A stretch of DNA of 64,000 nt from a virus (taxonomy: Duplodnaviria; Heunggongvirae; Uroviricota; Caudoviricetes), in IMG/VR virus record IMGVR_UViG_2513237251_000009. One strand, 5' to 3'. Below are positions 1 to 64,000 of this stretch, in pieces. Position numbers and translations under genes: made by a program. The notes under the pieces are model-generated. The model saw nothing but the letters and a program-made list of their open reading frames with translations. It was not told the DNA's origin and made no database searches. The first letter of the stretch is position 1. Each line of letters opens with the position of its first letter.

Positions 1-122
1 CCCGTGCCGTTTTTCAGTCATAAAAAAACCCGCAAAAAGCGGGCTCTTTCAAATGTCCATGTCTGCTATTCGCCTCGCGGTACAGCTTTGCGAAGCTTAC
101 CGGAATTGAAGCAGTTTTTACG

Positions 123-678
123 TCAAAAAGCAATAACTTTTTTCTCTATACCAAAAGCCATAACCATTGGTTTGTACAAAATAAATTCTGCCACCTTTAG
201 CCAATGCTCAATGCGTCTTTCACAGGTTCTTAAACTCCATTCCGGATGTGCATCATTCAGCAATTCAGCCATTTTGCGCTTAGTCATCCCCCGCCCCACA
301 TAACGCTGACTCAGAACATTGAGCAGCCCGGGATAACCTGCCAGTACTTCACCAATAACCCTATCGATTATTAACGCCTCTGAATCGGTACAATGTGCCA
401 GCCAGCTTTTTTGATTGCCGTTGATCATATCCCGCAAAAAAGCCTCAAGTTCAGGTTTGTCCAGACCCGCTTTTTTCATCCTCCGGAGCGCCTCGTTAAT
501 TGCCGTTTTTGTCAGCTTTTTAGAGGTCAGTAATTGGTTGAACATATTTCCCGTCTTACCGTCGCCAATATACGACCAACGCCCCCACATACGCAGTTTC
601 CCCTGGATCCAGACACTTTCCAGCGTTTTCAGGCGTAAATGCTCACCGCTTTTGCCTGTAATTTCCGGGTATATCATA
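123..678 (-). CDS. Putative late antiterminator Q-like protein
   Basis: ORF track 123..689 starts at GTG; first ATG at 676-678. Sits just downstream of rusA at the entry to the late operon; WGxW-containing region resembles recalled QuuD-type Q proteins. Confidence 0.5.
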
Positions 679-739
679 TTTATGCTCACTCACTTTCAAT
701 TTTGTAAATCTTCACGCCCAGCCGCCCACCAGAAACGAG

Positions 740-1045
740 CTAGCCGCGCACAATATTGATTTCATCAAACTGCTCGTCGTCTATGAGAAGTCCGGCATGC
801 GTCAGCGCATCCAGTGGTGCTTTCAGGATATTGTCCAGGTCACGACGGCGCTTATCCGGTGGCTCTGCAATAATCTTTATCGCCAGCCTTCCGGACAGGT
901 TTAATTTCAGCCGCTGCTGGCGAACAATAAGTGCCACATCCCGGCGATAACGCTCACCGGCTTTTGATACAAAATATGTGCTGCCACGACGTCGCCAGTA
1001 GGTGTTCACCGTCGGCGGGTAAGGCAAAACAAACTCTATACGCAT
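740..1045 (-). CDS. rusA: RusA-family Holliday junction resolvase, C-terminally truncated by a nonsense codon
   Basis: MRIEFVLPYPPTVNTYW...RRRDLDNILK matches the RusA family; 101 aa versus 119 aa for the copy at 50688..51047; TAG at 740-742 where the other copy reads CAG. Confidence 0.8.
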   Translation of the reverse strand: MRIEFVLPYPPTVNTYWRRRGSTYFVSKAGERYRRDVALIVRQQRLKLNLSGRLAIKIIAEPPDKRRRDLDNILKAPLDALTHAGLLIDDEQFDEINIVRG

Positions 1046-1057
1046 CAGTAACCTCTT

Positions 1058-2107
1058 TTACCCGAGCACGCCGGTTGCAAAGGCGTGATCAAGAAAACGA
1101 AAAATTAAATCAACCTGGGAACCATGCTTTTCTTCGAACGCCAGCGGATCCGCATGAAGCTCGTTGTGATGCTCCCGACACAGCGGTAGCGTGAAAATAT
1201 CGTGGGATTTTGTTCCCATTCCGCCCTGACCATGACCAATCAGATGATGAGGATCGTCCGCTGGCTTACCACAACACGCACACGGCTGTGTCTTTACCCA
1301 GCGTGTGTATTTCTCATTTACCCAGCGGCGACGTTTAGGTCGTTTCATGAAGGATTCCGGAGACTCCGGATCAACGGCAATGCTGACCACCGTCTTTTCC
1401 TGTGGTGGGTTCTGTTGCTGGTGGGTGTGAGGCGGTAGCGCAATATTTTTTGTGCGCTGCTTCAGTATGCTGGTGGCGGTCTGTTCTCCCGGTATGATGT
1501 CGCTTTCACGGTATACGGAGCGGATTTTTTCCGCCGGTAATCCCAGAGAGCGACGCGATACTGCCTCAGGTAATGCGTCCACCACCTGATTGCAGACTGC
1601 CCACCAGGATAATTCAGCCAGCGATAATTCCCGCTCCTGCGTGCCATTCATTACATGGCGTATGACGTCAATCATCCAGGCTGTCAGATTTTGTTGAGTA
1701 AGTTGCTCAAGTGATTCGGAGGTCTGGTCGCGCAGCTGGTTGTCGCAGTGCCAGCACAACACCATTGCGCCAGCACCGTAACTGTGAATAACGGTTTCGC
1801 TGTGATGATAATCGCCGTGTGGCCACTGGCAGGATTTCACGTGACGTAATAACCAGTCAGACAGTGCACCAGCGCCGCCAGCTGCACGAATCACCCGCTC
1901 ATCGCTGAAAAATGGCAGCAGTGATTTATCTTCCGCCAGCGGCTGGCGAACAGCAGGAACCGCTCCAGATGGCAGCGCCCGCATGTTTTTCGGTTCCGGC
2001 TCCACCAGCACCCTGCCGCGATGAAAAACTGGCAATGATTCACGACCGGGCTTAAGGACCACCAGCCCGAGTTCCGGAACCAGAACAGGTCGAAGTAATA
2101 CCCGCAC
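1058..2107 (-). CDS. DUF968/YdfU-like nin-region protein with C-terminal Cys/His HNH-like motif
   Basis: ORF track 1058..2161; start set at GTG 2105-2107 by analogy with the paralog 51060..52109; CACCGK...HHLIGHG...CREHHNELH motif. Confidence 0.6.
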   Translation of the reverse strand: MRVLLRPVLVPELGLVVLKPGRESLPVFHRGRVLVEPEPKNMRALPSGAVPAVRQPLAEDKSLLPFFSDERVIRAAGGAGALSDWLLRHVKSCQWPHGDYHHSETVIHSYGAGAMVLCWHCDNQLRDQTSESLEQLTQQNLTAWMIDVIRHVMNGTQERELSLAELSWWAVCNQVVDALPEAVSRRSLGLPAEKIRSVYRESDIIPGEQTATSILKQRTKNIALPPHTHQQQNPPQEKTVVSIAVDPESPESFMKRPKRRRWVNEKYTRWVKTQPCACCGKPADDPHHLIGHGQGGMGTKSHDIFTLPLCREHHNELHADPLAFEEKHGSQVDLIFRFLDHAFATGVLG

Positions 2108-2108
2108 A

Positions 2109-2381
2109 TTACCTCCAGACGCGCTGACGGTAGCAGGCATGTGTCCGTGGCAGATGTGCACGAACAGGAAGATATACAGAAACGGTCCAGGTCAGACGAT
2201 CAGCGTTCAGACTCCGCTCCACACGGACACCGCGACGCAGATACGCCTCTTGAAGCATATCTGCCTCATCGATCGTACAGAACAGATAGTGAAACCAGCC
2301 ATACTGAGGCGCACGAAAACGCCTCCCCTGCTTAATTTCCGGGTCGGCTTCAGAATTGTGGGATTTTATGTGTTGTGTCAT
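2109..2381 (-). CDS. Hypothetical nin-region protein
   Basis: 90-aa ORF abutting the DUF968 gene; C-terminal ...RQRVWR shared with the 119-aa ORF at 52111..52470. Confidence 0.4.
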   Translation of the reverse strand: MTQHIKSHNSEADPEIKQGRRFRAPQYGWFHYLFCTIDEADMLQEAYLRRGVRVERSLNADRLTWTVSVYLPVRAHLPRTHACYRQRVWR

Positions 2382-2461
2382 CGGATTCTCCGGTGACAGC
2401 AGGTGTCAGTTGTTCAGGCTGACTGCGCGAATTGTAAGGCAATACGCCGGAATGTACAAAC

Positions 2462-2492
2462 AGAAAACCCGTCAGTAAGACGGGCTTAACAA
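2462..2492 (-). terminator. Rho-independent terminator downstream of the YgiW-family gene
   Basis: Hairpin CCCGTCTTACTGACGGG followed by a T-run on the minus strand. Confidence 0.5.
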
Positions 2493-2502
2493 GCAGGGGC
2501 GG

Positions 2503-2847
2503 TTACTTTAATAATTTCAGTGCCTTTACATCAACTTCAACACTGCTCAGGTCTTTATCAATTTCACCCTCAATTCTTACTTTGTCTTTCGGAGAAACAT
2601 TCTGCCCGGCCCATACGCTGTCATCAATATCCGTGACAATTGTCCCGCTATTGTCACGAAACTCATAACGTTCATCACCCACTTTTTTAACGATGCTCCC
2701 TTCAAGGATAACCCATGCATCATCCTTCAGTTCTTTTGCCTGCGCTACTGTTGAACGCTCTGCTTCTGGCCCCTGGAAACCACCCTGCTGTGCAAAAGCG
2801 CCAAAAGACACACCGGAAATAAGTGCTGCAATCAATACCTTTTTCAT
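2503..2847 (-). CDS. YgiW/YdeI (BOF, OB-fold) family periplasmic stress protein; moron
   Basis: Signal peptide MKKVLIAALISGVSFGAFA, then the pattern recalled for YgiW-family proteins (TVAQAKELKDDAWVILEGSIVKKVGDERYEFRDNSGTI); own terminator; no equivalent in prophage 2. Confidence 0.8.
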   Translation of the reverse strand: MKKVLIAALISGVSFGAFAQQGGFQGPEAERSTVAQAKELKDDAWVILEGSIVKKVGDERYEFRDNSGTIVTDIDDSVWAGQNVSPKDKVRIEGEIDKDLSSVEVDVKALKLLK

Positions 2848-2966
2848 TCATAGTCCTCTTTCAGAGATGAACATTCAAACAGCATTTTCAGTATGGTAAA
2901 GCGCGGGTGCGTTGAGGATGCCTGACACATCAGAGGTGGCGGGAGATTACTCCCCCGCCTGGTCTC

Positions 2967-3122
2967 TTACTTCTCAGATTCGTAGTCTACGAAGACAGCG
3001 ACCTCCGTCTGACCGGTTCGGATTCGCACCTCGCAGAGGTCTTTCCTCGTTACCAGTGCCGTCACTATGACGGTTAAACAGATGACGATCAGGGCGATTA
3101 ACATCGCCTTTTGCTGCTTCAT
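2967..3122 (-). CDS. Hok/Gef-family type I toxin, hokD-like
   Basis: MKQQKAMLIALIVICLTVIVTALVTRKDLCEVRIRTGQTEVAVF... (51 aa from ATG 3120-3122); the ORF-track 70-aa frame includes the upstream mok-like extension. Confidence 0.85.
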   Translation of the reverse strand: MKQQKAMLIALIVICLTVIVTALVTRKDLCEVRIRTGQTEVAVFVDYESEK

Positions 3123-3400
3123 AGCCTGCTTCTCCTTGCCTTTCGGCACGTAAGAGGCTAACCTACATGTGTTCAGCATGGATTGAGCCTCAGATTAATG
3201 TTAAGCGTCTTGCAGGACGCGTAATGTTAACTGGGGCTTTTCTCTATCTGCCGTTGGTGTTCATGCCCGAGGCAGATAGCCTCAAGCACCCGCAGCAATT
3301 CTACTTAACTATCCTTTTCCCGCAAACCGTTTTTATCCCCAGCGGCAAATCGAATACACCACCAGCGCCACCGCCATCGCAATTCCTACCGTTGTGAATG
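3123..3400 (-). promoter_or_regulatory. hok mRNA leader with mok overlap and expected sok antisense region
   Basis: About 400 bp conserved at nucleotide level with 52713..52950 in prophage 2; plus-strand ORFs here are taken as non-coding structure. Confidence 0.5.
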
Positions 3401-3412
3401 CTTCAGGCCAGG

Positions 3413-3970
3413 TCATTGATTCACCTCCTGCGGCGGTTCTGGTAGCGACATCCAGTGGGTTGCTTGCCTAAGATCATTACCCGGACTAACTGCTATACCT
3501 CCGCGCCGGAACGTGCCTCCGAGATAGCGTGCGGAATATATTAATGGCCCAGCCTCGCTATCGATATTCATCGAAATAAGCACGTTCTGGCTCTTTTCAG
3601 GCATTCGCTCAGTACAGCTTATCCAGCCATCCAGAGTTATCGGAGATCTGGTTGACGTTTCCGAGATTTCCCGAAAATTGTTGGTTGACGAATTCTTATT
3701 TTCCCGAAAGTTTCCGGCCTGAAGCATGGCGACGCGGCAGGCGTTCCAGCCATCAGCATATGTTTTAGTTACACCGTCGAGATGGCAGGTAAGCAAATCC
3801 ATTTCATCAGGCACTACCATTGCTATCGGCTCTGCTTCCAGTGATGCCAGCGCGATACGAAACACATTAGCCAGCAGGCTGTCTGAAGACTTGTTATCGT
3901 GCGCCGAGTCGCTCAGGAAGCCTGTGATGTATGATTTAATCTCCGCGCGTTCTCTGGTAATAGTGCTCAT
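3413..3970 (-). CDS. DUF551-like phage protein
   Basis: C-terminal WMSLPEPPQE motif shared with 53178..53822 (WMPLPEPPQE); recalled as typical of DUF551. Confidence 0.55.
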   Translation of the reverse strand: MSTITRERAEIKSYITGFLSDSAHDNKSSDSLLANVFRIALASLEAEPIAMVVPDEMDLLTCHLDGVTKTYADGWNACRVAMLQAGNFRENKNSSTNNFREISETSTRSPITLDGWISCTERMPEKSQNVLISMNIDSEAGPLIYSARYLGGTFRRGGIAVSPGNDLRQATHWMSLPEPPQEVNQ

Positions 3971-3971
3971 A

Positions 3972-4190
3972 TCAGTTTTCCTTATACGGATTAATTTTAT
4001 TGTGCAGTGCGCTGAATGATTCCCATGTCACATCGGTATATAGCTCAATAACTGGTTCAAATGTCCTTCCAATTATCCAGACCAGTAATAGCGGGGATAT
4101 CGGTATCATCAACACTATAAACAGAATGAAAAACAGAAACTCTGTTGTTCTGCTCTTTCGTGGGTAATTTTTTTCTAAATAATGTTTCAT
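3972..4190 (-). CDS. Small hydrophobic protein, hypothetical
   Basis: 72-aa ORF with a hydrophobic core FLFFILFIVLMIPISPLLLVWIIG. Confidence 0.35.
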   Translation of the reverse strand: MKHYLEKNYPRKSRTTEFLFFILFIVLMIPISPLLLVWIIGRTFEPVIELYTDVTWESFSALHNKINPYKEN

Positions 4191-4317
4191 TTCTTACCGC
4201 CCTTTCGGGCGGCCTCCTGATGTTCTGAGGGTGCAGGAATCCCTCCGGTTAAGGATTTAATAAAAATCGTTTCTGATTTAAATCTTCAGTATTTAGTTGT
4301 TAGTTGGTTTATCGCCT

Positions 4318-4629
4318 TTATGCTTCAGCCTTATTTCGCAACCAGACACAAACCGGGCCATCTTCCGTATCATGAATGGAACCAATAAACCAGCCATCGC
4401 CCTCTGGTCGTTCCGGTTCCCATGCAGAAATATCAGCATCACACGCATCAAGGTCAGCACATCCTTCATCTCTGAAGCAGAGGACGTATTGAAGATTATT
4501 TTCCTCCATCCAGGCGTTAAACTCTTCCGTTGAAATATATTCCCGACCATCACAGAATTTTTCATATTCAGGATGTGTCCAGTAGCCATATCCGTCACGA
4601 ACTACCGGCATTTCTTTAATTTCACTCAC
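4318..4629 (-). CDS. Hypothetical acidic phage protein
   Basis: 103-aa ORF in the early-right operon orientation; no recognised family. Confidence 0.4.
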   Translation of the reverse strand: MSEIKEMPVVRDGYGYWTHPEYEKFCDGREYISTEEFNAWMEENNLQYVLCFRDEGCADLDACDADISAWEPERPEGDGWFIGSIHDTEDGPVCVWLRNKAEA

Positions 4630-4849
4630 TGTTAACCTCCTGCAACGCTACACGATACGCCTTCTTTATCCACGCCTTACTGCCATATAATTTCGTCTTC
4701 ATAATAAACACACCTGCACGACTCGCCGATATCCCCGGACAGGTTAACAGCACAGCATCCACCACACGGTTATGCTTCCGAAACTCCATTACAGTACTGC
4801 TGATAACCACCTGCCCCACCGGGCCGTAATCCTGATACAGGATTTTCAC
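4622..4849 (-). CDS. Hypothetical protein
   Basis: 75-aa ORF, 8-bp overlap with the downstream gene. Confidence 0.3.
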   Translation of the reverse strand: MKILYQDYGPVGQVVISSTVMEFRKHNRVVDAVLLTCPGISASRAGVFIMKTKLYGSKAWIKKAYRVALQEVNSE

Positions 4850-5127
4850 GCAGACACCCTCCTGTCGAAATAAACGTAGTTATTCACTATGCGCAGCGGC
4901 ATGCCTAATTTTCTGGCAATTTCCCTTCTTTGCATGCCTCTCTGATGCAGTTGCCGCGCCAGCTCAATATCACGCTGAGAATATTTTGCCGACGGGTGAA
5001 AATCACCACGTAACATCATGCTGATGCCCAGCTCCCGTGCCTTCGTTCTCACTGCCGCTTCAGTTCGTCCGATAAGTGCGCCAACGCTTTTTACCTTCAT
5101 CGTTCCCGCACACTGCCGGAGTATCAT
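4846..5127 (-). CDS. Hypothetical protein, possible helix-turn-helix
   Basis: ORF track 4846..5250 trimmed to the internal start MILRQ to avoid overlap with the upstream gene; basic C-terminal half. Confidence 0.35.
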   Translation of the reverse strand: MILRQCAGTMKVKSVGALIGRTEAAVRTKARELGISMMLRGDFHPSAKYSQRDIELARQLHQRGMQRREIARKLGMPLRIVNNYVYFDRRVSA

Positions 5128-5159
5128 GATTTCCGCCCGGCACCACGTCTTCCACCCAC

Positions 5160-5894
5160 TCACCGCTGCTGTTCTCTGGTGGCGGTAATATCCCGGAGAA
5201 TATCCCGGCACTTGTTCAGCTCCCGCAGCGCGGCGCAGACTCGCTCCCACTTCTGAACCTGACCTTTTGCCCGGCGCAGCTCGCGGTTAGCCACATGCAG
5301 CGATGGTAAAATCAGACCATCCGGATGCTTTCTGGTGAACGACGGCTGTGACTGCACTGTGACCGCCACACTTTCCGTTTTTATTTCTTCCTGTGTTTCC
5401 GCTTCCCCGACTGGTAACGCAACACCTGCTGGCTGAGGAAAGGCTTTACCATCCGTTTCCGTTATGGATGCGGCTTTCGGCTCTGCCGGTAAATCAGCGC
5501 CCGGTATGCAGTACCGAAATTTACCGCCCTGATTCACGCGAATCAGACGCCCTTTGCTGATTGCCATGGCCAGTGATGAATTCGCCCGGCGGGAGGTAAT
5601 CCCGAACATCAGTGCCAGCTCATCCGCCGTTTGTGGGCCATGATGTTCAATCGCCTCAGTCAGCATTTGCGCTGTCACTTTCGGTACCGGTGACACTGGT
5701 TCACTTTCACCAGTCTGAGTCAGCCACCACATCGACCCCTTGTTATCCGCTTCACCACGGCGCTTCAGTTTCCACAGTTCGTTGACAGCATCTTCGCGGC
5801 TGATTCCAAGGCGCGATGCCACTACCTGTGAAGAGGCTTTTTTCAGTGCTTTCAGTGCGTCAAATACGGTTTCCATTAATATTTCCTCCGACAA
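5160..5894 (-). CDS. DUF1627-like phage early protein
   Basis: 244-aa ORF paralogous to 54230..54999 in prophage 2 (shared ...[14 protein letters not shown]... C-terminus). Confidence 0.5.
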
Positions 5895-5909
5895 AATCGT
5901 TTCTCAGAT

Positions 5910-6452
5910 TCAAATAAAACCAGCTGCCTTCCGGCGTTCGTATTCCTGTTTCAGCCGTTCAATTGGCGTTGGCCCTTGCGGGTGTTTCGCCCCTTCCAGT
6001 TGTCGTCGCACTGGCGGAACACTCATCCCGTTACCAACATGCTTTGCCCATTTCGTCAGTTGCCGTTCCGCAAGTCGTTTTAACTCACCTTGCGTCATCT
6101 GGCGCTCAATCCCTCTGGTACGCATTTCGAGGCAGATGTGGTACAGCACAGGCTGTGGCCACGGGTATTTATCACTCCCGTCGTATCGCCAGGATTCATT
6201 GCGCCAGCGCCGGTACTCTTCCATCACGGCATCCACCGTAAGACCAAATGGATTTGCCCCACTCTCCGAAATCAGCGCAACAAACTCAGCCAGGTCCGGG
6301 GGCCACGTTTCACCCGCCCGGCAGCGGTCCATGCACTGACGGCACACCAGACGGATTTGCTGTTCAGTCATCGCACCAATCTGGGCAATCCAGAGCTTCG
6401 AAGGTGCGGCCCCGTTCTTCTGAGTCCAGCGGTTCGAATACACCTCCCCCAT
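5910..6452 (-). CDS. Lambda P-like replication protein (helicase loader)
   Basis: C-terminal region YPWPQPVLYHICLEMRTRGIERQMTQGELKRLAERQL resembles recalled lambda P; start uncertain (ORF track 6572; internal Met at 6452 or 6371); overlaps the O-like gene 3' end. Confidence 0.6.
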   Translation of the reverse strand: MGEVYSNRWTQKNGAAPSKLWIAQIGAMTEQQIRLVCRQCMDRCRAGETWPPDLAEFVALISESGANPFGLTVDAVMEEYRRWRNESWRYDGSDKYPWPQPVLYHICLEMRTRGIERQMTQGELKRLAERQLTKWAKHVGNGMSVPPVRRQLEGAKHPQGPTPIERLKQEYERRKAAGFI

Positions 6453-7407
6453 GAGCTCCCACAGCTTCCAGGCCGTTTCCGTTGCTGATAAATCCGTTGT
6501 CACGTTCCCACTGTTCGCGTGCAGCCCGGATTTCCTGAACTGCCCGTGATGCCGTGCCACCTGATGCTGCATGGCTTCCCCCCTTGCTGACTGGTTTTAC
6601 CTGTGCCCTGACGTGCTGCACGTGGCGGGCAAATTTCTGCTCCCACTGAACCTGCGTGAAAACCTTCCCCTCCGCCATCCAGTAATCCCGGAATGCGGCA
6701 AGCTCAGCAGGTGTAAATTCCGGCTCAGGCAGAGCCATACCCCACACTGCTGCCCGTTGTCGAAAATCCGGCGACGGCTGCCAGACAGTAGTCATCGAAA
6801 ATTTCCCGATCGGTTCGCTCAGGCCGTCCAGGTATTCAGGTTCGGCTGTCTGCAACGGCGCACCATTCGACTCACTGGTCGGAATACTCTCGCGCGCGTT
6901 ATGTGTGGGGTTTAATTCTGTATCTGTATCTTTATCTGTATCTTTATCTGTCGTGACTTGTCGTGACAGATGCGTGACACGTCGTGACTCATCGTGACAA
7001 TCAGCATTATGTTTCCGCAGCTTTTCCCGCTCCCGCTGCGCTCTCTTGCGCTCTGCCGGGGATTTTGCCGTTTGCGAAACGTTACCATTGTCCTCTTTCA
7101 GCACCTGACGTTTTTCCCATCCGGAAATAAGGTCACCATCCAGAACCCGCCCCTGCATTGCATGCAAAATTGAATCAATTACGTCTTCCGTCACATCAAG
7201 CGCACTTGCTAAATCTTCCGTCGTGACATCAATGTGACCACGTAGTGACACGCCGTGACATGTCGTGACATTTCGTGACGCGCTCACCAGAAGATGGATA
7301 TACACTGCCATCACTGTTGCGATTGGCTGTCCTGATACCCTGGCAATCGTTCGCCACTTGGGGTCATTTGGCATGTCATGCCACAATCTGAGCCAGGCAT
7401 TAGCCAT
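6364..7407 (-). CDS. Replication initiator, O-like, with intragenic origin iterons
   Basis: ORF track 6364..7413 (GTG); ATG at 7405-7407 with GAGGTG Shine-Dalgarno; contains two clusters of GTGAC iterons and a DKDT tandem peptide repeat; lies upstream of the P-like gene. Confidence 0.65.
   Translation of the reverse strand: MANAWLRLWHDMPNDPKWRTIARVSGQPIATVMAVYIHLLVSASRNVTTCHGVSLRGHIDVTTEDLASALDVTEDVIDSILHAMQGRVLDGDLISGWEKRQVLKEDNGNVSQTAKSPAERKRAQREREKLRKHNADCHDESRRVTHLSRQVTTDKDTDKDTDTELNPTHNARESIPTSESNGAPLQTAEPEYLDGLSEPIGKFSMTTVWQPSPDFRQRAAVWGMALPEPEFTPAELAAFRDYWMAEGKVFTQVQWEQKFARHVQHVRAQVKPVSKGGSHAASGGTASRAVQEIRAAREQWERDNGFISNGNGLEAVGAHGGGVFEPLDSEERGRTFEALDCPDWCDD
6917..7000. repeat. Tandem TCTGTATC/TTTATCTG repeats followed by five GTGAC-core iterons (putative ori)
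   Basis: CGTGAC at 6952, 6962, 6973, 6983, 6993 with 10-11 bp period, read directly from the sequence. Confidence 0.6.
7221..7280. repeat. Second iteron cluster (six GTGAC repeats, 10-11 bp period) in the O-like gene
   Basis: GTGAC at 7223, 7234, 7245, 7255, 7265, 7275. Confidence 0.6.
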
Positions 7408-7475
7408 ACTCACCTCTTCTGATACCGAACTTTACCCTCGAACATCCGGAAGAAATCCGGCATGAATATTGTTGG

Positions 7476-7901
7476 TCAATGCACGACAACAGCATTACCA
7501 GGCTGACCCCCACTGTTAGTCAGGGTGCCCCAGGCGATCGCCGCTGCGACAAAATCATCCACATCTTTCACCAGCCGATCCCTCCGTTCGACGATCTCAC
7601 GGTAATATTCAGAGCTGTGACTGCGCATACGGGCCACCAGCAGAGGCGGCATTGCCTTTTCGATCGCCGGTAACAGAGCCTGCATTTTTTCAACTGCATC
7701 AGGGGTGTCTTTCTCTATCCAGCGGAAAATTTTCTGGGTATTGCGAGCCAGGGCTTCCGGATGGCTGTCGTCGTACAGTTCAGGAAACGTCATACCCAAC
7801 TCAAAATAAGCCTGGGTTATTCCAGCTGCCGGAACTTTTTCGCCATCAGGACGCGCCCAGGCATTCATCGCCATGCGGATGTGTTCATGCTTGATTTTCA
7901 T
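7476..7901 (-). CDS. YdaT-like (cII-position) regulatory protein
   Basis: MKIKHEHIRMAMNAWA... start and ...VVVH end resemble recalled Rac YdaT; paralog at 56757..57182. Confidence 0.7.
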   Translation of the reverse strand: MKIKHEHIRMAMNAWARPDGEKVPAAGITQAYFELGMTFPELYDDSHPEALARNTQKIFRWIEKDTPDAVEKMQALLPAIEKAMPPLLVARMRSHSSEYYREIVERRDRLVKDVDDFVAAAIAWGTLTNSGGQPGNAVVVH

Positions 7902-8127
7902 GAATCCCCCCTTGGTTAGAAGGCGGATTATGATCAGAATCGGGAATGACAACCGTCGGTATGTGTAACTCATATTTGAGCGCCCCGGCAGTGACTGCCT
8001 GAATTAGCAACGCCCATTTCCACGGAACGTCTTCCCCCCACATGCTGACTGTGGTTTTTGACGTTCCTAGAGCGGCGGCTGTTTTAACAACTCCGCCAAA
8101 ATAGCCTAATACTTCTGATTTTTTCAT
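7885..8127 (-). CDS. Cro-like helix-turn-helix protein
   Basis: ORF track 7885..8175 trimmed to ATG 8125-8127 with GGAG Shine-Dalgarno; divergent from cI. Confidence 0.55.
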   Translation of the reverse strand: MKKSEVLGYFGGVVKTAAALGTSKTTVSMWGEDVPWKWALLIQAVTAGALKYELHIPTVVIPDSDHNPPSNQGGIHENQA

Positions 8128-8218
8128 GAGTCGCTCCATAAAACTGAACGCCAAAAGTTTAATAATCAAAACCAAAGAAAGTCAAGAAACAAAACCATCT
8201 GTGTTTTAAAATCAAAAC
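8128..8218. promoter_or_regulatory. Divergent cro/cI promoter-operator region
   Basis: 91-bp intergenic spacer between divergently transcribed cro-like and cI-like genes; short direct repeats CAAAACCA and ATCAAAAC. Confidence 0.4.
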
Positions 8219-8857
8219 ATGAACAAGCAAACAATATCTGAACGCATAACCCAACGTATGCATGCGCTAAACTTGAAAGGCAAAGACCTTGTCAATGCCA
8301 CTGGCGCATCAAAAGGCTCCGTAAGTCAATGGATGAACGGTGGAGGAGCGCCGTCCTCGCGTTACATAAGTTCACTGGCAAAGATATTGAAAGTAAACGA
8401 AAATTGGCTTCTTAATGGAGGAGAGTTAAATACAGGTGATTCGCTTGATCTATCTTTACCGCCGATAAAAACGGTTCCGCTACTATCACTTCAGCAGGCA
8501 GCAAGCTGGAGTGATTATATGAAAAATTCCTCAATAACCTCTTGTGTGCAGCTTGTCGGAGAAATCCCGGCCAATACCTTTGCTGTTGTTCTAGAGAGTG
8601 ACAGTATGTCGACATCTGGTGGTGGAGTTTCCATCCCAAATGGTTCAACAGTTTTTGTTGATCCCGATCGAATCGTACAACCAGGAAATATTGTCCTTGC
8701 CTTACCCAAAGGGACCACAACGCCTGTCATTCGCAAACTGGAGATAGAAGGGCCGGATATTCTTTTAGTCCCCACGAATCCTCGCTACCCTTCAATTATG
8801 CTGGATGATCTATCTTGCATATTGGGAGTATGCTTTAAAATTCAACAAGATATTTAA
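8219..8857 (+). CDS. CI-like repressor (N-terminal HTH, C-terminal S24 LexA-like peptidase)
   Basis: ATG at 8219; N-terminal HTH segment (SERITQRMHALNLKGKDLVNATGASKGSVSQW) and C-terminal S24-like ...SDSMS... region. Confidence 0.85.
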   Translation: MNKQTISERITQRMHALNLKGKDLVNATGASKGSVSQWMNGGGAPSSRYISSLAKILKVNENWLLNGGELNTGDSLDLSLPPIKTVPLLSLQQAASWSDYMKNSSITSCVQLVGEIPANTFAVVLESDSMSTSGGGVSIPNGSTVFVDPDRIVQPGNIVLALPKGTTTPVIRKLEIEGPDILLVPTNPRYPSIMLDDLSCILGVCFKIQQDI

Positions 8858-8989
8858 CCAACCTCATCTATTTGATTAACTGTATGCCATCGTAGTGATG
8901 GCGTAACAGCTGCCTGCTTAAAATGTTTTGATAAAAAAACATTGACCTTAAATGTTCGTTTTTCTAAACTTCATTCATTCCCTCACCCC

Positions 8990-9149
8990 GCCCCACAGAA
9001 TGCAGGGCAATACTTCGAGTTACCAGGCAGTGGTCAGGGGTTAAGTAGCCAGCCCGAGGCGTAAGAACATGACGGCAGGGTTCAACTTTAATAACTATGC
9101 AGCAGGTTTTTGTTCCGCTACCCCGGCGTTAAGGGGAAATGAGGTCAAC
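8990..9149 (+). promoter_or_regulatory. Conserved early-left leader element
   Basis: About 160 nt nearly identical to 58560..58740 in prophage 2 although downstream coding differs; contains hairpin CCCCGGCGTTAAGGGG. Confidence 0.4.
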
Positions 9150-9302
9150 ATGGATACGCTCAATCTTGGCAACAACGAATCTCTGGTATGTGGCGTGTTC
9201 CCCAACCAGGACGGTACGTTCACCGCGATGACGTATACCAAAAGCAAAACGTTTAAAACTGAAGCTGGCGCGCGTCGCTGGTTAGCCAGAAACACTGACT
9301 GA
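9150..9302 (+). CDS. Small hypothetical protein (50 aa)
   Basis: ATG 9150 preceded by GAGG; MDTLNLGNNESLVCGV...; stop abuts the start of the next gene. Confidence 0.4.
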   Translation: MDTLNLGNNESLVCGVFPNQDGTFTAMTYTKSKTFKTEAGARRWLARNTD

Positions 9303-9313
9303 TGAGGTTGACG

Positions 9314-9952
9314 ATGGAATTTAAAGATTTACCTCCTTCAATCCAGGAGATTGCAGCACACACACTTCGTCATCGTCTGAACGAACTTGAATTGGAATCG
9401 GTAACGAAAAAAGACACTGATAATATGGCTCGTAATGTGCGCGATGCGTTTACCGGATTGTATTTCTGTGCGTCTATAAATAAACACGACTCAGAGAGTG
9501 TGGCAAATAAAATTGCAGAAACGACAGCGCAAAACATCAATACGAAACCAACGGAAGAAGAAATTGATCAGTTTGCTCATGATGCTGGTTTAAAAAACAA
9601 GAAAGAAAAATCGCCATATGCGGGGAACATGTTTGTTTATGACAATCTCATCAGAATTCGTGGCGAAATTCCGGCGGAATACCTGGCAAGAGTCCATCAG
9701 GCATTGCTTAAAAATTTGGAAACAGAATTATTTGATGGCAACACTAACGGTTTCTTCATGGTATCAGGCCTTGAGAAAGACTGGGATGCAGAAAAACGCT
9801 GGAATGTTGCTACATGGTTATTCAGTAACAGAGCCGCTGCACTGGAAGCTTCGGCATGTATTTGCGGCCTGTTCTTAACAGACCACAAATATAATCTGGA
9901 TGTGTACAGTTATATTTACGCTGAACACGGTCCACTCTGGATTGACTGGTAA
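9314..9952 (+). CDS. Hypothetical 213-aa protein, immunity-adjacent accessory gene
   Basis: ORF track 9302..9952; ATG 9314 has a GAGG Shine-Dalgarno; no recognised family, no hydrophobic segments. Confidence 0.5.
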   Translation: MEFKDLPPSIQEIAAHTLRHRLNELELESVTKKDTDNMARNVRDAFTGLYFCASINKHDSESVANKIAETTAQNINTKPTEEEIDQFAHDAGLKNKKEKSPYAGNMFVYDNLIRIRGEIPAEYLARVHQALLKNLETELFDGNTNGFFMVSGLEKDWDAEKRWNVATWLFSNRAAALEASACICGLFLTDHKYNLDVYSYIYAEHGPLWIDW

Positions 9953-10162
9953 TTATAAGGAAACACCAGCAGGGCCGCGGCGACCAACAGAACGATTAAA
10001 ATCAATAATGCCATTATAAAGGACATTATTTAATTTATCGTCGAATGCTGATTCTGTGAGCCTCAACTCTGAATGAGTTTTTAATAACCCTGATTGCCTG
10101 AGTTGATTTACCAGGCATTCAATCTGTTTTTCAATAAGCGGATTTCTTTTTTTGTTTGGCAT
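9953..10162 (-). CDS. Small hypothetical protein (69 aa), antisense to the early-left operon
   Basis: ORF track 9953..10174; ATG 10160-10162 preceded by GGAGGA; MPNKKRNPLIEKQIECLVNQL... Confidence 0.35.
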   Translation of the reverse strand: MPNKKRNPLIEKQIECLVNQLRQSGLLKTHSELRLTESAFDDKLNNVLYNGIIDFNRSVGRRGPAGVSL

Positions 10163-10499
10163 TTTATCCTCCATTGAGGTTCTGGGTTAAAAATGGAGAC
10201 CAACACGCTGTCACGTGTGGTCGTGCGCCGGACACGGATAAGAATCCGGTACTGACAGTTTACTGAAAGGATATTTCCCTGAAAAGTCAGTGCATAACGC
10301 GAAAGCGTACGGCGAAGCTCTTTCCCTTAGAAGGCTTGTCGTTAGATTTCTTCGAACGTGCGCTTCCGGTTGTGGCACTCCGCGAAATGGCGCGGCGGTA
10401 AGTATGGCGGGGTTATTCCTTCCCCATTGAGGACACCGGGTTGTCAGGTTGACCATACGCTTAAGTGACAACCCCGCTGCAACGCCCTCTGTTATCAAT

Positions 10500-10557
10500 T
10501 TTCTGGTGACGTTTGGCGGTATCAGTTTTACTCCGTGGCTGCTCTGCCGCCCTTTTT
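10500..10557 (+). ncRNA. dicF: DicF small RNA (variant copy) with intrinsic terminator
   Basis: TTTCTGGTGACGTTTGGCGGTATCAGTTTTACTCCGTGGCTGCTCTGCCGCCC then TTTTT; matches the recalled 53-nt DicF with one G-for-A change; about 300 nt upstream leader conserved with prophage 2. Confidence 0.8.
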
Positions 10558-10726
10558 AAAGTGAATTTTGTGATGCGGTGAATGCGGCTAAGCGCACGCG
10601 GAACAGTTAAAACCAAAAACAGTGTTATGGGTGGATTCTCTGTATCCGGCGTTAATTGTTAACTGGTTAACGTCACCTGGAGGCACCAGGCACTGCATCA
10701 CAAAATTCATTGTTGAGGACGCGATA

Positions 10727-10915
10727 ATGGAAACGTTATTACCAAACGTTAATACGTCTGAAGGTTGTTTTGATATTGGTGTTCTGCTCAGTAACCGGGA
10801 GTTTACTGAAGATGCCATTAACATGAGGAAATATGAGCCTTATCTGCTCAATGATAATTCCATACTTTCCCGAATTGCTCTTCTTGAACTTGGTATTTTC
10901 GGAGAACGTCAATGA
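10727..10915 (+). CDS. dicB: DicB-like cell-division inhibitor, divergent C-terminal half
   Basis: METLLPNVNTSEGCFDIGV... from ATG 10727; first 20 aa match the canonical copy at 59953, the remainder diverges. Confidence 0.7.
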   Translation: METLLPNVNTSEGCFDIGVLLSNREFTEDAINMRKYEPYLLNDNSILSRIALLELGIFGERQ

Positions 10916-11100
10916 CTTCAGCATTTGCACTGATGATGACGGTTTTTCTTATAACGGGTGAATCACAGAATGTGATTACCGGAATTTATGCCAGTAAAGA
11001 ATCCTGCCTCCAGGCAAGAGACGAGCAAAAAATTTCTGGTGAATGCCTCCCGGTAAAAAAAGTATCGCTGTACCTGAATAACGAAACACCGGCTGGATAA
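10912..11100 (+). CDS. ydfD: YdfD-like small protein
   Basis: ATG overlaps the dicB stop (ATGA); 62 aa with a hydrophobic N-terminus; paralog at 60138..60329. Confidence 0.6.
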   Translation: MTSAFALMMTVFLITGESQNVITGIYASKESCLQARDEQKISGECLPVKKVSLYLNNETPAG

Positions 11101-11192
11101 CCCTCCAGCCATATTAACACCATACCAACGGATTAAAAATGCCAGCAATGGCAGGGATTTGTTCACCCTTAAATCTGTAATGAGGTTTATCA

Positions 11193-12437
11193 ATGAGCAC
11201 TGATAAAGAAGAATTTGCGCTATATTGCGAAGCAAAAAATGACAAAGTCAGAAAACGTCTGGGAATTAAAGGTGGTTTTTACTGGACTACAGCAAAAAAA
11301 TTATCTGTTGCCATCTCCCGCTGCATTACCGCAATGGATGACAACGATTATGATGAAGACGACTTTAAAAAACCCGTTCGCGTCCATTTACCCGTTGTGA
11401 ATGACCTTCCACCTGAAGGCGTGTTTGATACCGAATTCTGCAACCGATACGAAAAAGGCGGGGAAGATGGCATTACAATGGTATTTATCGCGCCCTCTCC
11501 CTCCGTGCAGGAGAAACCAGCCAGTACTGACAATACCAACGTCAACGGCGAAGACATGACGGAGATTGAGGAGAATATGCTCCTGCCGGTTTCTGGTCAG
11601 GAGCTGCCCATTCGCTGGCTTGCGCAACACGGCAGCGAAAAACCAGTAACGCACGTTGCACGGGAAGAACTTCAGGCATTACATATAGCACGGGCGGAAG
11701 AACTGCCGGCTGTTACTGCCTTGGCCATTTCTCACAAAACAAAGCTGCTCGACCCGCTGGAGATTCGCGACCTTCACAAACTGGTACGCGACACTGACAA
11801 AGTTTTCCCTAATCCCGGTAATTCAGACCTGGGACTGATAACTGCTTTTTTCGAGGCATACCTGGACGCTGACTACACTGATCGGGGTCTGCTGACAAAA
11901 GAGTGGATGAAAGGAAATCGTGTTTCGCGTATCACCCGTACGGCTTCCGGTGCAAATGCCGGTGGCGGGAACAAAACCGATCGCAATCCGAATTTAGTAC
12001 ACACCTTCGATACGCTGGATGTGGAGATTGCAGCAGCCACACTTCCGATGGATTTTAATATTTATGAAATTCCGGGCAGCGTTTATCGTCGCGCAAAAGA
12101 AATCGTCCTGAAAAGAGAAAGTCCGTTCAAAGAATGGTCCGCAGCACTTCGCGCAACCCCGGGTATTCTGGACTATTCCCGCGCCGCTATTTTTGCACTT
12201 ATCCGGAGCGCTCACCCTGAGTTTTATCACTACCCGGGACGCCTTCAGGGGTATATCAACGCCTACTTAACGGAGACTGATCACGAGAACCCCAGCAAGG
12301 AAACTCTCACTGCTGCACGACATACACCGGAAAAAGATATCCTGGAAGAAGTTAACCGCGAACTGTCTGCTAAGCAGGAAACAGAAGAAGAAAATGATGA
12401 AGAAAAACCGCAACCATCTTGCGCAATGGCAGAATGA
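11193..12437 (+). CDS. Exonuclease VIII (RecE) N-terminal-region homolog, truncated
   Basis: ...NTNVNGEDMTEIEENMLLPVSGQELPIRWLAQHGSEKPVTHV... matches the recalled Rac RecE N-terminal region; ORF ends at ...EEKPQPS where the sequence switches to an integrase 3' fragment. Confidence 0.6.
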   Translation: MSTDKEEFALYCEAKNDKVRKRLGIKGGFYWTTAKKLSVAISRCITAMDDNDYDEDDFKKPVRVHLPVVNDLPPEGVFDTEFCNRYEKGGEDGITMVFIAPSPSVQEKPASTDNTNVNGEDMTEIEENMLLPVSGQELPIRWLAQHGSEKPVTHVAREELQALHIARAEELPAVTALAISHKTKLLDPLEIRDLHKLVRDTDKVFPNPGNSDLGLITAFFEAYLDADYTDRGLLTKEWMKGNRVSRITRTASGANAGGGNKTDRNPNLVHTFDTLDVEIAAATLPMDFNIYEIPGSVYRRAKEIVLKRESPFKEWSAALRATPGILDYSRAAIFALIRSAHPEFYHYPGRLQGYINAYLTETDHENPSKETLTAARHTPEKDILEEVNRELSAKQETEEENDEEKPQPSCAMAE

Positions 12438-12970
12438 TAATCAGAAGAAATCTGGCAAAAGACCGTTTTACAGTACCAAAAACACAGGCGGGAACCAATC
12501 GTGTGATTCACCTTATTAAGCCCGCAATCGACGCTCTCCGGAGTCAGATGGCACTAACGAGACTGAGCAAAGAGCATATCATCGATGTTCACCTCAGAGA
12601 ATTCGGCAGAACAGAGAAACAAAAATGTACCTTTGTTTTTCAACCTGAAGTGTCAGCGAAAGTAAAAAATTATGGCGACCATTTTACCGTTGACTCAATA
12701 AGGCAGATGTGGGACGCAGCGGTAAAGCGTGCCGGAATCCGCCATCGCAAATCGTATCAGTCGAGACACACTTATGCCTGCTGGTCGTTAACAGCAGGAG
12801 CTAACCCGGCATTCATTGCAAACCAGATGGGCCATGCAGATGCGCAAATGGTGTTTCAGGTGTACGGGAAATGGATGTCAGAAAATAATAATGCGCAGGT
12901 AACGCTGTTAAATACACAGTTAAGCGAGTTTGCCCCAACCATGCCCCATAACGAAGCGATGAAAAGTTAA
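12419..12970 (+). pseudogene. Tyrosine integrase, 3' fragment only (catalytic domain)
   Basis: ...HRKSYQSRHTYACWSLTAGANPAFIANQMGHADAQMVFQVYGKW... carries the R/H/R/Y catalytic motifs; no N-terminal domain. Confidence 0.75.
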
Positions 12971-13332
12971 TTTTTTATTTATCAATTAGTTAGATTGAAT
13001 GACTCTTGAAATCCATAATTCATAGATGTTTTTTACTATTCTGTGGGTTTTTGGGTGTTTTCTAAGTTTTTTCAGATGGTTGTATTTTTTCTAAAAATCC
13101 CTAATCTCGATTTTGCTGTTTATTTGAGGCCTTTTTATGTCCCATATATGCCCCACAGATACCCCGCAGCCAAAATCAACAAAATGCCAAAAGGTTCTGT
13201 TCCTGCCCTGCAACAAGAAATGCTGCGACGTGTCAGTAAACGTTATGACGATGTAGAAGTGATCATCAAATCCACCAGCAACGATGGCCTTGAACCGCCC
13301 CGGTTTTCCTGGAGAGTGTTTTATCTGTGAAC

Positions 13333-14223
13333 TCAGGCTGCCAGATCATCGTTTCCGATGGAAGCATAATAAGCTTTTTCTGCTTCTGCCGGAGGAGTAT
13401 GGCCCAGCCTTCCCAGCAATCGTCGATTGTTATACCAGTCCACCCACGTTAGTGTGGCCAGTTCCACTTCTGCACGGTTTTTCCAGCTCTTACGGTGTAT
13501 TACCTCCGCTTTGTAAAGACCATTGATGCTCTCAGCCATCGCGTTGTCATACGAGTCGCCTGTACTCCCTGTTGATGCCAGTAATCCGGCTTCTTTTAGT
13601 CGCTCCGTATAGGCCAGTGACACATACTGAGAGCCTTTATCGCTGTGATGGATGGTGCCAGACGGACGACGGGCCCACAACGCCTGCTCCAGCGCATCCA
13701 GCACGAATGTCGTTTCCATAGACGATGAGACCCGCCACCCCACGATGTATCCGGCAAACACATCAATGATAAACGCCACATAGACGAAGCCCTGCCATGT
13801 GCTGACGTAAGTAAAATCAGCCACCCACAGCTGGTCAGGTCGTTCTGCCACGAACTGACGGTTTACGCGGTCGCCTGCGGCAACGGCTTTCCGGCTGATG
13901 GTCGTACGGACCTTTTTACCCCGGAGAACACCGGCAAGTCCCATAACCGCCATGAGACGTGCCACTGTACATCTGGCCACCCTGATTCCTTCCCGTAACA
14001 ACTGACGCCAGACTTTACGCACACCGTACACCTGATGATTTTCATCGTATACGCGCTGTATCTCTCTCTTCAGCCAGTCGTCGTGCTGCGCACGGGCACT
14101 GCGTTTATCCGGATGATGTCGCTGTTGCTGACAATGGTAATACGTTGACGGGGCAATATGCAGTTCGCTGCATACCGGTCCGACCCCGTACTGCTCACGC
14201 AGCTTATCCAGCAGTGGCATCAT
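13333..14223 (-). CDS. IS3-family transposase OrfB (DDE catalytic)
   Basis: 296-aa ORF with the DDE region ...[23 protein letters not shown]...HSDKGSQY...YDNAMAES... Confidence 0.9.
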
Positions 14224-14546
14224 TTTTTCCAGAGGCGGTCGAACTCCGCCTTCGCAAAATAAGCGGAAGCCTGGCGAAGGATATCGTTACTGCGGCGCAG
14301 TTCACGATTTTCACGTTCCAGCTCTTTCAGACGCTGACGTTCAGCGCTGGTGAGCCCACCATCACCGCCCCCGGTATCCCGCTCATGCTGGCGAACCCAG
14401 ACACGCAGAGTCTCCGGCGTACAGCCAATCTTTGGGGCAATGGAACAAATTGCCGCCCACTGTGAGTCATATTCATCCTGACTTTCCAGAACCATACGAA
14501 TCGCCCGCTGACGGACTTCGGGGGAAAAACGAGTATTTTTAGTCAT
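14220..14546 (-). CDS. IS3-family transposase OrfA
   Basis: [19 protein letters not shown]... with leucine-zipper-like C-terminus; 4-bp overlap with OrfB typical of the -1 frameshift fusion. Confidence 0.9.
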
Positions 14547-14752
14547 CCTGTTTACCTCTTTCTCAGGGAGTTTAGTCTCCAGGATTTCCGGGGCGGTTCA
14601 CCTTTCAGTTACTCGCACCGCCGATAAAGATTCTGCAAAAACTTTTGTTCAGGAGACGCTGAAAGATACCTGGGAGTCTGCTGACGAGTGGTTTGTTCGC
14701 TAATTAACGAGTAAAATCGACCCTGTACACGATTCTGTGTAAATGCCTTTTC

Positions 14753-15572
14753 TCAGAAGTGACCGTCCAGGCGGTCACCGAACTCGATAATAAAGCGGCT
14801 CATTGCCATACGCCAGTCCCGCAGTGGCATCGTCCATTTCTGTGAAGCCGCCTGGATTGCCAGCCACACGACCTTTTTCACTGAGTCATCCGTCGGGAAC
14901 ACCTTGCGTTTTTTGATGGCATGCCGGATTACGCTGTTCAGCGACTCGATGGCGTTGGTTGTGTAGATGACTTTGCGGATATCTGCCGGGTAAGCGAAGA
15001 ACATCGCCAGGTTGGTCCAGTTTGCCTGCCAGCTCCGGCTTATCTGCGGGTAGCGACTGTCCCAGGCGCTGGCGAACGCTTCCAGCGCCTGCTGGCCTGC
15101 TTCTTCTGTGGGGGCCTGGTAGATGGCTTTCAGGTCGCGGGTGACGGCTTTGTAGTCCTTCCAGGAAACGAACCGCAGGCTGTTGCGCACCATATGCACG
15201 ATGCACAGCTGGATGCGGGCTTCCGGATACACCGTGTTGATAGCGTCCGGGAAGCCTTTCAGCCCGTCGACACAGGCTATGAGAATATCGTTCAGGCCGC
15301 GGTTTTTTAGTTCAGTCAGCACATTGAGCCAGAACTTCGCTCCCTCGTTTTCGGCCAGCCACATACCCAGTAACTCTTTCTGGCCTTCGATATTGATACC
15401 CAGTGCGAGGAATACGGATTTATTGATTACGCGACTGTCCTGCCGAACCTTCAGGACAATACAGTCAAGATAAACAATGGGATAGACCGCATCCAGTGGC
15501 CGGTTTTGCCATTCGACTACCTGCTCCATAACGGCATCGGTGACCTTCGATACCAGCGCCGGTGAGACATCA
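14753..15572 (-). pseudogene. IS256-family transposase, C-terminal part
   Basis: ORF track 14753..15655 trimmed at the IS66 boundary; ...VTDAVMEQVVEWQNRPLDAVYPIVYLDCI... mutator-family motifs. Confidence 0.8.
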
Positions 15573-15644
15573 GGTAAGCGTACAGCCTGAACCGTCTGGT
15601 CAGAATCTGACGAATTAGACAAAGTGGTGTCCACCAAATAAGTA

Positions 15645-16046
15645 GTGGGAACCAAAGTATCAGATATGCAGAAAAATGTGACTCCCGGCAGGCGAAAAGG
15701 CTGCCCTAATTATCCTCCCGAATTTAAACAGCAGCTCGTTGCTGCCTCCTGTGAACCCGGGATATCCATCTCAAAACTTGCTCTTGAAAATGGCATTAAC
15801 GCAAATCTGTTGTTCAAATGGCGACAACAATGGCGCGAGGGAAAGCTGCTATTACCTTCTTCAGAGAGCCCCCAGCTACTTCCTGTGACTCTCGATGCAG
15901 CTGCCGAACAGCCAGAATCGCTCGCAGAGGACCCGGAAACCCTCAGTATCAGCTGTGAGGTAACGTTCCGGCACGGGACGCTCCGCTTCAATGGCAATGT
16001 CAGCGAAAAGCTCCTGACTCTGCTGATACAGGAACTGAAGCGATGA
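15645..16046 (+). CDS. IS66-family OrfA
   Basis: First ORF of the IS66 triad; start uncertain. Confidence 0.8.
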   Translation: MGTKVSDMQKNVTPGRRKGCPNYPPEFKQQLVAASCEPGISISKLALENGINANLLFKWRQQWREGKLLLPSSESPQLLPVTLDAAAEQPESLAEDPETLSISCEVTFRHGTLRFNGNVSEKLLTLLIQELKR

Positions 16047-16390
16047 TCCCGTTACCTTCCGGGACCAAAATTTGGCTGGTTGCCGGTATCACCGATATGA
16101 GAAATGGCTTCAACGGCCTGGCTGCGAAAGTACAAACGGCGCTGAAAGACGATCCCATGTCCGGCCATGTTTTCATTTTCCGGGGCCGCAGCGGCAGTCA
16201 GGTTAAACTGCTGTGGTCCACCGGTGACGGACTGTGCCTCCTGACCAAACGGCTGGAGCGTGGGCGCTTCGCCTGGCCGTCAGCCCGTGATGGCAAAGTG
16301 TTCCTTACGCAGGCGCAGCTGGCGATGCTGCTGGAAGGTATCGACTGGCGACAGCCTAAGCGGCTGCTGACCTCCCTGACCATGCTGTAA
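16043..16390 (+). CDS. IS66-family OrfB
   Basis: 115-aa ORF overlapping OrfA by 4 bp; [28 protein letters not shown]... Confidence 0.9.
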
Positions 16391-16439
16391 ATCTCTTTAT
16401 CCTGGTTGTCACAGAATAAGCCCGGTAAAATACGGGCTT

Positions 16440-17978
16440 ATGAACGACATCTCTTCTGACGACATCTTCCTGCTGAAACAGCGCCTGGCCGAACAGGAAG
16501 CGCTGATCCACGCCCTGCAGGAAAAGCTGAGCAACCGGGAGCGCGAAATAGACCATCTGCAGGCGCAGCTGGATAAACTCCGCCGGATGAACTTCGGCAG
16601 TCGTTCCGAAAAAGTCTCCCGCCGTATCGCACAAATGGAAGCCGATCTGAACCGGCTTCAGAAAGAGAGCGATACGCTGACTGGTAGGGTGTATGACCCG
16701 GCAGTACAGCGTCCGTTGCGTCAGACCCGCACCCGTAAGCCGTTCCCTGAATCACTACCCCGTGACGAAAAGCGACTGTTGCCTGCGGCGCCGTGCTGCC
16801 CGAACTGCGGCGGTTCACTGAGCTATCTGGGCGAGGATACCGCCGAACAGCTGGAGTTGATGCGTAGCGCCTTCCGGGTTATCCGGACGGTACGGGAAAA
16901 ACATGCCTGTACTCAGTGCGATGCCATCGTGCAGGCACCTGCACCTTCGCGGCCCATCGAGCGGGGTATCGCCGGACCGGGGCTGCTGGCCCGCGTGCTG
17001 ACCTCGAAGTATGCAGAGCACACCCCGCTGTATCGCCAGTCAGAAATATACGGCCGGCAAGGTGTGGAGCTGAGGCGTTCACTGCTGTCGGGCTGGGTGG
17101 ATGCATGCTGCCGGCTGCTGTCTCCGCTGGAAGAGGCGCTTCATGGCTATGTCATGACTGACGGCAAACTCCATGCCGATGATACCCCGGTCCAGGTACT
17201 GCTGCCGGGTAATAAGAAGACGAAGACCGGGCGGTTGTGGGCGTATGTTCGTGATGACCGCAATGCAGGGTCAGCGTTGGCACCTGCAGTGTGGTTCGCT
17301 TACAGCCCGGACAGAAAAGGCATCCATCCGCAGACTCATCTTGCCTGCTTCAGCGGTGTGCTGCAAGCGGATGCGTACGCCGGGTTCAACGAGCTGTATC
17401 GCAATGGTGGGATAACGGAAGCTGCCTGCTGGGCTCATGCCCGCCGAAAGATCCACGATGTGCACGTCCGCATCCCGTCAGCACTGACGGAAGAAGCCCT
17501 GGAGCAGATCGGTCAGTTGTACGCCATAGAGGCGGATATAAGGGGAATGCCGGCAGAGCAGCGGCTTGCTGAACGTCAGCGAAAAACGAAACCGTTGTTG
17601 AAATCCCTGGAAAGCTGGTTGCGTGAAAAGATGAAGACCCTGTCGCGACACTCAGAGTTGGCGAAGGCGTTCGCGTACGCACTTAACCAGTGGCCGGCAC
17701 TGACGTACTATGCGAACGATGGCTGGGTGGAAATCGACAACAACATCGCTGAAAATGCCCTGCGGGCGGTCAGTCTGGGTCGTAAAAACTTCCTGTTCTT
17801 CGGCTCTGATCATGGTGGTGAGCGGGGAGCGCTACTGTACAGCCTGATCGGGACGTGCAAACTGAATGACGTGGATCCAGAAAGCTACCTTCGCCATGTG
17901 CTTGGCGTCATAGCAGACTGGCCGGTCAACCGGGTCAGCGAACTGCTTCCGTGGCGCATAGCACTGCCAGCTGAATAA
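16440..17978 (+). CDS. IS66-family transposase (OrfC)
   Basis: 512-aa ORF with N-terminal coiled-coil, zinc-ribbon CCPNCGG and DDE-type region. Confidence 0.9.
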
Positions 17979-18015
17979 CACATCCCCGTCAATACGGCCC
18001 TCGCTGTACGCTTAC

Positions 18016-18411
18016 GACATCAGCGTCATACAGCTCTTTAAACGCAGCCGCTATTTCGCGGGTTGTCAGGCCTTTGGCGTACAACGACAGGATCTGGTTA
18101 TCCATCCCGGTGATCCGGGTCTGGTTTTTCTTCACAAGTTGCGGTTCAAAAGAGCCATCACGATCGCGCGGAGTGCGTAGTTCCAGGTGGCCATCACCGG
18201 TGATAACGGTCTTTGTGGAATAGCCATTGCGGGAGTTGGCACCCGGTTTAGGCTGGTTTTTATCGTAGCCCAGATGGTGGGACATTTCAGCGTTGAGAGC
18301 TGCCTCAACGCTGATTTTCTTCAGCAGGCGATCGAACTGGCTGAGATCTTCAGGGGTTTTGAGATTTTTGGCCAGTTCGTTAGCCAGAGCCTGCAACTGT
18401 TTTTCGTCCAT
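18016..18411 (-). pseudogene. IS256-family transposase, N-terminal part
   Basis: MDEKQLQALANELAKNLKTPEDL... continues in frame with 14753..15572 once the IS66 element is removed. Confidence 0.8.
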
Positions 18412-18560
18412 AAATTAACCTGCTTTTGATGTTGGATTGAACATATCAAAATCAGGCAATTACACAAATCTATGTACAGGCTCCTCAGTAAATATCAATA
18501 CGGTTCTGGCGAGCCGCTTACGATGCATGAGAATCACTAATAGTATGTAATTATTACATT

Positions 18561-29024: not shown

Positions 29025-32000
29025 TCAGCATTCCTCCGTCACGTCGCATGGACAGCATCACCGCCTGCACCCGCTGGTCAATCAGCTGCACAAGACTGCC
29101 TGCCGCCTCCGGCCCTATCTGTCCGTTAGCCCCGTCATTCTGAATGGCAATGTGGTAGACCGGGGAATACACCAGACCAGCACTGCCGTTCATACTGCCC
29201 ACGGCGCGTACGCCCAGCGAGCCATCCGCCGCCCGGGTCAGGGGCATAATAGCTTCAGGTCCGGCTTCCCCCATCAGCCCGGCCCCTTTTGCAAACGCAA
29301 AGTACGTGGGCGTGTCCACAATGCTGTTGCTGTACGCGCTCAGGTTTGCCGAGGTATACACGCCGCCTTTTGCATTGGCCACCGCTCCGCCCAGCCAGTC
29401 ACCAATGCTGCCGAGAAATCCTCCCGCACCGGACATACCGTTTGCCGCCGTCTTAATTCCGTTGACAATCGCGGCATTCATAAGAACTTTTGATATTTCC
29501 TGCAGTACGGATGAGGCCCAGCTGCGCCATTCCACTTTATTTCCGTTCAGCATCTCCGTGATGTTATTCACCATCCCTGAGATACCCTCCGTCGCCAGCT
29601 GTGCTGCCTGTGAGGCGTAATCGGACGCATTATCCACCCAGTTACTGAATCCCTCCTGCAGCCCTTTCTGCCAGTCCGCACGCTGCACATCCGATTCGGC
29701 ATAAAAGACTGCCTGGTCCTTAAGGCGTTCGCTCAGATACTGCGCGTTCTGTGCCAGCGCCTGTCTGTAAAAATCCTCACTGATATCCCCGGTCTGATAC
29801 TGAGACTGAAGGTCCGCATCCTTCTGGCGGAAGCTGTCGCGGATCTGCTGCAACTCCCGCATGCGTTCCCTGGCTCGTTCCCCCTGCCCGTACCCCAGCA
29901 GTTCAGATTCATTTGATGCACGCGCAGCCACATTATCATTCTTCAGGGTCTCTTCCCGGTACCGCAACTGCTCCCGGATTTTTTGCTGGTCAATCAGGGC
30001 CGCATTGCGCAGCAGTTCCTGCTTCTGTATCTCCGACAGGGTTTTCAGTTCACCCAGCGCTGTCTGGTACTTCAGCTTCGCCAGCTCCGTGTTCTGACCG
30101 GCCAGTGCCAGTTGCTCTTTCTGCTGCTTCAGCAGCCGGGAAAAACTGTCTTCCGCTTTTTCCGTCTCTGATTTTCCACCCCGGGATTTGGGTTTATTCA
30201 CCTCGTTATTGCGCCAGGCTTCCAGGGCATTACTGATATAACGTTGTCTCGCCTCCTGATACGGATCCCCCACAAAACCGAGGTCATCCGCCGCATACCC
30301 CAGTCGGACGCGCTCTTTTTCTTCCCCTTTCAGTCTGGACAGGGCCAGCTCACGCTCTGTTTTTGTCAGGGCACTCTGCTGTTTATCATCCAGAGTGGCC
30401 TGTGGCAGCCGTAACGGCACATTCACCAGTCCCTGCCGCTGCTGAAGCAGTTCATTCCCCAGCCCCAGCAGACGGTTGAATTCCGTATACTGACCGTTCA
30501 TAACCAGCATGGACTGGTACACCTTATTCTGCTCTGCCGCCTGCTGACGAATTAACGCCACACGACGGTCTTCCAGCCCGGCAAGCACATCCTGAATGGA
30601 CTGCGCTTTTTCCTGCATCTGTGCCAGACGGGACTGCTCAACGGCAAGCTGCTCTGTTGCCTGAGCAAGCCCTTCCGTTACGGTCTTCACCGATGTCAGA
30701 TGGTTTATCATGAATCCGTCACCGGTCGTCCAGCCCGGGTTCGCCAGAACATACTGATATCCTGCGATTTTTTCCTGCAGGGATTTCACCCGACTGGCCT
30801 GTTCATCAATCAGCCGGTTCTGCTCTGTCAGCGCCGCCCGTGTTCGTCCTTCATTATCTGAGGCTTCAGGCAAAGACATTGACGGCGTTTTATGCGCGAT
30901 TTCATCTATCGTCAGTGCATACTGGCGCGCAGACTCCCTGGCCTGCTCCTGATTCTGGTACAGCGTGTACCATGCTGCAGCCCCCAGCATCACCAGTCCG
31001 GGTACGCCACCAACCAGCCCCAGCGCACCGCTCATCAGACGTGAGCCCACCGCCGTTGTACTGTTCAGCGCATTCTGGGCGGCGCTTCTGGCAGCAATAT
31101 TTCTGTTCAGGCGTTCCTGTGTGGCCGCCAGACGGGCCTCTGCAGCAATCTGCATCTCCGTCCCGCGGGCTGCCGCCACGGCCTGCTGAGCACGGTACAC
31201 GGCTGCCCTTGCCCGCGCCGTGGCAATCTGCGTTCCCCTGAACTGTGCTTCCGCCAGTGCAACTTCATTACGTGCAGCCGTCACAAGTCCTGCCGTGGCA
31301 GACATCGCTCCGGAGGCCATATTGCCAAAGTACCGGGCAACCCCGACGGCAACCAGCGCGCCCACGGCTGTTGCCACATTATCAATCTGTCCGGCAACAC
31401 CGTTCAGCATGCCGGAGAGCGTTTTTGTCACCCCGCTGGCCTCATTCGCACCGCCCACCCAGGCCATAAAGGCGTTTTCCACCTTTGTGATACTACTGGA
31501 AACCGTTTCCGGCATGGCCGCATATTCATCACGTAATATCCCCAGCTGGCTGATTAACGCGGGGACCACTTTATCCGCTGTCAGTTTTCCGTCATCCGCC
31601 ATTGCCTTCAGATCTTTACGGGCCACGCCCATACCCGCAGCCAGTGCACGTACGATCCGGTCACCACTTTCATTGACCGAATTAAACTCCTCACCACGCA
31701 ATACACCCTGCGCCAGCGCCTGACTGAACTGGGTGATCACCGAGCCCGCCTCTGCCGTACTGGCACCGGAGATTTTCAGCCCTGTCGAAATGGCCTCCGT
31801 CACCTTCAGCACATCATCAGCACTGTAACCATATTCACGCATCGAGGCAGCCGAACGGGCAAACAGGGCCGCATTATCCGAAAATGCGGTGCCTGTCCGC
31901 TGGCTGATATCCATCAGCACTTTCTGTGATGACGCAAATTCATCGGATGACTGTGATGCCTGTTTCAGACGGGCATTCACGGAGCTCCATTCATCCGCCA

Positions 32001-32259
32001 GCGAAATCAGGTGTCCGGTGGCAAAGGCACCGGCAAACGCACCGGTCATTCCGACAGCCGAAGCGCGGATTTCCGTCAACTGGCTGTGCAGCTCAGCCAG
32101 AGCCCGGCGCTGCTCCCTGGCTGCCGCAGCAGCCTGACGTCCGCCATTCTGCAGGGTCCGGTAATATTCACTGCCCATACGGGACGCCCGCTGGATCTCC
32201 GACTGGAATGACTGTGAATTTGCCGAAATTTTGATAATCAGTTCACGTAACGTCGCCAT
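29017..32259 (-). CDS. H: Tail tape-measure protein
   Basis: 1080-aa coiled-coil-rich protein with Gly-rich hydrophobic tracts, downstream of the G/T chaperones. Confidence 0.85.
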   Translation of the reverse strand: MATLRELIIKISANSQSFQSEIQRASRMGSEYYRTLQNGGRQAAAAAREQRRALAELHSQLTEIRASAVGMTGAFAGAFATGHLISLADEWSSVNARLKQASQSSDEFASSQKVLMDISQRTGTAFSDNAALFARSAASMREYGYSADDVLKVTEAISTGLKISGASTAEAGSVITQFSQALAQGVLRGEEFNSVNESGDRIVRALAAGMGVARKDLKAMADDGKLTADKVVPALISQLGILRDEYAAMPETVSSSITKVENAFMAWVGGANEASGVTKTLSGMLNGVAGQIDNVATAVGALVAVGVARYFGNMASGAMSATAGLVTAARNEVALAEAQFRGTQIATARARAAVYRAQQAVAAARGTEMQIAAEARLAATQERLNRNIAARSAAQNALNSTTAVGSRLMSGALGLVGGVPGLVMLGAAAWYTLYQNQEQARESARQYALTIDEIAHKTPSMSLPEASDNEGRTRAALTEQNRLIDEQASRVKSLQEKIAGYQYVLANPGWTTGDGFMINHLTSVKTVTEGLAQATEQLAVEQSRLAQMQEKAQSIQDVLAGLEDRRVALIRQQAAEQNKVYQSMLVMNGQYTEFNRLLGLGNELLQQRQGLVNVPLRLPQATLDDKQQSALTKTERELALSRLKGEEKERVRLGYAADDLGFVGDPYQEARQRYISNALEAWRNNEVNKPKSRGGKSETEKAEDSFSRLLKQQKEQLALAGQNTELAKLKYQTALGELKTLSEIQKQELLRNAALIDQQKIREQLRYREETLKNDNVAARASNESELLGYGQGERARERMRELQQIRDSFRQKDADLQSQYQTGDISEDFYRQALAQNAQYLSERLKDQAVFYAESDVQRADWQKGLQEGFSNWVDNASDYASQAAQLATEGISGMVNNITEMLNGNKVEWRSWASSVLQEISKVLMNAAIVNGIKTAANGMSGAGGFLGSIGDWLGGAVANAKGGVYTSANLSAYSNSIVDTPTYFAFAKGAGLMGEAGPEAIMPLTRAADGSLGVRAVGSMNGSAGLVYSPVYHIAIQNDGANGQIGPEAAGSLVQLIDQRVQAVMLSMRRDGGMLSG

Positions 32260-32306
32260 TCACCTTTCTCCGGGCGTAAAAAAACCGCCTCAGCGGTTCT
32301 CATCAT

Positions 32307-32614
32307 TCATGACTGTGCTGCAAGGCTCAGCGCGTCTTCCAGCGCCGCAAACGGATCCACCTCCGGCTTATCCTCATCCTCGCCCCAGCAGAGCATGGCG
32401 TCCTTCAGTGCAACATTCATCCCCTGTGCCCCGAAAACCGCTTTCACGATCTGTGCATTACGGATATCCCCGCGCTCATCACCCAGCGGGGATATCCTGT
32501 CGAACTCCATCCACATCATCGCCTCGCTCGCACTCAGGCTGTGGCGCAGTTCGGATAAGGTGCGCCCCAGACGGAGCGCAAGTCGCATCAGAAAGCGAAT
32601 TTCCGGGCGGGCTA
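32307..32614 (-). CDS. T: Tail assembly chaperone T segment (expressed as G-T by -1 frameshift)
   Basis: -1 frame is open from the slippery site into the ORF 32307..32588. Confidence 0.6.
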
Positions 32615-32986
32615 CTTTTTTCTGGCCGACTCTGCATCAGCGATCAGTTCCAGTGCCTGACGCAGCAACCGGGCATGTACCGGACCATAGACGGCCAGCA
32701 CCTGCTCACGGTCGTCCGGAGTGAACACCCGCTGCAGGTCCGTATCACACAGGACATCGCAGAACAGCGTCACATCCGCTTCCAGGTTACGGCGGGTTTT
32801 CGCCACCACCGACAGGGTATCGTCATCCTCTCCATCACCATTGAGCACTTCCTGCCACAGATACCAGGCCTCTGCCGAAGGCTCCCGCAGCACCACGCTG
32901 ACATTACCCCATTCCGGCACCTTCACCGTTTTATGACGAAACCCTGACAGTCTGGCCAGCGCCAGCGTTTTCAGATCCTTTTTCAT
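32612..32986 (-). CDS. G: Tail assembly chaperone G
   Basis: ORF track 32612..33034 trimmed to MKKDLKTL...; position between the major tail and tape-measure genes. Confidence 0.65.
   Translation of the reverse strand: MKKDLKTLALARLSGFRHKTVKVPEWGNVSVVLREPSAEAWYLWQEVLNGDGEDDDTLSVVAKTRRNLEADVTLFCDVLCDTDLQRVFTPDDREQVLAVYGPVHARLLRQALELIADAESARKK
32615..32621 (-). promoter_or_regulatory. Programmed -1 ribosomal frameshift slippery heptamer (A AAA AAG) for G/G-T
   Basis: Plus-strand CTTTTTT at 32615-32621 at the end of G; -1 frame continues open into T. Confidence 0.65.
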
Positions 32987-33000
32987 GATGACCCATCCCC

Positions 33001-33717
33001 TTATCCGGCGGCTGCGCTCACTGTCACGGTGCATTCAACAGACGTCACACTCTGTGCTTTCTCTGCCGAATCGGTCACCACACAGGTATATTTCCCCGCA
33101 TCAGCGGACTGCGCACCTGGCTTACTGAAGGTGTCTGTCGTCTGCCCGTCAACCGGCTGACCATCCTTCTTCCAGGCGTATTTATACGGCGGCGTTCCCC
33201 CGTTGGCACTGACTGACATTGTCAGCAGCGCACCGGTATTCACGGTAAGTGTCTTATCCAGATTTTTCACAAACGCCAGCGGTACCACAAAGGACACCGG
33301 TTTGCCTTTCAGACGCAGTGAGAACGTTGCAGCCACCACGCCGTTGGTACCGGATGACCAGGTGTGCTGGCGCACTTCCGCCAGGAATTTAAAGCCCTTA
33401 CCGGACGGAAACAGCACCTTAAACGCATACAACGCGTCATTGTCATAGGCATCACGCAGGGCGTTCTGGGCCTGATTCAGATAAAAATTGCCCGACATGG
33501 AAATCTCAGACGACGCCCCCAGACCATTGATGTTCTCCTGCTCTGTGGAGCAGAGCGTGGTCACATCAATATCCTGTTTCTGCCCGGCGGTGAACTGCAC
33601 TTCCTTGATGGTGCAGTCCAGGCGCAGATATTCCGCCTTATCCATAGTTTCAGCAGTCGCCGGGGCAGATGAAATCATCACCTGCGTCAGCTGTGAGCGT
33701 TCATACAAAGCAGACAT
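33001..33717 (-). CDS. V: Major tail protein with C-terminal Ig-like domain
   Basis: ATG 33715-33717 preceded by AGGAGG; C-terminal ...GTPPYKYAWKKDGQPVDGQTTDTF...GKYTCVVTD... Ig-like motif. Confidence 0.75.
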   Translation of the reverse strand: MSALYERSQLTQVMISSAPATAETMDKAEYLRLDCTIKEVQFTAGQKQDIDVTTLCSTEQENINGLGASSEISMSGNFYLNQAQNALRDAYDNDALYAFKVLFPSGKGFKFLAEVRQHTWSSGTNGVVAATFSLRLKGKPVSFVVPLAFVKNLDKTLTVNTGALLTMSVSANGGTPPYKYAWKKDGQPVDGQTTDTFSKPGAQSADAGKYTCVVTDSAEKAQSVTSVECTVTVSAAAG

Positions 33718-33782
33718 TCTGCCTCCTGATAATAAAAAACCCGCACGCGGCGGGGTATGGGTTTTGTAGAAAAAAGAAAAAG

Positions 33783-34127
33783 TCACACCGTGACCTGAAA
33801 CTCCAGGGTTGCACGGTAACAGCGGTTTTCCGGAATATAGTCCTGCATTTCACTGACGGATCCCGGGGCCAGCAGCATTATGGCTTCACGGGCGTCCTGA
33901 CGTATCTGACGCGCCTGCGTCACAGTCCCGGCATAAACGTCTATCTGCACCGACACTGAGGACTCCGCCTGCCCGCCCATCACGTCCGCTGACACCGATG
34001 AAATCAGGCTGAAAACCACCCACGGAAGCGCCACCGACGGCCTGCCATCCAGCAGGGGGACCACATACGGGTACACCTGCCCGCCGGCAAGATGCGCCAG
34101 ATGAGGATACAAATCCGCCTCCGTCAT
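33783..34127 (-). CDS. Tail terminator, U-like
   Basis: 114-aa ORF immediately upstream of the major tail gene. Confidence 0.5.
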   Translation of the reverse strand: MTEADLYPHLAHLAGGQVYPYVVPLLDGRPSVALPWVVFSLISSVSADVMGGQAESSVSVQIDVYAGTVTQARQIRQDAREAIMLLAPGSVSEMQDYIPENRCYRATLEFQVTV

Positions 34128-34570
34128 CGTCTCAGTACCTCATCAATGGCCCGGTTCATCCGCGCAATCGCCACCTGTGCCGCCTGTTCACTGCGCACAT
34201 CAAATGCCGGGCGCACAAACGGGTGCGGTGGCATATTCACGGTCCCCATTTCCACAAACCGCCAGTAGAAAGCGTTGCGCGGGTTATCCGCCTTCATGGT
34301 GTTATCGCTGTTACCGGTGTCCGGATTAACACCCCGGATATGCACACCGGATTCCATCCCGCCATCGCGGGAGCGCCGGGAAAGGACCACCACATTGCGG
34401 CGCAGTTTTCCCCTGCGTACCGGTGCCCGTGACACCACTTCTTCTTTCAGCACATTCGCACCCGCACGGGTTGCCTCACGCAGCACCCGGTTATTTTCTG
34501 CACCACTCAGAAGCTGCAAATCGCGGCTGATGTCCTCCAGCCCCGAAAAATCCAGCAGGGTTTCGATCAT
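34124..34570 (-). CDS. HK97 gp10-family tail completion protein
   Basis: 148-aa ORF, 4-bp overlaps with neighbours, in the head-tail joining block. Confidence 0.55.
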   Translation of the reverse strand: MIETLLDFSGLEDISRDLQLLSGAENNRVLREATRAGANVLKEEVVSRAPVRRGKLRRNVVVLSRRSRDGGMESGVHIRGVNPDTGNSDNTMKADNPRNAFYWRFVEMGTVNMPPHPFVRPAFDVRSEQAAQVAIARMNRAIDEVLRR

Positions 34571-34917
34571 TTTTCCCCTCCCAGCCGACAGAGAATTTCC
34601 AGACGTCCGCCGGTCGCATCCGGCACGGGCAGCCCGACAACGTTCAGGATCCGGTCACGCCAGGGACCACTCAGCACATGAAGTCGTGACGCTGCCGTGA
34701 TTTCCCGACCGGACTGACCGCGCACCCAGATGCGGATTTCCGCCTGCGCCATTTCCGCACCGGACTGCATCCGCTCCCGGCTGCTCCTGCCCCGGATATC
34801 CGCATGAATTTTCCCGCATGACACCCATTCTTCCGTCATTTCTCCGGCAGCGTTACGGGTTAACACCGGGTTCAGAACACTTATCATCTGTGTCAGACGA
34901 CCTGCAGATATTGCCAT
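34567..34917 (-). CDS. Head-tail adaptor (head closure) protein
   Basis: 116-aa ORF ...RIWVRGQSGREITAASRL... in the connector block. Confidence 0.6.
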   Translation of the reverse strand: MAISAGRLTQMISVLNPVLTRNAAGEMTEEWVSCGKIHADIRGRSSRERMQSGAEMAQAEIRIWVRGQSGREITAASRLHVLSGPWRDRILNVVGLPVPDATGGRLEILCRLGGEK

Positions 34918-34926
34918 TCCCCCTCC

Positions 34927-35253
34927 TCATAACACCGTCGGACAACGCAAATCGTAAATCAGCACGGAAACAGAAAACGGCAGCTCCCCCTGAATCAGTT
35001 CTTCCCGCTCCGCAAGATCCGGATTCCGGTACAGCATCCCGGTCAGTCGCATGGCAGCCCCCTTCATCCGGGTTAATGCCTCGCCCGGGATCAGTTCACC
35101 GTCCTCACGAATCACCTTATCCCGGCTGCCCTGAATGTAGGCCAGCAGCACGGCGGTAGCCTGACGAACCTTGTCCATCAGCATGTCATCATCCGCGTCA
35201 TGGTCGACACGCAGATGTGCCTTGATCTCTTCCAGTGTCAGTAATGCCGTCAT
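34927..35253 (-). CDS. gp6-like head-tail connector protein
   Basis: MTALLTLEEIKAHLRVDHDADDDML... typical start of gp6-like connector proteins. Confidence 0.7.
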   Translation of the reverse strand: MTALLTLEEIKAHLRVDHDADDDMLMDKVRQATAVLLAYIQGSRDKVIREDGELIPGEALTRMKGAAMRLTGMLYRNPDLAEREELIQGELPFSVSVLIYDLRCPTVL

Positions 35254-35255
35254 TT

Positions 35256-37835
35256 TCAGCCTCCTGCATCCCGCCCACGTTTTGCAGCCAGGGTCCAGGC
35301 TGATGAATGAGCTTCTCCGGGTTTATCTTCGGTCATACTGTTGCAGTGCCACAGCGAGCCCCCCCACGTCACCGTATCGCCGGGGTGGTAGGTTTCACCG
35401 GCTCTGAACACACCGCGGTAGAGCATCACCGGCAGGGAAAATGTTTTTTCCGTACGCTGGCCACTGCTCTGCCGGACCACCACAGAGAACAACCGCTCAC
35501 CCGTCATGCTGACGTCAATATCCGCCACCCCGTCAACCAGGCATTCCCATCCCCGCATCCCGTGCGTTTTTTCATACGCCCGCCAGAGTCCGCCCTGGTG
35601 TGTGGCATACGTGCCCCGGGGAAAGGATTTTTGATCGTCAATGGCGGGGAGTATTTCCAGTGCCGTGGCATCACGCCCGTCCTGCGGAGCCGGCAGGGCA
35701 CTCACCGCATCCAGAACCGCCTTCTGCAGAACATCCGGATCGTAGTCACGACCATCACGCGGAACAGGAATATGGCTTACCGCCTCCTTCACCATCTGTT
35801 CAAGCATCGGACGCACATCATCCGGGGTGAGACTTTTACCGTCTGCCGGCTGCGGAATATTTGCGACCGCATCATTCACCGCCTTCTGCAGTACTTCCGG
35901 ATCATAGTCACGACCGTCGCGCGGAACAGGGATATGGCTTACCGCCTCCTTCACCATCTGTTCAAGCATCGGACGCACATCATCCGGGGTGAGACTTTTA
36001 CCGTCCGCCGGCTGCGGAATATTTGCGACCGCATCATTCACCGCCTTCTGCAGAACATCCGGATCGTAGTCACGACCATCACGCGGAACAGGAATATGGC
36101 TTACCGCCTCCTTCACCATCTGTTCAAGCATCGGACGCACATCATCCGGGGTGAGACTTTTACCGTCCGCCGGCTGCGGAATATTTGCGACCGCATCATT
36201 CACCGCCTGCTGCAGTACATCCGGATCATAATCACGACCATCACGCGGTACCGGAATGGCCCCCACAGCGTCATCCACCATCGCCTGCAGAACCGGACGC
36301 ACCTCATCCACCGTCACATGCTTCTGTAATACCGCCGACAGGGAAGTCAGTTTCTCTTCAAACGCTTGTGCCTGCGAGGCCATCTTCCCCTCAAATGTGC
36401 GCTGTAAATCCGCCAGCACTGTGGAAAATTCTTCTCCCAGTGCACGAATAATGGACAGTTCCCGTTCCGTCATTTTCTCAGTATCCCCCCTGAACATCGC
36501 TTTCACCGCATCATGCTCTGTTTCACTGATTGCCTTATTACCGTCAGATGCGCCGTCAGGCAGCTGTGATGAAACTGTTTTCCCGGCAGACGCGAACGGA
36601 TCCTCACGGGCATCACGACGGGACAGCGCCTCCAGACTGTAGTTCTGCTGCTGAAGATACAGTGCATCACCGCCGGCCAGGGGCGGCAGGTTCTCCCGTT
36701 TACGGGCCTCATTGGGCGTGAGAAGCGTATTTTTCACCGCATCCCCCAGCGTTTTCATGCGCCGCTCACTGTCCATTCTCAGCAGCGTGGTGACATCAAA
36801 TTCTGTACTCTCGTTTTCCCCCGTTTCCAGCGCCTCATCCAGTAACAGTTCAATGGACTCAATCAGCGTCTGCAGACACTGGGAATAATACTGCTGCTCC
36901 AGCGCCTCCACGTTGTCACTGGAAGGCGGGTGGCCAACGCCAATCTTGTAGGCCGGGACACGGAACACCGAACAGACAATTTCAGCCGTCATTTTCAGTT
37001 GTTCCACCGTCTGCGCATCCACCGGTGAAAACGTCGTGGGGCTGTATTTTGCCCCGTTGCTCAGTATGGCCGTCTTCCCGGCATTTTCGCCCGTATATCC
37101 GCTGTCCCAGTTCCCCTTCAGTTTTTTCGCGTTTTCTTCCGTAATACTGCCGGGGACCTCAATCACGCCTGATGGTCGCCCGCCATTTCTGAAAAAATAC
37201 GTCGAATTTGCCTGAATATGATGCCCCTGCATGGCGGCCAGTCCTGCGGCATACACCGGCGGCAGCCCCACAAGCGGATGAAAAAAACAGTTAAAACGGT
37301 CGTGGATCACCTCCCGGGCAGGCACCGTCACCGACTCTGTGATCCCACAGTTCCGGTCCGGCGTGATGCGGTAGAACACCTCGCCGTCATCCGCCACCAG
37401 AGGTTCAACCCGGTTCCAGTCCAGAATACGCAGTTCTTTGATCTGCCCCCGGGGGGTGCGGATTTTCAGCACCACCGTATTGCCGTGACGCAATTTGGAA
37501 TTCAGCCACAGTTCAAAAAACTGGATGCGATTCTGCTGCGCATTAGGACGACGACAGAGACGGGCAGTATCTCCCTGCCGCTTTTCCCGGCGTATTCCCT
37601 GTACATCAGTCTGCATCAGGCGAAGCCGCATTTTGGCAATATCCTGGGATATCAGCGAAATGCATGAAAACACCGCGTGAAAGGACAAAACGGTTTCCGG
37701 ATCGGCTTTCACCCCCTGCTGCCAGGCACCGGCAAAAGGCTCAGCCACCGCCTGAAACAGGGACCGCCAGCCCACTTCTCTTACGTCACGTCCTGATTTC
37801 TGGTTTTTTCGGGTTCGCCGCAAAAGGTTCCACAT
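35256..37835 (-). CDS. Portal protein (HK97-family-like N-terminal region) with C-terminal tandem-repeat extension
   Basis: ...EQLKMTAEIVCSVFRVPAYKIG... portal clip-like motif in the first 400 aa; then about 3.5 copies of a 54-aa repeat and a unique C-terminal domain. Confidence 0.65.
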   Translation of the reverse strand: MWNLLRRTRKNQKSGRDVREVGWRSLFQAVAEPFAGAWQQGVKADPETVLSFHAVFSCISLISQDIAKMRLRLMQTDVQGIRREKRQGDTARLCRRPNAQQNRIQFFELWLNSKLRHGNTVVLKIRTPRGQIKELRILDWNRVEPLVADDGEVFYRITPDRNCGITESVTVPAREVIHDRFNCFFHPLVGLPPVYAAGLAAMQGHHIQANSTYFFRNGGRPSGVIEVPGSITEENAKKLKGNWDSGYTGENAGKTAILSNGAKYSPTTFSPVDAQTVEQLKMTAEIVCSVFRVPAYKIGVGHPPSSDNVEALEQQYYSQCLQTLIESIELLLDEALETGENESTEFDVTTLLRMDSERRMKTLGDAVKNTLLTPNEARKRENLPPLAGGDALYLQQQNYSLEALSRRDAREDPFASAGKTVSSQLPDGASDGNKAISETEHDAVKAMFRGDTEKMTERELSIIRALGEEFSTVLADLQRTFEGKMASQAQAFEEKLTSLSAVLQKHVTVDEVRPVLQAMVDDAVGAIPVPRDGRDYDPDVLQQAVNDAVANIPQPADGKSLTPDDVRPMLEQMVKEAVSHIPVPRDGRDYDPDVLQKAVNDAVANIPQPADGKSLTPDDVRPMLEQMVKEAVSHIPVPRDGRDYDPEVLQKAVNDAVANIPQPADGKSLTPDDVRPMLEQMVKEAVSHIPVPRDGRDYDPDVLQKAVLDAVSALPAPQDGRDATALEILPAIDDQKSFPRGTYATHQGGLWRAYEKTHGMRGWECLVDGVADIDVSMTGERLFSVVVRQSSGQRTEKTFSLPVMLYRGVFRAGETYHPGDTVTWGGSLWHCNSMTEDKPGEAHSSAWTLAAKRGRDAGG
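35600..36260. repeat. Tandem 162-bp coding repeats (about 3.5 copies) in the portal gene
   Basis: GGAACAGG recurs at 35761, 35923, 36085 (period 162); encodes VPRDGRDYDPDVLQKAVNDAVANIPQPADGKSLTPDDVRPMLEQMVKEAVSHIP. Confidence 0.8.
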
Positions 37836-38046
37836 TCGCCATGCTCCGCATCACGTTTCTTTTTCTGACCTGCCGGACGTCGCGCTGTGATGTACTCCGC
37901 CTTCCCCAGGCGAACCAGCACCTCCGCACACGGCTGTGCCACATCACGGATATCCCCGGCCCGGGCATCATGCGTGCCCTGCAGATATCGGATCTTTGCC
38001 ATAACCTGTTACGGGAGGCGCACGCCTCCCGTCCTCCTTATCAGAC

Positions 38047-39984
38047 TCAGCCGCCGGACGCACTGCCGTAGTTCACTCCGGTGATCACCGCCACCGCCGC
38101 AGTACGGCGACGACGCCAGTTGATCCAGCGCTCCGCACGGATGGCCACGCTGCCTGTCTGGAACATGGAAACCAGCTCCACCGGGGACGGCGTGGTACTG
38201 TCGCCGCCCGGCTCAGACTGCATTTCCAGTGATGCCTCGCGGGACATATCCACTGCCACGCCGCCGTCATCCGCCAGATAAATATCCGGGGCATTCACCA
38301 GCACCAGCTGGTCACCCACGTACTGGGAGACAATCACCGGCAGCCCCTGGAAGGAGCCACCCAGCAGGGTCATGTCCGGGTATTCCTTCTGACCCAGCGC
38401 ATTTTTACGCATGGACAGTGCCAGGGCATTGGTGCTGGACATCAGCCAGACCGCACCGGTGGGCTGCAGGTTTGCTGCCACAAACTGTCCAAACGCAGCC
38501 TCGGCATCCGCATCCGGGTTACCGGTTGATGCCGTGCCCTTCACATCATGGGTGATGGACGCCGGGGAGACATCTGCCACTGCGGCTTTTTTCGGGTCCA
38601 CAAAGTCTGTATCCAGACGCGCCACCACCGCTTCCGCCAGCGCATTACGGACCAGTGCATCAGCAGCCGGACTGGAAAAACGGATCAATTCTTCCGTCAG
38701 TACCGCAATGGCCGACACCTTCGCATGACTGAAGGTGATGGATTCAAAATCAAACTTCGTCAGGGGTTTTGCCTTACCCTCACCCACCCAGCCGGCAGCA
38801 CCGCCGGACACCTGGGCGTGCACACGGATATTGAATGGCACCTGACGAAGTGCAGGGATCCCGCCCTGACCAAATCGCCCGATAATGGTCTGCGGACGCA
38901 GGTAATCAATAAAGTCCTGTGCGTATTCCTGATATTCAGACAGGCTGCCTGCCCACTGCGGATCCGTGGTGGTCCCCGCGCCCACTGCCGATTTCAGGAC
39001 ATGATGCAGACGACTGTCATCCGGATACTGACGACGGGCCACTTCCAGGGCTTCAGATCGGACGCCTTTAGCCGCAGCCAGCGATTTGGCAAAGCGGGCG
39101 AAGCCAATCCCCTTATCCAGTTTCTGCTCCACACGGATCACCGGCGCAGAAGCCACCGCGGCCACATTCCCGTTACCGGCCTGTTTCACCGGCTGCGCCG
39201 TGGCGGCCTTACCGGCTTCCAGTTCACGCAGGCGCTTCAGGTGCGCATCCACCTGACGGATTTCCGCTGCGGTGTTGTCGTAATGCTCTTCCTCCTCCAC
39301 ATCCAGCGTGCGCCCTTCCTCTGCGGCTTTGGTCATGACCTCCTCAAGGGAGGCTGCCAGCGCTGCACGCTTGTTTTCAAAACTTTTAATCTGTTCGCCA
39401 ATATTCATTATGGTCTTTTCCTTATGAAAAACGGTTGTTGACTGTGCCGCAGCGCCGGCAGAAGATGCGATTTTCACCACCGGTTTCCGGTTGCCGGACG
39501 CGGCAGAAAACGGGCGGTCGTAAGATTTAATGGTCCGGATGGTGCATTCCGCATTCGCGGGCACGGTGACGGCAGACACCTCCATCAGTTCCCAGCGCAG
39601 AAAATGCAGTCCGCCTCCGTCCAGAAAGGTGTATTCATGGGGACGGAAGCCCACGGACAGCCCCCTGACCAGCCCGGTCTTAATGGCCGCCCAGACCTCA
39701 TCCAGCCGGGCAGCCAGTTGCGACGGCATATCCGGTACGGGCTTCACCAGTGTTGCCGTGATTTCCAGCCCTTCGCTGACCCGGCGCACCGTACACTGCC
39801 CCACCGGGCGGGAATGGTCATGCTGCCAGAGAAACGGGATCGCACTGCCAAACTCCGCGCCCTCCGGCTCCAGGATGTCACCATCCCGATCCGGAGAAGG
39901 CGTTGACGCAATCCCGGTGATCACCCGTTCATCCTCACTGAAGGATTTCACCGTCAGCAGGGAACAGGCCCGTTTAAGAGTCAC
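38047..39984 (-). CDS. Prohead protease - major capsid protein fusion (HK97-like)
   Basis: N-terminal S78/U35-type protease pattern (...GIASTPSPDRDGDILEPEGA...GLSVGF...), C-terminal HK97-fold capsid region. Confidence 0.8.
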   Translation of the reverse strand: MTLKRACSLLTVKSFSEDERVITGIASTPSPDRDGDILEPEGAEFGSAIPFLWQHDHSRPVGQCTVRRVSEGLEITATLVKPVPDMPSQLAARLDEVWAAIKTGLVRGLSVGFRPHEYTFLDGGGLHFLRWELMEVSAVTVPANAECTIRTIKSYDRPFSAASGNRKPVVKIASSAGAAAQSTTVFHKEKTIMNIGEQIKSFENKRAALAASLEEVMTKAAEEGRTLDVEEEEHYDNTAAEIRQVDAHLKRLRELEAGKAATAQPVKQAGNGNVAAVASAPVIRVEQKLDKGIGFARFAKSLAAAKGVRSEALEVARRQYPDDSRLHHVLKSAVGAGTTTDPQWAGSLSEYQEYAQDFIDYLRPQTIIGRFGQGGIPALRQVPFNIRVHAQVSGGAAGWVGEGKAKPLTKFDFESITFSHAKVSAIAVLTEELIRFSSPAADALVRNALAEAVVARLDTDFVDPKKAAVADVSPASITHDVKGTASTGNPDADAEAAFGQFVAANLQPTGAVWLMSSTNALALSMRKNALGQKEYPDMTLLGGSFQGLPVIVSQYVGDQLVLVNAPDIYLADDGGVAVDMSREASLEMQSEPGGDSTTPSPVELVSMFQTGSVAIRAERWINWRRRRTAAVAVITGVNYGSASGG

Positions 39985-40047
39985 ATCAGCCTCCTGAAAA
40001 TAAAAAAACCGCCGCAGCGGTTCATGATGGTTACAGTGTGAACAGGG

Positions 40048-41709
40048 TTATATGAAAAAAACCGCATATTCTTTCTTTTTCGGTTCCGGGTTAAGGGACA
40101 TCAGGGAGACCGCATTGAACAGCGCCATCAGCGGGTCAATTTTTCCCCGTCCACTGGCCTGTTTGGTGATAAGAATGGCGTTACCTTTAGGCTCCACCCG
40201 GGCATTGCCGACACACCAGGCCATCAGGGGCTGGTCACCATGCACCAGCACCCCTTCAGCCAGTTTGCGCTCGGTGGTTTTAATGGCCCCGCCCAGTTTC
40301 CAGCCCTGGCTTATCCCCACCACAATTCCGTCGGGGATCCCGGCTTCCGCCAGTGAATCCAGAATCTGCCCCACCCCTGACGGGTCAATACCGATATGGT
40401 CCAGTAACTCAGCCTCATGAATGCGACGCACATATTCCGCCACTTCCGCCGTGTCATCCCCGACACGCCGGACAATGGTCATATCTCCACAGGCAACAAG
40501 ATCCTGAAACCGGGACGCCTCGCTCTTCCGTCGGACCACCGCGGTTTCATGCGCCCAGGCATGGCCCCAGCCCAGCCATTCGCGGGTTTCCCTGTCACGG
40601 CCAATCACGTACATTCCCAGCAGATCATCCAGGCCCCCGCCGTCAATCCCCACCGTCACCACATCAGCGCGCTGCAGGATATCGTCCAGGCTGACGCGCC
40701 TGCCCTGCTGCTCCCAGAAATCCGCACCCGCCCAGCGGTCAGAACGCAGGGCAAGACCAATTTCCACATTGGCATGTTTTGACATGAAGCCACGAAATGC
40801 TTCCTCACCAGCCTCCCGGGCTTTACGGTACTCCCGGTACAGAAAAGCCTCATCCACCGAATAACCGAGATTCGGGTTAACCATGGCGAGGTTTTCCATC
40901 AGCAGGTGAGCCCCGCTTTCCACCATTTCAGGAGGATGCTCAAAAATCACCGGCAGAAAGTGCGGATCATGAATTTTGCCGTCACGGACATCCCGGGCGT
41001 ACTGCAGTTTCTGTCTGAACACCCCGGCTGGCGGCTCATTCGACTGGGTGGTCGTATACACCACAAACCCTTCCGGGCGGGAGGCAAGGCCGCCTATGGC
41101 TTCACGTAACATGTCCTCCGCTTTGTACTGCTTGCCAAATAACCACAGTTCATCAATCAGCGTCCCCACGGACTTGATACCGGATACCGTATTCGGATCG
41201 GCAGCCACCACCTTCAGGGTGGTGTCCGTCACCCTGTGGGTGATGGTCCGGATATGTGTCTGCACCTGACAGAGGTCATCCAGATCATCGTCCCGTCGTA
41301 CCATATCCCTGGCAGGGTTGAAGGCGTTAGCCGCCACCTCCACGGTCGGGGCCAGAATGGTGTAGCCCGCCGCCTGCCGCCAGTTCAGTAACAGCGCCGT
41401 CATCATGATCCCGGCAGCCAGCGTGGACTTGCTGTTTTTCTTGGGGATAAGGATAAAAACTTCCTTGATATGGCGTACACCGGTCTGCGCATCGTAGGAG
41501 CCAAACAGGGCCGCCACCAGGTCAAACACCCACTGTGCGCAGGACTCCCCGAACGTCGGGCTGCCCGGTGCATCCACAATCCGCAGTTGTTTAAAAATCG
41601 CCAGGGCATGTGCGGCCTGCTCCGGATAAATCGGAGCCGGAATAATCGACAGCCCCTTTTTCAGGCGCTCTGCCCAGTCCGGGCAGGCCGTGCTCCACAC
41701 AGGTATCAT
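40048..41709 (-). CDS. Terminase large subunit
   Basis: 553-aa ORF with P-loop-like LIPKKNSKS and a C-terminal nuclease region; follows the small subunit with 4-bp overlap. Confidence 0.85.
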   Translation of the reverse strand: MIPVWSTACPDWAERLKKGLSIIPAPIYPEQAAHALAIFKQLRIVDAPGSPTFGESCAQWVFDLVAALFGSYDAQTGVRHIKEVFILIPKKNSKSTLAAGIMMTALLLNWRQAAGYTILAPTVEVAANAFNPARDMVRRDDDLDDLCQVQTHIRTITHRVTDTTLKVVAADPNTVSGIKSVGTLIDELWLFGKQYKAEDMLREAIGGLASRPEGFVVYTTTQSNEPPAGVFRQKLQYARDVRDGKIHDPHFLPVIFEHPPEMVESGAHLLMENLAMVNPNLGYSVDEAFLYREYRKAREAGEEAFRGFMSKHANVEIGLALRSDRWAGADFWEQQGRRVSLDDILQRADVVTVGIDGGGLDDLLGMYVIGRDRETREWLGWGHAWAHETAVVRRKSEASRFQDLVACGDMTIVRRVGDDTAEVAEYVRRIHEAELLDHIGIDPSGVGQILDSLAEAGIPDGIVVGISQGWKLGGAIKTTERKLAEGVLVHGDQPLMAWCVGNARVEPKGNAILITKQASGRGKIDPLMALFNAVSLMSLNPEPKKKEYAVFFI

Positions 41710-42269
41710 CCGTTGCCCTCATTATCATTATTCACCACCAGGCGGGGTGGTGGTGGCACCGCAAAACGGTTAGCCGCTTTTTTCGCCGCGTCACCTTTTG
41801 CCGATTTTTTACCGGCATCCCCTTTTTTGTGGTGCGTGAACTGCGCCAGCTTATAAGCCGCATCCAGCGCCAGCCTGGGGTCGGTATTAATGTTCTCCAC
41901 CAGAAGACGCCCCATCGCTTTCACCGGATCGGGAAGACCGTCCTCCATATACTCAATACCAGGAGATATCACCACGGGCGGTGGCATCTCCGGATTTGTT
42001 TCGTCCGGCTGTGGTATTGCAGCCGCCTCACGGCGACGGGGTTTATCCTCCGGCTCTGATTTTTTCTGCCGATAAACAGGAACCTCATCCACCTCCACCG
42101 TCTCGCACTGTTTACGGGCTATAAACGCAAGCACCTCCGGATCTTTTGCCAGCTGCGAGCCTTTAACCCTGGCTGTCTTCGCCGAATAACCGGCGGCAAG
42201 GGCTGACGCTGTTTTGTTTTTCCCGGACATGAGCGCCAGCGCAAATTTTCGTTTTTGCGTTGTCAGCAC
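41706..42269 (-). CDS. Terminase small subunit
   Basis: 187-aa ORF upstream of and overlapping the large subunit; basic N-terminus, acidic/Pro-rich linker. Confidence 0.6.
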   Translation of the reverse strand: MLTTQKRKFALALMSGKNKTASALAAGYSAKTARVKGSQLAKDPEVLAFIARKQCETVEVDEVPVYRQKKSEPEDKPRRREAAAIPQPDETNPEMPPPVVISPGIEYMEDGLPDPVKAMGRLLVENINTDPRLALDAAYKLAQFTHHKKGDAGKKSAKGDAAKKAANRFAVPPPPRLVVNNDNEGNG

Positions 42270-42339
42270 AGCCTCCTCCCGGGTCCAGAACGCACTCAGC
42301 CGGGTATGGTTCAGCCCATTTTTCCCGGCGTCTCATGCC

Positions 42340-42470
42340 GCAAATGTTAACTGCTGCCTGGTTAACATTTGCTGAAAAAGCCTGTTAACATTTTTTCCGC
42401 ACAACAAACTGAATAATAAAGATAAAAACCGCAAAAATGCCCGGGCAGCCAGTTAACATGTTAACTGCCC
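42340..42470. promoter_or_regulatory. Putative cos/terminase recognition region with TGTTAAC repeats
   Basis: Five GTTAAC copies including the palindrome ATGTTAACTGCTGCCTGGTTAACAT, between the HNH gene and the terminase small subunit. Confidence 0.35.
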
Positions 42471-42558
42471 TGAAACGGGAATTTTTTCTCTGCGTGAGAG
42501 GGGGCGCGGTGTCCAGGGCGATCGTTTTTTTTCGCCGGATGATCCCCCCCGGGTCTGG

Positions 42559-42924
42559 TCACAGGCCAGTGATTCCGTCGGCCCTGAGCGTGCCATCAGG
42601 AAGCTCAGGCAACGTCGGATCAGGCATACCACTCGCCGCTTCACTCGCTGACTTCTGGCGATGGCATTCAGTACAGAGGGTCCAGAGGTTCGTCTCCTCA
42701 TTACCACCACCGAACTGAAGTGCAATGCGGTGATCGAGTTCACTGTCACAAAGGTCAACCACGCGTCTACAGAGACAACAGTGTCCGGCATCCCTCCGCC
42801 AGATACGACGTTTGAGGGAAACCCGGGCACTGCCACTGACACGACGCTGTTCCCCCCTCAGGACATTTATCCGCCGGGTGTTCAGAGTTTTGATTCTGCC
42901 CGGTAACGTACGAAGCACAGCCAT
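42559..42924 (-). CDS. HNH endonuclease (terminase-associated)
   Basis: ...CCLCRR...DHRIALQFGGGNEETNLWTLCTECHRQK... HNH motif; sits immediately upstream of the terminase genes. Confidence 0.75.
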   Translation of the reverse strand: MAVLRTLPGRIKTLNTRRINVLRGEQRRVSGSARVSLKRRIWRRDAGHCCLCRRVVDLCDSELDHRIALQFGGGNEETNLWTLCTECHRQKSASEAASGMPDPTLPELPDGTLRADGITGL

Positions 42925-42965
42925 GTAAAATCCTCGCCATATAGCTTGTCACCAGAGGAAAGAAA

Positions 42966-43193
42966 ATGTCATCGAAAAACCGGCCCCGCAGAACAACAAC
43001 CCGCAACATCCGATTTCCAAACCAGATGATTGAACAAATTAACATCGCTCTTGACCAGAAAGGTTCAGAAAATTTTTCTGCGTGGGTCATTGAATCTTGC
43101 CGCCGGGAGCTGGCAGCAGACATAAAATATGCCCGTCAGTTGACTATAAAAAAGAATGATACACAGTATGCTCTGCGATGGCTGTTCATATAA
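42966..43193 (+). CDS. YlcI-like small protein (DUF3950-like)
   Basis: MSSKNRPRRTTTRNIRFPNQMIEQINIALDQKGSENFSAWVIE... resembles recalled YlcI of DLP12. Confidence 0.5.
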   Translation: MSSKNRPRRTTTRNIRFPNQMIEQINIALDQKGSENFSAWVIESCRRELAADIKYARQLTIKKNDTQYALRWLFI

Positions 43194-43555
43194 CTATTTC
43201 TTTATATTGCTGAATTTATAAAAACTCACAGACATTAGCTGTATTAATTCCGAATTGAAATAATCAGCCATATAGAATAAAAATAAAGCATAACAATAAT
43301 AATCTTCTACCCAATCAGTACATTACTGCTGTGACTCCAACACGGCAGTTTTTTTATTGAACAGATTCCAGTTTCTTCCACCATCGCACCGGACGGGCGA
43401 CCATGAGGGGAGAACGCCGCGCTCCGTTTACGCGGTAAACCCCGGTGTGTATCGTTTTTGATTATCCCCGCACACTCTCGCAGAGGAGTCTCCCTGTCGG
43501 GCTGCGGTCTCTGTTAATGCAGGAATACGGCGACGATACGGCGCATCAGCAAAAC

Positions 43556-44023
43556 TTAGTTCAGGCACTGAGTGCGGATATAGTCCTGTGCCCCTTCCAG
43601 CTGCTTCTGCATTGTCATCAACCGTTCTCTGAGGATGAAATAATCCCGTTCAGCGGTGTCTGCCAGTCGGGGGCCGGTTGCATTATCCACGCCGGAGGTG
43701 CCGGTGGCTTCACGCACGGTACCGGAGCAGGTGGCGTTGATCCGCAGGCGCTTACGACCAGCGGCAACATCAGCACGCAGAGTTTCATTTTCAGCTCTCG
43801 CATCGGCTAACTCCCTCGAGTATTTTGCATCGAGCGCAGCAACATCACGCTGGCGCACCTGCATGTCAGTAATGGTGGCATTCGCCTGTTCCAGCTCTCT
43901 GGCTTTTTTATCGCGCTGCGCTTTGTAGGTGAGCGCGTTGTCACGGTAATGGTTTGTTGCCAGCCACAGCGCACCATAGCCAACCGCCAGGACAATAATC
44001 ACCACACACAGAACACGGTTCAT
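43556..44023 (-). CDS. Rz: Rz inner-membrane spanin
   Basis: ...[45 protein letters not shown]... near-identical to recalled lambda Rz. Confidence 0.9.
43618..43803 (-). CDS. Rz1: Rz1 outer-membrane lipoprotein spanin, embedded in Rz
   Basis: +1 frame inside Rz; lipobox LVVSAC; Pro-rich ...[27 protein letters not shown]... Confidence 0.8.
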
Positions 44024-44176
44024 CTCTCTTTCACCCCACCAGTCCCGATAACGTCAGGACTCGCCAGGCGGTGGAAAAGAAAATGGCAACCAGCATGACT
44101 AAAAATGAAATGCCGACAAGTACACAGAGGCTCTTCACCAGCGTTATGAGTTTATCTGATATCATTAGCCACCCCA

Positions 44177-44746
44177 TCAATCCGCCTTTGTTATTTTCCC
44201 TTTGCCTGTATCAGCCAGGACAAAATCAATCAGCATATTCGCTTCATTTACCAGCGTACGGATTTTTGATACATGCGCGGCTTTAACCTGTTTCCACTCA
44301 TTCAGCCCGGTAGCAAACACACTGGCAATGTTTTTATCCCGTTTCATGTCAGCACAAGCCTGGTTGAGTTCTTCCATCACGCTCATTTTACGGGGATTAA
44401 CGACAAAACCCTTCGTCCAGTACTCGTAAAGAACATCGTCGCACTCTTCCTGATACCGGATGACCTTATCGCGGATTTCGGGTTTTACTTTGTTGGGATT
44501 AATGGTTTGTAGCCAGCCGGCAAGTTTTCGAAGTGGCATGGACACCATATTGCGTTGTTTCCCATCCTCAGCAACCATAACGATTTCCGTTATAGTTGAC
44601 GCAAAACGCTGTCTTAACTTAGCCAACTGTGATTGCCAGGCCAGCCCCATCCCCGCAACGACAGGTTTCATGGGAACGTATGGTTCGCCATTATGGTTAA
44701 CTACATAAAGAGAGTTGCCGTGAAACGGCACGGCCATCATATTCAT
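44177..44746 (-). CDS. Phage antirepressor (AntA-like N-terminal domain)
   Basis: ...VPFHGNSLYVVNHNGEPYVPMKPVVAGMGLAWQSQ... pattern; inserted between the endolysin and Rz. Confidence 0.6.
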   Translation of the reverse strand: MNMMAVPFHGNSLYVVNHNGEPYVPMKPVVAGMGLAWQSQLAKLRQRFASTITEIVMVAEDGKQRNMVSMPLRKLAGWLQTINPNKVKPEIRDKVIRYQEECDDVLYEYWTKGFVVNPRKMSVMEELNQACADMKRDKNIASVFATGLNEWKQVKAAHVSKIRTLVNEANMLIDFVLADTGKGKITKAD

Positions 44747-45016
44747 CGGTTATTTCCTTTTAGTGATGAACCTTGTCTCACAGGAATCCAGCCCACAGAA
44801 AGGCACCGACAGCCAAACCGGTATCCTCAAGGGTCATCCTGAAAGGTTCTGTGTTGTGAGATGCGCGTGAGATGCGCAGAAATGACAAAGGCATCATTAC
44901 GGTGCCTGAGTGTTAAACAACTGCTTTGACTTTATTCACTTACATTTTGCCAATTTGCAGGATTTCGTGTTATCCGTCCATGTAAGCAAACCTCATTTTT
45001 CAGCAAAATATTCTGC

Positions 45017-45550
45017 TTATCTGTCGATTCCCCAGCACGCCAGCGCGCTCTCCTGGTCACGACGGGATACCTGACCGTAACAGTTATTTGAGCGAATACG
45101 GCAGTCCCTGCCACCGTCCTTAATCCACCAGCGAATCGCTTCGCAGGCACCTTTTCGATCTCCTGCATTAATCCGTCTGTAAAACGTCGACGGGAAACAC
45201 TTACCGGGGCCAATGTTGTACGGACAGAATGACGCGATCCCCGCTTTCTGGGGTTCGGTCAGCGGCACTCTGATGTTTTTCTCCACCCATGCCAGCGCCT
45301 TATCACGCTCAATGGCGTTAACCCGGTCGCATTTTTCCTTCGACAGCTTCATGCCAGGAATAACAGGCTTACCATCCCCCCGGGTGGCTCCACGGCAGAT
45401 GGTCCAGATACCCGCACCATCACGGTATGCTGTGGTGTGGTTACCTTCCTTTTCATCCAGAAACTGGTCGAGGATTTCAGGCGCAGACGCCCCTGCACCA
45501 ATCAGCGCCAGAACGGCAGCCGACAGGCCGTATCTGATTTTTGCGTTCAT
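45017..45550 (-). CDS. R: SAR endolysin (GH24 lysozyme, phage 21 R-like)
   Basis: N-terminal signal-anchor-release segment MNAKIRYGLSAAVLALIGAGASA followed by a lysozyme catalytic region (E...D...T). Confidence 0.9.
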   Translation of the reverse strand: MNAKIRYGLSAAVLALIGAGASAPEILDQFLDEKEGNHTTAYRDGAGIWTICRGATRGDGKPVIPGMKLSKEKCDRVNAIERDKALAWVEKNIRVPLTEPQKAGIASFCPYNIGPGKCFPSTFYRRINAGDRKGACEAIRWWIKDGGRDCRIRSNNCYGQVSRRDQESALACWGIDR

Positions 45551-45600
45551 GGATATTTATCAGGGTTTATCGATTTCAAATCCCTGGATATGTTAAGTCT

Positions 45601-45948
45601 TCAGGCCAGCGGTGGAGTCTTCAGAGAACCCGTAATTATTCCCGGTAGTTTTCCTCTGTAGGTTATCAACACATCCTGCGCCTCTAAAATTACGGGGCGC
45701 TTTTCCGGCAACGGACCATCCCCTTCACATAACCCGGCAGCAACATCCATGAAAAACTGCTTCGCCTGCTTTTTCGCCTCAGCTTCGTAAAACTCCAGCG
45801 TGGCACCTTCAGTACGGTCAAGACTAATCGCCACATCTGGCAACAACAGTGACGGATACCCACCAATTTCCGGTGCCACAGTAACAGTAATCTTATCCGG
45901 GTAATTATTTATCCCTTTAACAACCAGTTCGTATTTTTTCTTCATCAC
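45601..45948 (-). CDS. Hypothetical protein between holin and endolysin
   Basis: 115-aa ORF; start 2 bp after the holin stop. Confidence 0.45.
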   Translation of the reverse strand: MMKKKYELVVKGINNYPDKITVTVAPEIGGYPSLLLPDVAISLDRTEGATLEFYEAEAKKQAKQFFMDVAAGLCEGDGPLPEKRPVILEAQDVLITYRGKLPGIITGSLKTPPLA

Positions 45949-45949
45949 T

Positions 45950-46156
45950 TTACTCTCCCCGCGCCGCCTTACGCCGGTCTTCTTTAATCTTGAAATACAG
46001 GTTCGTCAGATATGTCAGCAGCCCAAACAGCAGACTCCCCAGCACGCCTATCGCCACCCACTGGGACGGAGAGACTTTGTCCAGCAGCTGCAGTAACCAG
46101 TATCCCGTCCCCACCGCTGACGTGGTGTATGACACACCTGTTGTGATTTTTTCCAT
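45950..46156 (-). CDS. Class II holin (S21-like pinholin)
   Basis: 68 aa with two transmembrane segments and C-terminal ...[17 protein letters not shown] as recalled for S21/EssD. Confidence 0.85.
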
Positions 46157-46604
46157 CTGATGTATGTCTCCGTCACCGCCGACAGAAAATGAAAGTAAAG
46201 AAAAACAAAAAAGCCGCCAGTGTCACCCACTGACGGCCAACGCCGGGAGCCGTGATTATGGCATTCAGGCTCTGCTAAAAATGCCAGATAACATTCCGGC
46301 CACCCCCTGATTCAGGTTATAAATGACACAATATCTTGACAACACCCGTCACTGTCTGTCAGAAAATATACCGCCAGGCATAAGTATCATGTGAAATCCA
46401 ACTATCCTTCTGAGCCAGCACCTCTCCACCGAAAGTCAGTGCTGGCTGTTTTTTTCCTTAATAAAGCATCTGTAACTGAAACAATCCGCATATTGATAAT
46501 ATATTGACAGGCATCATTGCTGTCTGTGAAAAATAAGTCTCTACAAACATATAAGGCCTTTTAGCCAGCGTCTTCTTTCAGGTCAGTCGCTGGCTCTTTT
46601 TTTA

Positions 46605-48455
46605 TTATGCTGCCGGTGCATTTATCTCCAGCACCAGACTTTCTATCTCAACGCCATACGCTGCATTTTTTGTAACATCCGTCAGCGTCAGCGCATTCAG
46701 TCCCAGTGTCAGACTGTCTTTTATAACCTGGAATGCCGGGCCAGCCACTCCATTCAGTTTCGGAGTAACCGTGGCACTGCCGGCGGTGAACACCAGCTCC
46801 AGCGTCTGCCAGTCGTTACCGTAATCGCCGAACTCCCCCAGCTTCGTGTTTCCGGCTTTCCTGTGATGCATCAGATTCACTCTGCCGTCAGTGGTCTGAG
46901 TAAAGTACGACATCAGGAACGGATTACCGGTACCCGTCATCGCCACACCATCAGGAACGGGAGCATCCGTATACAGATAAATCCCCAGCCCGAACTGATT
47001 GTTGGTCAGCGCGCCTGACAGGCGGAACTTACAGGTCAGTCTGCCGCCCTGTGTCAGCAGGGTAATTGCGTCATCCACCGGATGCGTCAGGGACCAGGTT
47101 TTATTGCTCTGCCTGGTGATCTTAAATACACCATCTGACAACTGAATTCCGCCATCCTTAATGCTCCAGCCCTGCGCAGCAGCCTCTCCGGCTGCCGGCA
47201 GCAGGGAGATTGTGCGAACGGACGTATCTGCAGACGGACCCGATGGCGTGTTGCCGCCGGGCGAGGGTTTGATTTCCGGTGCCTTACCACTGATGAAGGC
47301 TGAGGTGCGCCCGGCTGCGTTCAGAATAGCGGTTGCCAGACGATCCGGAATAATGCTCCTGCGCGCCCATGAACTGAAATGTGTCGGGCGGTTTGATGAT
47401 ACCTGGTTTCCATTCGTTCTCGATGCCGCACCGTAATATCCTGATGCCGGAATATCCGGATCTTCTGCCGGCGCGTTAGTGGCGGTATTGACGCCGTTAC
47501 CGTCTGTCATGAAGGGCACAAAATAAACGCCCTCACTCTCCCTGTTTTTATACCCGCCGTACACGGTGTCGTACTGGGTAGCGTATGTATTTTTCCAGTA
47601 ATACGTCGTGTCACCACAAATCCACGGCACATCTGCAGCACTGCCACCATGGCACTGCGCGTTAAACACGGAGAGGTCAGCACGAAACTGTGCCAGCATG
47701 GCTGTAAACAGCGCAGGTTGCTGTGCGTGGGTGGCGGCGCTCATGTCAAACTCTCCCTGCATCCAGCAGACGGCCAGCAGAACGTTTTTGGGATTTTTCT
47801 GCAATGCCGCTTTTGTGCGGGAAATCAGATCCTGATATAACGGCTTGCCCACCCCCCAGCGTGCCGAATCCTGGCTGGCCCCCGTGGACTCGCTGAATGT
47901 CCCCTCCGCGCCCTGGGTAAATGCCGAACCACCACGACAGCATGGTACCAGCAGGATCCCCGCGTTATTCGGGATATACGGGAGCAGTTTTTTGGCAATA
48001 TGTAACCCCTGGCCGACACAGCCGTACTGCCCTTTGCTCAGGTCTGCCTTCGGATGATTCAGCGTACTCATATCCTGCACATCATGCAGGCAGTGGTCGG
48101 CCGGAATAATATCGTTATATCTGCAGGCAGCCCCACCCGGCGTCACTGTACTGCGGCGCGCCAGCTGTTTAATGCGCGGATCCGGAGCATCGTATGAATC
48201 CGGCAGCGGAAGCCCTTCACCGTAAGCCATGGCATTGGACTGCCCGGCCAGTACGATGACGTAGTACCAATCCGGCTCAGTTGCACCACTGACCACCACA
48301 TCACCTTCTGCTGTAATCGCCTGCATCAGGGTATAAGGGGTTATGGCCACCGGACTACCAAACGGCTGCCAGCCCTCTTTCAGTTTGTGTGTCAGCTTTT
48401 CCGCAAGGTCTGACGGCGACGCCGCCCTGACAACATCATAATGTTTAATCGACAT
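46605..48455 (-). CDS. Prophage sialate O-acetylesterase, NanS-p-like
   Basis: 616-aa protein with an SGNH-like N-terminal region; position between the tRNA/cargo slot and the lysis genes as in Stx phages. Confidence 0.75.
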   Translation of the reverse strand: MSIKHYDVVRAASPSDLAEKLTHKLKEGWQPFGSPVAITPYTLMQAITAEGDVVVSGATEPDWYYVIVLAGQSNAMAYGEGLPLPDSYDAPDPRIKQLARRSTVTPGGAACRYNDIIPADHCLHDVQDMSTLNHPKADLSKGQYGCVGQGLHIAKKLLPYIPNNAGILLVPCCRGGSAFTQGAEGTFSESTGASQDSARWGVGKPLYQDLISRTKAALQKNPKNVLLAVCWMQGEFDMSAATHAQQPALFTAMLAQFRADLSVFNAQCHGGSAADVPWICGDTTYYWKNTYATQYDTVYGGYKNRESEGVYFVPFMTDGNGVNTATNAPAEDPDIPASGYYGAASRTNGNQVSSNRPTHFSSWARRSIIPDRLATAILNAAGRTSAFISGKAPEIKPSPGGNTPSGPSADTSVRTISLLPAAGEAAAQGWSIKDGGIQLSDGVFKITRQSNKTWSLTHPVDDAITLLTQGGRLTCKFRLSGALTNNQFGLGIYLYTDAPVPDGVAMTGTGNPFLMSYFTQTTDGRVNLMHHRKAGNTKLGEFGDYGNDWQTLELVFTAGSATVTPKLNGVAGPAFQVIKDSLTLGLNALTLTDVTKNAAYGVEIESLVLEINAPAA

Positions 48456-48769
48456 CGAATTTCTCCCGTGTACAGGAACAGAGTTAAAAAGCCGGAACCG
48501 GAATCAAATCACAGGATGACCATCTGCCAGTGGCTGGTCGTAAAAAAAAGGCCGCGCCATGCGCAGCCGGAAATAAAGGGATAACGATGATAGTTTGAGA
48601 AAAACAGAAATAACACTTTTGTGGCAAAGCATGGTGCCGGGTGCCTCCCGGTGAATTCAGTACCAGCACCTGAATCCGCGATTATCCCATATACCTTCTT
48701 GCTGATCGCCCCTCCGCACAGGGGGATTCACCATGCAGAAGTGTTTTTAATAAACAGCAAACAAAAAAA

Positions 48770-48937
48770 TCAAGCATTATGCAGGCTGTTTCTTTTTATC
48801 ACCGGCCACAGCAATACCACAATGCCGCAGACCAGCACCCCATCCGCCAGCACCGACATGATTCTGCTGGTGAAATCCACCATCACCACCAGAAACAGCA
48901 GGAGTGCAGCCACAGTCAGGCGCAGTTTTACCGTCAC
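48770..48937 (-). CDS. Small two-helix membrane protein, translationally coupled to the TerB-like gene
   Basis: GTG start overlaps the upstream TGA (GTGA) with GGAGAA Shine-Dalgarno; MTVKLRLTVAALLLFLVVMVDFTSRIMSVLADGVLVCGIVVLLWPVIKRNSLHNA. Confidence 0.45.
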   Translation of the reverse strand: MTVKLRLTVAALLLFLVVMVDFTSRIMSVLADGVLVCGIVVLLWPVIKRNSLHNA

Positions 48938-49366
48938 AGGTGATTCTCCAGACGAAGACCCAGAACACCGGCAATCTCTTCCAGCACCTTGCGCTCTTCC
49001 GGCTCAATTTCGCCGTCTGCCTCCGCAATGGCCACCGCCACATCCAGCACATCTTCCGCTTCACGCGTATCGTGTTTCACATCCTCGATCTCACGTAACG
49101 CCGCACGACGACCAGTTTTAAAGTTCGTATCCAGCTGACCGATAATGGTTGCGCTAATCGCATTAATTTCTGACGTAAACGCGGACAGCGCAGGCTGATT
49201 ACGCAGTACCTGTTCGATCTTCGCTTTCTCGGATGCCTCACATTCACCATCTGCACAGGCCACCAGGTATGCGGCGTTAATCACCACCTGTGCCAGATCG
49301 CGTTTTTCAAACTTTTTAATTTCCGTTGCCGCTCTGCGGGCTTTTTTTACCAAAAATACCAAACAT
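48934..49366 (-). CDS. TerB-family (tellurite-resistance TerB-like) protein, split by a frameshift in an A7 run
   Basis: ATG 49364-49366 gives MFGIFGKK; the long frame 48934..49395 carries two TerB-like A.ADGE...EE repeats; removing one A from the A7 run at 49342-49348 joins them. Confidence 0.6.
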
Positions 49367-49448
49367 CGTGACGTTCCTTTGGGTGGGTGAGCCAACGCCC
49401 GGGAGCGATCTGCCCACAGAGAAAGTCACACTGACCACTCCGTAAGCT

Positions 49449-49461
49449 CCCCCCCCCCCCC
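49449..49461. repeat. Poly-C homopolymer tract (13 nt) upstream of the TerB-like gene
   Basis: Thirteen consecutive C on the plus strand, read directly from the sequence. Confidence 0.9.
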
Positions 49462-49541
49462 GAAAGGCTCTGTGGTTGGTATGTGCCGGGCGTGGCGCAG
49501 ATACAAAAAAGGCCCGCAAAAGCGAGCCGGGAAAATAAGTG

Positions 49542-49618
49542 TGGCGCGTTGTACTGGAGTCGAACCAGTGACCGATTGCTTAGAAGGCAATTGCTCTGTC
49601 CTGCTGAGCTAAAAACGC
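49542..49618 (-). tRNA. argO: tRNA-Arg (anticodon UCU)
   Basis: Cloverleaf with acceptor GCGTTTT/ACAACGC, anticodon loop CTTCTAA, T-arm GGTTCGACTCC, CCA end; gene name by analogy to the Stx-phage ileZ-argN-argO cluster. Confidence 0.8.
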
Positions 49619-49631
49619 AGAATACCGATAA

Positions 49632-49708
49632 TGGACCGCCATCGGAGACTCGAACCCCGCGAAACCAGCTTCGAAGGCTGGCGTTCTATCCCGATGAGCT
49701 AATGGCGG
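49632..49708 (-). tRNA. argN: tRNA-Arg (anticodon UCG)
   Basis: Acceptor CCGCCAT/ATGGCGG, anticodon loop CTTCGAA, T-loop TTCGAGT, CCA end. Confidence 0.75.
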
Positions 49709-49715
49709 TATGTGA

Positions 49716-49791
49716 TGGTGGCCCTTGCTGGATTTGAACCAGCGGCCTGGCGATTATGAGTCGCTCGCTCTCACCACTGAGCTAAAGGGCC
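49716..49791 (-). tRNA. ileZ: tRNA-Ile2-like (anticodon CAU)
   Basis: GGCCCTTTAGCTCAGTGGTGAGAGC...CTCATAA...GGTTCAAATCCAGCAAGGGCCACCA closely resembles recalled E. coli tRNA-Ile2; tRNA-Met not excluded from sequence alone. Confidence 0.75.
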
Positions 49792-50001
49792 GGGCGCAGG
49801 ATAATAACGTTACGAAATCAATGTTGCAAGCATTCAAGAATCACCTGGTTAAAAATTACCCTTACTTCCTCCACCAGCGCATTCACCATGTCTATCCGAG
49901 ATAAGTGGCACAAAAAAACCCGCTTGTGGGCGGGTTTTGTTTGCTTTTGCCATCACGTACAAAATCGGCAAAATATCAGATTTGCATGAAATATATGCCT
50001 T

Positions 50002-50691
50002 TCAATCTACTTTTGCAACACTTTGCTTTGAAAATGCCGCCTTTTGTTTTGAACGCGTTCTCATTACAAACAATAAAGCCTCACTATCCAGTCGGTGAAA
50101 AATGTGTTTCATTGCAACCCAGTGACGAGTAAATGTTTTGGACCAGTTTTTAGTTGTCACTCCCACCAGTAATGCCAGCTCCTTGTATTCATAACCTTCC
50201 CCACCAAAAAGTTCTGCTTTTACTGCCTGCGCCGCCAGCCAGATTAATTTTTTCAGGCGTTCCTGCGTTTTCCCTGCAATTTTTCTGGTACCGGATTGAG
50301 TATTAAATTCATTCCACGCCCACTGTGTTATCGCGATCTGATATTCCCAACAAATACTCCCGCTGTAACACCACAACAACCAGGCTTTATGATGTTCTTC
50401 AAGAGACAGAACAGCCCGCCGCCACGATGATGTCGAAAACTCAACCGGACTGACCAGAGGAATTGACGTCACCTTCGCCAGCGATTGCTTTCCCGGGATT
50501 GGTGGATTATCCCGCGTTATCATTTTTCCAGTCACTTCATCGCGGTACCGGATTTTTTTTCGCCTGTAACGCCCTGTATCGAACATGGCATTCTCCTGCC
50601 AGGCTTCAAGCTGACCTTTTGTTGCCCCACTCAAATCAGCGGTGGCGATAATGAGCTGCTCACGCACAAACTGTAAATAGTGGTTATTCAT
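50002..50691 (-). CDS. Putative late antiterminator Q-like protein (position-based)
   Basis: ORF track 50002..50697 (GTG); ATG 50689-50691 overlaps the rusA stop; immediately upstream of the tRNA cluster; family not recognised from sequence. Confidence 0.45.
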   Translation of the reverse strand: MNNHYLQFVREQLIIATADLSGATKGQLEAWQENAMFDTGRYRRKKIRYRDEVTGKMITRDNPPIPGKQSLAKVTSIPLVSPVEFSTSSWRRAVLSLEEHHKAWLLWCYSGSICWEYQIAITQWAWNEFNTQSGTRKIAGKTQERLKKLIWLAAQAVKAELFGGEGYEYKELALLVGVTTKNWSKTFTRHWVAMKHIFHRLDSEALLFVMRTRSKQKAAFSKQSVAKVD

Positions 50692-51047
50692 GCGCACTCC
50701 AGTTCTGTGATTTTTATCCCCAGCCGCTCACCAGGAACGAGCTGACCGCGCACAATATTGATTTCATCAAACTGCTCGTCGTCTATGAGAAGTCCGGCAT
50801 GCGTCAGCACATCCAGTGGTGCTTTCAGGATATTGTCCAGGTCACGACGGCGCTTATCCGGTGGCTCTGCAATAATCTTTATCACCAGCCTTCCGGACAG
50901 GTTTAATTTCAGCCGCTGCTGGCGAACAATAAGTGCCACATCCCGGCGATAACGCTCACCGGCTTTTGATACAAAATATGTGCTGCCACGACGTCGCCAG
51001 TAGGTGTTCACCGTCGGCGGGTAAGGCAAAACAAACTCTATACGCAT
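50688..51047 (-). CDS. rusA: RusA Holliday junction resolvase (full length)
   Basis: 119 aa; MRIEFVLPYPPTVNTYW...RRRDLDNILK...ITELECA. Confidence 0.9.
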   Translation of the reverse strand: MRIEFVLPYPPTVNTYWRRRGSTYFVSKAGERYRRDVALIVRQQRLKLNLSGRLVIKIIAEPPDKRRRDLDNILKAPLDVLTHAGLLIDDEQFDEINIVRGQLVPGERLGIKITELECA

Positions 51048-51059
51048 CAGTAACCTCTT

Positions 51060-52109
51060 TTACCCGAGCACGCCGGTTGCAAAGGCGTGATCAAGAAAAC
51101 GAAAAATTAAATCAACCTGGGAACCATGCTTTTCTTCGAACGCCAGCGGATCCGCATGAAGCTCGTTGTGATGCTCCCGACACAGCGGTAGCGTGAAAAT
51201 ATCGTGGGATTTTGTTCCCATTCCGCCCTGACCATGACCAATCAGATGATGAGGATCGTCCGCTGGCTTACCACAACACGCACACGGCTGTGTCTTTACC
51301 CAGCGTGTGTATTTCTCATTTACCCAGCGGCGACGTTTAGGTCGTTTCATGAAGGATTCCGGAGACTCCGGATCAACGGCAATGCTGACCACCGTCTTTT
51401 CCTGTGGTGGGTTCTGTTGCTGGTGGGTGTGAGGCGGTAGCGCAATATTTTTTGTGCGCTGCTTCAGTATGCTGGTGGCGGTCTGTTCTCCCGGTATGAT
51501 GTCGCTTTCACGGTATACGGAGCGGATTTTTTCCGCACGCAACCCCAGCGAACGACGTAATACCGCTTCCGGTAGCGCGTCCGCCACCTGATTGCGGACC
51601 GCCCACCAGGATAATTCAGCCAGAGATAATTCACGCTCCTGTGCGCCATTCATTGCGTGACGGATGATGTCAATCATCCAGGCGGCCAGATTCTGTTGAG
51701 CAAGTTGATCCAGTGAATCAGATGTCTGCTCCCGCAGCTGGTTGTCGCAGTGCCAGCACAACACCATCGCGCCGGTACCGTAACGGTGAATGACGGTTTC
51801 GCTGTGATGATAATCACCGTGTAGCCACTGGCAGGATTTCACGTGACGTAATAACCAGTCAGACAGTGCACCAGCGCCACCCGCAGCACGGATCACCCGC
51901 TCATCGCTGAAAAATGGCAGTAGTGATTTATCTTCCGCCAGCGGCTGGTGAACGGCAGGTACAACCCCGGACGGCAGAGCTCGCATGCTTTTTGGTTCCG
52001 GCTCCACCAGTATTCTGCCGTTATGGAATGCTGACATTGATTCACGGCCTGGCTTAACGATAACCAGACCGAGTTCCGGTACCAGAACAGGTCGAAGTAA
52101 TACCCGCAC
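51060..52109 (-). CDS. DUF968/YdfU-like nin-region protein
   Basis: 349-aa paralog of 1058..2107 with the same C-terminal Cys/His motif. Confidence 0.6.
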   Translation of the reverse strand: MRVLLRPVLVPELGLVIVKPGRESMSAFHNGRILVEPEPKSMRALPSGVVPAVHQPLAEDKSLLPFFSDERVIRAAGGAGALSDWLLRHVKSCQWLHGDYHHSETVIHRYGTGAMVLCWHCDNQLREQTSDSLDQLAQQNLAAWMIDIIRHAMNGAQERELSLAELSWWAVRNQVADALPEAVLRRSLGLRAEKIRSVYRESDIIPGEQTATSILKQRTKNIALPPHTHQQQNPPQEKTVVSIAVDPESPESFMKRPKRRRWVNEKYTRWVKTQPCACCGKPADDPHHLIGHGQGGMGTKSHDIFTLPLCREHHNELHADPLAFEEKHGSQVDLIFRFLDHAFATGVLG

Positions 52110-52110
52110 A

Positions 52111-52470
52111 TTACCTCCAGATCCGTTGCTGGAATGTGCGGGACGGACGCGGTGGCCGTTCGGAGTAAGGGAGCCTGACGGAGATTATCCAGTGACGGTA
52201 GTCGAGGCTAAGGGCTTTTTTAACCTCGCATCCGCGCCTGCGGTAACACTGAATGAGCCATTCGGCCTGTTCTTCAGTGCATGGGGGATGCTGGTACCAG
52301 TCAGATTTGAATGCGTAAAAACACCGTCCGCGCCTGCTGGCAAAGACGGCAGAATCATCAGAATTGTATAATTTGGTATCGTGCGCCATCGGTTGTCTCT
52401 GCTGGCGCAGCAGGTGCCAGTTGTTCAGGCTGGCGTGCGAATTGTAAACCAGAATGCCAGGAAAAAACAA
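52111..52470 (-). CDS. Hypothetical nin-region protein
   Basis: 119-aa ORF; C-terminus related to 2109..2381. Confidence 0.4.
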   Translation of the reverse strand: MFFPGILVYNSHASLNNWHLLRQQRQPMAHDTKLYNSDDSAVFASRRGRCFYAFKSDWYQHPPCTEEQAEWLIQCYRRRGCEVKKALSLDYRHWIISVRLPYSERPPRPSRTFQQRIWR

Positions 52471-52556
52471 AACCCGCCGAAGCGGGTTAAGTGCGGGTGC
52501 GTTGAGGATGCCTGATTCATCAGAGGTGGCGAGGGATTTCTCCCTCGCCGGGTCTC

Positions 52557-52712
52557 TTACTCCTCAGGTTCGTAAGCTGTGAAGACAGCGACCTCCGTCT
52601 GGCCGGTTCGGATTCGTACCTCGCAGAGGTCTTTCCTCGTTACCAGTGCCGTCACTATGACGGTAATACAGATGACGATCAGGGCGATTAACATCGCCTT
52701 TTGCTGCTTCAT
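52557..52712 (-). CDS. hokD: HokD (RelF) type I toxin
   Basis: MKQQKAMLIALIVICLTVIVTALVTRKDLCEVRIRTGQTEVAVFTAYEPEE matches recalled HokD. Confidence 0.85.
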   Translation of the reverse strand: MKQQKAMLIALIVICITVIVTALVTRKDLCEVRIRTGQTEVAVFTAYEPEE

Positions 52713-52950
52713 AGCCTGCTTCTCCTTGCCTTTCGGCGCGTAAGAGGCTAACCTACATGTGTCTAGCATGAAATTGGCCTCAGATTAATGTTAGGCGTCT
52801 TGCAGGACGCGTAATGTTAACTGGGGCTTTTCTCTGTCTGCCTTACGGTGGCATGCCCGAGGCAGACAGCCTCAAGCACCCGCAGCAATTCTACTTAACT
52901 CTCGCTTTACCGCAAACCGTTTTTACCCGATATGGGAATTCCCATATCGT
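52713..52950 (-). promoter_or_regulatory. hokD mRNA leader / mok / sok region
   Basis: Nucleotide-level conservation with 3123..3400. Confidence 0.5.
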
Positions 52951-52957
52951 AATGAAT

Positions 52958-53062
52958 TCAGTTCCCTAGTCGATCCATCAAAAACACAACCAGGCAGTAA
53001 ACGCCCACAACAGCAATAACAGCCAGCGCACCTTCCATTGCCAGTGAAATATCATCCGACAT
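52958..53062 (-). CDS. Small hydrophobic protein (34 aa), not in the ORF track
   Basis: ATG 53060-53062 preceded by AAGGAGGG; MSDDISLAMEGALAVIAVVGVYCLVVFLMDRLGN; single transmembrane segment. Confidence 0.35.
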   Translation of the reverse strand: MSDDISLAMEGALAVIAVVGVYCLVVFLMDRLGN

Positions 53063-53177
53063 ATTCCCTCCTTTGGTGTGAATCCCGGCGAACGTTTTTA
53101 CCCCCACCGACAAATAACATATACTAAAAAATCAATAGCTATAGCAACGCCTGTAATTGCAAAGGCTTCAGGCCAGA

Positions 53178-53822
53178 TCATTGGCGCACCTCCTGCGGCG
53201 GTTCTGGTAGCGGCATCCAGTCGGTTACATTGCGGCTCTGTGTTTCGAAAAATTCATCACCATTACGGACTACATCAAAAAACTCACCGTCTCGATATTG
53301 CGCATAAAGAACGAATGCGCCATCACATAAAATAATTACGTGCTGACCATCATCCGGCATTCGCTCACTACAGCTTATCCAATCATCCAGAGTTACCGGA
53401 TAGTTGGTTGACGTTTCCGAGATTTCCCGAAAATTATTGGTTGACGAACCCTTTTTTTCCCGAAAGTTTCCAGCCTGAAGCATGGCGGCGCTGTCTGGCG
53501 GGGCAGCATATAGCGGCACGTATATTTCCGGTTCCTTATCAGCACCGGGTTGCTCTTCCAGTGAGAATGTCTTTCCGGTAAATCGATTCATATAAAGCAC
53601 GGGCTCTGCTTCCAGCGAAGCCTGAGCAACAAGGGCCAGTGCTAAATCCAACTCAATTGCCTCGAGAGAATTTTTGAATGCTGTCTGTTTTACTGCAAAT
53701 TTCATCGCCTTTACATTTTCACTAACATGACTGATTAACTGCTCTTTTGTAAAAGTGGTCATCTCATTCTCCTTTGATGCGAATGCCAGCGACAATTGAA
53801 GCCTGATAGCTAATTCACTCAC
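53178..53822 (-). CDS. DUF551-like phage protein
   Basis: C-terminal WMPLPEPPQE motif. Confidence 0.55.
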   Translation of the reverse strand: MSELAIRLQLSLAFASKENEMTTFTKEQLISHVSENVKAMKFAVKQTAFKNSLEAIELDLALALVAQASLEAEPVLYMNRFTGKTFSLEEQPGADKEPEIYVPLYAAPPDSAAMLQAGNFREKKGSSTNNFREISETSTNYPVTLDDWISCSERMPDDGQHVIILCDGAFVLYAQYRDGEFFDVVRNGDEFFETQSRNVTDWMPLPEPPQEVRQ

Positions 53823-54214
53823 AGTACCGCCTCCTGAAAATTGCCCTGATAGAACGCCAGTACACGCAGCATAACTTCACTCTTCCGGCACTCGCCACAG
53901 ATTATGTTCTGTTGTCTGTCGTAGCGGCGTATTTCTCCGTCTGGTAACTTTCGAATCAATGTCTGGTCGGTTGCTTTCTCCGCTGCCTTACGCCATACGC
54001 GATACACCTGTTCTGATGTAAAAACACCGTATTTACCGGGCATGTATAAATCGCCACAAGCCAGTACATCCACAAGGCAACGTCTGACTGAATGCCAGCC
54101 TGCTCCCGTCGCTCTCTCCAGTTGTGATATCGTCATGCGTTCATTTTTGCGTACCAGCCCGATAATTCGGGCCTTCAGTTCTTCACGCTGTTCGTGTGTA
54201 AAAGGTTTCGCCAT
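53819..54214 (-). CDS. Hypothetical early protein
   Basis: 131-aa ORF, 4-bp overlap with the downstream gene. Confidence 0.4.
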   Translation of the reverse strand: MAKPFTHEQREELKARIIGLVRKNERMTISQLERATGAGWHSVRRCLVDVLACGDLYMPGKYGVFTSEQVYRVWRKAAEKATDQTLIRKLPDGEIRRYDRQQNIICGECRKSEVMLRVLAFYQGNFQEAVL

Positions 54215-54229
54215 AAGCGCCTCCGGCTA

Positions 54230-54999
54230 TCACTTTTCCGATACAACACGGCGGGAAGAATCAGTAATCTGTCGAACAATATCCCGGTGCTTGTTCAGCT
54301 CCCGCAGCGCGGCGCAGACTCGCTCCCACTTCTGAACATCACTTTTCGCCCTGCGCAGCGCCAGGTTTGCCCTGCGCAGGGACGGAAAAATCAGCTCATC
54401 TGCTTGCGTTTCGGTAAACGATGGCAACGGCTGCACAATGTCCGCCACAGTTTCTGTTTTAATTTCTTCCTGTGTTGCGGCTTCCCGGACTGGTAACGCA
54501 GCACCTGCTGGCTGAGGAAAGGCCTTACCATCATTTTTCGTTACCGGCGCGGCTTTCGGATCTGCTGGTAAATTACCCCCCGACATGCAGTAACGAAATT
54601 TACCGTTCTGATTAACGCGTGCCAGCCGCCCCGTTGCGGTTACCACCGCCAGCGTGGAAGCAACCTTGCGAGTACTGACGCCGAACTTACCCGCCAGTTC
54701 CTCACACGTTTTAGCACCATCCTGACCGATAAACTCAACCATCATGTCTGCGGTAACTTTTGGAGCGACCTCTTCGGTTACCACATCCGGCGCTTCAGGT
54801 TGTAGTGCCTGCCCTTCGGTTACCCCGGCTTCACCTTCGACAGCCAGAAACCAGGTGTGACCCGTTTTATCAACAACGCCATTTTTTTGAGTTCCCACAG
54901 TTCGTTAAGAACTTCTTCACGGCTGATATCAAGCCGCGCCGCCAGTTCAACAGAATTGGCTTTTCCCATCGCTTTCAGTGCATGCAATACAGTTTCCAT
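54230..54999 (-). CDS. DUF1627-like early protein, frameshifted in an A7 run
   Basis: ATG 54997-54999 gives [39 protein letters not shown]; the frame changes at the homopolymer 54882-54888 into the ORF 54230..54898; an A8 run would restore one ORF homologous to 5160..5894. Confidence 0.5.
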
Positions 55000-55024
55000 C
55001 GAAAATTTACCTCGTCAAAAATTC

Positions 55025-55765
55025 TCACATACCCTGACGTCCAACGTTTGACCGCCAGCTCTCCCAGTTAAAATTCACCCAACGACCACCATTCATGGTC
55101 ATACGGTCCATCACCCGATCTCCGAGGAGTGTGCTCATCGCTGCGTGATTCAGGTTCGTCAGCATTCCGACACTACGCATCGAAGCCGTTCTGCGGTCGA
55201 CTATCTGGTTCAGCGTGACCTGCTCGTTGCGCGTATCCCGCTGCATGCCAATTTCATCAAGGACCAGAAGGTCAACTCCACAAAGCTCCTGTAAAAATTT
55301 TTCCCCGGACTGGCCGTTGTCGTAGCCGTCATGCAACACGCTCATGACATCGGACACGGTGACGATAATCACGCTTCTCCCCTTCGCCATCAGCCGATTG
55401 CCAATCGCTGCTGCCAGGTGATTTTTACCGGTACCAGGTTTACCGCTGAACACGAAGTTTGTACATCCGGTCATCAATTCATCGGCAATGGATTTCGCCT
55501 GGCTCAGAGCATGGCGCTGACCGTCGTTCTGCACCCGGTAGTTCCCGAATGAGCACTTCCTGTGAAGCGGCTGGATGCCCGCACGGTTCAGGATTTTTTC
55601 AACCCGCACCTGATGATTCAGGCGGTTAATCTCCTCGCTGCGTTTTCGTCCTTCAGCAAGTTGCCATTCCCGCCACTCCTCCACCGTCCGGTACGGTGGA
55701 ACCGCCCCCTGTGGTGCAAGTCTGCGAATACGTTCAAGAACCCCAACTGCCGCAATGTTTTTCAT
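55025..55765 (-). CDS. DnaC-like helicase loader (IstB-type AAA+ ATPase)
   Basis: Walker A GKPGTGKNHLAAAIG, Walker B DLLVLDEIG. Confidence 0.85.
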   Translation of the reverse strand: MKNIAAVGVLERIRRLAPQGAVPPYRTVEEWREWQLAEGRKRSEEINRLNHQVRVEKILNRAGIQPLHRKCSFGNYRVQNDGQRHALSQAKSIADELMTGCTNFVFSGKPGTGKNHLAAAIGNRLMAKGRSVIIVTVSDVMSVLHDGYDNGQSGEKFLQELCGVDLLVLDEIGMQRDTRNEQVTLNQIVDRRTASMRSVGMLTNLNHAAMSTLLGDRVMDRMTMNGGRWVNFNWESWRSNVGRQGM

Positions 55766-55771
55766 GACACG

Positions 55772-56749
55772 TCACCCCCTGAATCCCGGCGGTATTTCAG
55801 TGTCCGGTTCAGAAATGTGATTCACGCAACGCTGCGCGGGCGAACGCCCCAGGCGGATAACCAGTTCATCCCATTTTTCCCGGAGTTTTGCCGGACTCAT
55901 GATGTTTTTTACCCAGAACGAATCCCGCTGGAGACGCCCAAACATTTCACAAATTTGTCTGTGAGTTCTGCCATCCAGCATCCGCATTGTCCGCACGTCA
56001 TTGGCCCATGCAGTCCAGTTGGGTTCTTTCGGTCTCGTGATCTCGCCATCATCGCTGGCCGCCTGCTCGTAAAGACTCACGATTCGTCCCCAGATCCACT
56101 GTGCGCACACCAAATCTTCCTGACTTCCCCACTGGCGTTTTTTCGCACTGAACACAACCGCGTCAGGGTGTCGGGTTAAAAAATTCTGTTCAGCCGTCTG
56201 CGGGTCCGGTTGCGAAGCGTCCGGACAAGAAGATCTTTTATCTGACGGATCAGGTTTTAATACTGACGGATCGGGGTCAATCATCGCCCCCCTAATCGGC
56301 AGTTTGTTATCAACAGTTGATCCATCAAAATTTGACGGGTCAACCGTTGAGGGGGCAATATTTGACGGGTCAACTGTTAACGGGTCATTTTTTGCCGGGC
56401 TAATTTTTCTTTTCGGTTTATATGACTCACGCGCCGCCGCAGCAGCTGCTTCGAGTTTTTCCACATTAAGCCGATAGATATTGCTTACATTACGCCCACC
56501 GACCTTACGCTCTTCCTTCGTCAGCCAGCCCTCTTTCGCCAGTTCTGCAATAGCCGATTTCACTGTGGATTCACTTCTTGCACCGATCTGACGCCGGATA
56601 GTTTCAATGGCAGGCCATGACACGCCCTCGTCATTGCTGTAGTCTGCAAGACGGGCCATAACCGCCACCCTGGATAAGATCATGCCGGTGAAGGCGCACC
56701 CTTCCCAGACAAGACCATGAAGCTTGCTGCTCATAAAACCCCCGAACAC
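55772..56749 (-). CDS. Replication initiator protein with intragenic iterons
   Basis: N-terminal HTH-like region; repeated peptide PLTVDPSNIAPSTVDPSNFDGSTVDNK encoded by DNA repeats; upstream of the DnaC-like gene. Confidence 0.6.
   Translation of the reverse strand: MFGGFMSSKLHGLVWEGCAFTGMILSRVAVMARLADYSNDEGVSWPAIETIRRQIGARSESTVKSAIAELAKEGWLTKEERKVGGRNVSNIYRLNVEKLEAAAAAARESYKPKRKISPAKNDPLTVDPSNIAPSTVDPSNFDGSTVDNKLPIRGAMIDPDPSVLKPDPSDKRSSCPDASQPDPQTAEQNFLTRHPDAVVFSAKKRQWGSQEDLVCAQWIWGRIVSLYEQAASDDGEITRPKEPNWTAWANDVRTMRMLDGRTHRQICEMFGRLQRDSFWVKNIMSPAKLREKWDELVIRLGRSPAQRCVNHISEPDTEIPPGFRG
56300..56400. repeat. Direct repeats TTTGACGGGTCAAC (putative origin iterons) within the replication initiator gene
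   Basis: Copies at 56331 and 56361 plus partial copies. Confidence 0.55.
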
Positions 56750-56756
56750 CGTGCTT

Positions 56757-57182
56757 TTAGTGCATCACCACAGCATTCCCTGCCGGGCCGCCGCGATTCA
56801 TCTGGTCATACAAAACAACCGCTGACGCAACAAAATCATCGACATCCTTCACCAGCCGATCCCTCCGTTCGACGATCTCACGGTAATATTCAGAACTGTG
56901 GCTGCGCATACGGGCCACCAGCAAAGGCGGCATCGCCTTTTCGATCGCCGGTAACAGAGCCTGCATTTTTTCAACAGCATCAGGGGTGTCTTTATCCAGC
57001 CAACGGAAAATTTTCTGGGTATTACGGGCCAGGGCTTCCGGATGGCTGTCGTCATACAGTTCCGGGAACGTCATTCCCAGCTCGAAATACGCTTTGGTAA
57101 TTTTCGCAGCCGGTACTTTTTCGCCGTCCGGATGCGCCCAGACATTCATCGCCATGCGGATGTGTTCATGCTTGATTTTCAT
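56757..57182 (-). CDS. YdaT-like (cII-position) regulatory protein
   Basis: MKIKHEHIRMAMNVWA... ...VVMH; paralog of 7476..7901. Confidence 0.7.
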   Translation of the reverse strand: MKIKHEHIRMAMNVWAHPDGEKVPAAKITKAYFELGMTFPELYDDSHPEALARNTQKIFRWLDKDTPDAVEKMQALLPAIEKAMPPLLVARMRSHSSEYYREIVERRDRLVKDVDDFVASAVVLYDQMNRGGPAGNAVVMH

Positions 57183-57481
57183 GAATCAACTCCATCAGAT
57201 AAGCATGCACTACAATCACCTTCAGCATGAACTACATGTGTTTGCCCCAAACGAATGCCGCTCGCATACTCAGGCCAAATAAGCTCCCAATCATGGGGTC
57301 GTAGCTCCGCCCTACTTACTTGGCCTTCCGTCGCAGATTCGATCATAAGGGCGCGGGTTGGAGATATAGCTGTTCGTCCAGACGCCATTTGCGATAAGTA
57401 AGATGGCGATACACCAAGTCTGGCCGCGAATTTCTTAGCATCACCAACCCTTAATGATTTAATAAACTCTTTTAATGTCAT
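57179..57481 (-). CDS. YdaS-like Cro-type HTH protein
   Basis: ATG 57479-57481 with GAGGAAGG Shine-Dalgarno; ...ARLGVSPSYLSQMASGRTAISPTRALMIESATEGQVSRAELRPHDWELIWPE... resembles recalled YdaS. Confidence 0.6.
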   Translation of the reverse strand: MTLKEFIKSLRVGDAKKFAARLGVSPSYLSQMASGRTAISPTRALMIESATEGQVSRAELRPHDWELIWPEYASGIRLGQTHVVHAEGDCSACLSDGVDS

Positions 57482-57484
57482 ACC

Positions 57485-57575
57485 TTCCTCGGTTTAGTGT
57501 TTTTTTGCGAGTTTAGTGTTTAATAAACCATTAAGTCAAGTATTTGCTTGTTTAGTGATTACTAAAGATAATTAC
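57485..57575. promoter_or_regulatory. Operator/promoter region with three GTTTAGTG repeats
   Basis: GTTTAGTG at 57491, 57512 and 57550; related GGTTTAGT at 58514 on the far side of the TA module. Confidence 0.5.
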
Positions 57576-57578
57576 CAC

Positions 57579-57950
57579 ATGCAAAAAAAAGAAATTCGCC
57601 GTTTACGTCTCAAGGAGTGGTTTAAAGATAAAACTCTGCCACCCAAAGAGAAGAGCTACCTATCTCAACTAATGAGTGGGAGAGCCTCGTTTGGAGAAAA
57701 GGCTGCCAGAAGAATAGAGCAAACATACGGGATGCCGGAAGGGTATCTGGATGCGGAATACGCAGAACAACCGGGGGGTTCTCCACCACATGCAGGGTTA
57801 ACGTCTAATCAACTGGAATTATTGCAGATTTTTTCAGCCTTCCCTGAGGATGAGCAACGCCAGATAATCAGCGAGTTAAAGCAGAAAAAAGAATCAATGG
57901 AAGATCTCATAGCGAGATGGATTGCGGCGCAAAAATGCCGCCGCGCCTGA
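57579..57950 (+). CDS. DicA/RacR-like HTH repressor (PaaR2-like)
   Basis: ATG 57579; C-terminal ...LTSNQLELLQIFSAFPEDEQRQIISELKQKKESMEDLIARW... aligns with recalled DicA. Confidence 0.75.
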   Translation: MQKKEIRRLRLKEWFKDKTLPPKEKSYLSQLMSGRASFGEKAARRIEQTYGMPEGYLDAEYAEQPGGSPPHAGLTSNQLELLQIFSAFPEDEQRQIISELKQKKESMEDLIARWIAAQKCRRA

Positions 57951-57970
57951 GTTATAAAACCGGAGGAAAC

Positions 57971-64000: not shown

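Follow-up and report, generated by a model that had tools for sequence, protein, structure and literature searches.

The window, the whole 64,000-nucleotide stretch of DNA that was analysed, is prophage Sp12 of E. coli O157:H7 Sakai, in which the late genes lie on the minus strand. Read in that direction, the gene for the late antiterminator Q is followed by a phage tRNA cluster, a pair of small genes (tciA and tciB), the gene for a SASA/nanS-like esterase and the holin gene (Table 1). The promoter found at the 3' end of Q and the hairpin beyond it would act as pR' and tR' by analogy with the annotation of 933W.

Table 1. Features in and around the tciAB cassette of Sp12, with positions in the window.
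Feature	Position	Strand	Basis or annotation
Late antiterminator Q	50002..50697	-	Pfam Phage_antiter_Q PF06323, E=7e-92; annotated ECs_2267
pR'-like sigma-70 promoter, 3' end of Q	49990..50018	-	TTGCAA-17-TATATT (consensus scan)
Hairpin, tR'-like	near 49915-49940	-	beyond the pR'-like promoter; Rfam leader/IsrK-type matches sub-threshold only
pT-like promoter of the tRNA cluster	49801-49829	-	promoter scan
Phage tRNA cluster ileZ(CAT)-argN(TCG)-argO(TCT)	49542..49791	-	ARAGORN, Rfam; tRNA-Ile/Arg/Arg
Intrinsic terminator after the tRNA cluster, left edge of the cargo slot	49511..49528	-	GGCTCGCTTTTGCGGGCC then TTTTTT
Conserved tciAB leader, ~127 nt, predicted long irregular hairpin	49367..49493	-	belongs to the cassette
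Ancestral tciA start, now a 16-codon ORF, MFGIFGKKSPQSGNGN*	49316..49366	-	ATG at 49366, Shine-Dalgarno AAGGAA 7 nt upstream
A7 run, one-base insertion relative to intact A6 alleles	49342..49348	-	alignment with JLK-2012 (A6) and other intact alleles
tciA, TerB-family protein, as annotated	48934..49362	-	142 aa, TTG start, +1 frame; ECs_2265, WP_001303509.1
tciB, DUF3927 small membrane protein	48770..48937	-	55 aa, GTG start; Pfam DUF3927; ECs_5733, WP_000216653.1
STnc100-family sRNA element (homologue of the EcOnc04/EcOnc27 class)	48593..48765	-	Rfam RF02076, 101.8 bits against a gathering score of 47
Intrinsic terminator 3' of the sRNA element, 5' of the esterase gene	48550..48568	-	GGCTGCGCATGGCGCGGCC then TTTTTTTT
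nanS-p-like sialate O-acetylesterase (DUF1737 + SASA + DUF6645)	46605..48455	-	Pfam; annotated SASA family carbohydrate esterase

The position of the pair is defined by comparison with 933W. The stretch containing the pT-like promoter, the tRNAs and the terminator that follows them is 92% identical to 933W, where the homologous terminator is annotated as the 'terminator upstream of the stx genes' and is followed by stx2AB. Homology to 933W stops at ~49494 and returns at ~48754. An STnc100-type element is also found 3' of stx2B in 933W and 3' of tciB in JLK-2012, Evi and PPyecE, which places the element in the phage backbone, outside the tciAB cassette; Tree et al., in their Hfq-CLIP study, count the region 5' of ECs2262 among the EcOnc04 homologues. 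On this comparison the leader, tciA and tciB form a self-contained cassette in the late operon, located exactly at the stx2AB site of 933W. A sequence-only reading of this DNA had placed the pair in the slot used for stx, between the phage tRNA cluster and the esterase gene, and the flanks common to the two phages agree with that placement. The slot and its surroundings (pR'/Q, pT-ileZ-argN-argO, terminator, cargo, STnc100/EcOnc27-type sRNA, nanS-p esterase and lysis genes) are the same as those of the stxAB cassette, but the tciAB cargo is unrelated to stxAB in sequence and function and brings its own conserved leader.

TciA is an all-helical cytoplasmic protein of the TerB family. The open reading frame at 48934-49395 on the minus strand matches the Pfam TerB profile (PF05099) over profile positions 7-109 of 118 with an E-value of 7.7e-14 (52.4 bits, cut-off 24.4), and the tciA product matches the solved structure of Klebsiella TerB (PDB 2JXU) over residues 15-137 (E=2.9e-7) and the tellurite-resistance family phrog_632 over its full length (E=2.5e-68). 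Both acidic motifs, ACADGECEASEK and AEADGEIEPEER, are present. Membership in the TerB family had been proposed from these two ADG..E-type repeats and is confirmed by the profile search and the 2JXU match, and the predicted structure is in keeping with it. The AF2 model of the annotated 142-residue ORF has seven helices (pLDDT 82), and its best Foldseek matches are the TerB-like 2h5n (probability 1.0, TM 0.55-0.62) and 2ou3, a 'tellurite resistance protein', with weak E-values of 0.01 to 1. The C-terminal half of TciA resembles DjlA weakly but specifically (NCBIfam PRK09430, E=4.7e-7, far under the family cut-off).

TciA and the TerB proteins of the terZABCDEF operons (IncHI2 R478, the O157 TAI island, 2JXU) belong to the same Pfam family, can be aligned over ~120 residues and share both ADG..E motifs. 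TciA differs in that it occurs without the other ter genes and in that its partner is a DUF3927 protein of 55 residues and not the multi-pass TerC. None of terC, terD, terE or terZ was found among the neighbours of tciA in the window, which are Q, the tRNAs, the DUF3927 gene, the sRNA and the esterase gene, and a tellurite phenotype is not expected from TerB alone. With the membrane co-chaperone DjlA, whose TerB-like domain is N-terminal, TciA shares the concept of a TerB-like domain at the inner membrane, but TciA has neither a J domain nor a covalent membrane anchor, and the separate TciB would serve as the anchor.

TciB is a DUF3927 protein of ~55 residues with two hydrophobic segments. The product matches Pfam DUF3927 (PF13064) over profile positions 2-50 of 53 with an E-value of 3.3e-17 (62.6 bits against a cut-off of 25) and the 'TciB-like' family phrog_1470 over positions 1-54 of 54 (E=5.6e-30). 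Its hydropathy plot has two hydrophobic peaks with a conserved DFTS(R/K) break between them and basic residues at both ends, and alignment with TciB of P1 and others gives the conserved motif VDFTS..S.L.DG.LV....WP..K. The minus strand at the junction of the two genes reads ...CTGGAGAATCACCTGTGACGGTA..., in which the TGA of tciA and the GTG of tciB share the four bases GTGA, with a GGAG 8 nt before the GTG. The profile match, the hydropathy peaks, the overlap and the GGAG together bear out the small membrane protein coupled to tciA that had been proposed. A natural fusion of the two proteins (ORF P0012) was modelled with AF2, the homologues of each half being supplied unpaired; the TciB part was predicted as one long helix of low confidence (pLDDT 49-68) and no interpretable docking was obtained. 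This fusion and four others (P0065, P0251, P0263 and P0289) were considered as Rosetta-stone evidence and rejected as frameshift or assembly chimeras.

The sequence-only reading knew of no description of the pair as a unit, and on this point it was mistaken. By homology, the Sp12 pair is the lambdoid version of tciA/tciB of phage P1, which is already named and annotated. The P1 genes belong to a tciA-tciB-tciC operon that was reportedly described by Lobocka et al. The names tciA and tciB are already used for phage JLK-2012 and in PHROGs (phrog_632 and phrog_1470), the Sakai record describes ECs_2265 as 'TciA/TerB-like protein', and PGAP assigns the two genes to the 'TerB family' and the 'DUF3927 family'. 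The same reading had allowed that the pair might be an already characterised, annotated module; the annotation exists in P1, JLK-2012, PHROGs and the Sakai record, and the characterisation does not stand, as the literature on tciA/tciB, DUF3927, ECs2265 and phage-encoded TerB yielded naming and distribution and no functional data.

Identity to P1 is about 40% over the full length of TciA and about 58% over the core of TciB. The Sp12 and P1 versions share full-length homology of TciA, the VDFTS...DG.LV...WP core of TciB, a stop/start overlap and adjoining tRNA genes. They differ in that the P1 genes belong to the ban operon, which is early and under C1 control, and follow its C1-operated promoters, whereas those of Sp12 lie in the Q-dependent late operon, and in that tciA of Sp12 is frameshifted. 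No homologue of tciC, which in P1 encodes a single-pass membrane protein of 35 residues, was found downstream of Sp12 tciB, where the STnc100-type element occupies the space; the sole candidate is a dissimilar 31-residue ORF within the sRNA element. TciA peptides have been detected in P1 virion preparations derived from lysates (PMC9024508), the tciABC genes of P1 are non-essential by CRISPRi (PMC10695390), and one P1-like subgroup lacks them in about half of its members (PMC9603915).

Distant relatives were sought by tblastn against INPHARED and with a purpose-built TciB HMM. The pair was found in P1 and further temperate phages as well as in virulent N4-like phages (Schitoviridae) and Erwinia jumbo phages (PMC4319500; PMC3728262). 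The TciB HMM places the partner directly 3' of tciA in P1, LMessi, Sp12/JLK, the N4-like phage Pollock and the Erwinia jumbo phage Caitlin, and the genes overlap in P1 (TGATG), LMessi (GTGA) and Sp12/JLK (GTGA). The surroundings vary: the pair lies among early/middle genes by the dUTPase gene in N4-like phages, at the genome end by tRNAs in jumbo phages, and between Q and the holin/endolysin genes in LMessi and the lambdoids. TerB-like genes without TciB are found in Vibrio, Pseudomonas and Sinorhizobium phages and TciB without TciA is found in phage 434, so the partnership is not obligatory. The adjacency and the start/stop overlap conserved across very different phages support a functional unit of tciA and tciB, in agreement with the earlier proposal that the two genes belong together.

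Alleles whose coding sequences have a pS of about 0.23 share an almost unchanged leader. A hairpin structure is plausible: the minimum free energy z-score is -2.8 (G5TG form), and RNAalifold on nine distinct sequences predicts a long hairpin of 35 pairs, 1 of them compensatory. Within the leader, the poly-G tract at 49449-49461 is hypervariable, with runs of 6 to 14 G among copies that encode identical TciA. A coding leader, as an in-frame upstream extension (as in P0008) or as the 67-residue ORF at 49316-49519, was rejected because the length of the G run shifts the frame between strains. The leader matched no Rfam family, a consensus scan, which is a crude one, detected no sigma-70 promoter in it, and no sRNA in the tciA leader is listed among the entries considered from the Hfq-CLIP table of Tree et al. 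Because no promoter of its own was detectable and intrinsic terminators lie on both sides of the cassette, tciAB would be transcribed by Q-antiterminated read-through from pR'.

The state of tciA in Sp12 is determined by a run of A residues. Intact relatives (JLK-2012, Evi, PPyecE, 99-3311 and Sp11) have A6 or AAAAAGAAAA at this position and a 143-residue ORF that starts at the ATG (MFGIF..). The run of Sp12 has one additional base, which confirms the frameshift reported earlier, and because of the extra A the ATG at 49366 now opens an ORF of 16 codons. The long ORF of Sp12 lies in the +1 frame relative to this ATG, and annotation starts it at the TTG of 49362. The best match was the exact A7 80-mer in 553 complete E. 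coli genome records and the A6 form with identical flanks in only 4. Alleles were compared in the 80 closest IMG/VR E. coli prophage copies, a similarity-ranked and non-independent sample in which 76 copies could be scored: 28 were intact with A6, 16 had A7 only, 30 had A7 and a stop at codon 45, and 2 had A6 and a stop. A nonsense codon is therefore present in 30 of the 46 A7 alleles and in 2 of the 30 A6 alleles (Fisher p = 2e-7, on non-independent copies). The pN/pS ratio, computed on the same non-independent copies, is 0.05 for intact, 0.15 for A7 alleles and about 1 for those with A7 and the stop. A7 alleles also have changes at residues that are invariant elsewhere (ADG to AEG), and one allele breaks the A run (AAAGAAA) yet retains the frameshift. 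In Sp12 itself tciB is intact despite the frameshift in tciA, and the neighbouring prophage Sp11 of the same genome carries an intact tciAB paralogue.

Expression of the TerB-like gene had been suggested to be off, phase-variable or mis-assembled. The first of these is the likely one, as off or strongly reduced; phase variation and misassembly do not agree with an A7 that is fixed in the complete genomes. Phase variation or programmed frameshifting at the A run is also disfavoured by the accumulation of nonsense codons in A7 alleles and by the interrupted run. It is most likely that tciA of Sp12 is off or strongly reduced and is becoming a pseudogene; the gene is probably decaying because so many of the A7 alleles in the IMG/VR sample have a nonsense codon as well. 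Full-length TciA could be made from Sp12 only from the poorly placed TTG or through a rare +1 slip at the A run, in translation or in transcription, and such slippage would restore the exact ancestral protein.

The A7 allele might on the other hand be a functional variant, with TciA made from the TTG or by programmed +1 or transcriptional slippage, and we consider this doubtful. All O157 copies examined keep the 142-codon ORF open, the exact Sp12 protein is present in 2138 blocks of the sequence collection, and both RefSeq and PGAP keep the gene, the latter with the TTG start. By direct reading, a +1 slip on A AAA AAA GCC gives the exact ancestral sequence, and the N-terminus in the TTG frame, MVFLVKK, retains a hydrophobic-then-basic character. 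Against a functional variant are the strong ATG with a well-spaced Shine-Dalgarno sequence located 4 nt upstream in the other frame, the excess of nonsense codons among A7 alleles, the raised pN/pS with substituted invariant residues and the frameshift kept behind an interrupted run; a stimulatory element is not evident.

Taken as a whole, we think it reasonably probable that the lambdoid tciAB cassette of Sp12 is a TciB-tethered module for lytic growth in which tciA is off or strongly reduced. In such a module TciB would be a cytoplasm-in/cytoplasm-in helical hairpin that holds TciA at the inner membrane, on the model of TerB with the membrane protein TerC or of the TerB-like domain of DjlA beside its membrane anchor. 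During lytic growth the complex would probably work on the physiology of the envelope or membrane, and candidate roles are the protection of membrane integrity and the exclusion of superinfecting phages or pore-forming colicins, which would echo the phenotypes of ter operons. A role in the lytic cycle is suggested because virulent Schitoviridae and jumbo phages carry the pair, the ban promoters lie upstream of it in P1, and TciA peptides were detected in virion preparations from P1 lysates; a host-side suicide role is less likely. A wider version of this proposal would make tciAB a general phage-borne membrane module for lytic growth in temperate and virulent enterobacterial phages, with a TerB-like sensor on a DUF3927 hairpin that protects the membrane or excludes competitors, serving in lambdoids as an alternative payload to Shiga toxin under Q, its output tuned by the hypermutable poly-G tract (6-14 G) of the structured leader and, in phages of the O157 lineage, by a leaky A7 slippage site. 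In this full form it seems to us improbable.

Other functions can be proposed for the pair. As cargo for lysogenic conversion, tciAB would be expressed from the resident prophage and would confer resistance to tellurite or colicins, or phage exclusion, as the ter operons of plasmids and islands do. The homology of TciA to TerB of terZABCDEF, whose phenotypes are resistance to tellurite, phages and pore-forming colicins (PMC4319500, PMC11652158), the moron-like position between intrinsic terminators and the identity of the slot with that of stx are in its favour. It is nevertheless unlikely, as the consensus scan detected no promoter in the conserved leader, no other ter genes are nearby, O157 has a complete ter island already (PMC2241611), phages that cannot lysogenise conserve the pair as well, and the Sp12 copy is frameshifted.

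A resemblance to abortive-infection modules had also been noted. In such a module the membrane protein would depolarise the cell and the TerB-like protein would sense or restrain it, as in a toxin-antitoxin-like defence system. TerB domains occur in conflict systems, as Anantharaman et al. reportedly described in 2012, and the tight coupling of a small protein to a tiny membrane protein fits such a module. The comparison with PADLOC-DB, in which TciA gives a marginal match of 35 residues to the candidate PDC-S48 (E=0.006) and TciB gives none, does not support the resemblance, and the presence of the pair in obligately lytic phages, both N4-like and jumbo, argues against it. Knock-downs in P1 gave no phenotype (PMC10695390). 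Intact tciB stands beside a doubly disrupted tciA in all 30 A7+stop alleles and is solitary in phage 434, and a toxin that needs its partner fits poorly because tciB persists with a disrupted or absent tciA. We regard a defence module of this kind as very improbable. The pair could instead be an accessory of lysis timing, a membrane module that acts with the downstream holin cassette, as its location between Q and the holin/endolysin genes in lambdoids and LMessi might suggest, but the P1 copy is in the ban operon, distant from the lysis genes, and the copies of N4-like and jumbo phages lie by the dUTPase gene and at the genome end, respectively; of all the functions considered here we find this one the hardest to credit.

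The cargo in the stx slot of Sp12 is an annotated and widespread phage gene pair and not a new system, and this copy is probably disabled. The pair has borne a name taken from homology for two decades; since P1-like, lambdoid, N4-like and jumbo phages all keep the two genes coupled, it would be a sensible subject for simple genetics. O157 holds natural alleles of tciA side by side, intact in Sp11 and frameshifted in Sp12.

The late region of the Sakai prophage Sp12 runs on the minus strand from Q through three tRNAs, tciA, tciB and an esterase to a holin. An 841-bp stretch around tciAB is 100% identical to Sakai NC_002695.2 2239780-2240620, which is within the annotated 'prophage Sp12, lambda-like phage'. 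In the 933W record the order is Q, pR', qut, terminators, pT, ileZ-argN-argO, a 'terminator upstream of the stx genes', stxA2, stxB2, SASA esterase, S and R. When the two late regions were compared by BLAST, Sp12 was 92% identical to 933W from the pT promoter to the post-tRNA terminator (window 49829-49494), no match to the 933W stretch was found over the cargo, and weak homology resumed at 48754 in the sRNA element and continued through the esterase and holin. Since 933W matches the flanks and nothing across the cargo, the leader, tciA and tciB (about 48755-49493) are a clean replacement of stx2AB, and the sequence-only reading was correct in placing the pair in the stx slot.

Features of the Sp12 late region (window coordinates)
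Feature	Position	Strand	Evidence
Q antiterminator	50002-50697	minus	Pfam Phage_antiter_Q, E=7e-92
pR'-like promoter, end of Q	50018-49990	minus	consensus scan
pT-like promoter, before tRNAs	49829-49801	minus	consensus scan
tRNA-Ile(CAT), tRNA-Arg(TCG), tRNA-Arg(TCT)	49542-49791	minus	
Intrinsic terminator after tRNAs	49528-49511	minus	consensus scan
Leader, post-tRNA terminator to tciA ATG	49367-49493	minus	
tciA ORF	48934-49395	minus	Pfam TerB, 52.4 bits (cut-off 24.4)
tciB ORF, 55 aa	48770-48937	minus	Pfam DUF3927, 62.6 bits (cut-off 25)
STnc100-family sRNA, full-length, directly downstream of tciB stop	48593-48765	minus	Rfam RF02076, 101.8 bits (gathering score 47)
Terminator after sRNA element	48568-48550	minus	consensus scan
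DUF1737-SASA-DUF6645 esterase	46605-48455	minus	
Holin	45950-46156	minus	

TciA is a TerB-family protein, as had been proposed from its two repeats. In addition to the Pfam match, the ORF aligns with the solved Klebsiella TerB 2JXU over about 120 residues (E=2.9e-7) and both acidic ADG..E motifs are found. Structure prediction agrees with this assignment, as the AlphaFold model (26 homologues) is all-helical with a mean pLDDT of 82 and the PDB structures closest to it, 2h5n and 2ou3, are both TerB-like. TciA has neither a signal peptide nor a TM segment, and it resembles DjlA weakly, at E=4.7e-7 and well short of the family cut-off. Since Sp12 tciA has no further ter gene nearby, it is outside any ter operon.

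TciB is a member of the DUF3927/TciB family, a small family of 60 representative clusters (E<=1e-3, among 1.84 billion representatives), all of which are stand-alone proteins of about 50-60 aa. Two segments of TciB, at about residues 7-20 and 26-47, are hydrophobic; a conserved DFTS(R/K) lies between them and each end has basic residues, a layout that would fit an in-in hairpin. The translational coupling and Shine-Dalgarno described earlier can be read directly from the minus strand: tciA ends CTG GAG AAT CAC CTG TGA and tciB starts GTG ACG GTA, so that stop and start share GTGA, with GGAG 8 nt upstream of the GTG. The TerB and DUF3927 matches together with this overlap are far beyond chance.

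Of 50,697 phage records searched by tblastn, 131 have a TciA-like gene and 34 a TciB-like one. TciA is followed directly by TciB in P1, P7 and the P1-like SJ46, in lambdoid or Q-bearing temperate phages (JLK-2012, PPyecE, Evi, LMessi and Klebsiella prophage-like phages), in virulent N4-like Schitoviridae (Pollock, FSL SP-058, FSL SP-076, Shigella B2 and others) and in 240-kb Erwinia jumbo phages (Caitlin gp5/gp6). An HMM made from TciB sequences picks out the partner 3' of tciA in P1, LMessi, Pollock and Caitlin, and none beside TerB in Vibrio K479, Pseudomonas PMBT3 and Sinorhizobium phiM5. The stop/start overlap recurs as TGATG in P1 and GTGA in LMessi and Sp12. By this comparative evidence the two genes form a unit, as had been suggested. 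The partnership is not obligatory, since phage 434 has TciB without TciA. In Pollock, a group I intron (2259-2611 of its locus; Rfam RF00028, 101 bits) is present about 450 nt downstream of the pair. Unrelated phages also have tRNA genes beside tciAB: P1 has trnA and trnT on the upstream side and trnI(CAT) just after the pair, JLK-2012 has Asn-Thr-Gly, Sp12 and Sp11 have Ile(CAT)/Arg, and Caitlin has Trp/Cys. This association may be mere accessory-gene clustering.

The claim that the pair had not been described as a unit is not supported. The tci names come from phage P1, where tciA, tciB and tciC are one operon, and the JLK-2012 homologues are annotated tciA and tciB. The Sakai record labels ECs_2265 'TciA/TerB-like protein', PGAP uses 'tellurite resistance TerB family protein' for tciA and 'DUF3927 family protein' for tciB, and in PHROGs each protein has a full-length family, phrog_632 ('tellurite resistance') for TciA and, for TciB, phrog_1470 ('TciB-like inhibition of cell division or resistance to colicin'). 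The object is thus already known, as the genes, their pairing and this exact copy were all annotated earlier. P1 TciA and the Sp12 protein share about 40% identity and the P1 start, MLGILKKK, resembles the MFGIF(G/K)KK of intact alleles; P1 TciB has the same core motif, VDFTS..S.L.DG.LV....WP..K. The Sp12 pair is a P1-type tci pair without tciC. In P1 the tci genes are non-essential by CRISPRi (PMC10695390), form a variable region absent from nearly half of one P1-like subgroup (PMC9603915), and have yielded TciA peptides in virion preparations (PMC9024508). No functional experiment on phage tciA or tciB was found in the literature searched.

In alleles with A6 or AAAAAGAAAA, tciA starts at an ATG (window 49366) with a good Shine-Dalgarno and encodes 143 aa. 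Sp12 and EDL933 have A7 (window 49342-49348) where JLK-2012 has A6. With A7 the ATG frame stops after 16 codons and the remaining ORF is in the +1 frame; Sakai and PGAP place the start of the gene at a TTG that follows the ATG by 4 nt (MVFLVKK..., 142 aa). The frameshift that had been noted is therefore real. The accompanying suggestions of mis-assembly and phase variation are not supported. An 80-mer with A7 is the exact best match in 553 records of complete genomes and its A6 version the best match in 4, counts that show A7 is not an assembly error and give no sign of phase variation at the run. Meaningful full-length expression from the A7 allele is unlikely. Leaky expression may occur, since the Sp12 ORF in O157 has no second lesion and the exact ancestral protein would be restored by +1 slippage on A AAA AAA GCC or if transcription dropped one A.

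Sakai also carries an intact copy. The Sp11 locus (NC_002695.2 2188886-2189481), which lies some 1.6 kb outside the window on its left, has the pair between the tRNAs and the esterase as in Sp12, behind a G5TG leader. Its tciA, ECs_2190, encodes 143 aa from an ATG, has AAAAAGAAAA in place of the A run and is identical to the Sp12 protein from residue 10 on; its tciB is ECs_5731. Sakai thus holds one intact and one frameshifted tciA.

Of the 80 prophage copies in IMG/VR most similar to the window protein, 76 had a recognisable start and were scored: 28 were A6 and full length, 16 had A7 only, 30 had A7 with an in-frame nonsense codon (E to stop, codon 45), and two had A6 with the codon-45 stop. 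A7 and nonsense are associated (Fisher p = 2e-7, the copies being non-independent), and the same stop in two A6 alleles suggests recombination or recurrence. In many A7 copies (L034-L066, e.g. L050) the stop is accompanied by a tciB intact at 55 aa, as in 30/30 A7+stop alleles; tciB is also intact in Sp12. Some A7 alleles are altered at family-invariant residues (e.g. ADG to AEG), and in one the run is broken (AAAGAAA) with the frameshifted length retained. Pairwise pN/pS was 0.048 for intact, 0.145 for A7-only and about 1.0 for A7+stop alleles. Together these data are suggestive of relaxed constraint on tciA after the A7 insertion, and only suggestive because an A7 query set the similarity ranking of the sample and pN/pS is inflated by young polymorphism.

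The consensus scan found no promoter in the 127-nt tciA leader, and we infer that tciAB would be expressed mainly by Q-modified read-through, like stx2. Window 49909-50018 is expected to be the pR'-tR' short-transcript region, as in Stx phages; a strong hairpin there (49915-49938, minus), after the pR'-like promoter, has only sub-threshold Rfam matches (IsrK, IsrJ and leader families). The leader is nearly invariant among alleles whose CDS has pS of about 0.23. A long irregular hairpin is predicted for it (z-score -2.8 for the G5TG form; RNAalifold 35 pairs, one compensatory), and it matches no Rfam family. About 83 nt upstream of the ATG is a poly-G tract (49449-49461; poly-C on the plus strand), which is G13 in Sakai, G14 in EDL933 and G11 in Evi; in other genomes with identical TciA it spans G6 to G12 or is G5TG, and the O157-type ones have G6, G10, G11, G12 or G5TG. 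The variation could reflect either a contingency tract or homopolymer sequencing noise.

The STnc100 element is phage backbone and not cargo; it is found 3' of stx2B in 933W and 3' of tciB in JLK-2012, Evi and PPyecE. It is of the EcOnc04/EcOnc27 class of Hfq-bound prophage sRNAs (PMC12711010; bioRxiv 10.64898/2026.05.13.724894). A 31-aa ATG ORF (48682-48777, minus; MLDFFVCCLLKTLLHGESPCAEGRSARRYMG) that overlaps the tciB stop by 8 nt is probably no gene, as it lies inside this element and does not look like P1 TciC. On the plus strand, PGAP has a partial pseudo 'hypothetical protein' at 48432-48575, between this element and the start of the esterase gene; the equivalent place in 933W and PPyecE has the anti-sRNAs AsxR and AgvB on that strand, neither of which was found at threshold in Sp12.

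In the most economical model TciB would be an inner-membrane anchor for TciA, much as TerB probably acts together with TerC, a membrane protein, and as the TerB-like domain of DjlA adjoins its membrane anchor. An AlphaFold prediction of a TciA-TciB fusion ORF modelled the TciB part as one long helix at low confidence and showed no docking. The sequence-only reading had raised abortive infection. Such a host-side role is less likely, as PADLOC gave no real match and the pair is kept by phages that are unable to lysogenise. Lysogenic conversion by tciAB is likewise less likely. A role in lytic growth is favoured, because non-lysogenising phages keep the pair and P1 tciAB sits downstream of the C1-operated ban promoters. 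tciAB would then act in the infected cell during lytic growth, and its output may be membrane or envelope homeostasis, or the exclusion of superinfecting phage or colicins.
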